DNA of 64,000 nucleotides, from positions 48,670,001 to 48,734,000 of the forward strand of contig OZ260666.1 of assembly GCA_965285935.1 (NCBI GenBank). Reading direction: 5' to 3'. The stretch comes from Ophelia neglecta. Taxonomy: Eukaryota. Shown one piece after another: positions 1 through 64,000 of the stretch. Made by a program: the position numbers and the translations under genes. Each line of letters starts with the position of its first letter. The first letter of the stretch is position 1. The notes beneath the pieces are model-generated. The model searched no databases, was not told where the DNA came from, and saw nothing but the letters and a program-made list of their open reading frames with translations.

Positions 1-383
1 TTGAATAAATCGTGTACATTTTAATGTAATGTTTTCAATTAGTGTTTGTTTTATTACACAACTTGCCGACTTGCAAACAACATGCCACTCATGTTAGATG
101 CTGCGTACATGCTTCTTAAATAACCTTAACTCTACACGGGTCCAGCTGATTATAATTTAGTAGTAAACCGACCCCCCCCCCTCCTTTAGTAATGACCAAA
201 AACTTCTTTCACTTTATTGATTGTGATATGGACTTTCCGTTTAACTATAGTTGTCTACTGACATTGGCCAATATTTGTAGGCTCTGAAATAACACACTTT
301 GAACGGAAAATTTGGATTCTTGTTTGCCTATAGGTCTAGGAAACCAATAGGTTTAACACCCAAAAATATATTTATATTATTGG

Positions 384-527
384 TTTAATTTCAACCACAA
401 GGGAGACTATCTCAGATATCTATACATAAAAAGTAGTCGACCATTAGATACACTTAGTTTTTAATTCCAACCGCCAGGCAGATATTAATACATAAAATTA
501 ATGGACCATAAGATAAACTTAGCTTTT
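384..527. repeat. Diverged two-copy tandem repeat (unit about 70-76 bp)
   Basis: TTTAATT.CAACC...CAGATAT..ATACATAAAA...GACCAT.AGATA.ACTTAG occurs at about 384 and 460. Confidence 0.7.
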
Positions 528-1087
528 ATTGGCTTTTGCTATAGACCTATATGTAAATTAGAAGAGAGTAAACTTTATCTTATTTAAGTACTGTTGAAAA
601 GCCACGAGTGTTTCTTGTATACGACACATTCGGCCAGTATTTAGATTCACCCGCAGTCCGAGACTTCGTCTACCAAAGATAGACCAATTAGTGGCAAGTT
701 GGATTATGAACCTATCTGTGCCAATCTAGCTATTACGCATCTTGTGAATATTAATATCGCTGATTACAACGCATAGTGACTCTTTTGTGACATATTATTT
801 TGTAATATATAAATCAAAGTGTTAAAGGCTAGGGTGCCTTCTTACAATCAAACAATCGGCCAAGGAAAAGGAGTTTGTCCTTTCTAGATATCACTTACTT
901 CTATTGTGACATCTTTTTTTTTCATCTGTAGAATAATATGACAGCTCGTGTATTAATGTTAATAGTAATCATTTTGCACAAAGAAATCCGTATTGATTTT
1001 CGGCTGATGTACTCATCCTCGTCCTGACATGATCGAGATTCTTAGTTATTTGAACTCATATATGTATAATTCATGTTTGTTTCAGAT

Positions 1088-3890
1088 ATGACGGAGGAGG
1101 AAGTTCTCGAACTCTGCTGTACAGCAACTTATGAACAAAATGGATTTGCTGTTGATATAGGCAAGTACAAGGTTACTGGTTGTGTGTACGTTTATGTGTC
1201 TTCTTCGCGTCTATTAAATTTAATTTTTTTTATCAAATAAAATGAACAATCTATTTAACAATATTAGAAATAAGAAATTAAAAAATAGCCTTGGAAAGAA
1301 AATCGCATCAAAATAAAACAATCCACTATCAATATTTGCTATGTAGGCGGTACGTTGATCAAGTTGGCTTTGTGTCGGAGTGACTCGGAGACTGGCGTCG
1401 CCACCGTAGCCTTCCGATCTTTCCCGCTGTCCCAGCTTGAAGAAGCTATGGCATGTATTGAGGAAAAATATAGCGATCTATTGGAGACAGACGCAAACAT
1501 AATTTGCTGTGGTGTAGGTATTGGAGATCGTAAACAGAAGCTTTATGACACGCTGAAAATGCGGTAAGCAGCGACTGATTCTATTTTTGTCCATTCGGCT
1601 TATTTGGTTGACAGTGAATTTGTTTTAAAAGCAGCCAACGTCACACCAAAACGAAGCGGAAATTGCATAAAACTCAAACATAAAACATATTGGCTACCCC
1701 CCCCCCCTCCCCCACCACCACCACCACCACCCACCCACACACGCAAGAAATCAAAATATTCTTTTATAATTAATCTGTAATCGGAGATCCAGAGATCATA
1801 TAAGTATAGCCTATAAATACCTACACACGCCCTTTATCAATGGGACAGTACGTTTGTACTAACTTGACATGAATCTTGATTTACTTATTCCAATACAGTG
1901 TGCAGACAGCCTCGGAGATGGACTGTTTCGTGGAGGCATTTACCTGTCTGTACGAGAACCTGCCACGGGAGAAGATGCTGCACGCTAAATCAAAAAAGGG
2001 TCGAGCATACGTTGAGCGACAAAGTGCAGAGTGGAGAGAGATGATCACTAAAAGTCAGCGTTTTATTGAAAAGGAAGAGGATTCAAGCAAGTGGAAATCT
2101 AGCGACACGAAACTTTCCGAAGAAGTGCCTTCTCACGCCCAAGGAACATACCCCGTGTTGCTATCAATGATGGGATCTGGGATGGGCATCCTTCGGGTTT
2201 AATAATTATCTAACTTTTAACGAGAAATGGGTGTCTAAAAATTGAACTTTTGAACAACTGAAAATTGAACAATTATACCACGCGTATGTATATAAACCCA
2301 TGTGTTTTTAGCTTATAGGCCTTTTGAGTAATCATGAATTAATAATCGATTTTTAGATCGACAAAGGGAATAAGTATGAGTTATTAGATGCAGGGACGCG
2401 ATGTGGGAGATGTTTCTTAGGGCTCGCTGGTTTGCTTACTGGAGTGAAGGTACATGGTAAAGTTTTTTTTTCTTTAGAGAATGTTTAAATATTGCGTTTA
2501 TGTAATTATATAGATGGGCAAAATTGGGGTGTTGGCCTCCACAAAGAAGCATTGTTAAAGTGGAAAAGTGTTATTTTTAGCTAGAAGCCATTCATTGAGA
2601 TTATTACTTACATATATTTATTCATTGGGTAGAACAAATCGCACGTAAAAATGAAAGTTATTGTGCTACTATTGCTAATTGCGATGTGGTTTATAAACGG
2701 AGTTTCATGGAATATATTCTTCCGCGTCTACTGAAAGCATTCTTATAAATGGTAAACATGGGTTCAGGGGGTGGCGTTCGGATGTACCATATGTTTGGGG
2801 TGAAATTCGAAATCACTCGATAAATGTAATTTTGCTCTGACCCCAGAACTTTGACGATTTGATACTGTTAGCCGAGAACGGTGATTCAGATAATATCCAC
2901 TCTTTGGGAAAGCATGTCAAACCTGAAAACAACGATGATGCCTATTCTGTTATACCTGACCACATGCCTCTATACTGTTATGGACAAACAGTTGGAAAAA
3001 ATTTGGGTTAGTCTCCGTTTTATTCGGCCTTGAGAGTAAATCTTCATGTCACGTCCACACTTATCTTCTTGCAAAGTATTAAGTATGATAAAAAAAAGTT
3101 TTCATAATTTGGCGCTATTTCTTCTCTAATGTACAGGAATGCTTATATGCTTCGAGTTTACCTCTGTGGTTTAATTTTATTTTCAATCCTAACACGTTCC
3201 AGGTGACTTTTCAAAAGAAGACCTGGCCGCTGCGGTTTTGAGTACAATATCACAGGTGACTTTATGCGAACAGCTCATGCATTCAACATTTAGTATCGGC
3301 CCCTATATAAAATATCATACGAATGTCACGTGACACAAGTGTCTCTTACAATCAAATGATTAAATACATATTATGCTTCTTTGATACTTTGGACAAGAAT
3401 CAAGCTAATGTTGACCATTCTTAAAAACCTACAGGATATTGCGCAAGCCGTATTATTGAGAACGCTGCTCCATAAAATAGAATCTGTCTTTTTCTGTGGC
3501 TCTTTTTGTGGACTCTGTCATGTTGTACTCGATGAGGTATCGAAGTATTTTATGGAGAAAGCCGCTCTTCACCCCCAGGTAAGATAATGCATGATCTACT
3601 CACTCTTGTATTTCCTTCCCTGTTAGTAATCTCCTATTTTTACCTGTTTTAAGACAAAACCTAAGTGTAACCCCATAAAAAAGTCAATTTCTAACTATTA
3701 TTGCGAGCTGCCATCTTTTCACCATTGTTGTTAATTCTTAAGCATGCCTCTTATCGTATAAATACAAAGTTTTCTCTCTTCTACATTTAAACAGATAGAA
3801 TTTGGTTTCATGAAGTACGGGGGATATCTTGGTGCGCTCGGGGCACTTTTACGGACTCTCAAAATAAAGTATGACAATTCCAACCTATGA
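1088..3890 (+). CDS. Divergent type II pantothenate kinase-fold protein (PANK4 N-terminal-domain-like, kinase domain only), paralog 1; 8 coding exons, 377 aa
   Basis: Hand-spliced exons 1088-1160, 1347-1563, 1899-2196, 2357-2449, 2847-3006, 3203-3255, 3435-3578 and 3795-3890 give an open 1134-nt frame. All acceptors are AG. Donors are GT except intron 1 (AG|GCAAGT). Fumble/PanK-II motifs occur in order: FAVDIGGTLIKLA, SEMDCF, YPVLLSMMGSG, FLGLAGLLTG-K-NFDDL-LAENGD, DFSKEDLA, ISQDIAQ, VFFCGSF, GYLGALGA. Exon lengths match paralog 2 exactly. Confidence 0.92.
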
Positions 3891-6800
3891 ACAGATTACA
3901 TGATTATTGTCAGATCCCATAGACTATGGGGTCTGACCATCAATACACCATGTTAACCTATCTAGAAAATCATATTGCTGCTATATTGTCACTTTGTTGT
4001 GGTTTTTTACGTTATTTTAATTTGTAACTGATGAGTGAGTTACTGCAATGATTTAGATTTGGAATGATTATTGACTTTATTATCATGATATAGAATCATA
4101 GCTTGTATCATTACAAGACAGGAATTGACCCTGCCTTTGCGATCCTAAATTCCGACTTACAAAACAAAGTGTATTAAAATGTTTCATAAATTCATTATCT
4201 TTATGTTTTCTCTTATTTTATATATGCAAATGAACCAAAATAATCCAAAGAAATGGAGAAATGGGGGAACGGCTAGTAATTTGGTTAAAAACAATCTATC
4301 ATAGGGCATTAGGTTTACTCATCGCCTTTATACACATGTAGCCTATAATAGCCCATTTTTATCAAGGGTGGGAAATTTGTCTATGATAGACGACACATAT
4401 GGATTTCCCTCTCTTTGTTTACTATTGTACCGAATGAATGTTGAATAGCTGTGAAAGCAAAGCTGGCTGGCCTGGCACTAGCCAGGCCAACTGGGAGTGT
4501 ATGTTTAACTATCCTTGACCGGCCTATATAATAGGCGTGTATACCTATGTTCACTGAATTTGACCGAATCATAGACAAATCCCTGATAAAAATCACAATT
4601 TTAATATTAAAATTGTTCAATTATTTCATGGGCCAGATATTGAAATCCTCCCCCTCTCTTGGGATTCTGGAAGACAGTCGTTTTTGGAAAAGCAAGGACC
4701 TGACGGATCCGAATCTGGATGGTTACATTAAAATATCCGTGGGGTGTAGTTATCAGACTGTGGTAACCACTACAGTCTTCTTAAACATATGTATTAAACG
4801 CAAGAAAAAGTGCCTTATCCAAAAAATAAAATAATTTTTAATGACTATTAATATGCCTCAGGTGAGAGGAATTCAGTTAGACAGATGCAATCATCATTTA
4901 TATACCGGTTACCCTGCATGGTAACCTGCTATACAATGTGAAATATGGGGATGATTTCTTTATTTGCCTGGCACATACATGTAGTTAGCCATAGAGTCAA
5001 CCAGAATTCTTTTTTTATGTATATGGCCTATAGATTTCAACTATTTACCATGACACATAAGTTTGGCCACCGGGACAAAAGTTACCATGTCAACCAGGTT
5101 AAACATATGAAAAATTATAATAACCTGTTTACTAATAGGACAATTATCCAAAATGAATTTCACAAGTAAAATAATACAAATATATCAGGAAGTGTGGTGC
5201 TTTGTAGGTTTCTAAAGTATTCTCGCATATGCTTTTAAATGTAATGTCTTAAATGAATCAATCGCTTGAACATTCCATAGTAACCAACACTTATATATTA
5301 AAAAAAATAGGGAAATCGGGATATATCCATAACAAACCTAAAATAATAAAATGATATTGTTACTTAAGGATAAGGATGGAAAATCTGAAAAGAAGGAGTC
5401 TGCTATTGAACGTATCGTTCATCTCAAAGTTTTTCAAATAAACTATTCATAAATACTCCCCCCCCCCCCCCCCCCCCCCCCGACGCCAAATGTTGAGACA
5501 CCGGAGAGTTGATAAGCGTTGTCTTATCAGTCCGGTATAAAAAGTACAAGTTGTTTCACTGCTATAGGTCACAAGTCAACGCTTCTCGCTGGGGCGGGGT
5601 TTCGCCCCCCTCCCGCCTCCCTAGCCCCCCCCCCCCAATCGACTACACCACTAGTAGGCCTACTTCTGTAGCACAAAGTTTGATGTTGCAAGGGCCTCGC
5701 TACAATATTAATTATACAAATGGTAGCATTATAATATTGTATTGCATCACTATGTACATGAATGCTGAATGTTATAAATGATCTATTGGCAGACATTGTA
5801 GCCCATGTAATTATGTCGAAACTTACACTTTAATATAGGATGATTTTATACGTACTGGGTCACTGATCAGACAAGGTTTACTTAATAGTGAGCCGTGTAT
5901 GCATGGAGTAGATCCAACTTAATATCAGATTGTTAAACTCGCATGTCCCACTCATCTAGTAGTAAGCACAGGGACACGTCACGATTTCTTTCACCTTTGC
6001 ACATGGGCTTGTGTCAAAGCCTAAGTATGTATATATACTAACTACGTTATATAGTATAGGTATGTTGACACAAGCCCCTGTGCACCTTTGTGCTCTAGCT
6101 TGCTGCATTCCCTTTTCCCCTGACTGACTCGGAATGAGGGGGGGGGGGGCAATGTTAAGAAGGGGAGATGTATTTTAGTTTCTGAATACCCGAGACACCT
6201 AATATGCAAATAGTACCTAGCACATATTAAGCCATACATTAAAATACTGTAGCAGCGCCGTTATAAAGAAAGAAATTAAATTAAATATTCTCTAACCTCA
6301 CACCCTTCCTCGTATGTTTGCTGAAAGTGGCCCCAACGCATGTAAATCACGGCCAAAAAAACCATCCTAGTAGGCTATGAGAAGCACGTCCCTTATAGGC
6401 CCCACCAATGTAATGGAGCTTAACTGCCGAGATAACGAATACAAGCATTAATTTAGTCTGGTCGGATATTAGAGGTGAAGGGAGGAGAGTATAATCAGCA
6501 CATATACCGAAGTTTATGATACATTCCCCTGTGTGATTTAGCTAGAGATCATTTGAACAGCACCATATATGGTAAGTATGGTCGTACTGTTTAGTAGGCC
6601 TACACGATATAAGACCATTGGGGTGAGCAATGCACTTAACATACATTTGATGTCGGATCCACCGGGTATTGACCATTAAGGGAGTGTTTATTGTTAATAA
6701 CCAGTGTTGCGGTGCGGGGGGGGGGGGGGCGTGGCGGTAAATAATAGGCTTGATATCTTTGCGAAACTATATCGCCCGGTACCCCACTTTAGTATATACA

Positions 6801-7383
6801 GGATTACTATCCTCTATCTTTGGTAATAATAATTTATTACATTAATGAGTAGTACCCAGGAAGATGTGGTTAAAAGCACTGCTGTTTATATTTATCATGC
6901 TTTTAAAGAATTGAGGTCATATCTACAAATATAAACAATCTTTCGATATCTACTTTATGCAGCGGTAAAAAAGTTTCTTTTTTTTATTCATCGATGTCTT
7001 CGCTGTGTTCGGCTTGCGCATCAACATATATGTAAATAAATCTAGATTGTTTTGATTACATTGGGCCTACGGCCTTGTAGTACTATGTAAATAAACCAAC
7101 TTGTAATAAAAAAAATCCACCGTCGCCAAATGCTATAGTACACGGGGGAATTAGGAAATATTTCCTGACCATGTTTCTTATGTAAAGTCAAGTCGCAATA
7201 ATTTGGCAAAACTTAGTAGGCCCATAAGTAGATTAGCACAAAACGATAGTATATCAGGACAGAGGTAACATTCCCCTTTGCTTTGGACATGATGTACATT
7301 ATAGTATTTTTTTCTTGCTATTGCGCTTCAGTATCATATCTGCTTCACCTTCATCGTAAATAATCTTATTGCAGACTTCTACT

Positions 7384-10300
7384 ATGGCTGACGAAGAATT
7401 TATGGAGCTCCCTTGTTCAGTAACATGGGGGCAGAATGGAATGTCATTCGATATTGGTATCTACATCTGGAATATACAGTTATTTTATGTTACTTACATG
7501 TAATACGTTACAAGGTAGTTAAAACGTCAGATAATTTTAGTAAAGTTTAAAGGTCTTTGTAAAAAAAAAAAGATAAAAAAAAAGACCCTATTTACAAGTG
7601 TTCTGTAGGCGGTTCCTTGATCAAACTGGCCTTTTGTCGGAGTAACAAAGACACTGGTCTAGCCAGGATCAACTTCCGGTCTTATCCGCTGTCCCAGTTC
7701 GACGAAGCGATGGATTATGTACTAGAAAACCACAGCGACTTACTAGAGTTAGATGCGACTGTATGTTGCAGTGGTTTGGGTATCGGAGACAGATCACAGG
7801 CCATGTATGACAAACTGAAAATTAGGTAAGCCACTAGCGATTTCAGTTAAATGACAAATTAGGTCATTTTAGAAAAAAGCTATATAAATTGGAATCTACT
7901 AGCTATAATTATATGAACTCGGCTCTTTTGCTAACGCTAAACGACATGTTTGAAAAAAACAGAAAACGTGTCAAACACTTTGTTTGGGTAACTATACTTG
8001 CCCTATTTTGTGGCATTACGACGTCAAAGTTGTGGACAAACCTGGACAGGTGTAAAGGATATTTTCTTTATTATCATCTTAACCTAGCTATACATGATAT
8101 TTCGTATGATCAAGGAACCAGATAAGTCTAATCCCACAATGGCTATGTTTTATAAAAAAGTCATCTCCAATAAAATGACTGTTAGAGCTAAGCGTATAGA
8201 AAATAACGCTAAAAGCAATGCATGATAAATTAGTGAACTTAAAACAGGACGCGAAAGGAATCTTCATTAAAATTCAGGGCGAAAATTCCATAACGACACT
8301 GACGAGTAGTGTGATAGATAAAGAGGATGTGCGTGATCATTATCAAGAGTAAACTACTTGATTCTGCCCTAACAACACAGCTTATAGGGCCTTTTGAAAT
8401 ATTGTTGAGACGTCACACCATTATTCATGCAGTAGGTTCGGAAGCACGAATCTACTGCAGACAGTAGATTCGTACACTACCACCAGTAAATTCGTGTGTA
8501 TTGCAATGCACGAATCTACTGGATGATAATTTAAGTGTGCCGGCGACCCATTCCACCGTCTAGTTTGTGTTTTTTGAGAGACACCAAATCCCAGCCATTG
8601 AGAAAGCGCATTTCTCGATTGTTGATGAAAAAATTTGCTGACTAGACGAAATGATACCCCGTAGTGTATAAGCTGGAAAAGGTTCTCCGTTTTGCTATTT
8701 CACTTCAAAGATAAACGTCGTGAGGCGAAGCACAGTTTATCTATTCTTATCTAGTGGCTCCCATATTACTGGGCCCCTTTGTAGCTCGACATTATATCCA
8801 TCCGAGAGTTACGCCACTTTCTCAAATCAGTGAACAAATAGCCTTCCTAAAAGTGTGGCAGCACAAGCCCGACTTAACTTGTCCATCGTAGACTTGTCGA
8901 CAATGAAAAACGCAGGAAAATATAGGTCTGCTATAATACACCCGCTATACTTAATGTTTAAATTTCAGATATATGCCCATTTCAATATAGGTCAGTAGTT
9001 AAAAAGAAAAAAGAAATCAACGCGACTTACCCTTTTCCAGCTTTCTGCTCGTCCCTAAGTGTTGAACTGCCCAAACTCTTACACTAATAATTGACTGATT
9101 TGCTCTTTTTACATTTTTTTCTGTTCGTCCTCGGATATGTCAGAACAAATTGGATGATATCTGGCTTTGTTTGACGACATTATTTAGATATCCAATTGCA
9201 GATTGTGGGAAATATGTCTAACTCAGAACATGTCGTGTCTCCTCCTATCAAAAGATCATTCCCCCTATCATCGGTAACTTGAGTGAAATAGCTTTGCACT
9301 ATGAATAGATCATTCTAGAACCCATATTAGACAAAACGTTATCAACCTTCCTCGGCTACAACTCATGTTCCGAATGAAATGCTATGCCATGCACTTGGCC
9401 CGGCGTCGTTACGCAACAACCTCTTGTTTTGCTGCCTTCCGAATATACAGGTCACAATATGAATTCGCGGCCGTCACCCTGAAGATGTTATGCAATATAT
9501 TAAGTCAGGCAATTAACATGGAGCGATATATTTGTGTAGATCGAATCACCTCGGCGCTATCGCGCCTCGGTGTTTCGACTGCACAAATTTACCGCTCCTC
9601 GCCAATTCTCCTATTCTAATAATGCCAAGACAAGAGGGCGGCGGAAAGGAGAATTATTAGTGCAAAACTAATAATACATTCTTTCATTCCTGCTTAATGG
9701 CAGTTATAATTATAATTACTGTAGAGGGAAGACGGTTTCGGAACTGGATTGTTTCGTGGAAGCGTTTTCCTGTCTGTACGAGACTTTACCACGTGAGAAG
9801 ATGATCCATGCCGAGTCGGAGGTGGGCCGAGCTTACCTCCTTCGACAGCAGGCAGAATGGTCGCAAATGATACATGCCCAGCAGTCCTTTGTTGAAAAAG
9901 GAGAGCAGTCAACGAATTGGAGCCCGAAGGAGCACGAAACTCCAAAAACACAACATTCCCACCCACAAGGAACCTATCCGGTATTACTGGTCATTCTTGG
10001 CTCCGGGTTTGGCGCTTTTCGGGTAAGAGGCACTTCATAGCTTTTTGCTAACCATGAACATTTTATTGAAGTATTGAGTAACATGTAATTTTTTTTTATA
10101 TCCATAATATTATGAAAACACAAAACCACTAACCACTTAATCATCTTCCTTTAGATTGATGCAGCAAATAAATATCAGTTTGTAGATCCAGGCACCAGAT
10201 CTGGCAAGTTCTTTTTAGGACTGGGTAGCCTACTAACTGGAGCTCAGGTAAAGAATTTGTATATACCTGTTAATAGCATTATAATTAATTATTTTATGTT

Positions 10301-12501
10301 TTTTCCTAAGTCGAGACATACCATGTAAGTTTTTTTTTCAAGGAAAATAAAATGTGAATTTATGAGTATGCAAGGGTAATGTCACATTTTCTTTCATCGC
10401 CATTTTCTTGCCTCTATCATGTTTAATTCATATAGTTCAAAAATCATTTTTAAGCTGAACTTTCTTTATTTTTTGATCTTAGGTGGCCCCTGCGATAAAG
10501 CGAATAGTTTAAAATCTTTAAATAAGTGGGGGTTTCCCTGTGTGAAAATAACTGATTTATATATAATTTAAATGTTTATATTAATATTGTGAACAAGTCA
10601 CATTTTCCAATAGTTCTGATTCTAATTTATTAATTTGTAAAGCCCTAACTGTTTACAGAATTTCGACGATTTAGTGCAAATGGCAGAGAAAGGTGATTCA
10701 GAAAGGGTTCAGGTTTTGGGCAAGCATGTGAAAACTGGCAACAAAGACGATGTTTATAGTGTCATTCCTAACCATATGCCTCTCTACTGTTTCGGTCAGG
10801 CAGTAGGTAAAAATATCGGTATGCGCCATTTACATGAACATAAATCAGTATTGAATTACACTGTTTTTCCCTCCCATCGTTAAATCAACCAAAACTGTTT
10901 TCTCCTACCAATGTTAAACCAACCAAAGGTGCCTCTGATTTATAAGCCAAGTATACTTATTTCGTGATCATTTTCAAATCATCAGGCCGAATCGAGACTC
11001 TAAAGTAAAAAGTATTCTCACATACTTATGGGCTATAGTTATCCAGCTTTGAACGTCCGAGCCTAGGATAAGTTTTTACTTATTGGTCCAAGTTACCAAG
11101 GCTTAAAGTTTTCTTAAAATCGAATTTCTGTACAACAGAAAAATCACTGACGATTTATCGTGCGTGATGCTTAAATATTCCGCCGGTGTGTTTACAAATA
11201 TACTCATTGTTTACAGCTTGACACTGATACATTTTCCGTGCGCAAAGTTGGAAAAAATTATTGTTTATTCGGTTCTTATACACCGTTTCCTTCAATTTCG
11301 ATCTTATGACTACGGTTGGGAACGAGAGCCGATTTAACAGTTATTATATAGGTCCCTGTGAAGCTAAAAAATATGTACTTTATTAAAGCACTATATAAGC
11401 CTGGTCCATGGAACTATCGATAGTTGATCCGTCATCCACTCGTCAGGATTCATGAAGAATTAGTAAAATATAGTTTCACCTGAAAGGAGATGAAAACCGA
11501 AGCCTTATTATGAATGTTCGAAAGATATGCATCTGGCTTAAAATTAGCTCTATATTTGGTTCAAGAAATGAAATATATAAGGTTAAACTGCCAGAGAAAC
11601 CGGAAATTGCCTAAGAACTTTCGTGCGGGTTCACCTGAGCTCTGTCGTCCAAGGCTGGATAACCTGACTTATGAATGTTAAACCGTTAAAAAACATCCTT
11701 AAGTATTTAATATCAATTTTTAAACGTTAATGTCAACAACAACAAAAACAGCGCAATGGAATATGGGCATATTTGGTTCCGATTAGTAAAAAGACGATAA
11801 AGCTTAACGATTGCAATTTAAAGTATTATAACTGTCTTAAAAGTATATATTCGAATTTGACCTATTGCAGATGATTTTTCCAAAGAAGACTTAGCGTCGG
11901 CTTTACTGAGTACAATATCACAGGAGATGTTTAGGCCTACACTGTGCAAATGACCTCAACTTAGATTTAAGTATCATTGGAGTCGAATAATGAGACCATT
12001 TCGCCTCTATATTTACAGGATATAGCTCAGACCGTGTTCCTGAATATGAAGCTTCATAAGACCGAGTCCGTGTTTTTCTGTGGCTCTTTTTGTGGGTTGA
12101 GCCAAGTAGTACGAGACGAAGTTTCCAAGCATTTTATGAGCCGAGCTTCTTCCCAAAAAACGGTCAGATAGTAGTGAATACACTTATCCAATTGCGTCTA
12201 TGATTGTAGATCTACATCTATTAGGGTTGTTTGTATATCTCTCTTTGTAAACCCATACAGTCATGTGTATTTGTACTTCTTTAACTGTTTCTTATTCCTA
12301 GCATGTGATTGGTTTTTTTTTGCGAAATTAAAGCTAGTTTGATTGTATTCTTTTATACTAGAAATCGCGCATTAATATTTTCGTCTTTTTTACATTTGAA
12401 TACAGACTGATCATGGGTTCATGAAGTTCGGTGGACATCTTGGTGCACTGGGCGCACTATTGCGAACACTCAAAGCAAAACAGGGGAGCAAAATACCCTA
12501 A
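7384..12501 (+). CDS. Divergent type II pantothenate kinase-fold protein (PANK4 N-terminal-domain-like, kinase domain only), paralog 2; 8 coding exons, 377 aa; intron 6 has a GA donor
   Basis: Exons 7384-7456, 7609-7825, 9725-10022, 10155-10247, 10659-10818, 11871-11923, 12019-12162 and 12406-12501 (73/217/298/93/160/53/144/96 nt, same as paralog 1). Motifs: SFDIGGSLIKLA, SELDCF, YPVLLVILGSG, FFLGLGSLLTG, MAEKGD, DFSKEDLA, VFFCGSF, GHLGALGA. No stops or indels in the exons. The exon 6 donor reads CAG|GAGATG, so the gene uses a non-canonical splice site, is a broken allele, or carries a base error. Confidence 0.85.
8428..8522. repeat. Cluster of five direct and inverted copies of a CAGTAGATTCGT-like motif in intron 2 of paralog 2
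   Basis: Copies at about 8430(+), 8445(-), 8462(+), 8484(+) and 8509(-) form alternative hairpins. They lie inside an intron expanded to 1899 bp (335 bp in paralog 1). Confidence 0.75.
11038..11663. mobile_element. Probable MITE of about 626 bp in intron 5 of paralog 2
   Basis: Imperfect 30-bp inverted termini: GTTATCCAGCTTTGAACGTCCGAGCCTAGG versus CCTGAGCTCTGTCGTCCAAGGCTGGATAAC (24/30). It explains most of the intron size difference (1052 versus 196 bp in paralog 1). No clean TSD. Confidence 0.65.
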
Positions 12502-12530
12502 AAAGTACAACGTATGTAGTTATATTCTAT

Positions 12531-12536
12531 AATAAA
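12531..12536 (+). terminator. Candidate polyadenylation signal of paralog 2
   Basis: First AATAAA, 30 nt after the stop codon. Others occur near 12755 and 12929. Which one is used cannot be determined from sequence. Confidence 0.3.
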
Positions 12537-15500
12537 TCACAGGAGTAGGTATATCGGTTTTTCAAAAAGAGTTCACGTATTGCCAGGAAGGCATGACCAG
12601 AAAAGATTTCTCCTTACCATCATAGTTATGACTGTGTCTTAACTCCGACGATTAACAAGGAATTGAGGCATGCCAGTTCCAAGTGAAAAACATTACTTTA
12701 TTGCTATATATTCTTTCATTTTGTGCTGACCAGTTGCATTTGCAATGTGTTGAAAATAAAAAAAAAGATTTAAGTAATTTTTATCGGAATTCATACCTTT
12801 ATTGTTGTTCAATCCTCATTGATCTTGATTTTTTTATGCGTATACATCAATTTCATTAATTTAAGTATTTATTTGTATGCTTATCCTGGTATGTATAATG
12901 ATTGTATTCCTCATGGTCAAAAAACAGAAATAAAAATATAGATAAGGATTGGTCCACTGTTCTATCACAGCGTAGAGCCGCCAGCGCAATGCCGATTACA
13001 AGGGGCCTCTTTTAGTCTAATTTTAACGCTTCAAAACCAAGTTTATCTGCCATTTTAACGTGTACAGCTTAACCTTAAAGCTTAACCTTTGTTTCTAAAT
13101 AACCTTTCTTTTTCATTCAATTCACAAAATGTTACCCGGCCGACCATATTATTATTACGCTGATAGAAAGAAACCAACAGTCATGTGGCTTCTATAGAAG
13201 TTTCGTTATAAAATACACGTCTTACCTATCTTTAAGATACATATTTGTACATATTTATGAAATAAACAGGGCAACATCGGGCCAATTAAACAGAGATTAC
13301 CAAGTTCGGCATGGCGCTATGTGGGTATTTTGTGTCATCATTTTTCGGGATAATATTCCCAACAAGACCATTTGGTAAGGAAAGGTGCATAAAACGTATT
13401 GCTATTACATGCTTAGAGTTCACCGTTTCCTGTCATTTTTGCAACACCTCTTGTTCAATGCAATTGTTGTGGCTCAATACGAGAATAGGCTATATAACTA
13501 TGTAGTACGTACAATATCATACAAAGGAAATGTGTTCGACAAAGGAAGTGTCTATTACCGCAATACTTTAACAGCCCCGTGAGCGGTTCGTGGTTTATTT
13601 TGTACATATAACAATGGGCTTTCATTCAAAAATAAACGGCATAGTCTTGACATACACAAACAACTTTTAAAGAGGATGGATTAACTAACAACTTTTGTTA
13701 ATGTCAAATCTTCAAAAAGATATGGAAAATCACATGCATAGGCTATTTGAGCGCTGGTATGCTTTTCACGGACTAACCAGCCAACAAGCAATCGTTTGCA
13801 TGATGTGCTTTCCCTTCCTCGAAAGCTCCTTTACTTTTAGAAACTTGGGTCCAAGGTTATGTTTTGACCGAAGCAGGGGAAATCAAATGGCTGTTTAATT
13901 TAATAAAGACATTTTCTGTGGAATATAGAACCAACGACCGGATTTTCTTGGCCTTATGAGTAGAAGAAATCCGCTTAGCAGAAACAAGCATCTCGCGGGT
14001 CGTGAGACAAACCTAGTTTGCATGCCAGGCAGGCCGAAGCCTTCAATGGCTTTTACTCACTAATCCCCAACAGAGAGAGATTGTTGTGATCCGCAAACTA
14101 AATACACAGATCTCGGATGTAGTTTTCTTACGCCAAGGCGTGTATAGTAAAGCTACCGGTGTACCCTCACATAATACTGTGTACATGCAATAAGGATTTA
14201 TGCCTATACATAGTTTGTTTGTCCTCGACTGTACCATATAATTTCTGTTTTAAATAGTTTGCTCCAATAACAAAGGATGGTTCCTGTTATTTTTCAATAA
14301 TGAAGTATATTTTTATGCTATTTCGTATATCGATTGTTTTTGTATTTAAAGCTATAATAGTCTTTATATCCCCTGACTATAGTAGTCAGATAACCATAGA
14401 CAACACGAAAACAAAAGTAAAGTATTTGAATAAGATCTTAAATAATCTCTCAGCGCACCAGTTATTTTTATGAGTACTCACATTTCACAAGGTTTAAGTA
14501 AGTACTTCATAAACAGTTGATCTTTCAGGGGAGTTTCCTAGACAGCTTACAACAGTTTTTTAAGACCTTGTGCCAGGTTATAGGTTATCTGACTTACTTC
14601 TTATAGGACAAACTCCATCAATGACACTTGATGGATATTTATAAATATTATCAGAGCAACAGATTAATAAATTATTAACAATGAAGCAGTTTAGTGTATT
14701 TTAGACAGATTAATGCTATTAAACTGCATGGGTTGAGTTTTGCTAACCAAGTGTATACTGATAAATGGTATACTAAGATCGGAACACCGTGGTTGCTCAA
14801 CCATTTTCAATAAAATATGGATTATGCTAACGTTAGACGCCTATCTTTCGATCTTATTCTTGGTTTTTATTTCCCAATTTTGGCCTATTCGTCTGGGCAA
14901 AAAACGTTCCAATGTTTCAAACATACTGAAAAACAGCCAAGACTGTTGCTATTAAGATAAAGAGGGGTTACTGTATTGGTTTTGTCTCCATTGATCGAAT
15001 ATCATTTTATAGTGGTTTGATATTAGATATTGCCATTCCTTTTAGAGGCAAATGTCGCCTGTAGCACAATCAATCATTCTCAATGAATGAAATTTATTTT
15101 TTTAACTTACTTGAGATAGATTTGATACATTCCTCTTTTTTCTTGGCTGGTAGCTAACCACTAAATATGTATATCCGCTTACTTTCCAACCAGTTCATAG
15201 ACATTGGATCAAGCCCCCTAGGAGCCATTCTAACATTTCCTGGGTATTGTTACTATGCCAATATCGCCCTGGACTCCTTTATCGAATGATCTTAAAGAAA
15301 TACACTTACCACAGCAGACATTCGTTAGTGCCTTTGATCAAGGCTTATTCTATGCTATAGAAGCCGTATCTAACGTTGACCTTTCCTCGCGGGTGCTCTG
15401 TGTAAAAAGGTCCCTGTGTGGCGCATAATCAAATTATACATCAACCACGTAGCTACAAAGTAAACCTTTCACTTGCCCTCGAGCACCTTTCCGGAATAAC

Positions 15501-15929
15501 AATCATAATTCTATTCTATGCTTGAATTGCCTTGGATTGTTTATAAAAGGTTTTGTTTTGTATCAGTTATATTAAGTGTGTGTATGTAAAGTTTTAAAAT
15601 ACTAAGATATGTTAAAAATAACAATGAAACCAACCACCTAACGTTGGCCCTAGCCCGAGTCAGCCGGGGCACATTGGCTCTACACTGGCTAGATCGTAGA
15701 TCCAGCAATGTGTATGCTACACTGATAAAACTACTACTTAGGTTACGTAAGCCCATGCATGACATCGTTTACCCTAATTGTAATGCTGTCCTGAGTTTAT
15801 GTCCTGAGCCGATTTCACTGCGACAATTACACTGTTGAAACGAAGCTACACTTCTTGAAGTGTACGCCCTTGCAACCCCTGTTTTGAGAACCTGGAATGC
15901 TTCTGCTAAATAAATGTATGTTGATATTA

Positions 15930-16420
15930 TATAATAATATAATAATAATAATGTTTATTGGATACACAGACCGCAATATACATACATACATAATATTTGA
16001 CAATACATATTGGATATAAATAAAGCTGAATACCCTGGGGCAAGAAAGCATTAAGCTTATTGGCCCCACAAATACCAGTAGAAATCTTCAGATAACAAGA
16101 TGGTGCATACAAGTGCAGGAAAAAAAAATCAAATCAAAGCTCCATATCCACAAGAAGGGGAATGTTTTTTCTAGAGCCACCACAGCAGGAGAGCAGGAGA
16201 CGGCATCCAGGGCAGAGGAAGATCCCGCCAAGCGAGCCCCCCCCCCCCCCCCCGCCCTCCGCCGGCTCCAGACCCCCCGCCGCGACGGCCCCAGAACCAC
16301 ACACACCAAAAACATAAATATAAATAAATAAATACGGCATGGACAGGCCCAGCAACCGCAACCCGGTTGCAATCGCTGGGCATGCCCAATAAACTGTTTC
16401 TGAAAAATTTAAAAAATTTG
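15930..16420 (-). mobile_element. Probable LINE (L2/Crack-like) 3'UTR remnant
   Basis: On the minus strand a stem-loop TGGGGCCAATAAGC...GCTTTCTTGCCCCA (16036-16068) is followed by AATAAA (15954-15959) and an (ATT)n tail (about 15930-15952). No clear ORF2 remnant; the 5' boundary is approximate. Confidence 0.5.
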
Positions 16421-19400
16421 GTGTGCGATGTTGGATATTAATATATAAATTAGATAATATAGATTGTTGATAAAGAATGATCCCTCATTGATTCGTTCAT
16501 AGTTTATATAGCATGATTCGATGCTTTAGCTCTCGAAACTTGACTTCATTTTCGCATAAGGCAATACGATAAACGAAATATCCGGTAGATGGCTAAAGCC
16601 CTTGAAGTTAATCGCTGTTTTCCCCCTAATTTGTATAAGACAGTGTTACCCGATTTCTATCGATAGATGGAAATCACGACGCCTTCTCGTGTACCCTTCT
16701 TATAAAATGTGATTTATGCTCCCATTTTGGTGTTTCTATTCTTTCCGTGTGCTATTTATCGGGGATAAATCTACTTTCGCTACATTATGAGGCACCAGGT
16801 GGTTGTTTCGGAACAAAACCGTCATGTCGGCTGAACAGAATAGACACAGAACTGTAAATCACTGCTTTGAAGAGAATAATTATTTGTTAGTTATGTGGGC
16901 GTCTTTGACTGTTCATACATGCTCTCTCAACAGCTTAAACTCTTTTGTCAGATTTTCTTTGAGTTAAACAACCTTTTTTCTTGTTTTACAATCGTTCACT
17001 TTCAATGATTTGAAGATTATAAGGCGTGATTAAAAATAATAGCGGTTCACAATTATTAAAAGACGATAAAAAATTAATGTGTATGTAAAATATTAGCTTG
17101 ACAATCCTATGACCTCACAGTATTTGAACTTTTCTCTAGTTATAATTTTGTGGCAATGATACTGCACAATGATTTTGGTAGTAAGTGACACCTTCAAATT
17201 CCCACTGAAGGAGATCGCGGAATCTGGAAGCTTCGAATCGACAATTGAATAATATTCCTGTTGCGAACTGCACTGTGTGGTAATGGCAAACGGTATTTTC
17301 CTGCGAATTAAATTCCATATCGAGCACACTAGTAATAGCCAGATGGCCATTCTTGATCAGGCCCTACATCATTGCACACACCAACATTACCTGAAGTGCT
17401 TTTCGTCGTTATTCGGTAAATCGGTATACTTACAAAGAGCCATATCCGTTATAACAGCGGACTATCAGTCAGCAACTGTACCATTATTAATCAAAGGAAT
17501 TGCCTTGGATCCTCTCGTAATGGTAAGTGCATGAACATTATCATCGCTTTTTGTCGTAGACGTACCAACGAAAAGGTTATGACATTTTTACATTGAAACC
17601 AGCCTCTTTCAAGGAAGAACATTTCAGATCGAAACATAGCAATATTTGATTTGAGCAGACATCATGGAACCTGTTGAAAATTGAATGATATCATGACATT
17701 GATATTTACCAGAGTATAGCAAGGAGCGTTTTAGTTGTGAAGAAGCGTTTGTGTTTTTTTTTTCTTTTTGGAAGAGCAAAGCACACCATTGCGTGCAAAC
17801 AGTGCCTGCTGGGCAGTTTGTATTCTTCTCTATTGATACTCAAGTACCTCCGTCTTATTTATAGGATGCCGATCAATTGTTTCCGTCCAGCCTGGCGCCT
17901 ATTGATTGGTTCAAAGCGAGCCTCATTTGTCGGTAAATGTAAGAGTAAATCACAAGAGACGCAAATATTCTGGGTCTTTATCCAGTTGTCGAAAGTGTCT
18001 GTCCAATAAAAGCCTGTGTTTCTACTTTAAGCAGTCACAAGGGGGATTCGAATGAGAAGGATGACTGTAACAGGTCATTGCTCGGAAAGGTTATCCGATT
18101 TCAATTTCCTCACTCTCATATATAACAAATATTAGCATTAAAAAATGAAGAGCATAGTCGATAGACAAGGTCCTTCATCAAGATTAGTCCATCACCCTGG
18201 GTCATAATCGGGAGGAACCGCCGGCTACAAGCCTACAAATATCAATTCCCAGTTCCCCTAGTTTAAATAGGCCTACACATAATGGGTGAGAACGCAATCC
18301 AAAATCGCTGTCTCGGTGAAATAAAACTCGAATGAAAAAACAGGACCGGACAATCGACAGACAATCTAAAATCGGTTTTTGAATAAATCTCCTGTCTAAT
18401 GGGAGAAAAGTCACAGAAAACCTGTATACACCTAACCCAACACTGCAGCTCAATAAATATGTAGACGTTTGTACCGGGCATGAGGACAATACATAAATAA
18501 ATAAGATTTTATGCAATTATTAGTTCTGATGCATGCACTTAGCATTTATAAAAAACAAATAATAGGCAAATATGAATCACCAAGAGAAATATTCTGAATA
18601 TCCTAGGGAAACTCTCACCAATAAGAAGTACTTAAAAAATTTCATGATGTAATGAAGTCCAAAAAGAGTCAGCGGACAAACGAAAGGAATGTGTCCCAGA
18701 CGTTTTCGAGGGCCTATGCTCGCTACTTAATTCGAGACGACTGATAAACATTCCCACCAGAAACATTATAATGAGGGATTAGACACGCCTTGCAGTCTTA
18801 TAATAAAACAAATATATAAAGCTAGCTGCTCAACTTTGCAATATTATGGGAGCCGTCTACACATTTTCTTATGACATTTAAGTTTCACATTATTCGAATT
18901 CTATGTCATTTATTCTTCATTGTTGAACATTTATTATCTCAATTGGTTGGTTGATACCCCATCGCATCAATTTACTATATATGAAATCCCATAATTTTCC
19001 AGGTTATTGATGTAACGAGCCCGATTGTACCTCTTTCGAAGCAACATTATCACAATAGTGAGATCCAAAGCAAGGCGGCGAAATTGTAAAAAAACAAATC
19101 GATTTTACCGCATGCTTACTGGATAAATAATTGTGTAATAAATATTACATCACGGACTTGAAAACTTGATAGGAAGAAATAAAACGCTATGAAACAAGCG
19201 ATGTGCAAGGCAGGAGTAATTTGACAGGGTGGGGGTATAGATTGTTGAGTCATACATAAAGTAAGCATGTATATAAACAGCATGGGACTTGGTTTAACAT
19301 CCCACTGGAGCCAATATTTGTCAACTTTTCAGAATTGATCATTTTCTATTTTTTGTCCAGCCGCTACACAAAGCTACATGCTTTATTTGTTAATGGCCCG

Positions 19401-21684
19401 ACAACTGAAAGCTTCGAATTCAACCTCCCTAAACGATCTCTGACAGTCGCATCCTAGGGCGGTGGTCCCTGGCACTGAATTAGTAAATGCGATGAACAAA
19501 AAATATCTGAATAACAAAATGTACCAACTCCCACAGCAGGGTGGTGTGTTATCGTTTGACAATATTTCCTGTGTTTTTATATAAGCTGATGCATTAAACC
19601 AACTGAGAATTTCATCCTGGGGAAGCAAAGCAGACAAAAGATTCAATTTTGAAAAAGAAAAGCAGCTTGGTCATTTTTAATTGCATTCCATTCTACTATG
19701 GCTTACAAGAGAGGTTTAGTATGGTCCTTCTGTAGAAAAAAATCTGTTTATTCTCAAATGATCCGTTAGATCATAAGATGTAACCAATTGGACGTATAAT
19801 TTGGACTATGGATGAAAAGTATTACACCCACACACAGTAGATCTGCAGAAATATTGTAGTTTGTATCGTATGCTCAAACAAACAGTGTTTTATACCTATT
19901 AGCTGTACTGGAAGAAGCTTTTAAACTATTTATTCAAAAGAAAAATAAATCGAATAACAATACCCTTTTCCACTTGAAAGAACTTTCTACATCAATTGAA
20001 TCCAATTTTATATCCTTTACCTACTATGATACTTGGGGAAGAAGATTCAGTGACTTAACACTTGCTAACATCATCTGATAATCTACCTCCTACGTTTCGC
20101 CGTTGTCCTTTGGCCTTAGGCTTGCCTTTATTCCACAAACTGACACTTTCATGTAAGTGATAGTAGGTTTATATGGAGACTGACGACCTCCAAATTTCTA
20201 TGAAACGAGTAAGACGCCATCTGGGTAATTTGTAAATCCCCACCTTTTACTGCAGCAGAAGGGCGATTTACACTTGTCGTCTGCCTTCTCAGTCTATATA
20301 GCTACCTAAGATTGTGCACATGTGCTTACCAATAGGATGATATGTCAGGGTGACATATATTTACCCTGCCTTTCGGTTTTTTCAGTGAAATGCCAGTTAA
20401 CCCTCTCTTTATTTGGGGCAATAAATAAGCCTCGTCGCTTTGTTGGCTTTTTCATTACTAAGATAGTTTCAGCACATTTTTCATCCTTACCTCTTTCCGT
20501 ATTTAGTAGCAATGCTTAAAGATTCTTTAGCTACTGACAATAATAGAAGGATGGGGGGGGGGGGGGTTATTGTTAAGGCTCATGGAAAAAGTCGTTCGAA
20601 ATCTTAGTTTTTTGATTAATTGCACACTGTGAATAATGCATCAATATTACCCGGTTGATTGTCAAGTAAAAATTCATATTTCTAATCAACTAGATGCGTC
20701 AATATAATTAGGTATCTGTGATTTGATTGAATTTTCAAATATCAGATTGATGCCATGATGGTAAATATAGCGCGTCTCAATCAACAGATGGGGGATTATG
20801 CTCAATCAACAGATGGAGATTCAGCTAAGTAAAATGGACATGCAAATGCTTCTAGAGTGCACGCTGACCAACACATTTACATCTCAGTCCCTGGACACAC
20901 ATTGTTCTCTACGCGAGGCTTCTAAGACAGACAAGATATATTGATCCTACTTCCTGGGTGCAATGATGATGATCATTAGGGCGGAAAATCTCTGGTGACT
21001 GACCAGTGGATTAACCTTCACAGCAATGGACAATGTCGATGAAATCCTGCTTTCATCCAATATCTATTCAAGACTCCTATTTGGGAGAGGGAGAATAGAC
21101 GATAATACCCAACACCAGTCAGATGGAAATATATAGATGCAGAAATAAATAAACTGGCTAACAAAATTAAATTTTCAAAAAAAAAACTCTATTATTTGTT
21201 TATTTAATGTTACTGTATGCAACCTCCTTGAACATTTATAAGGCATTGTCCTTAAATAGTGGATACACTCAATCAATTCCATTTGCCGGATCAAATGGAA
21301 AAGGACGCATCGTTGCTATATTACTTTTACTCTTTTCTATAGGCAAGGGACAGAGGGTGTTAAGAACTTGGTGTCATAATGTGCCAAAATATAGAATGGA
21401 AATTCCCGGGAAATTCGCCCTGGCGTTTTGCTCGGCGAAGCATCTGATACCATCTCACAGAGGTCAGCTTCTGATCACTCTTAGACGAAAAATGCAATTA
21501 CACGGGGGATTCAATCAATCATTTTCTCATCCTTTATGTCTCCATTACTTCATCCAAATTTGTTATTATATCAAGGAACTTGTCTGAAATGCGAGTTCAC
21601 CGATATTAAAGTCGATAGTAAAGGGTCAAGCAAGTGGTGACATTAAGCGGAGAGTGATTCGGAGAAATGGTTCTATCTTAATTG

Positions 21685-23135
21685 GCACTAGGCCGATGCC
21701 CCCGACACCTACTGGCTTTTTTTCACAGAGAAAGGGGTTTGTTTCTATGCATATCCGCGTTTCAAATAAATGGGATTCAATGCTTACTTTTAGTTGGATA
21801 AATTGATAGAACATTTATTCGCGAATTTAAATAATGACCCTTTTAATCTGCAGAGTTCATAACCCTGCATAGGTGAGTAATTGAGACACCAGGGCTACGT
21901 CTCCCTTTGTAAAAAAATAGGTTGAAAAGCACCTACTCACATTAAGGCCACAAGTTTCTAAATAAACATCCGGATGTTGCTATTTTTCTCATAAAAAACA
22001 ATGATTTTTACTTTTAAGGAAAGTATGATATCGATCCGGAAAAAGGTTGAAGGTTTTTCTTTTATTTAATGTACATTTATGTTACCACCAAAACACAATA
22101 ACCAGTTGATTTATGATATATAACAATGATAGCGGGTGTTCATACGTATAATTAAACAATAACACCTTGAATATTGTATTTTCATAACTAAATAAATATA
22201 TAAATCTTTTCACATGACCAAAGTTGAAAGATGTCGCCAAAGAGTAACACGTAATATGTTTTCTTGGAATACATGAACAAAACACATGATTGTCTCTTAA
22301 TGGTTGGAAGTTAACATGCGAAAATGATCTCCAAACAAGTGAACGACAAAGGAGGGAGACGACTTAGGTAGCTTATTTGAACATTATTGTGTACAAATAT
22401 ACATTATTTTGCACTAGGCCGATGCCCCCGACACCTACTGGCTTTTTTTCACAGAGAAAGGGGTTTGTTTCTATGCATATCCGCGTTTCAAATAAATGGG
22501 ATTCAATGCTTACTTTTAGTTGGATAAATTGATAGAACATTTATTCGCGAATTTAAATAATGACCCTTTTAATCTGCAGAGTTCATAACCCTGCATAGGT
22601 GAGTAATTGAGACACCAGGGCTACGTCTCCCTTTGTAAAAAAATAGGTTGAAAAGCACCTACTCACATTAAGGCCACAAGTTTCTAAATAAACATCCGGA
22701 TGTTGCTATTTTTCTCATAAAAAACAATGATTTTTACTTTTAAGGAAAGTATGATATCGATCCGGAAAAAGGTTGAAGGTTTTTCTTTTATTTAATGTAC
22801 ATTTATGTTACCACCAAAACACAATAACCAGTTGATTTATGATATATAACAATGATAGCGGGTGTTCATACGTATAATTAAACAATAACACCTTGAATAT
22901 TGTATTTTCATAACTAAATAAATATATAAATCTTTTCACATGACCAAAGTTGAAAGATGTCGCCAAAGAGTAACACGTAATATGTTTTCTTGGAATACAT
23001 GAACAAAACACATGATTGTCTCTTAATGGTTGGAAGTTAACATGCGAAAATGATCTCCAAACAAGTGAACGACAAAGGAGGGAGACGACTTAGGTAGCTT
23101 ATTTGAACATTATTGTGTACAAATATACATTATTT
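21685..23135. repeat. Exact tandem duplication with a 726-bp period (two copies)
   Basis: GCACTAGGCCGATGCCCCCG starts at 21685 and again at 22411. The identical 67-aa ORFs at 22082 and 22808 are offset by 726. I saw no differences between the copies by eye. Confidence 0.95.
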
Positions 23136-23418
23136 GAATAACTCCTACAAATAATGTTTGTACGCTAAATGTTTCATGTAATATAAATGCAGAAGACGTC
23201 CGGAATTTAATAGGTATCGTACAGAACATGCCAAGTGTCTACAGAATCGCATTATCTGCAGCTCTAAATAACCATATTACCAACACCATATTGATGCCTA
23301 TCAATTCAAACCAGGCTGCCCCACTAAATGACTACTAGCACGTTTCTGTGTCGGTGTACACAATGTCCAAGGCATTTATTCTGCAATTCATGCGGCAGCT
23401 GGAAAAACTTGTTGTGAT

Positions 23419-23619
23419 CAGTGGCGTATTCAGGGGGGGGGGAGCCCCGGGCCCGGACCAGGGCTTATTTCTGGACCAACGCAAGGTGGTTTCAGAGGGT
23501 TGGTAACGGGGACAATCCAGATATTTGCCCACTGTAGACATATTTGTTGGCAACAAATCATAGGTATGCCTTGGAAATGTTGGGCCCCCTCCCCCTCCCG
23601 AAATCTGGATCCGCCACTG
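23419..23619. mobile_element. 201-bp MITE (non-autonomous DNA transposon) with 15-bp TIRs and a 5-bp TSD
   Basis: The left end CAGTGGCGTATTCAG and right end CTGGATCCGCCACTG match 13/15 as inverted repeats. G-run and C-run subterminal sequences lie inside them. GTGAT directly flanks both ends (23414-23418 and 23620-23624). Confidence 0.88.
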
Positions 23620-26600
23620 GTGATGGAGTTGATACTCCGGATACGTTGCACCATGGTCACGTTTTGAGTGATCTCATTTATTATTTAAAGCTTGTTATTA
23701 TTAAGGAGTTGCTTTTCTTCAGTTGTAGCATTTTGCGGCAATGTAGTAAAAGGGTGGTTTGTTGCAATCACCTGCTGATTTGCTACTGCCTGCTGCACTG
23801 GCTGGTCAAGTCACTTGTCCATTCACTACAAGAACGGGGATAAATGACAGAATGACGTCTTGCTCAAACCGATACGTCGATTTTAGATCACATTCTCCTG
23901 ACATTTAACATATTGTAACAAGTTACATATGATGAAAATATGATCTCGCTAGCTAACGAGATACAAATATTAAATTTTGTCCGGCAAATGTTATTACGAT
24001 TGGTTGAACAAGAATAATAATGAATATCCTACATGATCTTGAACAAAATATCGTGACGTACATGCCCTGTCAAATGACAAGCTACGGGTCCGAAAAGATT
24101 GTCAGGTGGAAGCCGTGTATTACGTTATATATATGAATTAATTGTCTAGTTTTCCCTTGATGTTCATATTCGGCTGGTCTTGTAGTGGATTGAACATGCC
24201 AAATGTCAGTAAATCATTTGTCAGTGATTAACTGAATCATCCAAAAGTGCCCTCCAAGGCGCCGACATCAATCATTGTGTGTGATAAGGTTTTGTTAATA
24301 ATAGTTTTATGGATGACATTTATTCGTGTTTGTTTGGTTGTTAGATGAGCATCCAGCCATTATATCTCTAAAGGCTAGAAGAAGAAGTGGTCATACATAA
24401 AACAGGGAAAATAACCTGCTCTAGATTAGAAACCGAATGAAATGTAACGTGCAGGACAAGTGAGTCGTGCAGTCCGTATTTAAACTCGGACGTAAAGATC
24501 AATTAAAAGCTGACCACCGTGACGGTAGAAAACATGATATACGTTGAAGCAAGTAATATGCGACCCGATAAGATCAGGGCAATAATGTTCGTTTTCCATC
24601 TTATTTTATCCTATAGACATTAAATTTCCTCTGCAGAAGGTTTATGTTTTGAATGTGGGATAGGAAAAAGTAGGCTATTCCCTAGGCTCAAGGCGAGTCA
24701 ATGCACAATCATTGACTTTGTGTTTGGCTGTTCGTGTTTACGTTCTGGTTGTTACAGTTTTACATCTAGGCACTAAACTATAACAGTGGCTTTAAGTGAT
24801 CTGTTGCGCCCATCCTAGCTAAGGTACTTCCACTTAATACTAGCATAACTTCGTATGCACGGGTTCAATCACAATAAAAGTGTGACAGATTTAACTTATT
24901 TTGATTACATTGCCGAAATGAACTACATATTGTAGGTATCTTATATTCGCAATCATGAAATCCGTTTCTCTATAGACACATTCATCTTTAAATCGTTTCA
25001 TGGTCATGGTCCATTATATGGTCTCTCTTATGCAATTTTAAACATCGTACTACAACGACAATCTCTGACACGTTTGCTGTATGGTCTGACTAGCATACGA
25101 TATAGATCTTATTTGAATTGTGTTACCTTAAGGTTAAAAGATGACGGTTACTGTTTAATTTGGGCGGAATTAAAAGAGAATTTACGAATATTGTATTAAG
25201 TAGTTTGTCTTTATTGTGTCATACTTCATCAACATACTAAAATGGACAGATTATCCAGAAATTAGAAGTAAACAATGGGGACATTATGGCTTTAGTTGGG
25301 TGCCACTGTTATATATGCAAGATAAAGGAATATGAACAGATGGTAGCCTAAAAGAAAGGTTTCCCCGGACTTGTTCGGTTCCAGGTTTGCCATGGATCTG
25401 CTTTGAGCACGAACATGCCAAATTTCCAAATTATTTGGCCTAACTTTGAATCTTATAGAAAGGATGTTCGCACGACCCCTTCCCAGCATGCCAATGTATT
25501 TTGTTGGCTATATATTGGAATTCATCATCACACCTAACCGTGTCACACAACGTAGTTATAGCTACAATTCCCAACGTTTTAATTCAGAATAAGCCCATCA
25601 CAATTCAAAAGCAAAACCAGTAGCTGCAAATGGCACGTTCAAAACGCAGCAAAATCAGACGATAAAATAAAAAAGTTAGATGCTTCGTCGATACCTGTTG
25701 TAAATTTAGACGGACCCTTATTCCAAGAAATCACCATAACCGTCAACTGCTAGCCCATTTTTATATAAACAAGCCGAGCACTTTCATTTTCAGTGCAGTT
25801 GGATCCTCGTCAGAATATTGCCATTCCCACAAGACCAGGCCCCCAGCACAGGTTTATATTCCACCAATATTGACTAACAAAATAGTACTTTTCCCACTCC
25901 TCCCATATGCATCGTTTTTTTCTTAGGTATGAAAATAATATGATTTCCACACATGCTTGTTTGAGTGCCTTCTCTGGTTGACACTATTACAAAACTGTTT
26001 ACTCTACATGACAAAGAGCCATGGCATTCTAGAAAACAATTATCAAATTGTTTATATCATCGACCATGTGAGTAGTAAATTGTGTTCCATAATCAGCAAA
26101 ACATATACGACAATAAAAGCCTCTCTTCTAAATTTCACAATCGTCATTTATTCATAGTACGCGGCATTTTATTAATTGGGTAAACAGCTACGTGCCATAA
26201 AGGTACTTGTGCGTGTGTGTGCATGCTGTTTCATTTTCTATATTTTCGGGGTGGAGGGGGAGGCGAATAGCCCCGACAATTAACGAAGACCTATGCCTAC
26301 AATTATTAAAGAAGGAGCGTTCTTGGCGTTATATGGAGTCGTTGCCAACATTTTACATGGCGCCACAATCTTCATGAGTTTCAATATTAGGCCCAATAAA
26401 GTTTGTTTACAAGTTACAAGTTTACAATTAAGTTTTCAAGTTACATATATAAGTCACTGTTTTTAAAATGCCTGGCATCGACTCCCGTTTAATATTTCTT
26501 GCTTATGGTTGCTATACAGTATCTCTAGCCTCCTCTCGTGTCTATGTTCACTCTTCGTCAACCCTGCCTGTATGCTATAACCATTCTGGCGCCAACCAGC

Positions 26601-29600
26601 ATATATGCCTGCGGCGTCTTTTATAGTTTCGACAGAAGGGCTGTGACTTCCCAAGCGTTCCCCTTGCTCGGAGCTACACTTGTAATTACCAATCATTAAG
26701 GCCATCATCAACTTGGGCTTTTTCCTCTGATAAAATCTATTCAACGTCGCGTCAGAGCGTCGTCTTTGCCCTATAAGCTTGTAGCTTGATTTGGGCATTA
26801 TCTGACAAAGCACTTCCCAATTTAACTGATGGGTAAGTTTGTACTTATGGGAGTCCTTGCTAAGACGGACAGTCCCTGAATGCTACTAACGTTTTCCTAG
26901 CTTCGTATCTGCCGCATGGAGTAAATTTGACAAGGTGAATGGAGGGCTGGACTTATCTACTCTGGGCGCTGAATGTCATCACAAGTGTGGCCCTCTTCTA
27001 TACATGTCGGTCTATATACATAACTTTAATGATGTACAACGCAGTTTGCCATGTAAAATATACTTAAGCATGAAGTTCTTCGTATTGACCATTATTGGTG
27101 TGGAATCCATGCGAATCCTGACGGACCAAACTCTTAACAAAAGAAATGGACAGCGCGGGGAGGAGGGGTTGTCTCATCCCACTATCCCACTCTGAGTAGT
27201 TTGGATTAATATAACATGAACGTTTTTCTTGTATTTCACTTATTTAGTTATGTTACGTGATTTTTAGCTGTTTAGTTAAGTGGATGATAAAGACTTGTTT
27301 ATTTAATGTCCTGTAAGTCGAAAGTGATAAAGATGATTGACCTCACACGATGCGTCTTTTTTATTGTCAGCAAAATATACACACCGTAATCAGATGTCCT
27401 TCCTGTACAAGAAATGTTTCGGTAAGAGTAACACTATTTTATTAATCCTCGTTTTTGTAACTGCATGTGAAGTGACCCAGATGTTGTGCGCACTAAAGCA
27501 CCTCTTATAAATCATGCCGAAACACAAACATGACAAGGTCGCCCAAAATAAGAAAATACAATATTTGGTTTTGACTCGTGAACTTGTGATGAATATAAAA
27601 TTAAATAGATTTTTACTGACTAGCAGTTTATACTTGATAAATCGCTGTTTTTGTGTCTGAAAAAGCTTTCTGACAGACCAGTTTGCGCCTGAAGGGGGAA
27701 TGTTTTAAGCACCCAGTTATATAGATGTGATTTTAATGTGTTTTGCGAACCCGAAGTTTGTTCGGATCTTGAAAAATGGCAGCTACAATGATTAAGTGAT
27801 TGAGAGAGACGTATCGATGTTTTTTTCTTCCACGCCTCTGAGAAACGGAAGAAAGCGCTGCATGCTGAGATACTTTGATAACCTAAATTACAAGCCTGCC
27901 ATTATCTCCTGCTGCCTCACCTTTTAGTTTAGGTCTTTTTCCGAGAAAAAAATGCTGAAAGTGAAAGGAAGGCAGACATAATTTGTTCCAGGAAGTGAAA
28001 AACATACATATCGCAAAGCTGATCTTTCATAAATGCATTCCCAAGGAATTCAAATATTGGCGCAAATAAACAGCTGTTTTTAAGTTTGTTTCCTTGGTTA
28101 CGCAAAAGACCACACGTTTAAGTATGTTTTTTGGATTTGCCATAAACACTTATTTGAAAAAAATATTTTCATTTAGGTAACATGTTCGTTATTTTCTTGT
28201 ATCAAAGACTGTTTTCTGGATTCCCACACCACAAACTGTAATTATATAGTGGCGCTATATCAACAACAGTAAATGGCCGTGAATTCAAATAGCAGAAGAA
28301 CGGGCGACCGGTTTATACCAGAATACTTGTAGTAACTAGTACTTGAATTTAAACAAATACGTTTCCTCCTTATTTCAATTGATCATATTATTTTAAACTA
28401 TTGAAAAGTTAGCCCATGAGAGCCACGTTGTGCCTCCGCTAATCACCTTTCTTATGACGGGGAATATTAAAAAAGCCTGTGCCAAAACCAAATCACCAGC
28501 CAATAAATATCAGTAAACAAGCCTACATAGGTTCTGCTTTGCAATCTTGGGGATTGAATTAGGCTTCATATTTGTCAAAAATATTCGTCGGTAAGAGCAC
28601 AGACCAGGGAAATCGCCGAATTCCATGTGACTTTGGCCTACTAAGTAATCCTCGGAATGGAGTATCTAGACGGGCGGGTATGCTACTTTTAATGTATATA
28701 ATTTCATAGTGTCACTATGAAGTTGGCACTTTTGGTTATGTTGCCATCACAAGAGCAGAATTTCTATAGTATTTTCCCTCGAACAGAATCAACTGAAGCC
28801 TATGTTATGTTTCCATATGAATCGTATATGTATAGGTACGTTCCTATGGGAATTGCATCTGGCCAGCAATGGCCAAAACATAAGATGGTTACATACAAGA
28901 TAAAACTTAGGTTGATTATTGACAACGTCAATTTACCACATTCATGCAACGCACAGTAGCTATTGATTGAATGAACGTACTATCTTCATGGCACACTGAC
29001 AATTTCGACGTGAGAAGGTTCATTCTCCTTTGGATCTGCCGGAAAACAGGCCATTAGGGGGAAATCGTGAGACGTAATTGTGCCTCAGGCCCTAAAATCA
29101 ATGAGTGTAGGAATTCAGGAATACTCATCAGTTTCATCTGGAACATTTATCTTACATGGTCGGCGCATTGGAGCGCAAAAGGCTCAGAGTGAAAGTTTTC
29201 ATCAGCTTGGGTCTTTTGCGTTCGGTCATTGGCTAATCAGATAATGTTCAGCATCTTAAGTAAACATTGTATTGATTTTCTCTTGTTCTTGCAGAAAAGT
29301 ATCATGGGCCTAATTTAACGCGTGGCGTTTAAATCCACTTTTCGGAATGTGTGGCACAGAGATTAATATGTATACCATTTTCCGTCAGAGGCTGGAGTAC
29401 ACATTGGCAACTGAAGTGCAGTACTAATTAAGCAAACGAAAGAGAATCAACCAAAAAGTAGACTAGGCATAAATTCATACTAAATATGTTTTCTATTTTG
29501 TTTATGCATTGCAAACACATTGGCAAGCTTATTTAATCATTTCAACTTGCGTTCCTATATTTAGATGCAAAGAAATGCATGTGATAATATATGTTAATAA

Positions 29601-32600
29601 CTATGAACAAACTGAGTTGGCTTCCGTCTATGGTTTTTATTTCATATGCAGAAACAGAATGGATTTATTCCCGGATGACAGCCCATCCCAAGATGACATA
29701 GCCCACAATGCTCAAAGTAGATAAAGTCCGCCATACACGAGGTATTATTGAATTTACTGTTTACAACAGATATGAAGGCAGGACGCCCCTAAAAGCATTC
29801 CGAGATCGCATCTGTGATCAAGGAAATCTCTCAAATACTGACTTTATCCATTAGTCAAATTGAACAACTGGCTCATCGATTGTCGCCAAAAGACATCTAC
29901 TAGTGGCTGGAGGACAATGACATGTTACGCCCTGGGGGACAAATATGAAGATTTATCACATGAAGGAGCAACGAGATCAAAATTGTTCCAATTAATTATA
30001 AGTGCTTGCAATGTTTCTCCCCGGAAAAGCAAATCTTATTGTGAGTTAAGAAACCAGCTTCCTAACTTCTGTATTAAGACATTTAATTTAGTTTGGTTTC
30101 ATTAAACTGCTGTGTCTTTAAGGAATTTCTTACTATTGTATGTGTGTCTGTAGACGCTATAGACATTGAACATGTAGTGTCATCTGGATATTTGGAACCT
30201 CTCTCTATATATATCGGATATATACATATTTATAGTCCCCCAAGCTTACGTAATCAACTTGGTCGTCCTGTCTGATTGGTTACAATTACCCAGTGACACA
30301 GTTGTCATCGTAAAATGTCGCCAGGCGCAAAGACTGATTTTTTCACGCATTTACAGTTGATAAAGCTTCGTTATCAGATTCGTAGATATATTCTATAGGC
30401 CTACATCGCTTCACGGGTAGTCGGGCCGGTTTTCAAACAACCATTTTCATCAAGAAGTATCCAGTGGTTGACTTACTGGACTAACTGAACATTGTTTGTG
30501 TGTCTGTAGACGTACCCTGTGTCTGGCGTCCGACCTAGCGGTATTATTACCAGTGGCTTCAGACGTGTCTTATTTCATTTGAGATCTTTTATAAACTCGG
30601 ATTTGTTTCATTTTGTCGAGACTGAATTGTTATTTTTAGGAACATAAATGGTAATCTTCTTTGGTAACTTTATATGTGTATATAGTTACTTCCTTAAAAG
30701 CACTTATGAATACCGTAGTGCTTTTGAAAATTTTTCAAATGTGCACAATGGGAAAACTGTATTGTTTGTCTCGATAAAGAACCCAGTCAATATTGTGCAC
30801 CACTTATGGTTATTTTGGCCTCTTTTGACCACTGATATGTTTCGTTTTTAGTTTGTCTCCTATCGCCCAAAACTGTTGACAACATCCCATAACAAGTGTA
30901 ATCTTAGTTTAATTATTTGTAGATTTATTAATTCTTTGGTACCAAACTCGATTGTAGTAGAGGAACTTTACCAACCCATGTTTTGTATTTAACCTTGATC
31001 GCTCAATATCTATTTTCTGTTGATTATCTTCAACACTGTTTTTCTTATTGCTAATTTCGATCAGATTCAATGAACGGATGCTCTTAGTGAGTATAGGTGA
31101 GTATAGAAGGCTTTCATAACCATTTCCGAACACCGCTCCTTCCTGTTATACAGTGCAAACGTCCCAGAAGGGATCATTCGCCCTATTCGGGAGCTGCAGA
31201 GAAATTATTTTGAACGTATTCTAAATAATGTTCAACATCACTGAATGTCCTCACGAATTGCATAAACATTTCTTTAACTTCACGAACCCAGCTAGAATCC
31301 AGCGGGAACCCAAACCGAATCGTCATGATTGTTCTTCGAGAAACTTTCGGAACCCGAGACGTTTCGGTGTGACCGGGCCATACGGGACTAAAGGTATAAT
31401 GCCAATATTCACTTGGATGTTTGACCGAAAAACAAAGTATAACCATCAAAGTTCGAGATTGTTCACAATAAAGACTATTCATGAAACATGCCTATTTTAT
31501 GTCATTGGCCAAAACGTATTTTTTGAACCCACTTACGGTAATACCTATACATTACCTGTGCATTACCTTAAACACCAAGGAATGTTGCTGCCGGTTCACG
31601 CTGAAGCAGTCAACCAGCAGGCTATGAGCAAATCATGGCCTCATAATGGACTGTGTTCAGCAGTAAAAAATAAGGACAAAGGAATGGAGTGCCTGATACT
31701 TTGAACATCCAAATTTGCCTTTCAAGTCTGATCCAGCCAGAAGAAATAAACGGCGCCTGTCGCCGATTGATAAGGGCGGAATTGTCCGTGCCTCTTAAAG
31801 AGCGTGCCAGACTATAATCAGACCGGATATCAATGGGCTATATGCAGCATTAAACAACACCAGGCCTGTTCGTTAGAAACCATCTTATGTTAACCTAAAT
31901 AGATGGTATGTTGTAGAAACTACAAAGAAAATACTATACTGTATTTTGTATGAGATTGGCCGGAGATGGATCCTATATAAATTGATTTCTCGAACATACA
32001 TGTAGTGGACTCTATAAACTCAACTCAAATACACGATCGCGAACTCAAGGAAGTCAGCAGCTTAAGTGTCTGTCATTCTTCCTGTCTGATATAGATGGTA
32101 ATTTTTCCGGGAAAAGGGATATCTATGCATAGTAACTACAAAATATTCCCTAGATAGTTCGATGGCCAATTTAAGCCGACGTACCCGAGTCTGGCCACCA
32201 CAAGTATTGAAGGCCGATTGGAACATTGGTTTCGAGCAAGTAATGCTCTTGTTTCTGCATATATTAAAATACTCGTGTGGGCGATATATTCCCCCCGGAA
32301 CAGTAAATATTCTCTATTTCTTCGATGAGCTATACATGGTTATCTGATGCAGCTATATATAGCTTGTGTAATTCACAAAAGAAGAAAACATGCCTTTTAC
32401 ATCACTAGTTAACTCGGGGTCGATGATTCATCTATCTATCATTAACATTGTGGTTATTTTTATCGTGAAATATATATGGTTCAGTATTCTCAAATATTGA
32501 ATCTCTTACTCATGCATTGTGGGGAGGCTTAAGCAAAATAACGACTTACGCTTCCCCCTCATAGAGCTTGTATTTCAGCCCATGTAGAGGGAAACTAAAT

Positions 32601-35570
32601 GAACCATGTTCCGTTGGCATTCCGGTAGTGTGGCCTGAAGATAGTGGCTGCATTAAGTGTGCATAGAAGAGAGCCTTGCGTTCTCAATACGAACTCATAC
32701 TGTCCAGCCGAAAATAATTAACGTATACAAACATTGAACAATCCTATGGGCGTATCACGACTGTTCAAGATGTGGTGCAGGCTCACAAATATTACATTTC
32801 CATAATTTATTATTGTAAATAAAGCACAAATAGGCCACCATTTGTAATGAGACGACCTAATAATCAACGGTTTTCTATAGACAAACGAGAGATCCGTCAA
32901 CGTAAGGTGGAGGTGAAATATATGCTCTAGAATAACCCACGATAAACTAAATAATGAAAGACTACAGTTTCCAAGATTACCTAAAAATATCTGATGTAAA
33001 GGGTCCTAACAGTCTGCAGTGGAAACTAGTTTGATATATCCCCGCCAGGGCCCTATCTATTATTTCAACCGTGTGAAGTGAACCATTAACGATGTTATTG
33101 TGGATGGCCACAAACCTAACATATCGGCATGGAGCAGGTTTATGTGGCCCGTTTGGTGAGACTCACATTGTTGAAACTCTTGACCGCATCTCGTAGCAGA
33201 TGATGCAATATTTTGTGTTTCTTCCTCCAGTCGTTACGATCGTATCTAAAATAACAGACTAGTAAATGATGTGTGTGGGCCAGCTGGTGACCCTTTCTGA
33301 TGGTTACAGATCCATTAATTAGGTCATACAATACTACTGATATTGAATTGTCTGCCGGAAATCGATTCCCAAATATATTTTCAAATTTAAATGTCAGCGC
33401 TTTGGGAATTGCATGGGTGCAAGACTATGAACTGGGAACCGCACCCTCCCCACTCCCCCTCTCCCCTAAGCTTGCCTGTTTTTGGTATCACATTTAGACT
33501 CATTATAATAGTACGCTACAGAAAATGTCGAAATAAAAATAAATCTATCTATGTATCTCTAGGTGATATCATAGACGACCAGGTTGCAAGGGCACTAGAT
33601 AAAAAGGAACTTGTTACTTGGCAAGCATAAAAATTAGTCAAGGTAAAGCCGCAAGTAGGTAAAATTATTAAAACCCAGTCGCCATATCTATCTATCAATG
33701 ACAAGTTGTATTGTTTATTGTTCCGCAATGCATCAATCAACTCCATTGGAAAAGATTAAAGGTTTGCTTTTCACAGAGTAAATCTGACTTTTCGCAACTT
33801 GCTTATCTAATCTTAATCACCGTCTGGGAAATAAAGTCCTGGTAGGCCTACCTGATTTATGTATCAGCGTATGTATACAAACTGTGTATATTATTTATTT
33901 TACTGGCTAGAAACTCAAATGAATGTAAACGCGTTTTATGTAATGTTGTTTTACATTAGATTTTCTCTTCAATACTGACGCGTTTCCCGGAGGCGATGTT
34001 TCACATTTAACCAACGTTTTCGGCCGTTCGATGTTTAAGTTTGATGTTCTTTATCCGTTGAGTACAGCCCCTACCTGCTGACAGTTATGCATCCCAATGG
34101 GGAGTCGAAACTGTTCACTGCCTTGTGTAGTGCCAGCAGTTCTCTGTGTATCAGTGCCTGGTCTGTGCTTTGAAAGTAACATGCCATCCCACCTGATTAC
34201 TTGACAACGTTTCATAGCGAACAAATCGCCTCAGCCGAATTGAAAATTTCTTAGCAGATTGCTATGTAAGTGTCTTCTATAAATTTATTATTACTGAGGT
34301 CTAATGAAGAAAATAACTACTGCCATCATTTTAATACCTGAAACTATCAAATGACCAGAGGCGGGATAAATCGTGATCTTTATGGCGATTCCAATGGACT
34401 GAAATAGCGACACAGTTTTGATTTTAAGAATCTGCCAAAAAAAGGCCCGAGTTATATCTTTTAGTCAGCATCTACATTAATAGTGTGAAGAATCTCATCT
34501 GAACATGAAGTTGACTAATTAGAAACAAGTGAATTCCTGGCATAACGTAGTACATGTCCTGTAGTAATACATTGCTCATGCTGACGCTTAAGATTACACT
34601 CCTATATCCATTGGCGCAGACGAATGCCCAGAGGGAGGGCTTGCGACCAAGAACATGTGTATCTGGTGTTACGTTTGAAGCTTGAAACCCCCAGGTGTAG
34701 CGGGTTCATTATCTTGATTGAACCTGCCACTTCTTGTTGTGTGGTAGTTAGCATTATACTGTCATGTCGCAGCGTTAAATGCCTGTGGGCTCCAACGGCT
34801 CATAAGCATACAGATGAGACATGAAATGCCCAAAAAATTAACAAATCCCGCGACGAACTAGACTGTTGGCCGGATTATGTTTCGAATACCCAGTACATAT
34901 TTTCAGGTCTTATAAGCCGTTATCCATGCACCAAAGATGGGAATTATTTTAGTCTGGAGTGATTAAATCTATAGCCAAAATTATTAGCCTATCTCGATCC
35001 GCCTATGGTTGTGAAAGTTAACAACGAGAAACTTGGCTTGGAATTAAAATATTGTAATTTCATGACCAATATGAAAGTTGCATGTGTACCATACATATTG
35101 CAAATGCGTCCACCCCGATCCCTTCTTACTTGCACCACATAAAGCACAATTTTCGTTTTAACTACATGTATTATGCATCACAAGCAACAACACATAGCTC
35201 GTGTGTGCCTTTTTGAAAATCGTGTGTTAGAGTAATACACTCCGTCATACTGTCTAAAAAGAAGAACGCCAAAATGTATTAACCTTATCCCATGAAACAT
35301 TTGATCATAGTGTAAGCGCAATGTGTATTGCCTTGACTAATTTTATATAGTGGGTAGATGATGAAAGGGGGCACCAAGGTCACATCCACCTGCGAAAGCA
35401 ATCGCCAATCTAGCTAATTAGATCCTTTGTAATTTAATCCCGACCAGTGATCTTGATTCCTCCTTGTATCATAGGATAAAGTCGATACTAATTTCATTTG
35501 TTACAAAAAAAGGAAGGTAGTTACAATGCTTCTTTAGGTACCCTACCTGCCCCCTACTGAGTGGCAATCA

Positions 35571-35763
35571 AGTATACATGGCCTCTGTCTTGTTCTCTTT
35601 TTTCAATTATCAATAACGGCTCAAGGCAGCTCAGCGGGGCCTGGAACATCCTGCAGCGCTTCCATAATTATGGCTGAGCAACCAGGGCCATATATTGTAC
35701 TCATCTGAGAAGGATCAGTCATTGGGCACAGATAAGCATTATATATTGCTGAGGCACCAAGTC
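35571..35763. repeat. Old dispersed non-coding repeat, family A copy 1 (homologous to 41511-41702)
   Basis: Shared blocks AGTA.ACATGG, TTCAATTATCAATA, GCTCAGC.G.GCCTGGAACATC.TGCAGC, GAAGGATCA, GATAAGC and TGAGG; about 70% identity by eye. Confidence 0.8.
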
Positions 35764-37042
35764 TTCACTAGGGATATGCAAAGTCGAATATGCCTGAACT
35801 CTTCACAGACGGTATAAGACATGACCGGGCGTGTGTTCTTGAGGTATATTCATAGAGATCAGAGGGTTCCTTGTCGTACATATTTGATTCTGTTCAAGAT
35901 TTGGCACGCAACGTCAAAGGAGACGCATTGTTTTGGGTTATGATACCCGAAATTAACAATCGCAGGAAATTTAAACATCTAAGAATTTGCTTGTAAATGG
36001 TAACGATTGAATATAAATAAGGTTTCTTTTACCAACGAAATCATTCAAACTACCCTTCATACCAAATATTATCGACCAATTAGCAACAACTATGGTGCCA
36101 TCGTAAGCACAATCACGTGACTTTATTCTCCTTTAATTTTCTAAAATCTTATCCAGCACGCGTTGTTATATGAGGCTGTAATGAAGAGTATCTATGATAT
36201 TACAAGCGAGGCGTTTACTCACTTAGCACAATAATGAAATCATGGCTTAGAAATTTATATGTTGACAGTTTATAAACCATGCTGCATTGCTTTAAAATGA
36301 TTTGAAAATGTGCTTCATATTTTTTTCTTCTAACCATTTTGTGTAAGGAAACCTTGCAAATTACGACAACATGTGTATTATATTCTATGCATCAGAGTAG
36401 AAACATCCAGCCTGCATGTTACTCCTTGCGATTATTGCCGCGTGTTTCTAACCTTATTAGGTTTTCACAAAATCCAGAACGGAAATATATCTTAACAAGT
36501 AAAGCCCCTTTACTTTCACTTGTCACAAAAAACGTTTAAAAGTCAGCCATCTTACTTTCACACATTATCTATATATCTATATTAAACATGTTGTAGTAAC
36601 TACCAATCCGTTATAACATTTTCGTTTATTCTATCTCAACGCACAGAAAGTGGCTACATATGTGGTGTAATCTATAGTTAAACATCGCCGTTTATAACTA
36701 ATAGGTGTGTGTAAGAGTATGCCTCAACACCTTTCTATCAATTAAGGATTATTGTCGAATCAATCTTTTTAACGTAGCAGGAAATAATATACGGTCTTGG
36801 AATCGCTCGGGATGGCGCTAACCCAGCCACTAGCGAGGATTTGTCCCGTTTGTGCCGTTAAATCTTGCATCTTTCGTTTTTAGTTCCATACTGACTGTAG
36901 TCGCTTTAAGGGTTTGCTACCCTTGTACAAGTAGACCTTGGGTTTTAGCAATTGTGGAAGGGGTTTAATGCGCATTTATACACTGCGAGAACACCATAAA
37001 TAGTGCAGGCATTCTCTTGATTTTTCTAATACTAACATACAG

Positions 37043-37176
37043 TACTTCCATCATTGACTTCACCCGACATCTAAATGGTGGTTCAGCCTGCCCTGGGAAC
37101 GAGGTCCTACACCAGAATGTGATCAGTTGTGCTCTTGTCTTCTTGCAGTGTACTATTCAGCCGCCATGCCTCAATC
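37043..37176. repeat. Old dispersed non-coding repeat, family B copy 1 (homologous to 43516-43684)
   Basis: TACTT.CATCATTGACTTCA (19/20), AATGGT, TTCAGCCTGC, TGATCA, TTC.TGCAGT.TAC.ATT.AG and TCAATC are shared in the same order. Confidence 0.72.
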
Positions 37177-40100
37177 TATTCCATTAACAAATGGGGAGTG
37201 GTAATGCCCACTAACTACTAGTATGACCTTGCTCCAACTGATTAGTCCCAAGCTGGGGACATGGTCCCTTATGCTATGTGTAGAGATAACTACCCAAGCT
37301 AATTGATTATTTTCTCGCAATAATGGATGAAGCTAATCTAATGAAGGGTTGCACGAGGAGGCTTTATGTCGTGTGTCAGGCATTTTACACAGATTTCCCA
37401 TGTACTGTGACGCACAACAGTATACGGCAACATATCTAGGCCAAATCGTCATTTTTAGTGTAAGCCTTTAAATATAGTACGTCATATTTACTACGTTTCT
37501 ACAAGTACTTGTTGTTTTCTGTTCTTTAGACAGCTCAATTTCATATAGCTCGATGATTTAGCAACCTATGAATCACTTTCATCAAAAAATTAATTTGCTT
37601 GCCGTTTTGCTTGACAAATAATTATCTCGCTTAATTAAATGTTTGGTACACATTGACTGATCCATGTCAAGACGAATGCAGACTGGTTATACTGTAAACT
37701 GAGCGAGGAAACTTTTCATACCGCCTGCCATTAATTATGAAAGAATGATATAATGTTTATCATATCACCGATCGTAGCATCATTTCAAAATCATTGGATT
37801 GGCAGGTTTAATTGAGTAAAAATATAATGTTACTATAGATCGTTAAAGTTCATTTGCATACATGGGAATACATTTACATGTACATGTGCATGAACGTCAA
37901 TATATTATATTCATTGAACAGGGAATCCTTCCATTGCTAGCTCATATTATTTCAATATTTGAGAGTATTGTGTTAGCATCTGTTTTCATTATTACATATT
38001 TTAAGCACCAGAGGCACTCAAAGTTTAAAACATCGTGTCTTGCAAAACTATTATTCTATTGAGTAAAAGGCAGCTCGCAGGACGGATGCATTACACAGCA
38101 GATCACGAATAAACATCCATTAATGGCTTCATAATCACGTGTTAGCGGTATTATATCTGTCCTGGATATTGGACAACGTAATAACGCCACCCGGCATAAG
38201 CTGATGGTATCTATGATGTGGATAGACAAAATTACCAATAGATTGATAATTACCATACATGTTTTCCTTGTACCGGCACATTCCATTTAATACAGCACTA
38301 CCCCCTGTATCTTAATATGTCGCAATTTAAGATTTTAATCCTTCGTTCTTCTATTTGCCAAATATTCGTGGTTCAAAATCATTTCTCCAGCCTGGTGTTT
38401 AGTATGATAAATATAGTTTCACATTTAATCCGGGCTCATTCTATGGATTTATGCAGATGCCACCACACGCCAGACGAGTGTAAATACTGTCATACTTGTT
38501 CAAATAGGGAAACAATGTGTGACATTGCCTACATGTATGTGCTTTCTGATTTGCTGGAGCCATTCATTTACATAATAGGTACCAAAGGTTTTTTCTTAGC
38601 CTTAGTTCATTTTCCTTGTTATGCTGGAAGTTCAAACAGAGTCATTCCAGTTAAAATTTGAATCATACCGTGACAAAATTAGATGAAATGCTAGCTTCCT
38701 GTCGTAGTTGATCTCACATTACATTGTACATATGTATTTTTTGCCCTGCGTCCTCTCTCACTTTATCCAGCAGTTGAATGGGATTTTAATATTTTGGTAA
38801 TTAGTGATGATCATTATGATTTCGGTCTTGATATTATTAAAATTGTGACTGTCTCCTTGTTTTTCATTTAGATTAGATTACACTACGTGATCGAAGACTT
38901 TCCAAGTTTCAGGGCGCAAGGGTTAAAGTGAAGGCAATAAAGGCAATAAACGAATTTCTATTTTCTGCTCTGTCAAACACAGTAGAACTATTCAACTATA
39001 TTTGGAGGTATTTTCCGTCTAATGTGTAAATGTAAAATATGAGAGGTCTAGGTAGGAAAATCCCCTTTACGGATTCAGGAATGTAAACTCTGTAGCTTAA
39101 ACTAAACGTTTATTATCATCACAGATAAATATTTCGTCGCTTTATCCAAGCATAATACACGGCTCAAAACCTACGGGATATCTTATAGGAGGAGAGTCAA
39201 TATACTAAATGAACCCTTTGATCGTTCGTGCTCGATTTATAGAACTTGGCGAGTGGCTTATCACCACAGCAATCAATGCCTGCTACAGCCTATGGGGGTG
39301 ATCTATTCCATGCAGACTAGAGTAGGGGCATTTGAACAACATACCTATAGCCCGGCTGTCTACTTCCGTAAATACTATAGTTTCAGAGTAAATAATACTT
39401 TGCACAGTTTTTTTAATCTAACACATCGTGTTTCCTTGTGAAATTTCATACTTGAATAACTTTAATTATAAAGTAGTTTAGCTTAAGAGCATTCGTTTAT
39501 CATTTCTACCTATTTGAGGATAAACGCCACTTCTTTTTGACTAAACCAACGATAGCTTTGTGGATGTACCCACAATATATAATCGGCCGGTGTTGTGTTC
39601 ACATGGCTAGTGTCAAATGGATTTTTGTCTATTGTGAATAATTGATCAGTTTTGTAGATTTTATAGTCCATCTACAATAAAGGATGACGAGGTTGAATAT
39701 ATGAATATACATCTGCTCTTATACAGTCCTATAGCAGGACACAAAAATAAACCTGGATGTCAACTGGACTTCAACTGATGTCAAAAGGCGCCGTATGATT
39801 CTTTTGTGAGCAGAATGAACCAGGGATTCAGAAAATGTATGATGCCAGTTTGTAACCTATGTACGCCATTAAAGGAAAAGGCAACTGCATTTATTATCCA
39901 ATGTTGAATTGCAATGATTCAAGATAAAGGTCATTTGCCATGGTCAAGGTCATTGTGCCCATAAACAAGCACACTTTGTCGTTCTTCTTAGCATTTTGCT
40001 TAATAAGTTTGAACACCAATAGTAAGGCAACATTCTAAAGTATTTCGTCGCTAGTAGACAGGTAAGTACCGCAAGCAACAATAGTGGGCACCAAAGTTTT

Positions 40101-41510
40101 AATCGGAGAACATTCCTTTTCATGACGACCTTTTTTAACAAAAAAAACGAATAAAGAAGATGAAAAATAGCAATACATGTATTTTGGATTTGCCAATGAT
40201 TTCAATTCTATGGTTTTGCAATCAACCAGCGGCTATCCAAGTGAAATATTGAAATATAATTGAGATGATTTAAGGTTTACATCATAACTTAAGATCAAGG
40301 TGATCGGGGAAAAAAACCATTAAGTTTCCGTATGTTTCTTATTCTTCTTAGTTTACCCAAAATAAGGTGGAGCATCAGCATTTATTCATCGTTCTATGGC
40401 ATTTTATCACTAGATTACAGGTACGCGAAATAAAAATATGAGCAGTGACTTTTAATTTTAGAAACATATCTTTCTCATTGTGAATCCCTTTAAAAATGCA
40501 ATGATATATTAATTATTCAATAATCAATAAAATGTTGAACATACTATGATTTAAATGTATTTGTATGCTAAAAAGCAATCACATACGAATGCAGGCATCC
40601 TTTGTATGATTTAAGCACTGTCTCATTTCCTTTGCCGCCCTAAACTGCTTTTAGTTGTAGAAGTAGCATCTGTAAATATCACAATGTAGACAAGGCGGGT
40701 GATAAATCACATTTATGTACATAAAGAGCCCATTTACCTATTACTAAAGATGTGATTTTTTCTATGCTCTTATCGTTATCCCGAACCACTGAAGGTTTAT
40801 ATGTCTGGACAGCTCTTGGCTGATAGTAAATGCACTGCTAATATATTTCATGTGGAATTAGCAAAACTGGTCGTTTCTACGTTGTAGGTCACCCATGCCA
40901 AGAAGGCTAACCGGTTTATGGGGATTTTGTAGATTTTTCCAGGTTCATCTTGTTGTGTTAACTATTGTGGTGAACAGGAAAGAAATGGAATACCACGAGC
41001 TTTGTAATCCAAATCATAGTGTGTTAATCTAACTCGTGCAATTTTGGAAAGAGCAAGTATTATATACTTTAGTTTCTGAGTTCATTTGCAAAAAAATAAG
41101 CTTAGGGTTATGAAATGTTTCATGGCTATTCAGAAGGATAAAAAACGAGCCGTAGGCGATTTTTTAGACATATAGTTAGCCACAGAACAGCACATTACAC
41201 CAACTTAGTCCACACTGATATTTATCACTCTGGGGTCCATTTATGCAGAGATGCAAGCAGTAAGTAAAACAGGGTGGCATAATATATCATAGTGGGTAGA
41301 GGACGGCAGGGACCATTAAGGCTACACAGGGCCACCTGCGTGTTCGCCTACCAATATTAGTAATTAGATGTTTGTTTAATCCATGCAATTTGAGTTTATG
41401 ATTTATTACAAGATGCAAGAAGAAAAGAAGAAATTTCACATGCTTCTTATAAGAGATACCGGCCGCCGGGTGTATGCTGAATGCCGTCGACAGATCTATA
41501 GTAGCATTCC

Positions 41511-41702
41511 AGTACACATGGACTTCCTCTTATTCTCTGCCTTCAATTATCAATACCAGCTCGCACGCCAAGCGGCTCAGCAGTGCCTGGAACATCATGC
41601 AGCAATACAGTTGTTAAGGCTCAGCCACAAACGCCATTGCTGGCATTTGGGAAGGATCAACCATTCGACTCTGATAAGCGCTGTACTATTGAGGAACAAG
41701 CC
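41511..41702. repeat. Old dispersed non-coding repeat, family A copy 2
   Basis: Collinear, same-orientation match to 35571-35763. Confidence 0.8.
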
Positions 41703-43515
41703 TGTGACGGTGACTTGTATGGAATATCAGAAAGAGCAGTGGGATAGTTTAAAATTTCATGCGCCAAACATTTTTTTCATTTGAGGTAAGTATTTTGTTG
41801 TTCCATTGCTCACTGAAATTGGAAGATGTAGTGTCATGTTGGTAGGCCTACCAGTATCCATTTATGTAATCAGTGGTGAGTAGCATCAGTGGAAAGTATA
41901 GAAGCATACAAGACAACTTATTTACAGATTTGTCCATATAGGCCAACCATAAACAATAAGCATGTATTCTTATTATTTGTTTCAACCGAAGTTGTAAATT
42001 GCATTTATTATCTTCCGAATGTGTCTCCTATGATGAAATGAGCTTACATGTAGCTACTTTTTCTATTTCAATGGCCCCATTTTTATTCTCAAAGCCTATT
42101 ATTCAAGCACATATTTGTCTGGCACTATTGACAATTACTGGTGACCATAAGCTCAAACAGAGCCAACAAACGTAATGTTTTTCTCTTGATAGTTCTATTC
42201 CATAATAATGTTGCTTTGTTAAAGGAAATCTAATTCGAAAAAATGTAATAGGTGCGTCTTAGTTATAAACTAAGCTAAATGAATGACATTCTCTGGCTCA
42301 CCTCATATGGTGTACATTTGATATAGCCTTTACTATACCCTAAAGGATTTTGCAGAATAAAGAATGAATTGGAAAGACTTATTCAATATGTCTAGCGTAT
42401 AGTGTAATTGATACGCTAGAGGTTGTGTACATCATGAAATAAAAATTTGCTAACAGGTTTCTTCCCTGATAAATGAGCTTACATTGATGGCATGTTTTAG
42501 TGTCAACAAATTACACCTGTTTAATGATTTAATCCCTGACCCATTAATAGGTTTCCCATATGTACTACAACAAAATAAACTACCTTTGGATTTCTCTGTT
42601 CATAAAACACCGAGCTGTGTACGAGTTTATGCTGACACAGCCCGTTAGGCAGCCATCATGGGAGCATAAATAGCAGTGATATATTGCTACCCTATATATA
42701 TATTTGGTGTTTGAGACGAATCTTATCCTGGATAGGTGATAAATTATATGAAAACAAGCATCAATGATCAGTGATGCCTTGCGGCTGTGCGTAAGCCTAA
42801 GATTGTGCTCAAGCGGTTGCTTCTATAAAGAATCATATATCGATGGATGTAAAAGTGGGCTTGATAAAGCTCCAATTTCCTAACCTTATCCATTTTCCTT
42901 TCTTTGAATAATGTCATGTGTTTCAGCATATAAGTAAAGTGCACCTTGGTGTATTTCATAAAGGTATACAAAAGTTTGGAACAACTCAGTAATATCACCT
43001 CGTTTCATTCACATAGAAGTGTCACTCAGACGCTATATTACATTTCATGATCATAGTAACAGGAAAGTATACGTCGCATAGACTCACTAAACCTGGCTAC
43101 CGGGAAATGCTATTCCAAATCAATATTGCATGGCTGCAGCTGGATATCTCTCTGACTCTTTTGTGTCCCTTTGTTGCTTTCGTATGTGTTGCTAAATATT
43201 TGAGGCATCCGTTTATAGTTTGTTCTCTTTCGCTGCACCTGTCTTTTGCCGAGATGCACTAGTTTGTTTTCTAGCAATCAGTTTTAATTGTTGTATAGTT
43301 AAGTTGGGTCATGACTTAGTAACTCTGTCATATATGTATATTTAAACCAATCTTCAAACTTCGTTATTTTTTGCTAAATACGCCTTTTTTTTCTAAACAT
43401 TACATAGAAATAAATGTCAAAACGGCTGTTATTGGTTACTACACATGTATACCCCGCCTGGAAGTCTTAGTCAAGAGCATGCAATCACTTCATCATTCTA
43501 GTGGCCACCATACAT

Positions 43516-43684
43516 TACTTTCATCATTGACTTCATTTGGCCTGTTAATGGTAGAAGCATTGATTATCTGAAGCACGCCATGTGCTTTTTCAGCCTGCAC
43601 TTACCTAGGAGTGTATTTGGCAGACGATGATCATTTTTGCCACTGAGTTCCTGCAGTATACCATTGAGATGCAATGGGTCAATC
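43516..43684. repeat. Old dispersed non-coding repeat, family B copy 2
   Basis: Collinear match to 37043-37176 with an extra internal segment of about 35 bp. Confidence 0.72.
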
Positions 43685-46600
43685 CTAGACAATATAACTA
43701 TTATCAAATAGGGACGGTATTGAAACCTAAATTGGTATATACGTTTTTCTTTAGGTTTTTATTTTGCTGGAAATGACTTTCAATTTATTAGGAATCACTC
43801 CGAGAATGCGTTTATTAGGGAAAAGAGATATCTGTTATAAGCTGACCAAGGCTGCTTTCCTTTAGGCTCCATCTCACTCTTAATTGTAAAATGTTGACTT
43901 CTTCGCATATCTGGTGGCAACAAATGTTTACGAGGCAAGCAAATTTGTAGTTAAAGGGAGTTGGAAAATGGCGTTTGAGGGCCTGCGGCAGATGGTTACT
44001 GATGGATTTTGGCCAATTTTCTTATCTTATTTACTTTTTTCCACAAATCATATATAACAGATTTGAAATGAATGCCGTTTTCCTAATAAATTTTTGTCAT
44101 ATAAAATATTGGTGTCAGGGGCAGGAGGTGCGGCGGCGGTTTTTCGAAAATGTATCTTGTGTAGTCGAGGTGCGTCAATATTGACTAGGACAGACAATAA
44201 CGATATATACTTATACAAAATGTCAGGCAAATTACAACATGTCTATCCCATTTTACTGCTTTTTTATAAGTAGTTCTATTAGGAAACCAGAGGCAGCTAT
44301 AATTGCCAAAATAATACATGGGGGAAAAGGAACAAAAACGAGCTAAAGGCGAAAATGCCTTGTTTTCTCTTTTGTTACACAAAAAATGGGTATAATGAGA
44401 ATGCCTTGGAAACTGTGTTAATAAAGTGCCTGTGTAATTCACATCCATCTCTTTATTGGTCTTAAAGCAACAGCGCCCGCTTCCCTTCCTATTTCAAGTG
44501 CCTATTTATTTCGTTAAAAAGGAGCACAAGGTTGCGTGTTTGCAATATCGTAAGTTCGCTTCTCATAATTGGGTTAGACGTACACGGGTTTGCACTACAT
44601 GCCTATGTGTACAAGCTATGTAATATTTTGTTGGTGCGTAAAGGCAACAGCCTGTATACCTGATGATTACCGCAAACCCCGGTCCTTAAAATGAAGGGAT
44701 CTTCATCGTGCCATGATAATTGCCGTGAGTACAGCCATATTAGTGTTTTCGTTAATATGCACCGAGGCTCGGGGAACAAATTCTCCTCCAGTGATTATTG
44801 ATTAAACCCAGTTCATGCTTGGAAATGCTCGGACAAATGAGAGAGCAGTAACGCCCATGTATTTTGTAAAAAGCGGTGTTCTGTGGTCGGCTGACCGAAA
44901 TCTTTATTCCCAACAAATTTAGAAAGAAATGGCGCGAAACGCTTAGATACAAAATGTTTGACGTCCAAGTACAGGATTATTTATGCTGCGATGGTGGTTG
45001 CCTATTAGCGGGGTCGGCACGCTCTCGGACACAGTTCGGTGTTAAGGAACATAGAAAGCAAAATAAAATTTATTATGTTAATGTGCATATGGCCTAAGTA
45101 TAAACGGGTCAAGGATTAATCAGGAATAATGTATTAAATTGGTCTGGAATCAAGTCACGTATAATTTAAGACACTGATAAAGTGTCATAAATTTATTTTC
45201 TAGAAAACTTATTAACATCTCGATACTAATGGAAGTGTTTACGAATCCCCAGTAAATAGATAATTCCGAGTTTAACGTGATAGAAAATCCTTGAAGTTAA
45301 CGTGTTGCAAGAATCTCCTTAATTATTGCTCCATTATAGCAAACAGTAAGTTCGCGTTGAATACAAACAATAATAGGATCAATTAACAATTTTAGAAATT
45401 GAAACCTGTCTGTGAATAAGAAGGAAAGGGTGAATCGATAAATGTTGTTGTAACTAGTAAAATAGACCGCTGATTCACGGATTACTCCGCAAAAAATAGA
45501 CTAATGTTCAATTGTATACCTCATGTATTCGGGAATAAGACTTCAAAAAGGACTGTTTTTGTGTCTGTTATTTTCTGTATTTCTGCAATAAAATATAAAA
45601 CATACCTTTAGAAAAAGGGTTTATCCGCTTGAAGGCGGGTCAATACAGATACTGTTTTTACTTTCATGTCTGATTTAAGTTCGTATAGTCAATGGCCGAT
45701 TTAATATGTTGGTGCCATCTTTAATCATTGCCTAATGCCTCTCTTGCCAAGGCAATGCGTCGAAGAGATTAAACCCTGGGCTTGTTCCCTTGAAAGCATA
45801 GAAAAGTAATATCCTTCCTTATGGCCTCATTGATTTAATGCTTTCCGTGAAACGACAAACAAACCCCCGCCCTTGCTCTTACATCCGATCGGCCTTCATT
45901 GAGTGACGCCGTAGCTCTGTGTACATTGATAAAGTCACAGGGAGGAAGTACGTAGTCAAGATAAATAAAATCCCGGGTACACAATGTGCAAAAATAGTGA
46001 GGCAAATGCATCTGATGATCGGTATTTTTCTATTTTTTTCCAATAACACGTTCAAGCAAGTGAAAACTATAACTAGTTGGTTACATGTCATTTGCTCTTT
46101 ATTGTTTATAACTCGCGATCGCCGAAATAGCGCTGGCCATCTCAGGTCGTTGTATTTCAAAGCATATCTCACCGATTCTCGTTTTTATCCGAAAGATTTT
46201 GGGTAATGAATGAGTTCAGCTAAAATATACAAGCGACAAGCGGTTCTGATGAGTCAAAAGCAGTGAAGGATTACCAAGTTGGGTCCATGCATCTTACCTG
46301 AAGTCGACAGTAGCAATAAATCTTCATTATTATAGCCTACAATTCTATCCTTCTCAATTTGATACTTTCAATCCATAAGGAGACGTCTTCATTGAGTTAT
46401 TTTCTTGACTAAATGCTGAAAAGTCTAATGGATAGGATCGATCTGTTTATAAAATAAACTAACCAATCTCATTATTTTTCGAGGTAAGCTTAGTTATATT
46501 GTAATAATATCGATTCGTGGATTTATTTCTATTATGATGATTGTATGAATCTACTAGTCCCCTTAAATGAAATCTTCTTTAGATACCTCACTACATACTT

Positions 46601-49068
46601 ACTGGTAGATTCGCTATTTAGGTCAATAAGTCGTATTCACTACACATCTGGATTGTGTGTTGATGAACCTTTACCTATTGGTTATAAAATCCGAATTCAG
46701 TAACGCATTTCAAAAAAATTCCCCCCCCCCCCCCGGCAAATTTCGAGTTTATGCAAGTTATTTTGATTCGCCTTTCCTGGAATCAATGAAAGGGTCGACC
46801 GCTTATTACCAAACAGCCATGTTGTAATGGCTGGCCTTGTTTGGATACGGGATGGTACGCTACAATGCAGTTATGTTTTAAGAACACATATCAATATCCT
46901 GACTTCGCTCTCGGGATTGCGGAACAAATCATGTTTCGATCCGTAAAAGCAGCAGCCTAGCGTTTTGATAGGTTCAAACTAGTGAATGTTAAAAAGGCGG
47001 CCCTTGTCTCTTAATTAATGGCCGACAGTATCAATGCATCTTCATTATGCCCCATCATTATTTCATTCGAAGCTTTCAAGAAGATAGCTTTCATATATAT
47101 ATTACACTCCTATCTGAGTAGATCTTCCATAGAACCTGACAATTTTATTGGTGATTAATTTGGTAGCTCGAATTTAATATTTCATAATAAGCCCCTAACA
47201 TGCTCTTCTCCCCAGGTAAAATATGATTTTGATACACTCTAAATAATATACATGATAGCCAGTAGCTGGGACAAATATACACACTGCCGATTTTATTGAC
47301 TACCATAATTATGTGGAAACGACTCAACATATGACATTATGACACAATTCCCATGCTGTTTGGCTTCTACCAGGCTTTTAATATACGAGTTATGGCTAGC
47401 TGTATTCCAATGCGACACCTATGAATTGAACACAATGAATAATAGATATATGCTCATTCTATTAAACAAAATGAATCCGAAAATATTATTAACAATGAAA
47501 CACATTACCAAGCATCAATAATTACAGATGTGTCAACTGTGTAACCTTTTTTTCGTTCATAAGGAAACTGATATTCTGCGACTTGTGTGGTCTGCCGAGG
47601 TTCTAATATACCAACCATATCGGAAAGCCCATTTCTGCCGTGCTGCCTAACGCCATAATTTCTCATTGGTAAATTCAATTCGTTTCAGAATCTGTCATAC
47701 TTGTACATGTGAGGTTTTTACTCGTGGCTTGTACCAGGTCCGTTTATTTGATTTAACTGTGACGTTTGCGTAGTATAAATGTAAACTTTATAATCCCAGG
47801 CTCGCCAAGATGAACTTTGCGCTGATCAACAACCAGTTAACCATCAGCAATTATTCTACAGTTGGTTCTAGAACGAAAAACCAATATCCGCTTGAAAAGA
47901 GTTTTTTGTTGAAGTTATAATTGTAACCGGGATGAAATTGTGGAATGCAATGACACAAGCACGATTAGTTTTCATCTAAAATAGGAAAAGAGCAGTGTGT
48001 GTGTGTGGGGGGGGGGGGAGTCTATGCCGTGTTCAAAACAGCAATGAAAATACTGTATATGTTTACATTAATTGAGTATGACTGACTTCACTTGGCTACC
48101 GTCGTGGTTGTTGTTGTTTGTAATGCCAGGGCTTCGTTGTTGATTGTTTGTGAGAGTGTAACGGAAACTGAACCCTAAAGACCGCCTGTCCATTGGTTAA
48201 TTAGAAAAGAGTTGTTTCTTCAGGTATGTTATAAATTGTATTACACATAAAAGTTCAAGGCATGCGTTTGCATAGAGCATTAACATAGAAGGACAATGGC
48301 TGCTTACATAGACTGTGAACAAAAAGGCCTAGAGGTCCTGGGTTCTGATATTCGATCTTAATAGTGATTTTTTGTGTCTTCAGAGCACTATAATTAAAAA
48401 CCTTTTAGGAACTCACTCCAACTTCCTCTGATAGCTCTCCCCAGCTTGTTTTACTTCATTGAAGTAGGTTCTGTTGTGCATCACTTAAATTATATATTGG
48501 TGACAGATTTTAGACGGTTCTAAATGTCTTAAGGTGAACGTTTCCCAAGAATAATAGTCGCAATGGGCCAAGGTTTTATCATACCCTCGTACTTGAGTCG
48601 GTATCATTTGGTTTACCGCCATCCGCGTGGCAGGTTATGGCTCTCTGATTATGAAGGTTTTTGGCCCGAGATTTTAAATGCGTGCGATAGAAGACACGTT
48701 TCATATTATATGGTTTTTGCGCTGATTAACCTCTGCCTTCACGTACCCATATTATACACCTTTAAGTAACATACTCGTTAGAGACCTCAGGATTGGTGTT
48801 TGTTAGCCTGCAGTTGATGTTCATGGATGCATACGTGACCAATGAAAGGCTAAATCCTTATCAATTTGTTTACACTAATATCAAAAGACATGCGTAGATG
48901 TAAAGAAAATTTAAGCTACTCTGGGATCGATCATAATGATACATACTCGTACGATCCCACAGTAATTTTTTATGGACAGGTGGACTGTTTAAAGTTCTAC
49001 CGTCTCTGAGGACGATGAAATGATTCATCTACAGCTGATTCATTAAATGGTATCATCATGGTCGCAGT

Positions 49069-50296
49069 CTTAAGTGGAATCCCCACATTAACAAAGTGTC
49101 TAGTAAGGTTTGGTATTTTAAATAGACTCAAACACTCTCTTCCTGAACATATTTTAGTGATGCTGTACAATACCTTAATTCTCCCGCATTTTACCTACTG
49201 TATTACTGCCTGGGGTTTCGATTGTCATAGATTGATGGGATTACAGAAAAGGGCGGTGAGGATCGCCACATTAAGCAATTTCCTTTCTCATTCTGAACCA
49301 ATTCTTAAAAGACTTGGTCTACTGAAGATACAAGATCTTTACAAGTTAAATGTACTTAAATTCTTCTATAAATTTTCACATTTGTTACTACCTGATTATT
49401 TCACGTCGTTTCCTATTTTCCAACACGTAAATTTACATTCATATAATACAAGAAACCGAGATCAATACTATATCCCATTTAGTAAACATTTTTTCACTAA
49501 GAAATCTATCAGGCACAGTGTAGTGGCTGTAGTTAATGATAGTCCTCCCTCTGTATTAGATAAAGTTTCTACGCATAGCCTGCAAGGCTTTACTAATTAC
49601 GTTAAGAAAAGCTATATTACTTCGTACAGTGAAAGCTGTAACATTCCTAACTGTTATGTGTGTGCAAGACAATAATTCTGCTTTATATGCATGTATGTCC
49701 ATATTTATGCTCTCTGTATAATTTTTTGTGTACGGGACAATGATTTTGCTTTATATGCAGGTATGTCCATATTTATGCTCTCTATATAATTTGAGGCCGA
49801 AACTGTGCATTTGAATTTTATGAGCGTACAGGACAATAATTTTGCTTTATATGCATGTGTCCAAAATAATTGTTATGCTCTCTATATAATTTGTGTGCAG
49901 GTCAATAATTTTGCTTTATATGCATGTATGTCCATAATCATGCTCTCTGTATAATTTGAGGCCGAAACTGTGTATTTAAATTTTATGATAGTCTTATTTT
50001 CACAGATGAATTAACCGTTAATCTGTACACGCATCATAATTATGTATGTGGTAACGCATTCAATTCTCTTTTACTTTTTTTCAATGTATTTATATTATAC
50101 ATCTTTATTACATACGGCTTTGTTTACTTTGGCTTAACCATGGTTATAATGATTTATTAGTCTGGGTGGCCCTCACGCTAGCGACTTTTACAAGTCTTAG
50201 TGAGGGTCTCCCTGGTCAAGTGTTATATTGTAAATTCATACAACCTTTATCAATTATTGTACATATGTTAGACCAAATAAAATTATATCTGAATCT
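49069..50296 (+). mobile_element. 5'-truncated non-LTR retrotransposon (L2/Crack/CR1 group): ORF2 C-terminus plus 3'UTR and tail
   Basis: Post-RT LINE motifs: LKWNPHINKVSSKV (frameshift near 49111), then GILNRLKH, LYNTLILPHFTYC..AWG, LQKRAVRI, HSEPIL..LGLL, YNTRN and a terminal CxxxxCYVC (stop at 49675). The 3'UTR has internal repeats, a stem-loop at 50168-50208, AATAAA and an (ATCTGA)-type tail. GCAGT flanks both ends (49064-49068 and 50297-50301) and may be a TSD. Confidence 0.88.
49667..49990 (+). repeat. Higher-order tandem repeat in the LINE 3'UTR (2 units of about 165 bp, each made of two related subunits)
   Basis: TGCTTTATATGCA...ATGCTCTCT.TATAATTT recurs at about 49679, 49747, 49843 and 49912. 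GAGGCCGAAACTGTG follows only subunits 2 and 4. Confidence 0.85.
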
Positions 50297-51413
50297 GCAG
50301 TGGAAAAGGTTTATCGCCGTTTGAAACTATTTTGTAATAGATTAATCATACATATTCGCCTTGGATAAATATTTATCAAATCCATTCATTCAAAGCGCAG
50401 CAGTCCCTCCTTTTTTAAGAAGAAATTAATATCAGGAAAAACTGTGGATTAACTTTCTCTTTTAGATTCAATGAAAGACGTGTAGTGAATTCTTGAAACT
50501 ACTATTGATTGTTATATATCATTTTGATACTCACTTTAAACCTACTAGATTAAGTTCCTTGGACAACCTTCGTCATTTCGTTTTTATTAAATCATTTCCA
50601 GTCAACTCCCCATAATTATAATGTTCTAATGTGATTTTAACCAAACCAGATGAAACGACCTTCTTGGAGCTGGGTGCTGACCTATATTCCTGAATGCCGA
50701 GCGATATAATTTCATTCCTAGCTCATAAATTTATTGAAATCGGTGATGTGCCAAACGTAATTCTTTTTCGTGCGAAGGGTCAGCTTAACTTGTCTCATTT
50801 ATCGCCACAATCGCCCGGAACATTCTGAAAGCCTGTAAACCCAATTACTCGTTAGGCCATCCCAGTGGTCACTTAAATAAAAGCTCAAGCCTTGAGTGGG
50901 CCAGCCAAGGACCAAGATGATTAGATTCATTATCAGTTAGAACATATTCATATACAGTCGCCGAATATTTTATCATGGCAATTTTTCTTACCTAGTTATT
51001 ATGAATTGTGTTTAATGTTGCTTTATCGGTTTAAACAATCTGATAATTCAATTTAAACACCGATTAACGCGGTATCAGCTAATCGGTAATAGCTTATCAA
51101 TCCTGATACTTAAGACCGCTTTCAGAAACTGGTCCCAGAAGCACCTAGCTAGAGGCCTACAAATATCATTCCCATTAAGTGTAGCTCTTCGACACAATCC
51201 GCAAGCAGGGCTTTCTGATGGGAGGATGATGATCAAGGTGTGCCCCAGCATCCTCTCTAACGGTCGATAAACTAATATATCAACATTTCGTGCCTTTCTT
51301 CTATATCAGAGCCGTCACAAAATCGATTTTGATGCCAACTAAAAGAACTGTATAGTGCTCAAACAATAGGAGGTTCTACCTTTTGAAACAAGGGAGATAG
51401 TTGCTCTGAATGT

Positions 51414-51433
51414 ATATATATATATATATATAT
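51414..51433. repeat. (TA)n microsatellite
   Basis: About 10 consecutive TA/AT units. Confidence 0.85.
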
Positions 51434-54400
51434 GTATGCGCTGCTTCGAAGGCCCACAGACCAGGACTGTAAGCAGTTACGAAAATGCCACAGTATTGTT
51501 GTTATAATACTATTTCATCATATATTTATACAGAAGGCTTTCGTCGGTTGATATCGTCCAATGAAATGATATTGTATGTAAACGGCAGCTGACTGACATT
51601 GTCGCTAACCAAGGGACGTTCCTAACGGAAATTGTTACTCATTGCACCATCAATGAATTGTATAAGAAGGTGTAAATTTTTTCTACTGCACAATATTTGT
51701 ACTAGACTTATTTTTCAATTAGTGGAATGTTTCTTACTTAATTATCAAATTGAAAAAATGATAGCCTTAATATCGATAATAAAATTCTAAGTTACTTTTA
51801 ACACATCAATGTTTATGAACGGAGTATACTTTCTAAAGAAGTACTGATTGGCAGTCAGTTCAACGTCTCGATAAATACACACTGTACTAGCATGACCTAT
51901 GAGCACACTTTGTCAAAGTCACATTAAAAGCTCACCCAGGTAACTAATCAGAGAGACAGTTCATGTTTTACACCATATTTTGTTCATCGGCGGCCTTTAA
52001 CCAATAGACTAGTCCTAATCTTCGTTCAGGAACTGACCTTTACACCCGCTCATGTAGTAATCGTCTGGCCTTTGAAAATTGTCAAAGTGACTTACATGTA
52101 AATGGCACCTTTCACTCGATAGTGCTTCCAGCCCAATGCATGAGCTCAATGTTTACTGTTATATCGAAGATCCGGTCAAGTTGAGTTGCTTGAACATGTA
52201 CAACACCGTATAATCTAGGAGTATAAATTGCAAATTCTGATGCCGATATCTTACTGTTAGCACAGATAGTAAATTGAGGTTTGAGCTTGATTTTTTGGCC
52301 GCTTACTCAACTTTATATGCGGAACAGGCATGACAAGGTAGTACAGATGCGGCTTTCAAAGCGATACATCGCAGTGCTCAGTATTTGCAGACGACATCCT
52401 TTAGAAACCATATCACTTTTTAATTCCATTGGCAAACCCTTCCTAAGCGTCTTCAAACTGGATATTATAAACCCCAAATGAAGTTTACCAATGCAGCTGG
52501 CAATTTTACTTATTCCGGTGTACTCAGTTTATATTATTAAATGAAAATATGTTAATGCAATTAGCGTTTCGTTGCAGTCATTTATCCGCTACCGGTAGAA
52601 ACAAGCACCGTGTACAGAAGTATCGCTTGCCCTGGTATACGACACTCTAGTGGCTAGTTTAGCAGCATAAAGAACGCTATTCCCGGAAGCTGCCTGCAAC
52701 CAATCCCCCAGTACATCCCTACAGACCTGTGCTATTGATTAGGGCGTCCAAATCCGTGCAAGGTTGTATACCTAACAATGTTCTCGTTTGTTACGGTCTG
52801 AAAGGTCCAAAGCCTCCTATTTATAAGAGGTATTCACAAAGGAATTGAGCTTCTTGGTTCATACAGCAGCTGGTTCATTATGGTCCGCGCCCTTGCTTTG
52901 TGAACCTTAACTTAACCAACAATATGACCAGCAGACCTGCTTCTTAGTGCCCACTTGTTCAAATATGATCTGAAGAATATTGTTCAGAATAAGACTAGGC
53001 TTGTTCCACTTTATGTCGAAAAATATCATCAAAGCATACAAATATTATATACACCACACCCGATACATAATTAAACATATCGGAAGAACAGTGTGCATTC
53101 TGAAAATGCCAAGTACTCCTTTCCTCTTCCAGAATATTCCTTATATTGAAAACATATTTCGAAGAAACAACTAGAGGCCTAAAATGGAGAATATTGCCCA
53201 GCATATTAACTACTAACAAAAGAAATGATTGCAGGTTATGGCGAAAAGCTATTTCTCTTATAGAAGTCAAATTCAGTAATTCATTGGCATTTGTTCTTCA
53301 ATTAAAGGTTTTCAATTTCCTAGCCGACACAAAAGTCACATATTGTGAAATAACATTCCGATATCATGCTTACATGTGATAGTTGCAGATTTCAAATACA
53401 TTGTTCACAACTAGCATTGAAATTACCAGACAGTGGAACAAGCATTTTGACTGTCAAAGGCTCACTTATCATGTGAAGCTGATACTGTTAGTTATCTCAA
53501 CTGATCACGTAGTCTTCTGGTTGCTTGTTTGTTCTTTTTTATTGGCGCCGCCATTTGCTGGCTCTTGCTCGTTGCTCCGTTTGTGGTAAAGTGCGACTGA
53601 TCAATGAGCTAGAATCAACTTCTGTCTATCCTTTCATCCTCTCATGATCGGTTTGCCTTTTTATTCCCTTGAATGTGACCGAGAGCCTCCCAGGGAACTT
53701 TAAAACCTGATTGGTGTTTATCCTTGGATTATCCTTGTTTACTTCAATTAGATTGTTTTGATTAATTACAACGCGGTAAACAATCAAGTAGAAGTGGAAA
53801 GTGGATGTTTCTCGTGTGCAATTAAATTAGAATAAAGACTTTCTCGGTCTAATTGGATTTGTATTTGATTATTTGCTTGGTTCCCTTTGCTCAAAAAGCT
53901 AGTTCAACTTTACCTTATCGATTTGTGCATCGACTTTAGTCAAATCAATATTTCGTTCGCCGTGTTCACTTTGAAATCCGGGCGCGTAGTGTGTGTGTGT
54001 GTTTTTTTCGGGGGTGGGGGGTTGGGGGGGTGGGTGGCTGTTACATTATTTATCCCCAAAACGACCTGCCATTTTCACAAATATAAGCCTGTCATTTGAA
54101 AAAATAAGAAATCTTGCAAGGCATCCAGTCAATAACGAGTGTTTTACACAATAGAAACAATATTCTTGCATAAGTAAAATATACATATCACCTTACCAAA
54201 GCAAATGATAACAATGTTGATCACGTAGTTTGACAACGATGGTAGATTCACACCGTGCGGAGTAGGTTCTTGTGGTTTTCGTTCACCCAGTTTTGTTAGA
54301 TGCAGTTTATTATTATCTCGTGTATTATATCATCTTGCGTCACTCCCTAAGATAATCTTGAAATTCACATCAGCCTGGACTGAAAGTGCTTCCTTTAGAT

Positions 54401-57400
54401 GGAAATGATATATGCAGTATATCGTCCAACCTGTAGGCATTATCACGTTTTGAGCATGTCGGTAAGAGCGTGAATAACTACACTTCTCCAACAAAATTGA
54501 ATGACATTTGCAAACGATTATGATATAAAATGTTGGGTTATAGGGAAGCCTAGGTAATATTCCTGTAGACAAAACGTTAAGGGAATTGAAAGATGAAAAC
54601 ATGAATACGGAACGAAAGAAATTCTATACGCAAGGTCGTAAGAAAAACATTCTAGTATAGCAATCGATTGTTTTCAGCAAAATTATTTAACGACGATTGG
54701 ATTCCAGTCTTAGGCATATAATTATTTGATATGAACACTATAGTGTGATATTACCACGATTGCGGCAACACGATTAAAATACATATCAACCTTATCTGCT
54801 CTGCTTCTTAATGAATTTATTTGCCCTGTCGCTGGTTATTTGGCCCTTTCTCAATAACGGCTTGCTTTTAACAAAAATGTGGCCAAGTCGGAGAGGTTGG
54901 AAACTGCTAATCGGCAGTCGCATTTCACCCAGGGGACAATCTCTCTGCGTATGGCTGGTCCACAGCATCGGTAGGGAAAGACTAGTGATTTTGCAGTGGT
55001 TGTATCTGTAATCTTCAAAACTATCAAAGCAAAAGGAAAATTACACATTTGAAACACTTTGACGAATTAAACATCCAATGGGGATTTTGTTCTCTTTAAT
55101 TCGTAGCAAGAAAAAAAGCAGTAAAACAAATTCACAATGTCAAATCTACATGGACAGCAGAAAGTGGCGCTCCTAATCTCTTGCTCACCACTGTTTCATT
55201 AAATTCAATAAGGCTCCAAATAATGTGCCAAATATGTCTGCTGGTTAGCTTTATGTAAATTCTCCGGGCTGCCCTATTAATCTAGCTTTCTTTTCTACAT
55301 GAAATGTTGGAAGATAGGAAATTTGAGCGACACGGCCGGAATAAGTCTTTGGAATAAGTCTTTGGTGTGATGGAAAAAATGCTTTCTGTCCTACTTCGTA
55401 TATCAATGATATTATTGTTTTTATGCATTTCTTTGAAACATGTCAAATATCAGGGATATGCTCAAGTGTTGAAATGGGTGTTTCTTCCTTTTCTTTTAGT
55501 ACAACACATTTTTATGTAGATCCATCAAATGTGTACTTCAGTATCGATCGATAAATCAGTGAATTGATTGCAAAATTATATATTGAACAGATTTTTTTCT
55601 ACATAAATTCTCGCTTATTGGGAACTCTACCCCTCAGCGGACAAGAAGGCGTCTAGTTAGTTATAATACACACTAGACCGATCAAGCTTCTATCGTTACC
55701 GTCTACTGTATATATGCAGGACTGACTCGATAAAACAAATTTCTTCAGGAAACTACTTAGACGGATGGGCGACTAATGCTGAAGGATGGTGAAAGGAGGT
55801 CGTAACTTTGTCTTTGATGGCAGATCTCGCAATGCATCTTCGTTTGGTCTCATCCCCACACTTTTAAACCCTAAGCCAAGCAACTGGTTTGGAGCTACTA
55901 TTTTAAATATTCACTAACATCTGGTTGACAACGTTGACGTATTGATACAAACTAAACCTCTTACATTATGTGGCTGCAGTTTATTTGATGGTGACCAGAT
56001 GCACGTTTCTTTTGTGCACGCATGGATATAGATTTCGCTTTAAATTTAGCAGTAAAACTTGTCGAAATATGAGAATATAACGGACCCCGAGAAAAGAATT
56101 TTAGTCATCATGGTCAATGATCCAGTCTTTCATGATTTATGGACTATGTGATCGCACGTGGAACTAAAACCAAGCATTGTAACAGAAAGTGGAAGGCATA
56201 GCTGAAAGCGAAGATAAGGCTTATATCACATCTGTAGGGTGTGTCTGTTTAAATGATCTCTACAATTTAGAAAAACGACAGTCAATTAATTGTAAAGTTA
56301 ACAATATCATCTGCTGTCACATGTTGTTAGTAACTCTTTAATAACTTGCCATATAAACCAGGCGTTTCTTTTTATTCCTTTTTGTGATATTTATAAAGTT
56401 CATGTTCAATACGTTTTACGTTTGTTTTGTTTTCTTAATAAGTAAGCCATCTTTTTTTATTGGATCTGTATAGGGGAGTTTTAGTCTCGCTCTTCGATAT
56501 GTCAGACATACTGGAAATTATATCAGGATCCAAATAATTGACGACTAGTAAAAGTCAAACCCTTCGTATAAAATGATATTTTCAAATTTAGTTTCTAAAG
56601 TGTGCCTCTTGCCACTAATAAACTTTATTTCCTGTTCATCAGGAATGTAAACCGATTTTGGGAGATAATTATTACATCGCTGGCTATGAGAAGTTATAAA
56701 CCTTGTTCTTCAATGTGGGCAAACCGCAAAGCAATCTTGTCCCTTGTCAATGCCGAGGGAATTATGCCCATAGAGAATCTGAGATGTGCTGATCTTTGTA
56801 CTTTTTTACACGTGTAAACATGGCATAATGAACCGTCGCCAAGGAATTCAAGTATGCCCGATCATATAGCTAGTTGGTCCTAAAATACGTTATTGCCTTC
56901 TAGTCACTATTTGTTATTCCCTAATTTGATTCGGAACACGCTTGCAGATTCATTTTGCCAATTGTTTGCCACCTGTCTTACTCTTAATCATCCCATTCGG
57001 CTTCATTTTTCCTGCGTTCGCAGATTCCGACAAAATAAAGAGGTTGTGTTTCTTGGAGATTTCTATGAGTTCGTGATCAACGTGAAGGAAATAAAGGAAA
57101 CATGTAAAAAAATGGAATAATAACCAAAGGTAATGCATTCAGGCAATTCTGGTCATATTGCAATTTGGTTTTGAAATTCAATTATTACCCTCTCGTTTTT
57201 CCGTCCGCCTCGGAGTAAAGATTAATCATAATGCAGTGATATGAACAACTTGAATGTGGATTAGTATGGGCAATACATAGATAAGAACACAAACCAACAT
57301 TATATTAAAATATTCAAAATGCTTCGAGAGATTGTTTACAATCGCAGACACTGGCTCATTTGTGGATTGCTTAAGATTACCTTAACTGCGCGATCCCACC

Positions 57401-60105
57401 ATACTCCATGTACAACCATATTGACTCATTGTCAAAGATTCCAAGGACGTACGTGTATTATTCTTATAGATTAGGCGAATATCAATAATATGCTTCCATA
57501 TGAAAAGTAAGGCTTGCATACGTTTATCTCAATACAAACACTATTATGTAGTTGAAGATGCTTAGGCCTATAAATACCGATTGGTGGTTGTCACTTCAAA
57601 ACAGGTTCGATATTTTTGACTGCCGAGAAGAACAATTGATCCGTGTGTAAGCATGACCTCAAATACTCATGAAGGCATATTTTTCTTTTTCCATATGAAT
57701 TCACGTTCTTGAAGATTGTAAAGACTCTTATATTTACATTGGACAATATAAACCGCATTGTGTTAACTGCTAGACTGGGTGCTAGTCAAAATGTATTCCC
57801 TTTTAATTATACATTGTAGGCTGTCTAGACTATGCATCAGCAACTAAGCAGTGTGATCCTACACATAAATGCAACTGTTTGTTTTGGGGGGGCGGGGGGA
57901 TTTCATACTTTTGTACTATACTTATTTCTAGCATGACAATATAATTGTTTTCCTTGTTGTTCTTGGGTTTCTTATTGTGTCATACTGACATTTACCGTTT
58001 GATTAGTTTAGGACCTTGCCAAACAAGAATTAATAGACTGTGAAACTATTTGCCAATCCTCGAGCTAGACTAGTGTCAGTCTGTGCACGCTTTTGACAGT
58101 TTGTTTAATATTGCGCCATCTGAAGAAATGTCTGATAAAATAATTTTCCACACGAGCACGCAGTTGTAGCGTCGAGGAAGAATCCAGGGGCAGTCCAGAC
58201 AGTCTGTGCGCCAGCTATCTTTCATTTTGAAAAAAAAGTTTGGCATCAGTTAAATACCGTCGGGCTTGACGGGGAAAATGCTTTCAGCAACAGACAATTC
58301 CCATCATATATAATAGAACATATGTGATGGCGCAGCAGTTTATAAGTCCCTCTCGGACTAAAGTGTCAATAAAGAGACGGCGATATTACCGAACAGTATA
58401 GGACCCTAGACATTTTACTCATACTACAAAATCACCGACAAGGAGCATAATTTACAGGCTAGCGAAAAAATCCGATGATGAAGGAGTTCATGTCATACTT
58501 CTGTGATTCTGTGATTCCTTCTGTGGCCACGCGTGTTTGAAAGTGGATAAATCGGAAAATGGTAAAAATAATTGGGAAAGGATAGAATATATCGTGTTAA
58601 AATTATCTACCCCCACCCCCCTCATGTATATAATATATAACACTATATAATGTGTGCCTCGGACTTCGTCTATGTGTGCATTGAGTCAAGGATCTGCGTC
58701 CATGACAGGACGCTTAGAAAGACAATTAAGAAGATATTATGGACACAGTTCTGGCTAATATATTGTTCAAGCAAATGCAGAATCGTACAAAGCATTAACT
58801 GATTTACAATTTAGTCCTTTATAATCGACAAATCGTAGATATGTATGGTATTATTGGGTGCCCGTCCTTAGGCGAAACTGTTCTGACTTGCGCTACATGG
58901 CCAGACTTACTTCCGCTGTATACGTCAATATCCACAAGTAACTAGGTTTTTTACCGATTCTTTCTACGAACCCCATCCTTACCACAATAGATTCAAGCGG
59001 GGGTGGGTATAATGTATTAACAAGGGATCGATCGATGAACAGTTGCAACATTTCCATGACAGGTAGATGTCACTATATGTATAAATTTTGAATCACTCTC
59101 TGGCATTTACTTGCATAAGCCGCACCGAATTATCTCTAACCGAATGAACTAGTCATTCATACCCACTTTGCCAGGAGATTAAGAGATTCTGCAAGTCGTC
59201 CCACATACTTCCGTGTCTATTTGAGAATGAAATTTGAGAGAGTCAATTGCCTGCTGGAGGAAGTCTGTCTCCCACTCGTCAAAAATGAACCGTTTTATTT
59301 GCAGAACTTGCCGTTACCATGCCAGTGCACTAGAAGCTTGGGAATAATGGTAAACATTGCATCGGGAATAAATAAACAAGGTCAAACCAAACCGAGCGAT
59401 GCCTTTTCATTTAGGCCTATGAAATTTAATGTGCTCCATTAAAAGCTTGTATTAAGGTCTCTTTGTATTTGTGGTCCTATGAGGATCTTAGAAAAAGAGT
59501 TCACAGTTGGTTACCTAAACTGAACTGTACACGTACATTGATTTGTCTTCTGAATACCAAAAACAAATGGTGCTAACAATGTTTTTTTTTTCTTCACTGG
59601 AAATAATGATAGGGTTGAATGCATGAATTAATCATAAATTAAAGACCAGCGTTAAACAACGATAGAAACAGTGACATTTATGACTGAGGACAAAGAACAG
59701 TTACATATAGCAATCACACTTTCCGTTAAGGACTGCCCTTCCCATTGTCGTAAATAACTGAGGAGACAATATTACCTAAAAGACTATTTGCCCTTGGCCT
59801 AGAAAAAGTTGAAGTTCATTCGTCGTCGTTGCTTCTCCGGTCATGGTATTTATTACTATAGTTGTTTCTCAATAAACCCATACCTGACGATGTTATTGGT
59901 TTAATATTGCATACAACTATTTCTGTTACATTAAATTCTATTTTGGGATCCCGGCATAAAAATAATATGCCCTTCACAGATTTAAGGCAGTAGTAACATA
60001 TATTTCTTTGAATTACAGAAGGAATATTTGAAGAAGTAATATTCATAAACCAGAAAGTTAACTTGGACTGCGTGTCTACCCGTAGGAATTATTATAAGAT
60101 TAATT

Positions 60106-60169
60106 AGGACAAGCTAATCCAGTACAGAGTTAACAGTCTATTTAACTCTGAACTGGATTAGCTCGTCCT
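60106..60169. repeat. 64-nt near-perfect inverted repeat (28-bp arms, 8-nt loop)
   Basis: AGGACAAGCTAATCCAGTACAGAGTTAA / CAGTCTAT / TTAACTCTGAACTGGATTAGCTCGTCCT; 26 of 28 positions pair. Confidence 0.9.
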
Positions 60170-61389
60170 TTAACAACCGCTAAATTAGGTTGTTACCAAC
60201 AATTGACATTGTAGATGTAGATATTCAATCTTCGAAAATAATGAACTCGCAACATTATAAACCCTGGCAAAGGGTTAAATATTTGTTCATGTTTTATCAG
60301 TTCATTTCATCAATAGTTTAAATTGACTATCTGTCTTCCACACACAAATAAATGAACTGACTGTTCCCATTTGTTGACTTCATTATACAACCAATTTATT
60401 TATTTTCAGAATCAGCACGAAATACATCAAACCCAAATATTGTAAAGGGACCTCGAAGAATACTGAAGATTCTGTGTTGATCGTTCCAGCTTTAAAACAA
60501 TATTTCGCTACGCAATAGACATTAACCCGAGCAACTGCATTACGAATTTGGCACACGGCTTGTGCAAGGCATTGTCTGCCATGCTGAAACTTTACATCAG
60601 ATCTTGCCAGTCCGCCTATTCTGTGATTGAGGGGGAAGAATATCTACCTAATTTGACCCGATATTCGAGTCGGTCAATATTAGCAGCACATTAGGTCCCT
60701 GAGGGCTAAGCTATGATAGGCGTCGACTGAGGGCAAATCCATAATTGATCGATCGAGTCCGGATATTCGTCCAGTAATCGATCTTTGGTGATAACCTTGG
60801 ATTCAATATTAGATTGGACCCATCCGGCGAGGCACCAACATCCACAGTCTTCTCAGCTCGTGGAAGCATCCGTCATCAGTGTGATACGGCCAGTTGATGG
60901 TCACTGACTGCCATCAGGACACCATAAGTGAGCCTGCTCCGAATGGGCTGTCGATATCGATGAGAAGGAAATTTCATTATGCTCCATTACCAAATCTAAT
61001 GGCACCAGATAGTATGATTACTCAGGCACTGGCCTTACTAGCCCTCCTCACTAAGCAACCAATTTACAAAATCCACTGATATTACTTGCCCTTCGACAGG
61101 GAGCCTTCTCGTGCTGTTTCTCATGTCTCGTGGGTGTTAAGAGTGGTTGACTTTCTCTCCATTAGCTTTGCAAATTGACGCGAACTAGTCGACATGTGAC
61201 ACGGGTCAGAAACGTGTGCACAAGGGCTCCCATAGCGCCTTGTACTGAACTATAGGCCTACTAGACAGACAACGACCAAGGGACTCCCATAGATAAGAAG
61301 ATAGCTTTGTTCTTATCGCTTTCCTGAGGTAGGAGGCAACTGAATTGGCAAGTAGACGTGATGGCTTTCTAGGATTTGCAGATTCTGGA

Positions 61390-61870
61390 AGATAAGCGTG
61401 TGCGCCGGCACGGAAACTTGTCTCATTATCCGACAAAAGACACCCCGAGGTGCTCTGAATAAGACAACCCCACTCAACAGAGCGCTGACGGGTTTCACAT
61501 ACAAAACAATTAGTCCGACGCCTGCTATGTTCGCCCATAATGCGATGTAACGCGAACTGGGCGCCGTGAAGTAGGACCGATTAGCAAATCGAGTACCTTT
61601 GGCTGTCCTTTTATTGTTTGCCTGACGCCTTCTGTAATTGCTCGCCGGATCGTGTCTGCAGGGCAATTGCGCGTAGCTAATGGGAAGAGAACGCCGGCGC
61701 GTACTCCTTCAGTGTTACTTAAAGAGAACGCTATATTGGCGTGTTGCTCTGACGGGGGCATTTAAAGCGCTGTTGTACGAGCGATGCTCATAGTAGAAAG
61801 CCTAGAGGAGCTTGTCAGAAGTGTATTAAGAAGAATACAGCACAGCCAAGGGCTGGCCTACGCTGGTTTT
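61390..61870 (+). promoter_or_regulatory. CpG-rich segment directly upstream of the LRR ORF (promoter or 5'UTR candidate)
   Basis: GC and CpG density are visibly higher here than in the AT-rich background (for example GCGCCGGCACGG, ACGCCGGCGCGT). No transcription start can be placed. Confidence 0.35.
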
Positions 61871-61914
61871 ACCACATGTTCTTAGGCATTCCCAGGATAC
61901 AGCCAGACTCCATC

Positions 61915-63180
61915 ATGGCGTCGCCATCACTTTTCTTCACTATCGGCTGTCTAGTCTTGTTCATTAACGCCATTGTGACAATCGCCTGTCCGGTTATTGT
62001 AAAGACAAACCATACCAATCTCTGCGAGTGCACCACTATGTTAGATATCTACTGTAGCGGCCTTCAGAAGGTGCCCACATTTTACAGGAACGATATTGTA
62101 TACAACGGATTATACATGTCTAGACAAAATATAAGGAATCTCCCGAATGTGGTATTCTTTAATCTTATGGTGAAGAAAATTGAGCTAAACTTTAACCCAA
62201 TCGGTGACAATATCGAGGTTAATGCTCTGGCTGGTTTGGAAAGGACTTTGGAACAATTATACATGGGTGGGTGTCGAATAAGGACTTTGCCCACAGGCAT
62301 GTTAATAGGACTGGAAGCAATGAAGATTCTCCATTTGTGGGGTAATCAAATTCGTGATCTCCCCCCTAACTGGTTTAAAGGAGCGGCCAACTTAGTGGTA
62401 CTACTTTTGTGGGGAAATCAAATCCGCACTGTTGACATCGATTCATTCACTGGGCTCACCAGTCTGCGGACATTAGATTTGGAGAGAAATCAGATAACTA
62501 AACTGGACCAAAAAATGTTCCGGGATCTGACAAATCTTCAATCACTACACCTCGGGGAGAATAATCTTATAACTGTAAATGGGGAGACATTTACCTACAT
62601 GAGCAACTTAAAAGTACTAAATTTGGATGCTAACGGTTTGGAATTTATTTGGCCAAAGGCATTTGATGGTCTTAGGAATCTAATGATTTTAAGCTTACAG
62701 GATAATGCAATCGATCTAATATCGGACCAAGTTCTGGGTCATCTACGAAACCTGTCAGTTCTAAGGCTACAGAACAACCATATTAAGCATTTATGGGCGA
62801 AAAACTTCGACGGACTTCGGGCCTTGCAGAGCATAGACCTATCTCATAACATCTTAACTGAGCTGCCCGAAGGTGTCTTTCGGCAGGCACCTAAGCTTTT
62901 GGAGCTCTATCTAGACAATAACAATCTTACATCTCTGACCAAATGTATACTTCACAAACGTTCACGCCAAAACCTACGTACACTGTCACTAGTGGGTAAT
63001 CCCATTGTGTGTGACTGCGAAATGTCGTGGACCGTGAATCTACAGGCCCGGGGAGTATCAGTCTGGGGAACGTGTCATCATACCCCGAAGGAAATCCTAC
63101 TCAAACTGACGCCAATTACTTACAAATCAAACTACTACCTGCTCAGCGAACCATGTAATGACAAAGATTGTCGCATGTAA
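61915..63180 (+). CDS. Secreted leucine-rich-repeat protein (signal peptide, LRRNT, about 12-13 LRRs of 24 aa, LRRCT); single coding exon, no transmembrane segment
   Basis: The ORF is 434 codons from ATG 61876. The in-frame ATG at 61915 (catcATGG, good Kozak context) precedes a hydrophobic signal-like stretch (MASPSLFFTIGCLVLFINAIVTIA). This is followed by a Cys cap (CP...CEC...IYC), repeated LxxLxLxxNxIxxL...F units and NPIVCDC...W...C...C at the end. No specific orthologue recognised. Confidence 0.93.
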   Translation: MASPSLFFTIGCLVLFINAIVTIACPVIVKTNHTNLCECTTMLDIYCSGLQKVPTFYRNDIVYNGLYMSRQNIRNLPNVVFFNLMVKKIELNFNPIGDNIEVNALAGLERTLEQLYMGGCRIRTLPTGMLIGLEAMKILHLWGNQIRDLPPNWFKGAANLVVLLLWGNQIRTVDIDSFTGLTSLRTLDLERNQITKLDQKMFRDLTNLQSLHLGENNLITVNGETFTYMSNLKVLNLDANGLEFIWPKAFDGLRNLMILSLQDNAIDLISDQVLGHLRNLSVLRLQNNHIKHLWAKNFDGLRALQSIDLSHNILTELPEGVFRQAPKLLELYLDNNNLTSLTKCILHKRSRQNLRTLSLVGNPIVCDCEMSWTVNLQARGVSVWGTCHHTPKEILLKLTPITYKSNYYLLSEPCNDKDCRM

Positions 63181-64000
63181 ACCTAAGTGCATTCGGCTTT
63201 GTAATACTGGCAGGCGAATGTGATCATTTCATTTTGCGCAAACCCTCTGTTTCATTCGCCGAATCAAATGATACATTCTAGGCGGAAAACATTTCGCGAC
63301 GACAGCAACCGCCTTTTGATTTGCTTATCAGATAGAAGAAGTAATGAGGCTAGAGAACGAGCGTGTGTGTCATCGACCAGTGTGGGGATATTAACATCAA
63401 TGTAAGTTTCATCCATAAATTATGGGAGTTTCCTGTTTGATCTAATATCAATGTAAATTGCAAATGCCAATGTCAGCTCTACTGATCAATTATGCATGTC
63501 GATCATTCTCCGAGGGCTCTAACTTCCCAGCATGCTTAAGGTGAGAGGAAGTAACTCGCCATCAAATACCAATGTCAATGGACAGCAAGGTGACAAAATG
63601 AGAAAGGGAATTGCCTAGTTACTGTTCTAATTGTTGGAATTATATGTCAATCAACGACAGGGAGTAAGGTGGCTTGAATGGGCATGGATTTAAGAAAGCA
63701 GTTATTCCACTGCTCTCTTTAGAATTTTTGTTTCTGCATGCACATTTATTTAAAGCTGCTCTGCGTCCATTTATAAAGGCATAGAAACCAGTTTCTCAGA
63801 ATAATTCAACCTCCCAGCAAAAGAACTAAACCACTTCTCGCAGGGAAATCAGGTGTGCACCACTCCCTATGAAAGTCGTCATTATTCAGCCATGATAAAT
63901 ACTATCCACAATAATTTATTTCCCGTTCTTTCGAGCCGGCATAATATAATTACTAAGGAAGAGAAAAGTTTTCTATTTGTGAATACACTCTTTGATAAAT

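Follow-up and report, generated by a model that had tools for sequence, protein, structure and literature searches.

Tandem genes A and B of Ophelia neglecta are members of a kinase-only, PANK4-like family

Genes A (positions 1088-3890) and B (positions 7384-12501), which lie on one strand of a 64,000-nucleotide stretch of Ophelia neglecta DNA (hereafter, the window), belong to a kinase-only, PANK4-like family with about 20 or more genes in this genome. The interpretation that we favor, to which we assign a probability of roughly 60%, is that A and B arose by an old tandem duplication within a stand-alone PanK-fold family, that this family derives from the kinase half of a gene of the PANK4 type, and that the products of A and B are not pantothenate kinases. 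To our knowledge, the PanK fold occurs in animals only in PANK1-3 of the CoA pathway and as the N-terminal half of PANK4, a half that has no catalytic activity in mammals.

The gene models, which were built from the sequence, have eight exons and 377 codons each, and the exon lengths (73, 217, 298, 93, 160, 53, 144, and 96 nt) are identical in A and B. In A, exon 1 (1088-1160) runs from the ATG to DIG/G, where it is interrupted by a phase-1 intron; exon 2 (1347-1563) runs from the continuation of the P-loop (GTLIKL) to a CGVGIG loop; exon 3 (1899-2196) encodes SEMDCF, which contains the Glu138 equivalent, a family-specific insert of ~40 aa, and a GSG loop; exon 4 (2357-2449) encodes an R-x-G-R loop and FLGL and, at 93 nt, has the length of PANK4 exon 5; exon 5 (2847-3006) encodes NFDDL..LAENGD; exon 6 (3203-3255) encodes DFSKEDLA..ISQ; exon 7 (3435-3578) encodes DIAQ..VFFCGSF; and exon 8 (3795-3890) encodes GGYLGALGA, followed by 14 aa and a TGA stop, with a poly(A)-like signal at 4173. 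The exons of B, likewise on the plus strand, are exon 1 (7384-7456), exon 2 (7609-7825), exon 3 (9725-10022), exon 4 (10155-10247), exon 5 (10659-10818), exon 6 (11871-11923), exon 7 (12019-12162), and exon 8 (12406-12501), the last encoding GGHLGALGA, followed by 14 aa and a TAA stop, with a poly(A)-like signal at 12531. In both genes, in-frame stops are present 5' of the ATG, and no stop or frameshift is present within the exons of either. The two genes are 61.5% identical in amino-acid sequence and 67% identical in nucleotide sequence. These measurements confirm the original prediction of twin 377-aa genes with matching exon lengths, about 60% identity, lesion-free exons, and an end about 14 aa past the G(Y/H)LGALGA motif.

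Differences between A and B number 102, 73, and 199 at codon positions 1, 2, and 3, and dN/dS is 0.15-0.23 at a dS of 1.2-1.9. The codon-position pattern and the dN/dS values fit constrained coding sequences rather than chance open reading frames, and the purifying selection bears out the earlier suggestion that the pair has been selectively kept. With L031, a relative from another species, as outgroup, no asymmetry in rate is detected between B and A (29 vs. 22 unique changes; p = 0.33).

All splice sites of A are GT or GC, and, as far as the sequence can tell, gene A looks intact. A GC donor (gcaagt) is present at intron 1 of A, a feature that the original prediction did not mention. Another feature not mentioned there is found at intron 6 of B, which has a GA donor (CAG/gagatg; GA at 11924-11925) in place of GT, such that exon 6 was missed by an exon finder limited to GT and GC donors. 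The GA is variant-free in contigs of three DNA runs (X1-X3) from one sample, inspection of the sequence reveals no other in-frame donor or acceptor for this intron (no in-frame GT), and read-through of the intron leads to a stop after 10 codons. This donor may reflect an uncommon kind of non-canonical splicing, or it may be a disabling mutation of very recent date; the reading frame itself is intact. It is conceivable, but in our judgment unlikely, that B, or A and B together, is a non-functional relic: that is, an unexpressed or recently disabled pseudogene. The GA donor with its read-through stop favors a relic, as does an in-frame TGA in exon 4 of at least one family member (C2:22344098); however, the retention of 377 intact codons in both genes despite a dS above 1, the low dN/dS, the absence of acceleration in B, the integrity in B of all family-invariant motifs, and the regular splice sites of A argue against one.

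Full-length homology to bona fide members places A and B in the type II PanK fold. In local blastp comparisons (dbsize 2e8), the spliced models match the PANK4 kinase domain of the same genome with E values of 3e-21 and 2e-24 over residues 20-369, and match the canonical PANK of the same genome more weakly, with E values of 7e-16 and 3e-13. Exon-by-exon comparison with the Fumble profile (PF03630), which scores single exons only against a gathering score of 28.5 bits, stays below that score, with at best 17.9 bits, for exon 3 of A (E 0.0018), followed by 14.1 bits for exon 3 of B, 12.3 bits for exon 7 of B, and 11.5 bits for exon 8 of A. A comparison of exon 3 of A with PDB sequences yields nothing relevant, and its matches in the ESM Atlas are only "hypothetical" clusters with scores ≤0.85. 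Neither A nor B has the C-terminal DUF89/ARMT1-like phosphatase domain of PANK4. A tblastn search of the 64-kb window with the DUF89 exons of the genome's own PANK4 and with ARMT1 finds no DUF89 sequence (best E 0.013, on the wrong strand), and PF01937 has no match on the contig of A and B, the only matches in the genome being on a different contig. The results support the earlier description of PanK-domain genes without a phosphatase half and without DUF89 exons downstream; a complete PANK4 and a canonical PANK, the presence of which had been proposed as a check, are both found elsewhere in the genome.

The pair had been taken for an isolated, duplicated offshoot, which the genome-wide results contradict. 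Exon profiles match 34 sites for exon 5 and 41 sites for exon 4, with collinear exon-4/exon-5 pairs at 27 loci, newly found loci being counted by such collinear pairs only. Ten paralogues that follow the exon scheme of A and B were modelled by use of tblastn and the exon finder, and two kinase-only genes ("bridge" genes) combine the complete PANK4 exon scheme with the motifs of the family. Relatives are also present in three other sources (P0001-P0006, L031, and L032). A profile of exon 3 searched against 1.8e9 representatives returns only three short genomic-ORF matches and no annotated full-length protein, a result that understates the range of the family because exon 3 is its most variable exon. 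In the literature, of which our coverage was incomplete, no account of a kinase-only family resembling PANK4 turned up, and we read the family as a putative, hitherto undescribed subfamily of PANK4 type in which the substrate pocket is remodelled.

In human PanK3, Glu138 serves as the general base, and Ser195, Arg207, Asp137, and Tyr254 bind or stabilise pantothenate (PMC8366970). Equivalents of these residues were identified by alignment through the canonical PANK of the same genome, in which the spacing matches HsPanK3 numbering. Both genes keep the P-loop motif DIGG[ST]L.K (DIGGTLIKL in A, DIGGSLIKL in B) and the Glu138 equivalent (in SEMDCF in A and SELDCF in B). Among paralogues that are only ~25-35% identical, the Glu138 equivalent is invariant (eight of eight modelled members), as is the DIGG Asp (nine of nine); the GSG loop is likewise preserved in the family, as is G.[YH]LGALGA at the C terminus, and A and B keep the Tyr258 equivalent. 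The residue set of an active pantothenate kinase (EC 2.7.1.33; Ser195/Arg207/Asp137/Tyr254), on the other hand, is missing: the equivalents of Ser195, Asp137, and Tyr254 are Gly, Ser, and Lys in A and B, the equivalent of Arg207 is Leu (A) or Phe (B), and the DIYGG motif is gone. The L-G-G-G loop is replaced by a conserved R-x-G-R/K in the family, and two glycine-rich loops are altered, from TGGG to G-V/L-G-I and from GGGT to C/S-G-R/K-x. The canonical PANK and PANK4 of the same genome carry the full residue set, the latter retaining the Ser195, Arg207, and Tyr254 equivalents that A and B have lost; thus the proposal that the pair is a mirror image of human PANK4 does not stand in its original form. 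Since the pantothenate-binding residues are lost, A and B probably have a role other than making coenzyme A.

A different reading of the same residues, which is possible but which we do not expect to prevail, is that A and B are non-catalytic pseudokinases: that is, PanK-fold scaffolds or ligand sensors that would dimerise with each other or with PANK or PANK4 and would regulate, for example, CoA metabolism. The loss of the Ser195, Arg207, and Tyr254 equivalents is consistent with this reading, as are the changes in the two glycine-rich loops, which could abolish ATP binding and make the proteins pseudoenzymes. Precedents are the kinase-like domain of human PANK4, a pseudokinase with substitutions E138V and R207W (PMC8861153), and apicomplexan PanK paralogues with incomplete residue sets, which act only in heteromers (PMC8366970). 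However, the invariance of the Glu138 equivalent and of the DIGG Asp would be unusual for a mere scaffold, the GSG and C-terminal glycine motifs are retained, and the same residues are missing from both A and B, such that an A/B heterodimer would be unable to restore the pantothenate site.

The affinity to PANK4 is clearest in gene structure. On an intron map for which the references are the PANK4 and canonical PANK of the same genome only, introns 1-4 of A and B coincide with PANK4 introns in alignment column and phase (four of seven), introns 5 and 7 have the PANK4 phase with an offset of 1-2 residues, intron 6 is private, and the five introns of canonical PANK have no counterpart in A or B. 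Exon 4 equals its PANK4 counterpart in length. The exon-intron structure is that of a PANK4-type kinase-like domain, in support of the PANK4-like intron positions noted in the original prediction. The broader claim, that A and B are closer to PANK4 than to PANK1-3, is favored by the intron map and by the blastp scores, but the preference in sequence is weak: identity is 29% to PANK4 vs. 26-28% to canonical PANK, and 24 signature sites are PANK4-like vs. 17 PANK-like, a difference that is not significant (p = 0.35). Motif resemblances to PANK4 that had been cited from recall are real when set against the PANK4 of the same genome, but are not decisive. In an unrooted own-genome tree, A and B are sisters (99/96) with L031, from another species, as their outgroup, and the bridge genes and the family are set apart from both PANK and PANK4 (99/96). 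Because the tree is unrooted and includes only the PANK and PANK4 of this genome, derivation from PANK4 rests on intron positions; gene structure argues for a PANK4 relationship, as read from the sequence, but the shared introns could be ancestral and lost by canonical PANK.

In that event, which we consider improbable, the family of A and B would represent an independent, ancient PanK lineage that was never joined to DUF89. The near-equal identity to PANK4 and PANK, the non-significant signature preference, and the placement of family and bridge genes opposite both in the unrooted tree are compatible with such a lineage. It would, however, mean that 6-7 introns disappeared from canonical PANK and that 5 new ones were inserted there, and it sits poorly with the full PANK4 exon scheme of the bridge genes, which includes the extra split of exon 2; with the exon-5 profile, which finds PANK4 (E 4e-4) and misses canonical PANK; and with the position of the coding end, a few codons from the exon boundary ahead of the DUF89 part in PANK4. 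It is very improbable that A and B encode ordinary pantothenate kinases, redundant within the CoA pathway, since, although fold, DIGG loop, and catalytic Glu are present, the Arg207, Ser195, and Tyr254 equivalents are replaced, DIYGG is lost, and the genome already has PANK and PANK4 with a full residue set.

According to the interpretation that we favor, the family of A and B was most likely founded by a partial duplication that took the kinase half of a gene of the PANK4 type, and a cut at the domain boundary would have left out the DUF89 phosphatase. The kinase-only family would then have radiated, with A and B arising by tandem duplication. The nucleotide-binding P-loop and the general-base Glu would have been retained while the pantothenate-positioning residues were replaced, and the predicted products most likely act as dimers that transfer phosphate from ATP, or at a minimum bind nucleotides, and have an acceptor pocket remodelled for another small molecule. 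A stronger form of this proposal, which we put forward as speculative, is that the genes, together with their relatives from other marine sources, constitute a hitherto undescribed, expanded animal family of ATP-dependent small-molecule kinases that originated from the PANK4 kinase half and that may have acquired, through the rebuilt pocket, new substrates, as in phosphorylation of metabolites or xenobiotics. Candidate elements of the rebuilt pocket would be the R-x-G-R/K loop, the FFCGSF motif, and the hypervariable exon-3 insert. A selectively maintained family with a rebuilt substrate site would mean that the kinase-like module of PANK4 lends itself to reuse beyond CoA metabolism, and it would supply natural sequence variants for probing the role of that module in PANK4. 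More generally, a pair that seems isolated in one window can belong to a genome-wide expansion.

With PANK1-3/fumble (PF03630), A and B share the ASKHA PanK fold, DIGG[ST]L.K, the catalytic Glu, and the C-terminal G.[FL]GA.GA, with ~26-28% identity to the canonical PANK of the same genome across ~300 aa; they differ in having none of its five introns and in not conserving pantothenate-binding residues. With apicomplexan PanK1 and PanK2, they share divergence between paralogues and incomplete active-site sets, for which the apicomplexan proteins provide a precedent of dimers of unlike protomers; those, however, complement each other, whereas in A and B the missing residues are the same. With the human PANK4 pseudokinase domain, they share loss, in a PANK4-type domain, of the equivalent of the substrate-positioning Arg207, but the A/B family strictly keeps the Glu138 equivalent, and its domain stands alone. 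From PANK4 in general, they differ in the absence of DUF89, in the ~40-aa insert in exon 3, in having R-x-G-R/K in place of L/M-G-G-G, in forming a multigene family in contrast to single-copy PANK4, and in one intron lost and one gained. With PANK4 they share the fold, four of seven introns identical in position and phase and two nearly so, the 93-nt exon 4, the local motifs ..FD[DE]L..LAENGD, N[IL]P.E, and ..LH.., and a blastp score above that for canonical PANK.

Three-frame translation and inspection of splice sites define two tandem, same-strand, kinase-only genes, A and B, each having eight plus-strand exons: gene A at 1088-1160, 1347-1563, 1899-2196, 2357-2449, 2847-3006, 3203-3255, 3435-3578, and 3795-3890, and gene B at 7384-7456, 7609-7825, 9725-10022, 10155-10247, 10659-10818, 11871-11923, 12019-12162, and 12406-12501. 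The original prediction of two 377-residue genes with matching exon lengths, about 60% identity, and no lesions is confirmed: exon lengths are equal (73, 217, 298, 93, 160, 53, 144, and 96 nt), identity is 61.5% for protein and 67% for nucleotides, and the exons contain neither stops nor frameshifts. Both ATGs are preceded by in-frame stops, both stop codons fall 14 residues past G(Y/H)LGALGA, and poly(A)-like signals follow. A custom exon finder using gene A exon peptides recovered gene B, missing only exon 6, and A and B are the only copies in the window. The window also contains an intronless 434-residue leucine-rich-repeat ORF (61876-63180, plus strand; LRR_8, E = 4.7e-99), with best relatives among metagenome or Logan ORFs (44-48% identity; named animal proteins, ≤33%), and a 205-residue ORF (49058-49675, plus strand) with zero Pfam matches.

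Comparison of A with B gives dN/dS of 0.15 (NG86), 0.15 (YN00), and 0.23 (LWL85), with dS of 1.2-1.9; differences at codon positions 1, 2, and 3 number 102, 73, and 199; and, when L031, a homologue from another species, serves as outgroup, private changes number 29 in A and 22 in B (p = 0.33). The dS, the dN/dS, and the evenness of private changes indicate that the duplication is old and that constraint has acted on A and B alike for most of the time since, bearing out the proposed selective retention. Two splice-site features had been overlooked: a GC donor at A intron 1, and a B intron 6 that starts with GA, not GT (CAG|gagatg). The GA is variant-free in contigs of three DNA runs from one sample, no in-frame substitute donor or acceptor was found for this intron, and read-through reaches a stop after 10 codons. 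Disabling of B, if any, would be recent. B intron 2 is 1.9 kb, vs. 335 nt in A, because of a high-copy repeat that fills it (~8360-9600; it shows numerous divergent contig pieces and joints, and its summed contig depth reaches ~2300 vs. ~20 in flanks).

Single-exon Pfam searches gave sub-threshold matches to Fumble, the type II PanK family (A exon 3, E = 0.0018, 17.9 bits, under the 28.5 cut-off; B exon 3, B exon 7, and A exon 8, weaker still). When the spliced A and B were compared by local blastp (dbsize 2e8), E-values were 3e-21 and 2e-24 over residues 20-369 against the kinase domain of this genome's own PANK4 (29% identity) and 7e-16 and 3e-13 against its own canonical PANK (26-28% identity); the identities are low, and the E-values make homology to the PanK fold secure. 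In the 762 Mb assembly (G000), the window lies at 48.67 Mb on contig C9. The canonical PANK (66.54 Mb), the full PANK4 with kinase-like domain and exons for the DUF89 phosphatase half (40.47-40.48 Mb), both expected elsewhere in the genome, and an ARMT1 gene are on contig C1.

Residue matches do not choose between PANK4 and PANK: at sites where A and B agree, 24 match PANK4 only and 17 PANK only (p = 0.35). Exon-intron structure separates the two. A/B introns 1-4 are identical in alignment column and phase to PANK4 introns: DIG|G (phase 1), the codon preceding V-x4-E-M (phase 2), after IL[RK] (phase 0), and after LT..K, before [NG]FD[DE]L (phase 0). Introns 5 (phase 1) and 7 (phase 0) lie 1-2 residues from equal-phase PANK4 introns, and exon 4 and the matching PANK4 exon are both 93 nt. 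None of five canonical PANK introns coincides with an A/B intron. Intron 6 (ISQ|DIAQ) sets A and B apart: no intron breaks this stretch in PANK4 or in at least four modelled paralogues (L018, second L019 gene, L028, L029). The predicted PANK4-like intron positions are thus present, and the claimed closeness to PANK4 over PANK1-3 holds for the intron map and blastp E-values but not for sequence signatures. Both coding sequences end a few codons past the PANK4 exon boundary preceding the DUF89 part, which fits a partial duplication truncated there. In line with the first reading, DUF89 exons are absent: in tblastn of the window, ARMT1 and seven DUF89 exons of the own PANK4 found no similarity (best E = 0.013, wrong strand), and PF01937 has no matches on C9. 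The proposed derivation from PANK4 rests on introns shared inside one genome; the trees, whose PANK and PANK4 sequences come from that genome, are unrooted.

The Fumble HMM matches many further loci in the genome, most of them nearer A and B than PANK4 or PANK by tblastn. The exon finder gave collinear models that follow the A/B exon scheme for four genes at C2:22.34-22.38 Mb and also at C1:118.76, C9:35.48, C9:46.3, C7:15.7, C7:71.1, and C1:49.5 Mb. Two kinase-only "bridge" genes, at C2:1.56 Mb and C1:9.05 Mb and sharing 87% identity, match the PANK4 exon scheme in full, down to the additional split of exon 2, and already carry the family motifs TGVGC and FCGSY and loss of the Arg207 equivalent (human PanK3 numbering). 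Exon 4 and exon 5 profiles detect 41 and 34 exons genome-wide, forming collinear pairs at 27 loci (25 without the bridge genes); the exon 5 profile reaches PANK4 (E = 4e-4), not canonical PANK. The proposed kinase-only offshoot is duplicated and DUF89-free, but A and B are not a lone pair, and this family context lifts them above an ordinary paralogue pair.

Three of the 27 loci lie on C17 and may represent haplotype copies of the cluster at C7:11.3-11.66 Mb: the profile scores of the three at G000:C17:548928-675629 equal those of three at G000:C7:11302092-11516181, which probably reflects either a haplotype copy left unplaced or a segmental duplication of recent date. An in-frame TGA in exon 4 of one C2-cluster member (G000:C2:22344098-22344190) indicates at least one pseudogenised member. 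Nine exon-4-like matches at G000:C7:104456238-104948085, with equal scores (27.5-31.9 bits), ~50-60 kb spacing, and no exon 5 partner, may form an array produced by segmental duplication, made up either of gene fragments or of a subfamily that has diverged further. At the C2 bridge gene, a 548-residue open frame (L023:6281-7924; G000:C2:1564280-1565923) comprises ~20 tandem copies of a 24-residue unit, formed by the 3' end of exon 4 (..PYIPVNLGSALTIIEV..) and the beginning of the gene's intron, so that the tandem amplification spans the exon-intron junction. Introns and flanks of the other bridge gene (L021 and L022; G000:C1:9047000-9069999) hold kilobases of tandem repeats open in several frames, with units such as ..GGLTSLGTGGGVPRG...

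In the unrooted tree, bridge genes plus family split from PANK and PANK4 (support 99/96), the divergent family splits from the remainder (98/97), and A groups with B as its sister (99/96), L031 being the outgroup to the pair (93/98). An exon 3 profile searched against 1.8e9 representatives found three clusters only, all genomic ORF fragments: Logan contig L031 (exons 1-4, ~50% identity), a scaffold from a TARA Oceans metagenome, and four contigs belonging to a single ENA assembly. The family is therefore real in other organisms, probably marine ones. Annotated proteomes lack it at exon 3 profile sensitivity, and neither PANK4-like genes confined to the kinase part nor an animal PanK-fold expansion turned up in literature searches.

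In human PanK3, Glu138, Ser195, and Arg207 bind pantothenate, and Asp137, Tyr254', and Tyr258' stabilise the site (PMC8366970). The own PANK and own PANK4 keep all of these residues, with exactly the human spacing in PANK. In A, B, and the modelled family, Asp137 is changed to Ser, Ser195 to Gly, Tyr254 to Lys, Arg207 to Leu or Phe (hydrophobic family-wide), and TGGG to G-V/L-G-I; L-G-G-G becomes R-x-G-R/K family-wide, and FFCGSF is a new motif. With these residues lost, the proteins are predicted to be unable to position pantothenate in the manner of a PanK. The main rival reading, that the family consists of non-catalytic pseudoenzymes, we consider less probable than the one favoured below. 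Among A, B, and the modelled family, the Asp of DIGG is kept in 9/9 and the Glu138 equivalent in 8/8, and the GSG loop, Tyr258 equivalent, and G.[YH]LGALGA are also kept. Because the P-loop and general base are strictly kept in paralogues only ~25-35% identical, we prefer, with a probability of roughly 45%, the reading that the family would still have an activity that depends on nucleotides and is directed at another substrate.

In human PANK4, E138V and R207W account for the lack of activity (PMC8861153). Unlike human PANK4, the own PANK4 (L016/L015; G000:C1:40470000-40480000, minus strand) retains the equivalents of Glu138, Ser195, Arg207, Tyr254, and Tyr258, and its kinase-like domain may be an active kinase.

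Follow-up and report, generated by a model that had tools for sequence, protein, structure and literature searches.

We asked what two adjacent genes resembling type II pantothenate kinases (PanK) encode in a 64,000-nucleotide stretch of the Ophelia neglecta genome (contig OZ260666.1, positions 48,670,001 to 48,734,000 of the forward strand; this stretch is called the window, and positions below are numbered within it): kinases for a new substrate, regulatory proteins, PanKs in the usual sense or decaying duplicates. A reading of the sequence alone had drawn attention to rewritten PanK motifs in the interval 2143-3006. The motifs there are real, but the interval covers only part of a spliced eukaryotic gene, namely the last stretch of exon 3 (2143-2196) and the whole of exons 4 and 5. 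Two eight-exon genes lie on the plus strand, copy 1 at 1073-3890 and copy 2 at 7384-12501, with open reading frames of 382 codons (1149 nt) and 377 codons (1134 nt), both nucleotide totals being divisible by 3. In each copy all eight exons follow one another in the same order and stay in frame, which goes far beyond a chance resemblance, and none of the 16 is interrupted by a stop codon or a frameshift. Copy 1 exon 1 ends in a GC donor (G|GCAAGT, phase 1). The donor of copy 2 exon 6 reads CAG|GA, not GT, and these letters are variant-free in DNA contigs (three runs, one sample); this non-GT donor at intron 6 counts against the interpretation that we prefer below.

The motifs were numbered on PANK3, with equivalences checked on solved PANK3 chains (chain index = residue number + 8) and with D137-E138 (the DE of LDELDC), S195 (the last S of GSGVS), R207 (the R of YKRV) and G214-G216 (GGG) as landmarks. 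Exon 1 of copy 1 (1073-1160) runs from the start codon at 1073, or a Met at 1088, to D-I-G and aligns with exon 1 of copy 2 (7384-7456). A phase-1 intron splits the phosphate-1 loop, so that DIG|GTLIK lies at 1153-1160 and 1347-1363 in copy 1, with GSLIK at 7611-7625 in copy 2. Exon 2 (1347-1563 and 7609-7825) extends from this P-loop, which includes the K24 equivalent, to CGVGI (1508-1522) or SGLGI (7770-7784) in place of TGGGA. Exon 3 (1899-2196 and 9725-10022) carries SEMDC (1912-1926) or SELDC (9738-9752), in copy 1 a variable linker, and MMGSGMG (2167-2187) or ILGSGFG (9993-10013). In exon 4 (2357-2449 and 10155-10247), YELLD (2375-2389) or YQFVD (10173-10187) precedes GTRCGRCF (2393-2416) or GTRSGKFF (10191-10214), after which copy 1 continues into the conserved FLGL..LLTG helix. 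Exon 5 (2847-3006 and 10659-10818) is the rebuilt DIYGG/ASSFG segment; it contains HSLGKHVK (2898-2921) or QVLGKHVK (10710-10733) and a new motif, YSVIPDHMPLYCYG in copy 1 and YSVIPNHMPLYCFG in copy 2, with the common pattern YSVIP.HMPLYC(Y/F)G at 2943-2984 and 10755-10796. Exon 6 (3203-3255 and 11871-11923) reads DFSKEDLAAAVLSTISQ in copy 1 and is 88% identical between the copies. Exon 7 (3435-3578 and 12019-12162) holds the adenosine motif, FFCGSFCG in copy 1, where G321 is kept and N322 has become S. A weak Fer2 match in this exon (E = 0.011) raised the idea of a cysteine cluster or Fe-S site, which we rejected since copy 2 does not retain the CGRC cysteines or the Cys at the last position of FCGLC. 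Exon 8 (3795-3890 and 12406-12501) contains KYGGYLGALGALL in copy 1, where HEGY has become YGGY (in KYGGY, 3813-3827), or KFGGH (12424-12438) in copy 2, and ends with the stop codon.

All the motif replacements that the sequence-only reading had listed were found in the exon sequences of both copies. Its pairing with PANK3 past R207 stood in one part: R207 is indeed replaced by L or F, but matching GT to GT placed the following residues one position off. Exon 4 aligns with PANK3 without a gap, and copy 1 therefore reads Y205 E206 L207 L208 D209 A210 G211 T212 R213 C214 G215 R216 C217 F218. The shared new Arg thus falls on the position of PANK3 L213, and that of G216 is likewise taken by a basic residue.

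Which PanK functions could these residues still support? In PANK3, E138 is the catalytic base and the E138V substitution abolishes activity; pantothenate is contacted by E138, S195, R207, V268' and A269', and Y254' and Y258' stabilise the pocket (pairs E138-Y254' and D137-Y258'). Both copies have the phosphate-1 loop DxGG(T/S)LxK and E138. Judged on the published list of pocket residues (E138, S195, R207, V268', A269', Y254'/Y258'), the claim that pantothenate contacts were lost held up: S195 is replaced by G, R207 by L or F, D137 by S and Y254 by K, and the MPLYC(Y/F)G stretch takes the place of the V268/A269 segment. Among the pantothenate and pocket residues tested, only E138 and the Tyr aligned with Y258 survive in the pair. 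Changes also affect residues that lie outside the pantothenate site and may be essential for catalysis: TGGGA has lost its middle Gly and HEGY its Glu, and N322 is replaced.

These replacements have been maintained by selection. Over 373 aligned codons the two copies show 61.7% identity, close to the ~60% given earlier, and summing over per-exon alignments gave pN 0.23, pS 0.67 and a dN/dS of about 0.17, with synonymous sites near saturation. Constraint on the rebuilt exons 4 and 5 is no weaker than on the remaining exons (pN 0.20 for exon 4, 68% identity for exon 5). In addition, a contig from another organism (L013), about 50% identical, shows the same set of replacements: it has CGIGV, SEMDC and GSGMA, V in place of R207, and both R213 and R216. 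Intact frames, the low dN/dS, the recurrence of the replacements in another organism and the retention of the Glu and the P-loop Lys all agree with the earlier proposal of selection rather than decay.

We also asked from which PanK the pair descends. The order of ASKHA motifs (phosphate-1 loop, Glu, phosphate-2 GSG, FLGL..LLTG helix, SKEDLA helix, adenosine motif, C-terminal GA.GA) is the same as in PANK1-3, Fumble and yeast Cab1, and these proteins gave the only meaningful PDB matches of the family exon profiles. When profiles were built from the divergent family alone, PanK chains were the top PDB matches in three separate exons: exon 4 (PANK3 only), exon 5 (PANK2, PANK1, CAB1 and PANK3) and exon 7 (yeast PanK CAB1 as the sole match); exon 3 on its own gave no PanK match in the PDB. 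In an exon-by-exon Pfam search, Fumble (PF03630) matched exon 3 with 17.9 bits (E = 0.0018) and exon 8 with 11.5 bits (E = 0.16, Fumble positions 319-333). In contrast to PANK1-3, Fumble and Cab1, no single exon of the pair attains the cut-off, which is 28.5 bits for the whole protein, and the N-terminal subdomain is ~35 residues shorter. Four introns of the pair agree in position and phase with introns of the PANK4 orthologue of this animal at C1:40.472-40.479 Mb: one of phase 1 interrupts the first Gly codon of GG, one of phase 2 lies six residues ahead of the Glu, and two of phase 0 follow GSGxxIL(K/R) and LLTxxK. At three of these sites (within the DIGG codon, behind GSGVSIL and behind LLTGC) the PANK1-3-like gene of the same genome has no intron, and the one that it has ahead of the Glu is placed differently. 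The pair is also like the kinase-like domain of PANK4 in parts of its sequence, such as the LAENGD stretch of exon 5. PANK4 is fused to a DUF89 phosphatase, and in the orthologue DUF89 exons lie just downstream, whereas the pair is stand-alone: both genes stop ~15 to 20 codons past the GALGALL motif, and DUF89 (PF01937) has no match on the contig that contains the window (C9), its only matches in the genome being at C1:40.472 Mb and C1:68.86 Mb. Judged from this gene structure, the pair and its family derive from the PANK4 kinase domain, without the phosphatase. Neither E138 nor R207 has changed in the PANK4 orthologue.

The pair belongs to a family of at least 35 genes in the O. neglecta genome, which we surveyed in 3-kb loci returned by a genome search. 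The catalytic-Glu exon was found at at least 23 further loci and the adenosine-motif exon at about 36. E138 was present in all 25 loci retrieved, although the Glu-exon profile includes the Glu itself, so that loci lacking it may be under-sampled; ~10 loci at C7:104.45-104.96 Mb matched this profile only downstream of the Glu. The P-loop Lys occurred in every P-loop exon found, with that position of the search pattern left free. Across the family loci read, the phosphate-2 Gly-Ser is invariant, other residues stand in place of D137, S195, R207 and Y254, the V268/A269 segment is rewritten and exon 5 is hypervariable. No divergent member has Arg or Lys at position 207; a basic residue is found at position 213 in 8 of 10 divergent members and at position 216 in 9 of 10, and an intermediate locus at C1:9.05 Mb has one at neither. 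The rebuilding of the pocket predates the window pair.

The interpretation that we prefer is that the two genes would be functional, selectively maintained, stand-alone descendants of the PANK4 kinase domain with a type II PanK/ASKHA fold. The residues kept (the DIGG(T/S)LIK loop with its Lys, the Glu at E138, the phosphate-2 Gly-Ser and the adenosine-motif Gly) would form a set for ATP binding and phosphate transfer, and those changed (D137 to S, S195 to G, R207 to L or F, Y254 to K, the V268/A269 segment, basic residues at L213 and G216) would make up a rebuilt acceptor pocket. On this residue pattern, we see about an even chance that the proteins are ATP-dependent phosphotransferases that have abandoned pantothenate for another small molecule. 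Such an acceptor may be anionic, as several basic side chains were added, and if the proteins dimerise it would probably be bound at the dimer interface, by analogy with PanK. From the PANK3 R207W substitution, which lowers acetyl-CoA affinity, we can do no more than infer an escape from acyl-CoA feedback.

Could the pair instead consist of non-catalytic regulatory or scaffolding ASKHA proteins, which may bind nucleotide without phosphorylating anything and would work in homodimers, by pairing of the two tandem copies in a heterodimer or together with a canonical PanK? We regard this as possible but somewhat doubtful. It would account for the loss of D137, S195, R207 and Y254, the rewritten V268/A269 segment and the replacement of the TGGGA middle Gly and the HEGY Glu. 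There are also precedents: human PANK4 owes its pseudokinase state to E138V and R207W, the kinase domain of vertebrate PANK4 being dead, and apicomplexan PanK2 completes a single active site within a PanK1/PanK2 heteromer. Two protomers contribute to the PanK active site, heteromers with one complete site are known, and adjacent paralogues make a natural heterodimer pair. The apicomplexan proteins are likewise paralogous type II PanKs that each fall short of some pocket-stabilising residues, but their losses are complementary between the partners, whereas the tandem copies have lost the same residues; a heterodimer of the two would therefore not restore a canonical site. Moreover, the known PanK pseudokinases lose the catalytic Glu. 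The pair resembles human PANK4 in lacking R207, yet it keeps the Glu, as do 25 of 25 loci, and the P-loop Lys and the Gly-Ser are kept as well; such a pattern is difficult to account for unless the proteins are catalytic or carry out at least some nucleotide chemistry. Purifying selection on the rebuilt pocket (exons 4 and 5) points in the same direction.

That the proteins are still pantothenate or pantetheine kinases, insensitive to acyl-CoA feedback and holding the carboxylate with the relocated R213 instead of R207, seems improbable to us. In PANK3, R207W lowers activity without abolishing it, as does the corresponding substitution in PfPanK1, and affinity for acetyl-CoA falls too; the new conserved Arg lies six residues downstream of 207, with the Y258-aligned Tyr kept. 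However, S195, D137, Y254 and the V268/A269 segment have changed along with R207, the genome already contains a PANK1-3-like gene and a PANK4 orthologue with E138 and R207, and at least 35 members with a hypervariable exon 5 would not be expected for one housekeeping reaction. Still far less credible is that the genes are decaying duplicates (pseudogenes) that inherited their shared replacements from one already-degenerate ancestor. The GA donor at copy 2 intron 6 would fit such decay, as would the fact that no RNA run matched the locus and that the exon 3 query found no full-length relative among 1.84 billion proteins, but 16 uninterrupted exons, a pS near saturation beside a much lower pN and the conservation of the motifs in another organism all speak against it.

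Finally, we asked how the candidate phosphotransferases of the window relate to what is known of PanKs. Type II PanKs are known as housekeeping enzymes of one reaction, plus a few dead copies (vertebrate PANK4, apicomplexan PanK2). An exhaustive search with exon 3 against the 1.84 billion proteins returned two exon fragments only, of which one belongs to a Logan assembly and the other to a TARA ocean metagenome; all matches of an ESM Atlas feature search with exon 3 were unnamed and below 0.9, a word search with exon 5 gave no matches, and a full-text search of a paper library found no description of a comparable PanK-like expansion. The family itself consists of dozens of stand-alone copies in which the catalytic Glu and the ATP loops are under purifying selection and the pantothenate contacts other than E138 are replaced. 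We put forward only tentatively, and as rather unlikely, that the pair is part of a lineage-specific radiation in which stand-alone small-molecule kinases, now at least 35 in number, arose from PANK4 in a marine invertebrate. These enzymes, with an invariant ATP site and catalytic base and a hypervariable acceptor lid (exon 5), would phosphorylate metabolites or xenobiotics and would be previously undescribed. If this were true, the logic of the family would be comparable to that of expanded detoxification kinase families, and the window pair would make up an old, conserved subfamily that acts on a substrate of its own. The pattern of kept and replaced residues in the family would be the first sign that the PanK fold was recruited for other substrates in animals. 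The family offers a concrete, testable set of candidate new kinases and a natural experiment that separates the PanK residues for ATP chemistry from those for substrate and acyl-CoA binding.

Three-frame translation and inspection of splice sites resolved two tandem genes related to type II pantothenate kinase (PanK, Fumble) in the window, which is eukaryotic DNA (G+C 37%) from contig C9 of a 762-Mb assembly. Both genes lie on the + strand and have eight exons: copy 1 (1073-3890, 1149 nt coding) comprises 1073-1160, 1347-1563, 1899-2196, 2357-2449, 2847-3006, 3203-3255, 3435-3578 and 3795-3890, and copy 2 (7384-12501, 1134 nt coding) comprises 7384-7456, 7609-7825, 9725-10022, 10155-10247, 10659-10818, 11871-11923, 12019-12162 and 12406-12501. 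Both coding totals are divisible by three and there are no internal stops. The span 2143-3006 singled out by the sequence-only reading does lie within a spliced gene, but it covers only parts of three exons. Local tblastn with the copy-1 exons matched only copies 1 and 2, and no third copy was found in the window. The splice junctions are GT-AG throughout with two exceptions, a GC donor in copy 1 intron 1 (G/GCAAGT at 1160/1161; GT in copy 2) and a GA donor in copy 2 intron 6 (CAG/GAGATG, 11924-11925; CAG/GTGACT in copy 1). The 15 exon bases preceding the intron 6 donor are the same in both copies, the GA letters were confirmed, variant-free, by DNA contigs (three runs, one sample), and no in-frame alternative pair of donor and acceptor exists for this intron in copy 2. 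A search for RNA runs containing the locus found none.

Copy 1 intron 2 contains a non-coding C-rich simple repeat (1700-1740; a poly-C run, then CCA repeats) that translates as a proline run. The long intron 2 of copy 2 carries repeated DNA at 8362-9600, where contig depth rises to as much as ~100x that of the flanks and contigs break and join, a pattern suggestive of inserted copies of mobile elements. Elsewhere in the window, an intronless open frame of 434 codons (61876-63180) codes for a protein that has leucine-rich repeats (LRR_8, E=5e-99) and a hydrophobic N-terminus, and an open frame of 205 codons (49058-49675) with no Pfam match may be the C-terminal fragment of a retroelement protein.

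We compared the pair with PANK3, aligning an exon of the genome's own PANK1-3-like gene to the PANK3 chains 3MK6 and 5KPR (chain index = residue number + 8); D137-E138 is then the DE of LDELDC, S195 the final S of GSGVS and R207 the R of YKRV. All the motifs from which it had been read that both paralogs keep the ATP loop and catalytic Glu and rebuild the substrate site were found in copy 1 and copy 2. In exon 4, GGR in the profile of the divergent family (the PanK-like loci of this genome with replaced pantothenate-site residues) aligns to PANK3 G214-G216, and because the profile aligns without a gap, copy 1 reads Y205 E206 L207 L208 D209 A210 G211 T212 R213 C214 G215 R216 C217 F218. The replacement of R207 by L/F thus stands, but the GT-to-GT pairing proposed earlier was one residue off; the Arg said to be shared is present and falls at L213, with a second basic residue (R/K) at G216. 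In exon 2, TGGGA has become CGVGI or SGLGI, and relative to the canonical gene the N-terminal subdomain lacks ~35 residues. Aligned with the canonical genes, exon 5 has K at Y254, retains, past a short insertion, a Tyr (DDAY motif) in line with Y258, and has the V268/A269/ASSFG stretch replaced.

Exon 3 on its own matches Pfam Fumble (E=0.0018), as does exon 8 over the final 15 positions of that profile. In PDB searches with profiles made solely from divergent-family exons, the best matches were PANK2, PANK1, CAB1 and PANK3 for exon 5 (E from 0.016), CAB1 for exon 7 and PANK3 for exon 4; these matches are individually weak, yet collinear and exclusive to PanK chains. The Ophelia neglecta genome has a PANK1-3-like gene at C1:66.544-66.547 Mb and a second canonical gene at C1:40.475-40.479 Mb, which we assign as the PANK4 orthologue (L046) because DUF89 (PF01937) exons lie immediately downstream. 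The latter retains the E138 and R207 equivalents (DEMSC and RIGGTSMGGGTF), so that its kinase domain looks competent, unlike that of human PANK4, a pseudokinase owing to E138V and R207W. Four intron positions and phases are common to the PANK4 orthologue and the window genes: one splits the leading Gly codon of GG in DIGG (phase 1), one lies six residues ahead of the catalytic Glu (phase 2), and two, both phase 0, follow GSGxxIL(K/R) and LLTxxK. The PANK1-3-like gene has uninterrupted open frames across three of these positions (DIGG, after GSGVSIL and after LLTGC) and its pre-Glu intron is placed differently. The DUF89 part is absent from the window genes, with genome-wide PF01937 matches on C1 only. 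From the shared PANK4 introns and the missing DUF89 part we conclude that the window genes are stand-alone descendants of the PANK4 kinase domain. The intron between STISQ and DIAQ (3255/3435; 11923/12019) is common to both window copies and is missing in the PANK4 orthologue and in paralogues including L009 and L031, which have this region as a single exon; it was apparently gained in the ancestor of the pair.

The Fumble profile detected, via the adenosine-motif exon, ~36 non-canonical loci on C1, C2, C7, C8, C9 and C17 among 64 candidates scored, a count that leaves out both window copies, which were not among the 64. The profile of the catalytic-Glu exon found 25 loci at E<0.1, namely 23 divergent ones (both window copies included) and the two canonical genes. 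On the 825-kb contig C17, three loci have near-identical counterparts at C7:11.3-11.7 Mb (e.g. L027 at C17:0.62 Mb and L024 at C7:11.51 Mb). These stem from very recent duplication or from uncollapsed haplotype, and family counts may be too high by ~three as a result; we therefore take at least 35 loci as a cautious lower bound. The catalytic Glu is retained in all 25 loci in the form E-[MLFWC]-[DSA]-C. Among the readable exons, the P-loop exon begins at the identical split Gly and always contains the Lys, even with that position free in the search pattern; the phosphate-2 Gly-Ser and the adenosine-motif Gly are invariant, and the Gly following the Gly-Ser and the S195 position are variable. 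Position 207 is never Arg or Lys in a divergent member, and Arg/Lys occurs at 213 in 8 of 10 and at 216 in 9 of 10 aligned divergent members; an eleventh row, the locus at C1:9.05 Mb, has a basic residue at neither. This locus and that at C2:1.56 Mb retain LFVKD..G.DY and SSFGK and look intermediate. Exon 5 is the most variable region of the family, in sequence and in length, and the closest paralogues of the window pair are merely 31-38% identical there, which marks the pair as an old, distinct subfamily. The paralogue L018/L039 (C9:35.48 Mb) has a ~100-residue Gly/Pro-rich insertion between the catalytic-Glu and GSG motifs, inside one exon.

Could the rebuilt site simply reflect decay? The copies are 61.7% identical over 373 aligned codons, and Nei-Gojobori counts summed over per-exon alignments gave a pS of 0.67 (near saturation), a pN of 0.23 and a dN/dS of ~0.17. 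The rebuilt exons 4 (pN 0.20) and 5 (pN 0.19, 68% identity) are constrained at least as much as the remaining exons. When exon 3 was compared exhaustively with 1.84 billion representative proteins, two exon-sized fragments were recovered, both from other organisms: one belongs to a Logan assembly (53% identity) and the other to a TARA ocean metagenome (39%). The Logan contig (L013) contains exons 2, 3 and 4 of an orthologue with CGIGV, SEMDC, GSGMA, V at 207 and R213/R216, and by these matching replacements the motif changes are conserved between species and not drifting. We consider decay of the pair very improbable; decay of copy 2 alone is likelier, given the GA donor.

In PANK3 the catalytic base is E138, and the E138V substitution leaves no activity. 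Pantothenate is contacted by E138, S195, R207, V268' and A269' (primes denote the other protomer of the dimer), the pocket is held across the dimer by E138-Y254' and D137-Y258', and R207W reduces affinity for both pantothenate and acetyl-CoA. Of the residues compared, the window proteins retain those for catalysis and on the nucleotide side but have lost nearly all on the acceptor side. A pantothenate kinase made insensitive to feedback, with its Arg relocated, is an improbable account of them. The changes in TGGGA, HEGY and N322 may count in favour of a regulatory protein that does not catalyse, perhaps as a heterodimer of the neighbouring copies; this reading is possible though rather unlikely. 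Known dead PanKs, however, have lost the catalytic Glu, whereas in the divergent family every member read keeps Glu and Lys despite a diversified lid. Because of this signature, we give about an even chance to the family being enzymes that use ATP on other acceptors, and the pair would still use ATP with acceptors other than pantothenate. The basic residues added (R213, R/K216 and K254, plus His at 247 and 252) suggest that the ligand may be anionic, the pocket geometry being read from sequence alignment. Searches of the full-text literature turned up no relevant account of PanK-like or PANK4-like expansions, and the loci described here would represent a PanK-fold family in which the catalytic core is retained and the substrate site replaced.
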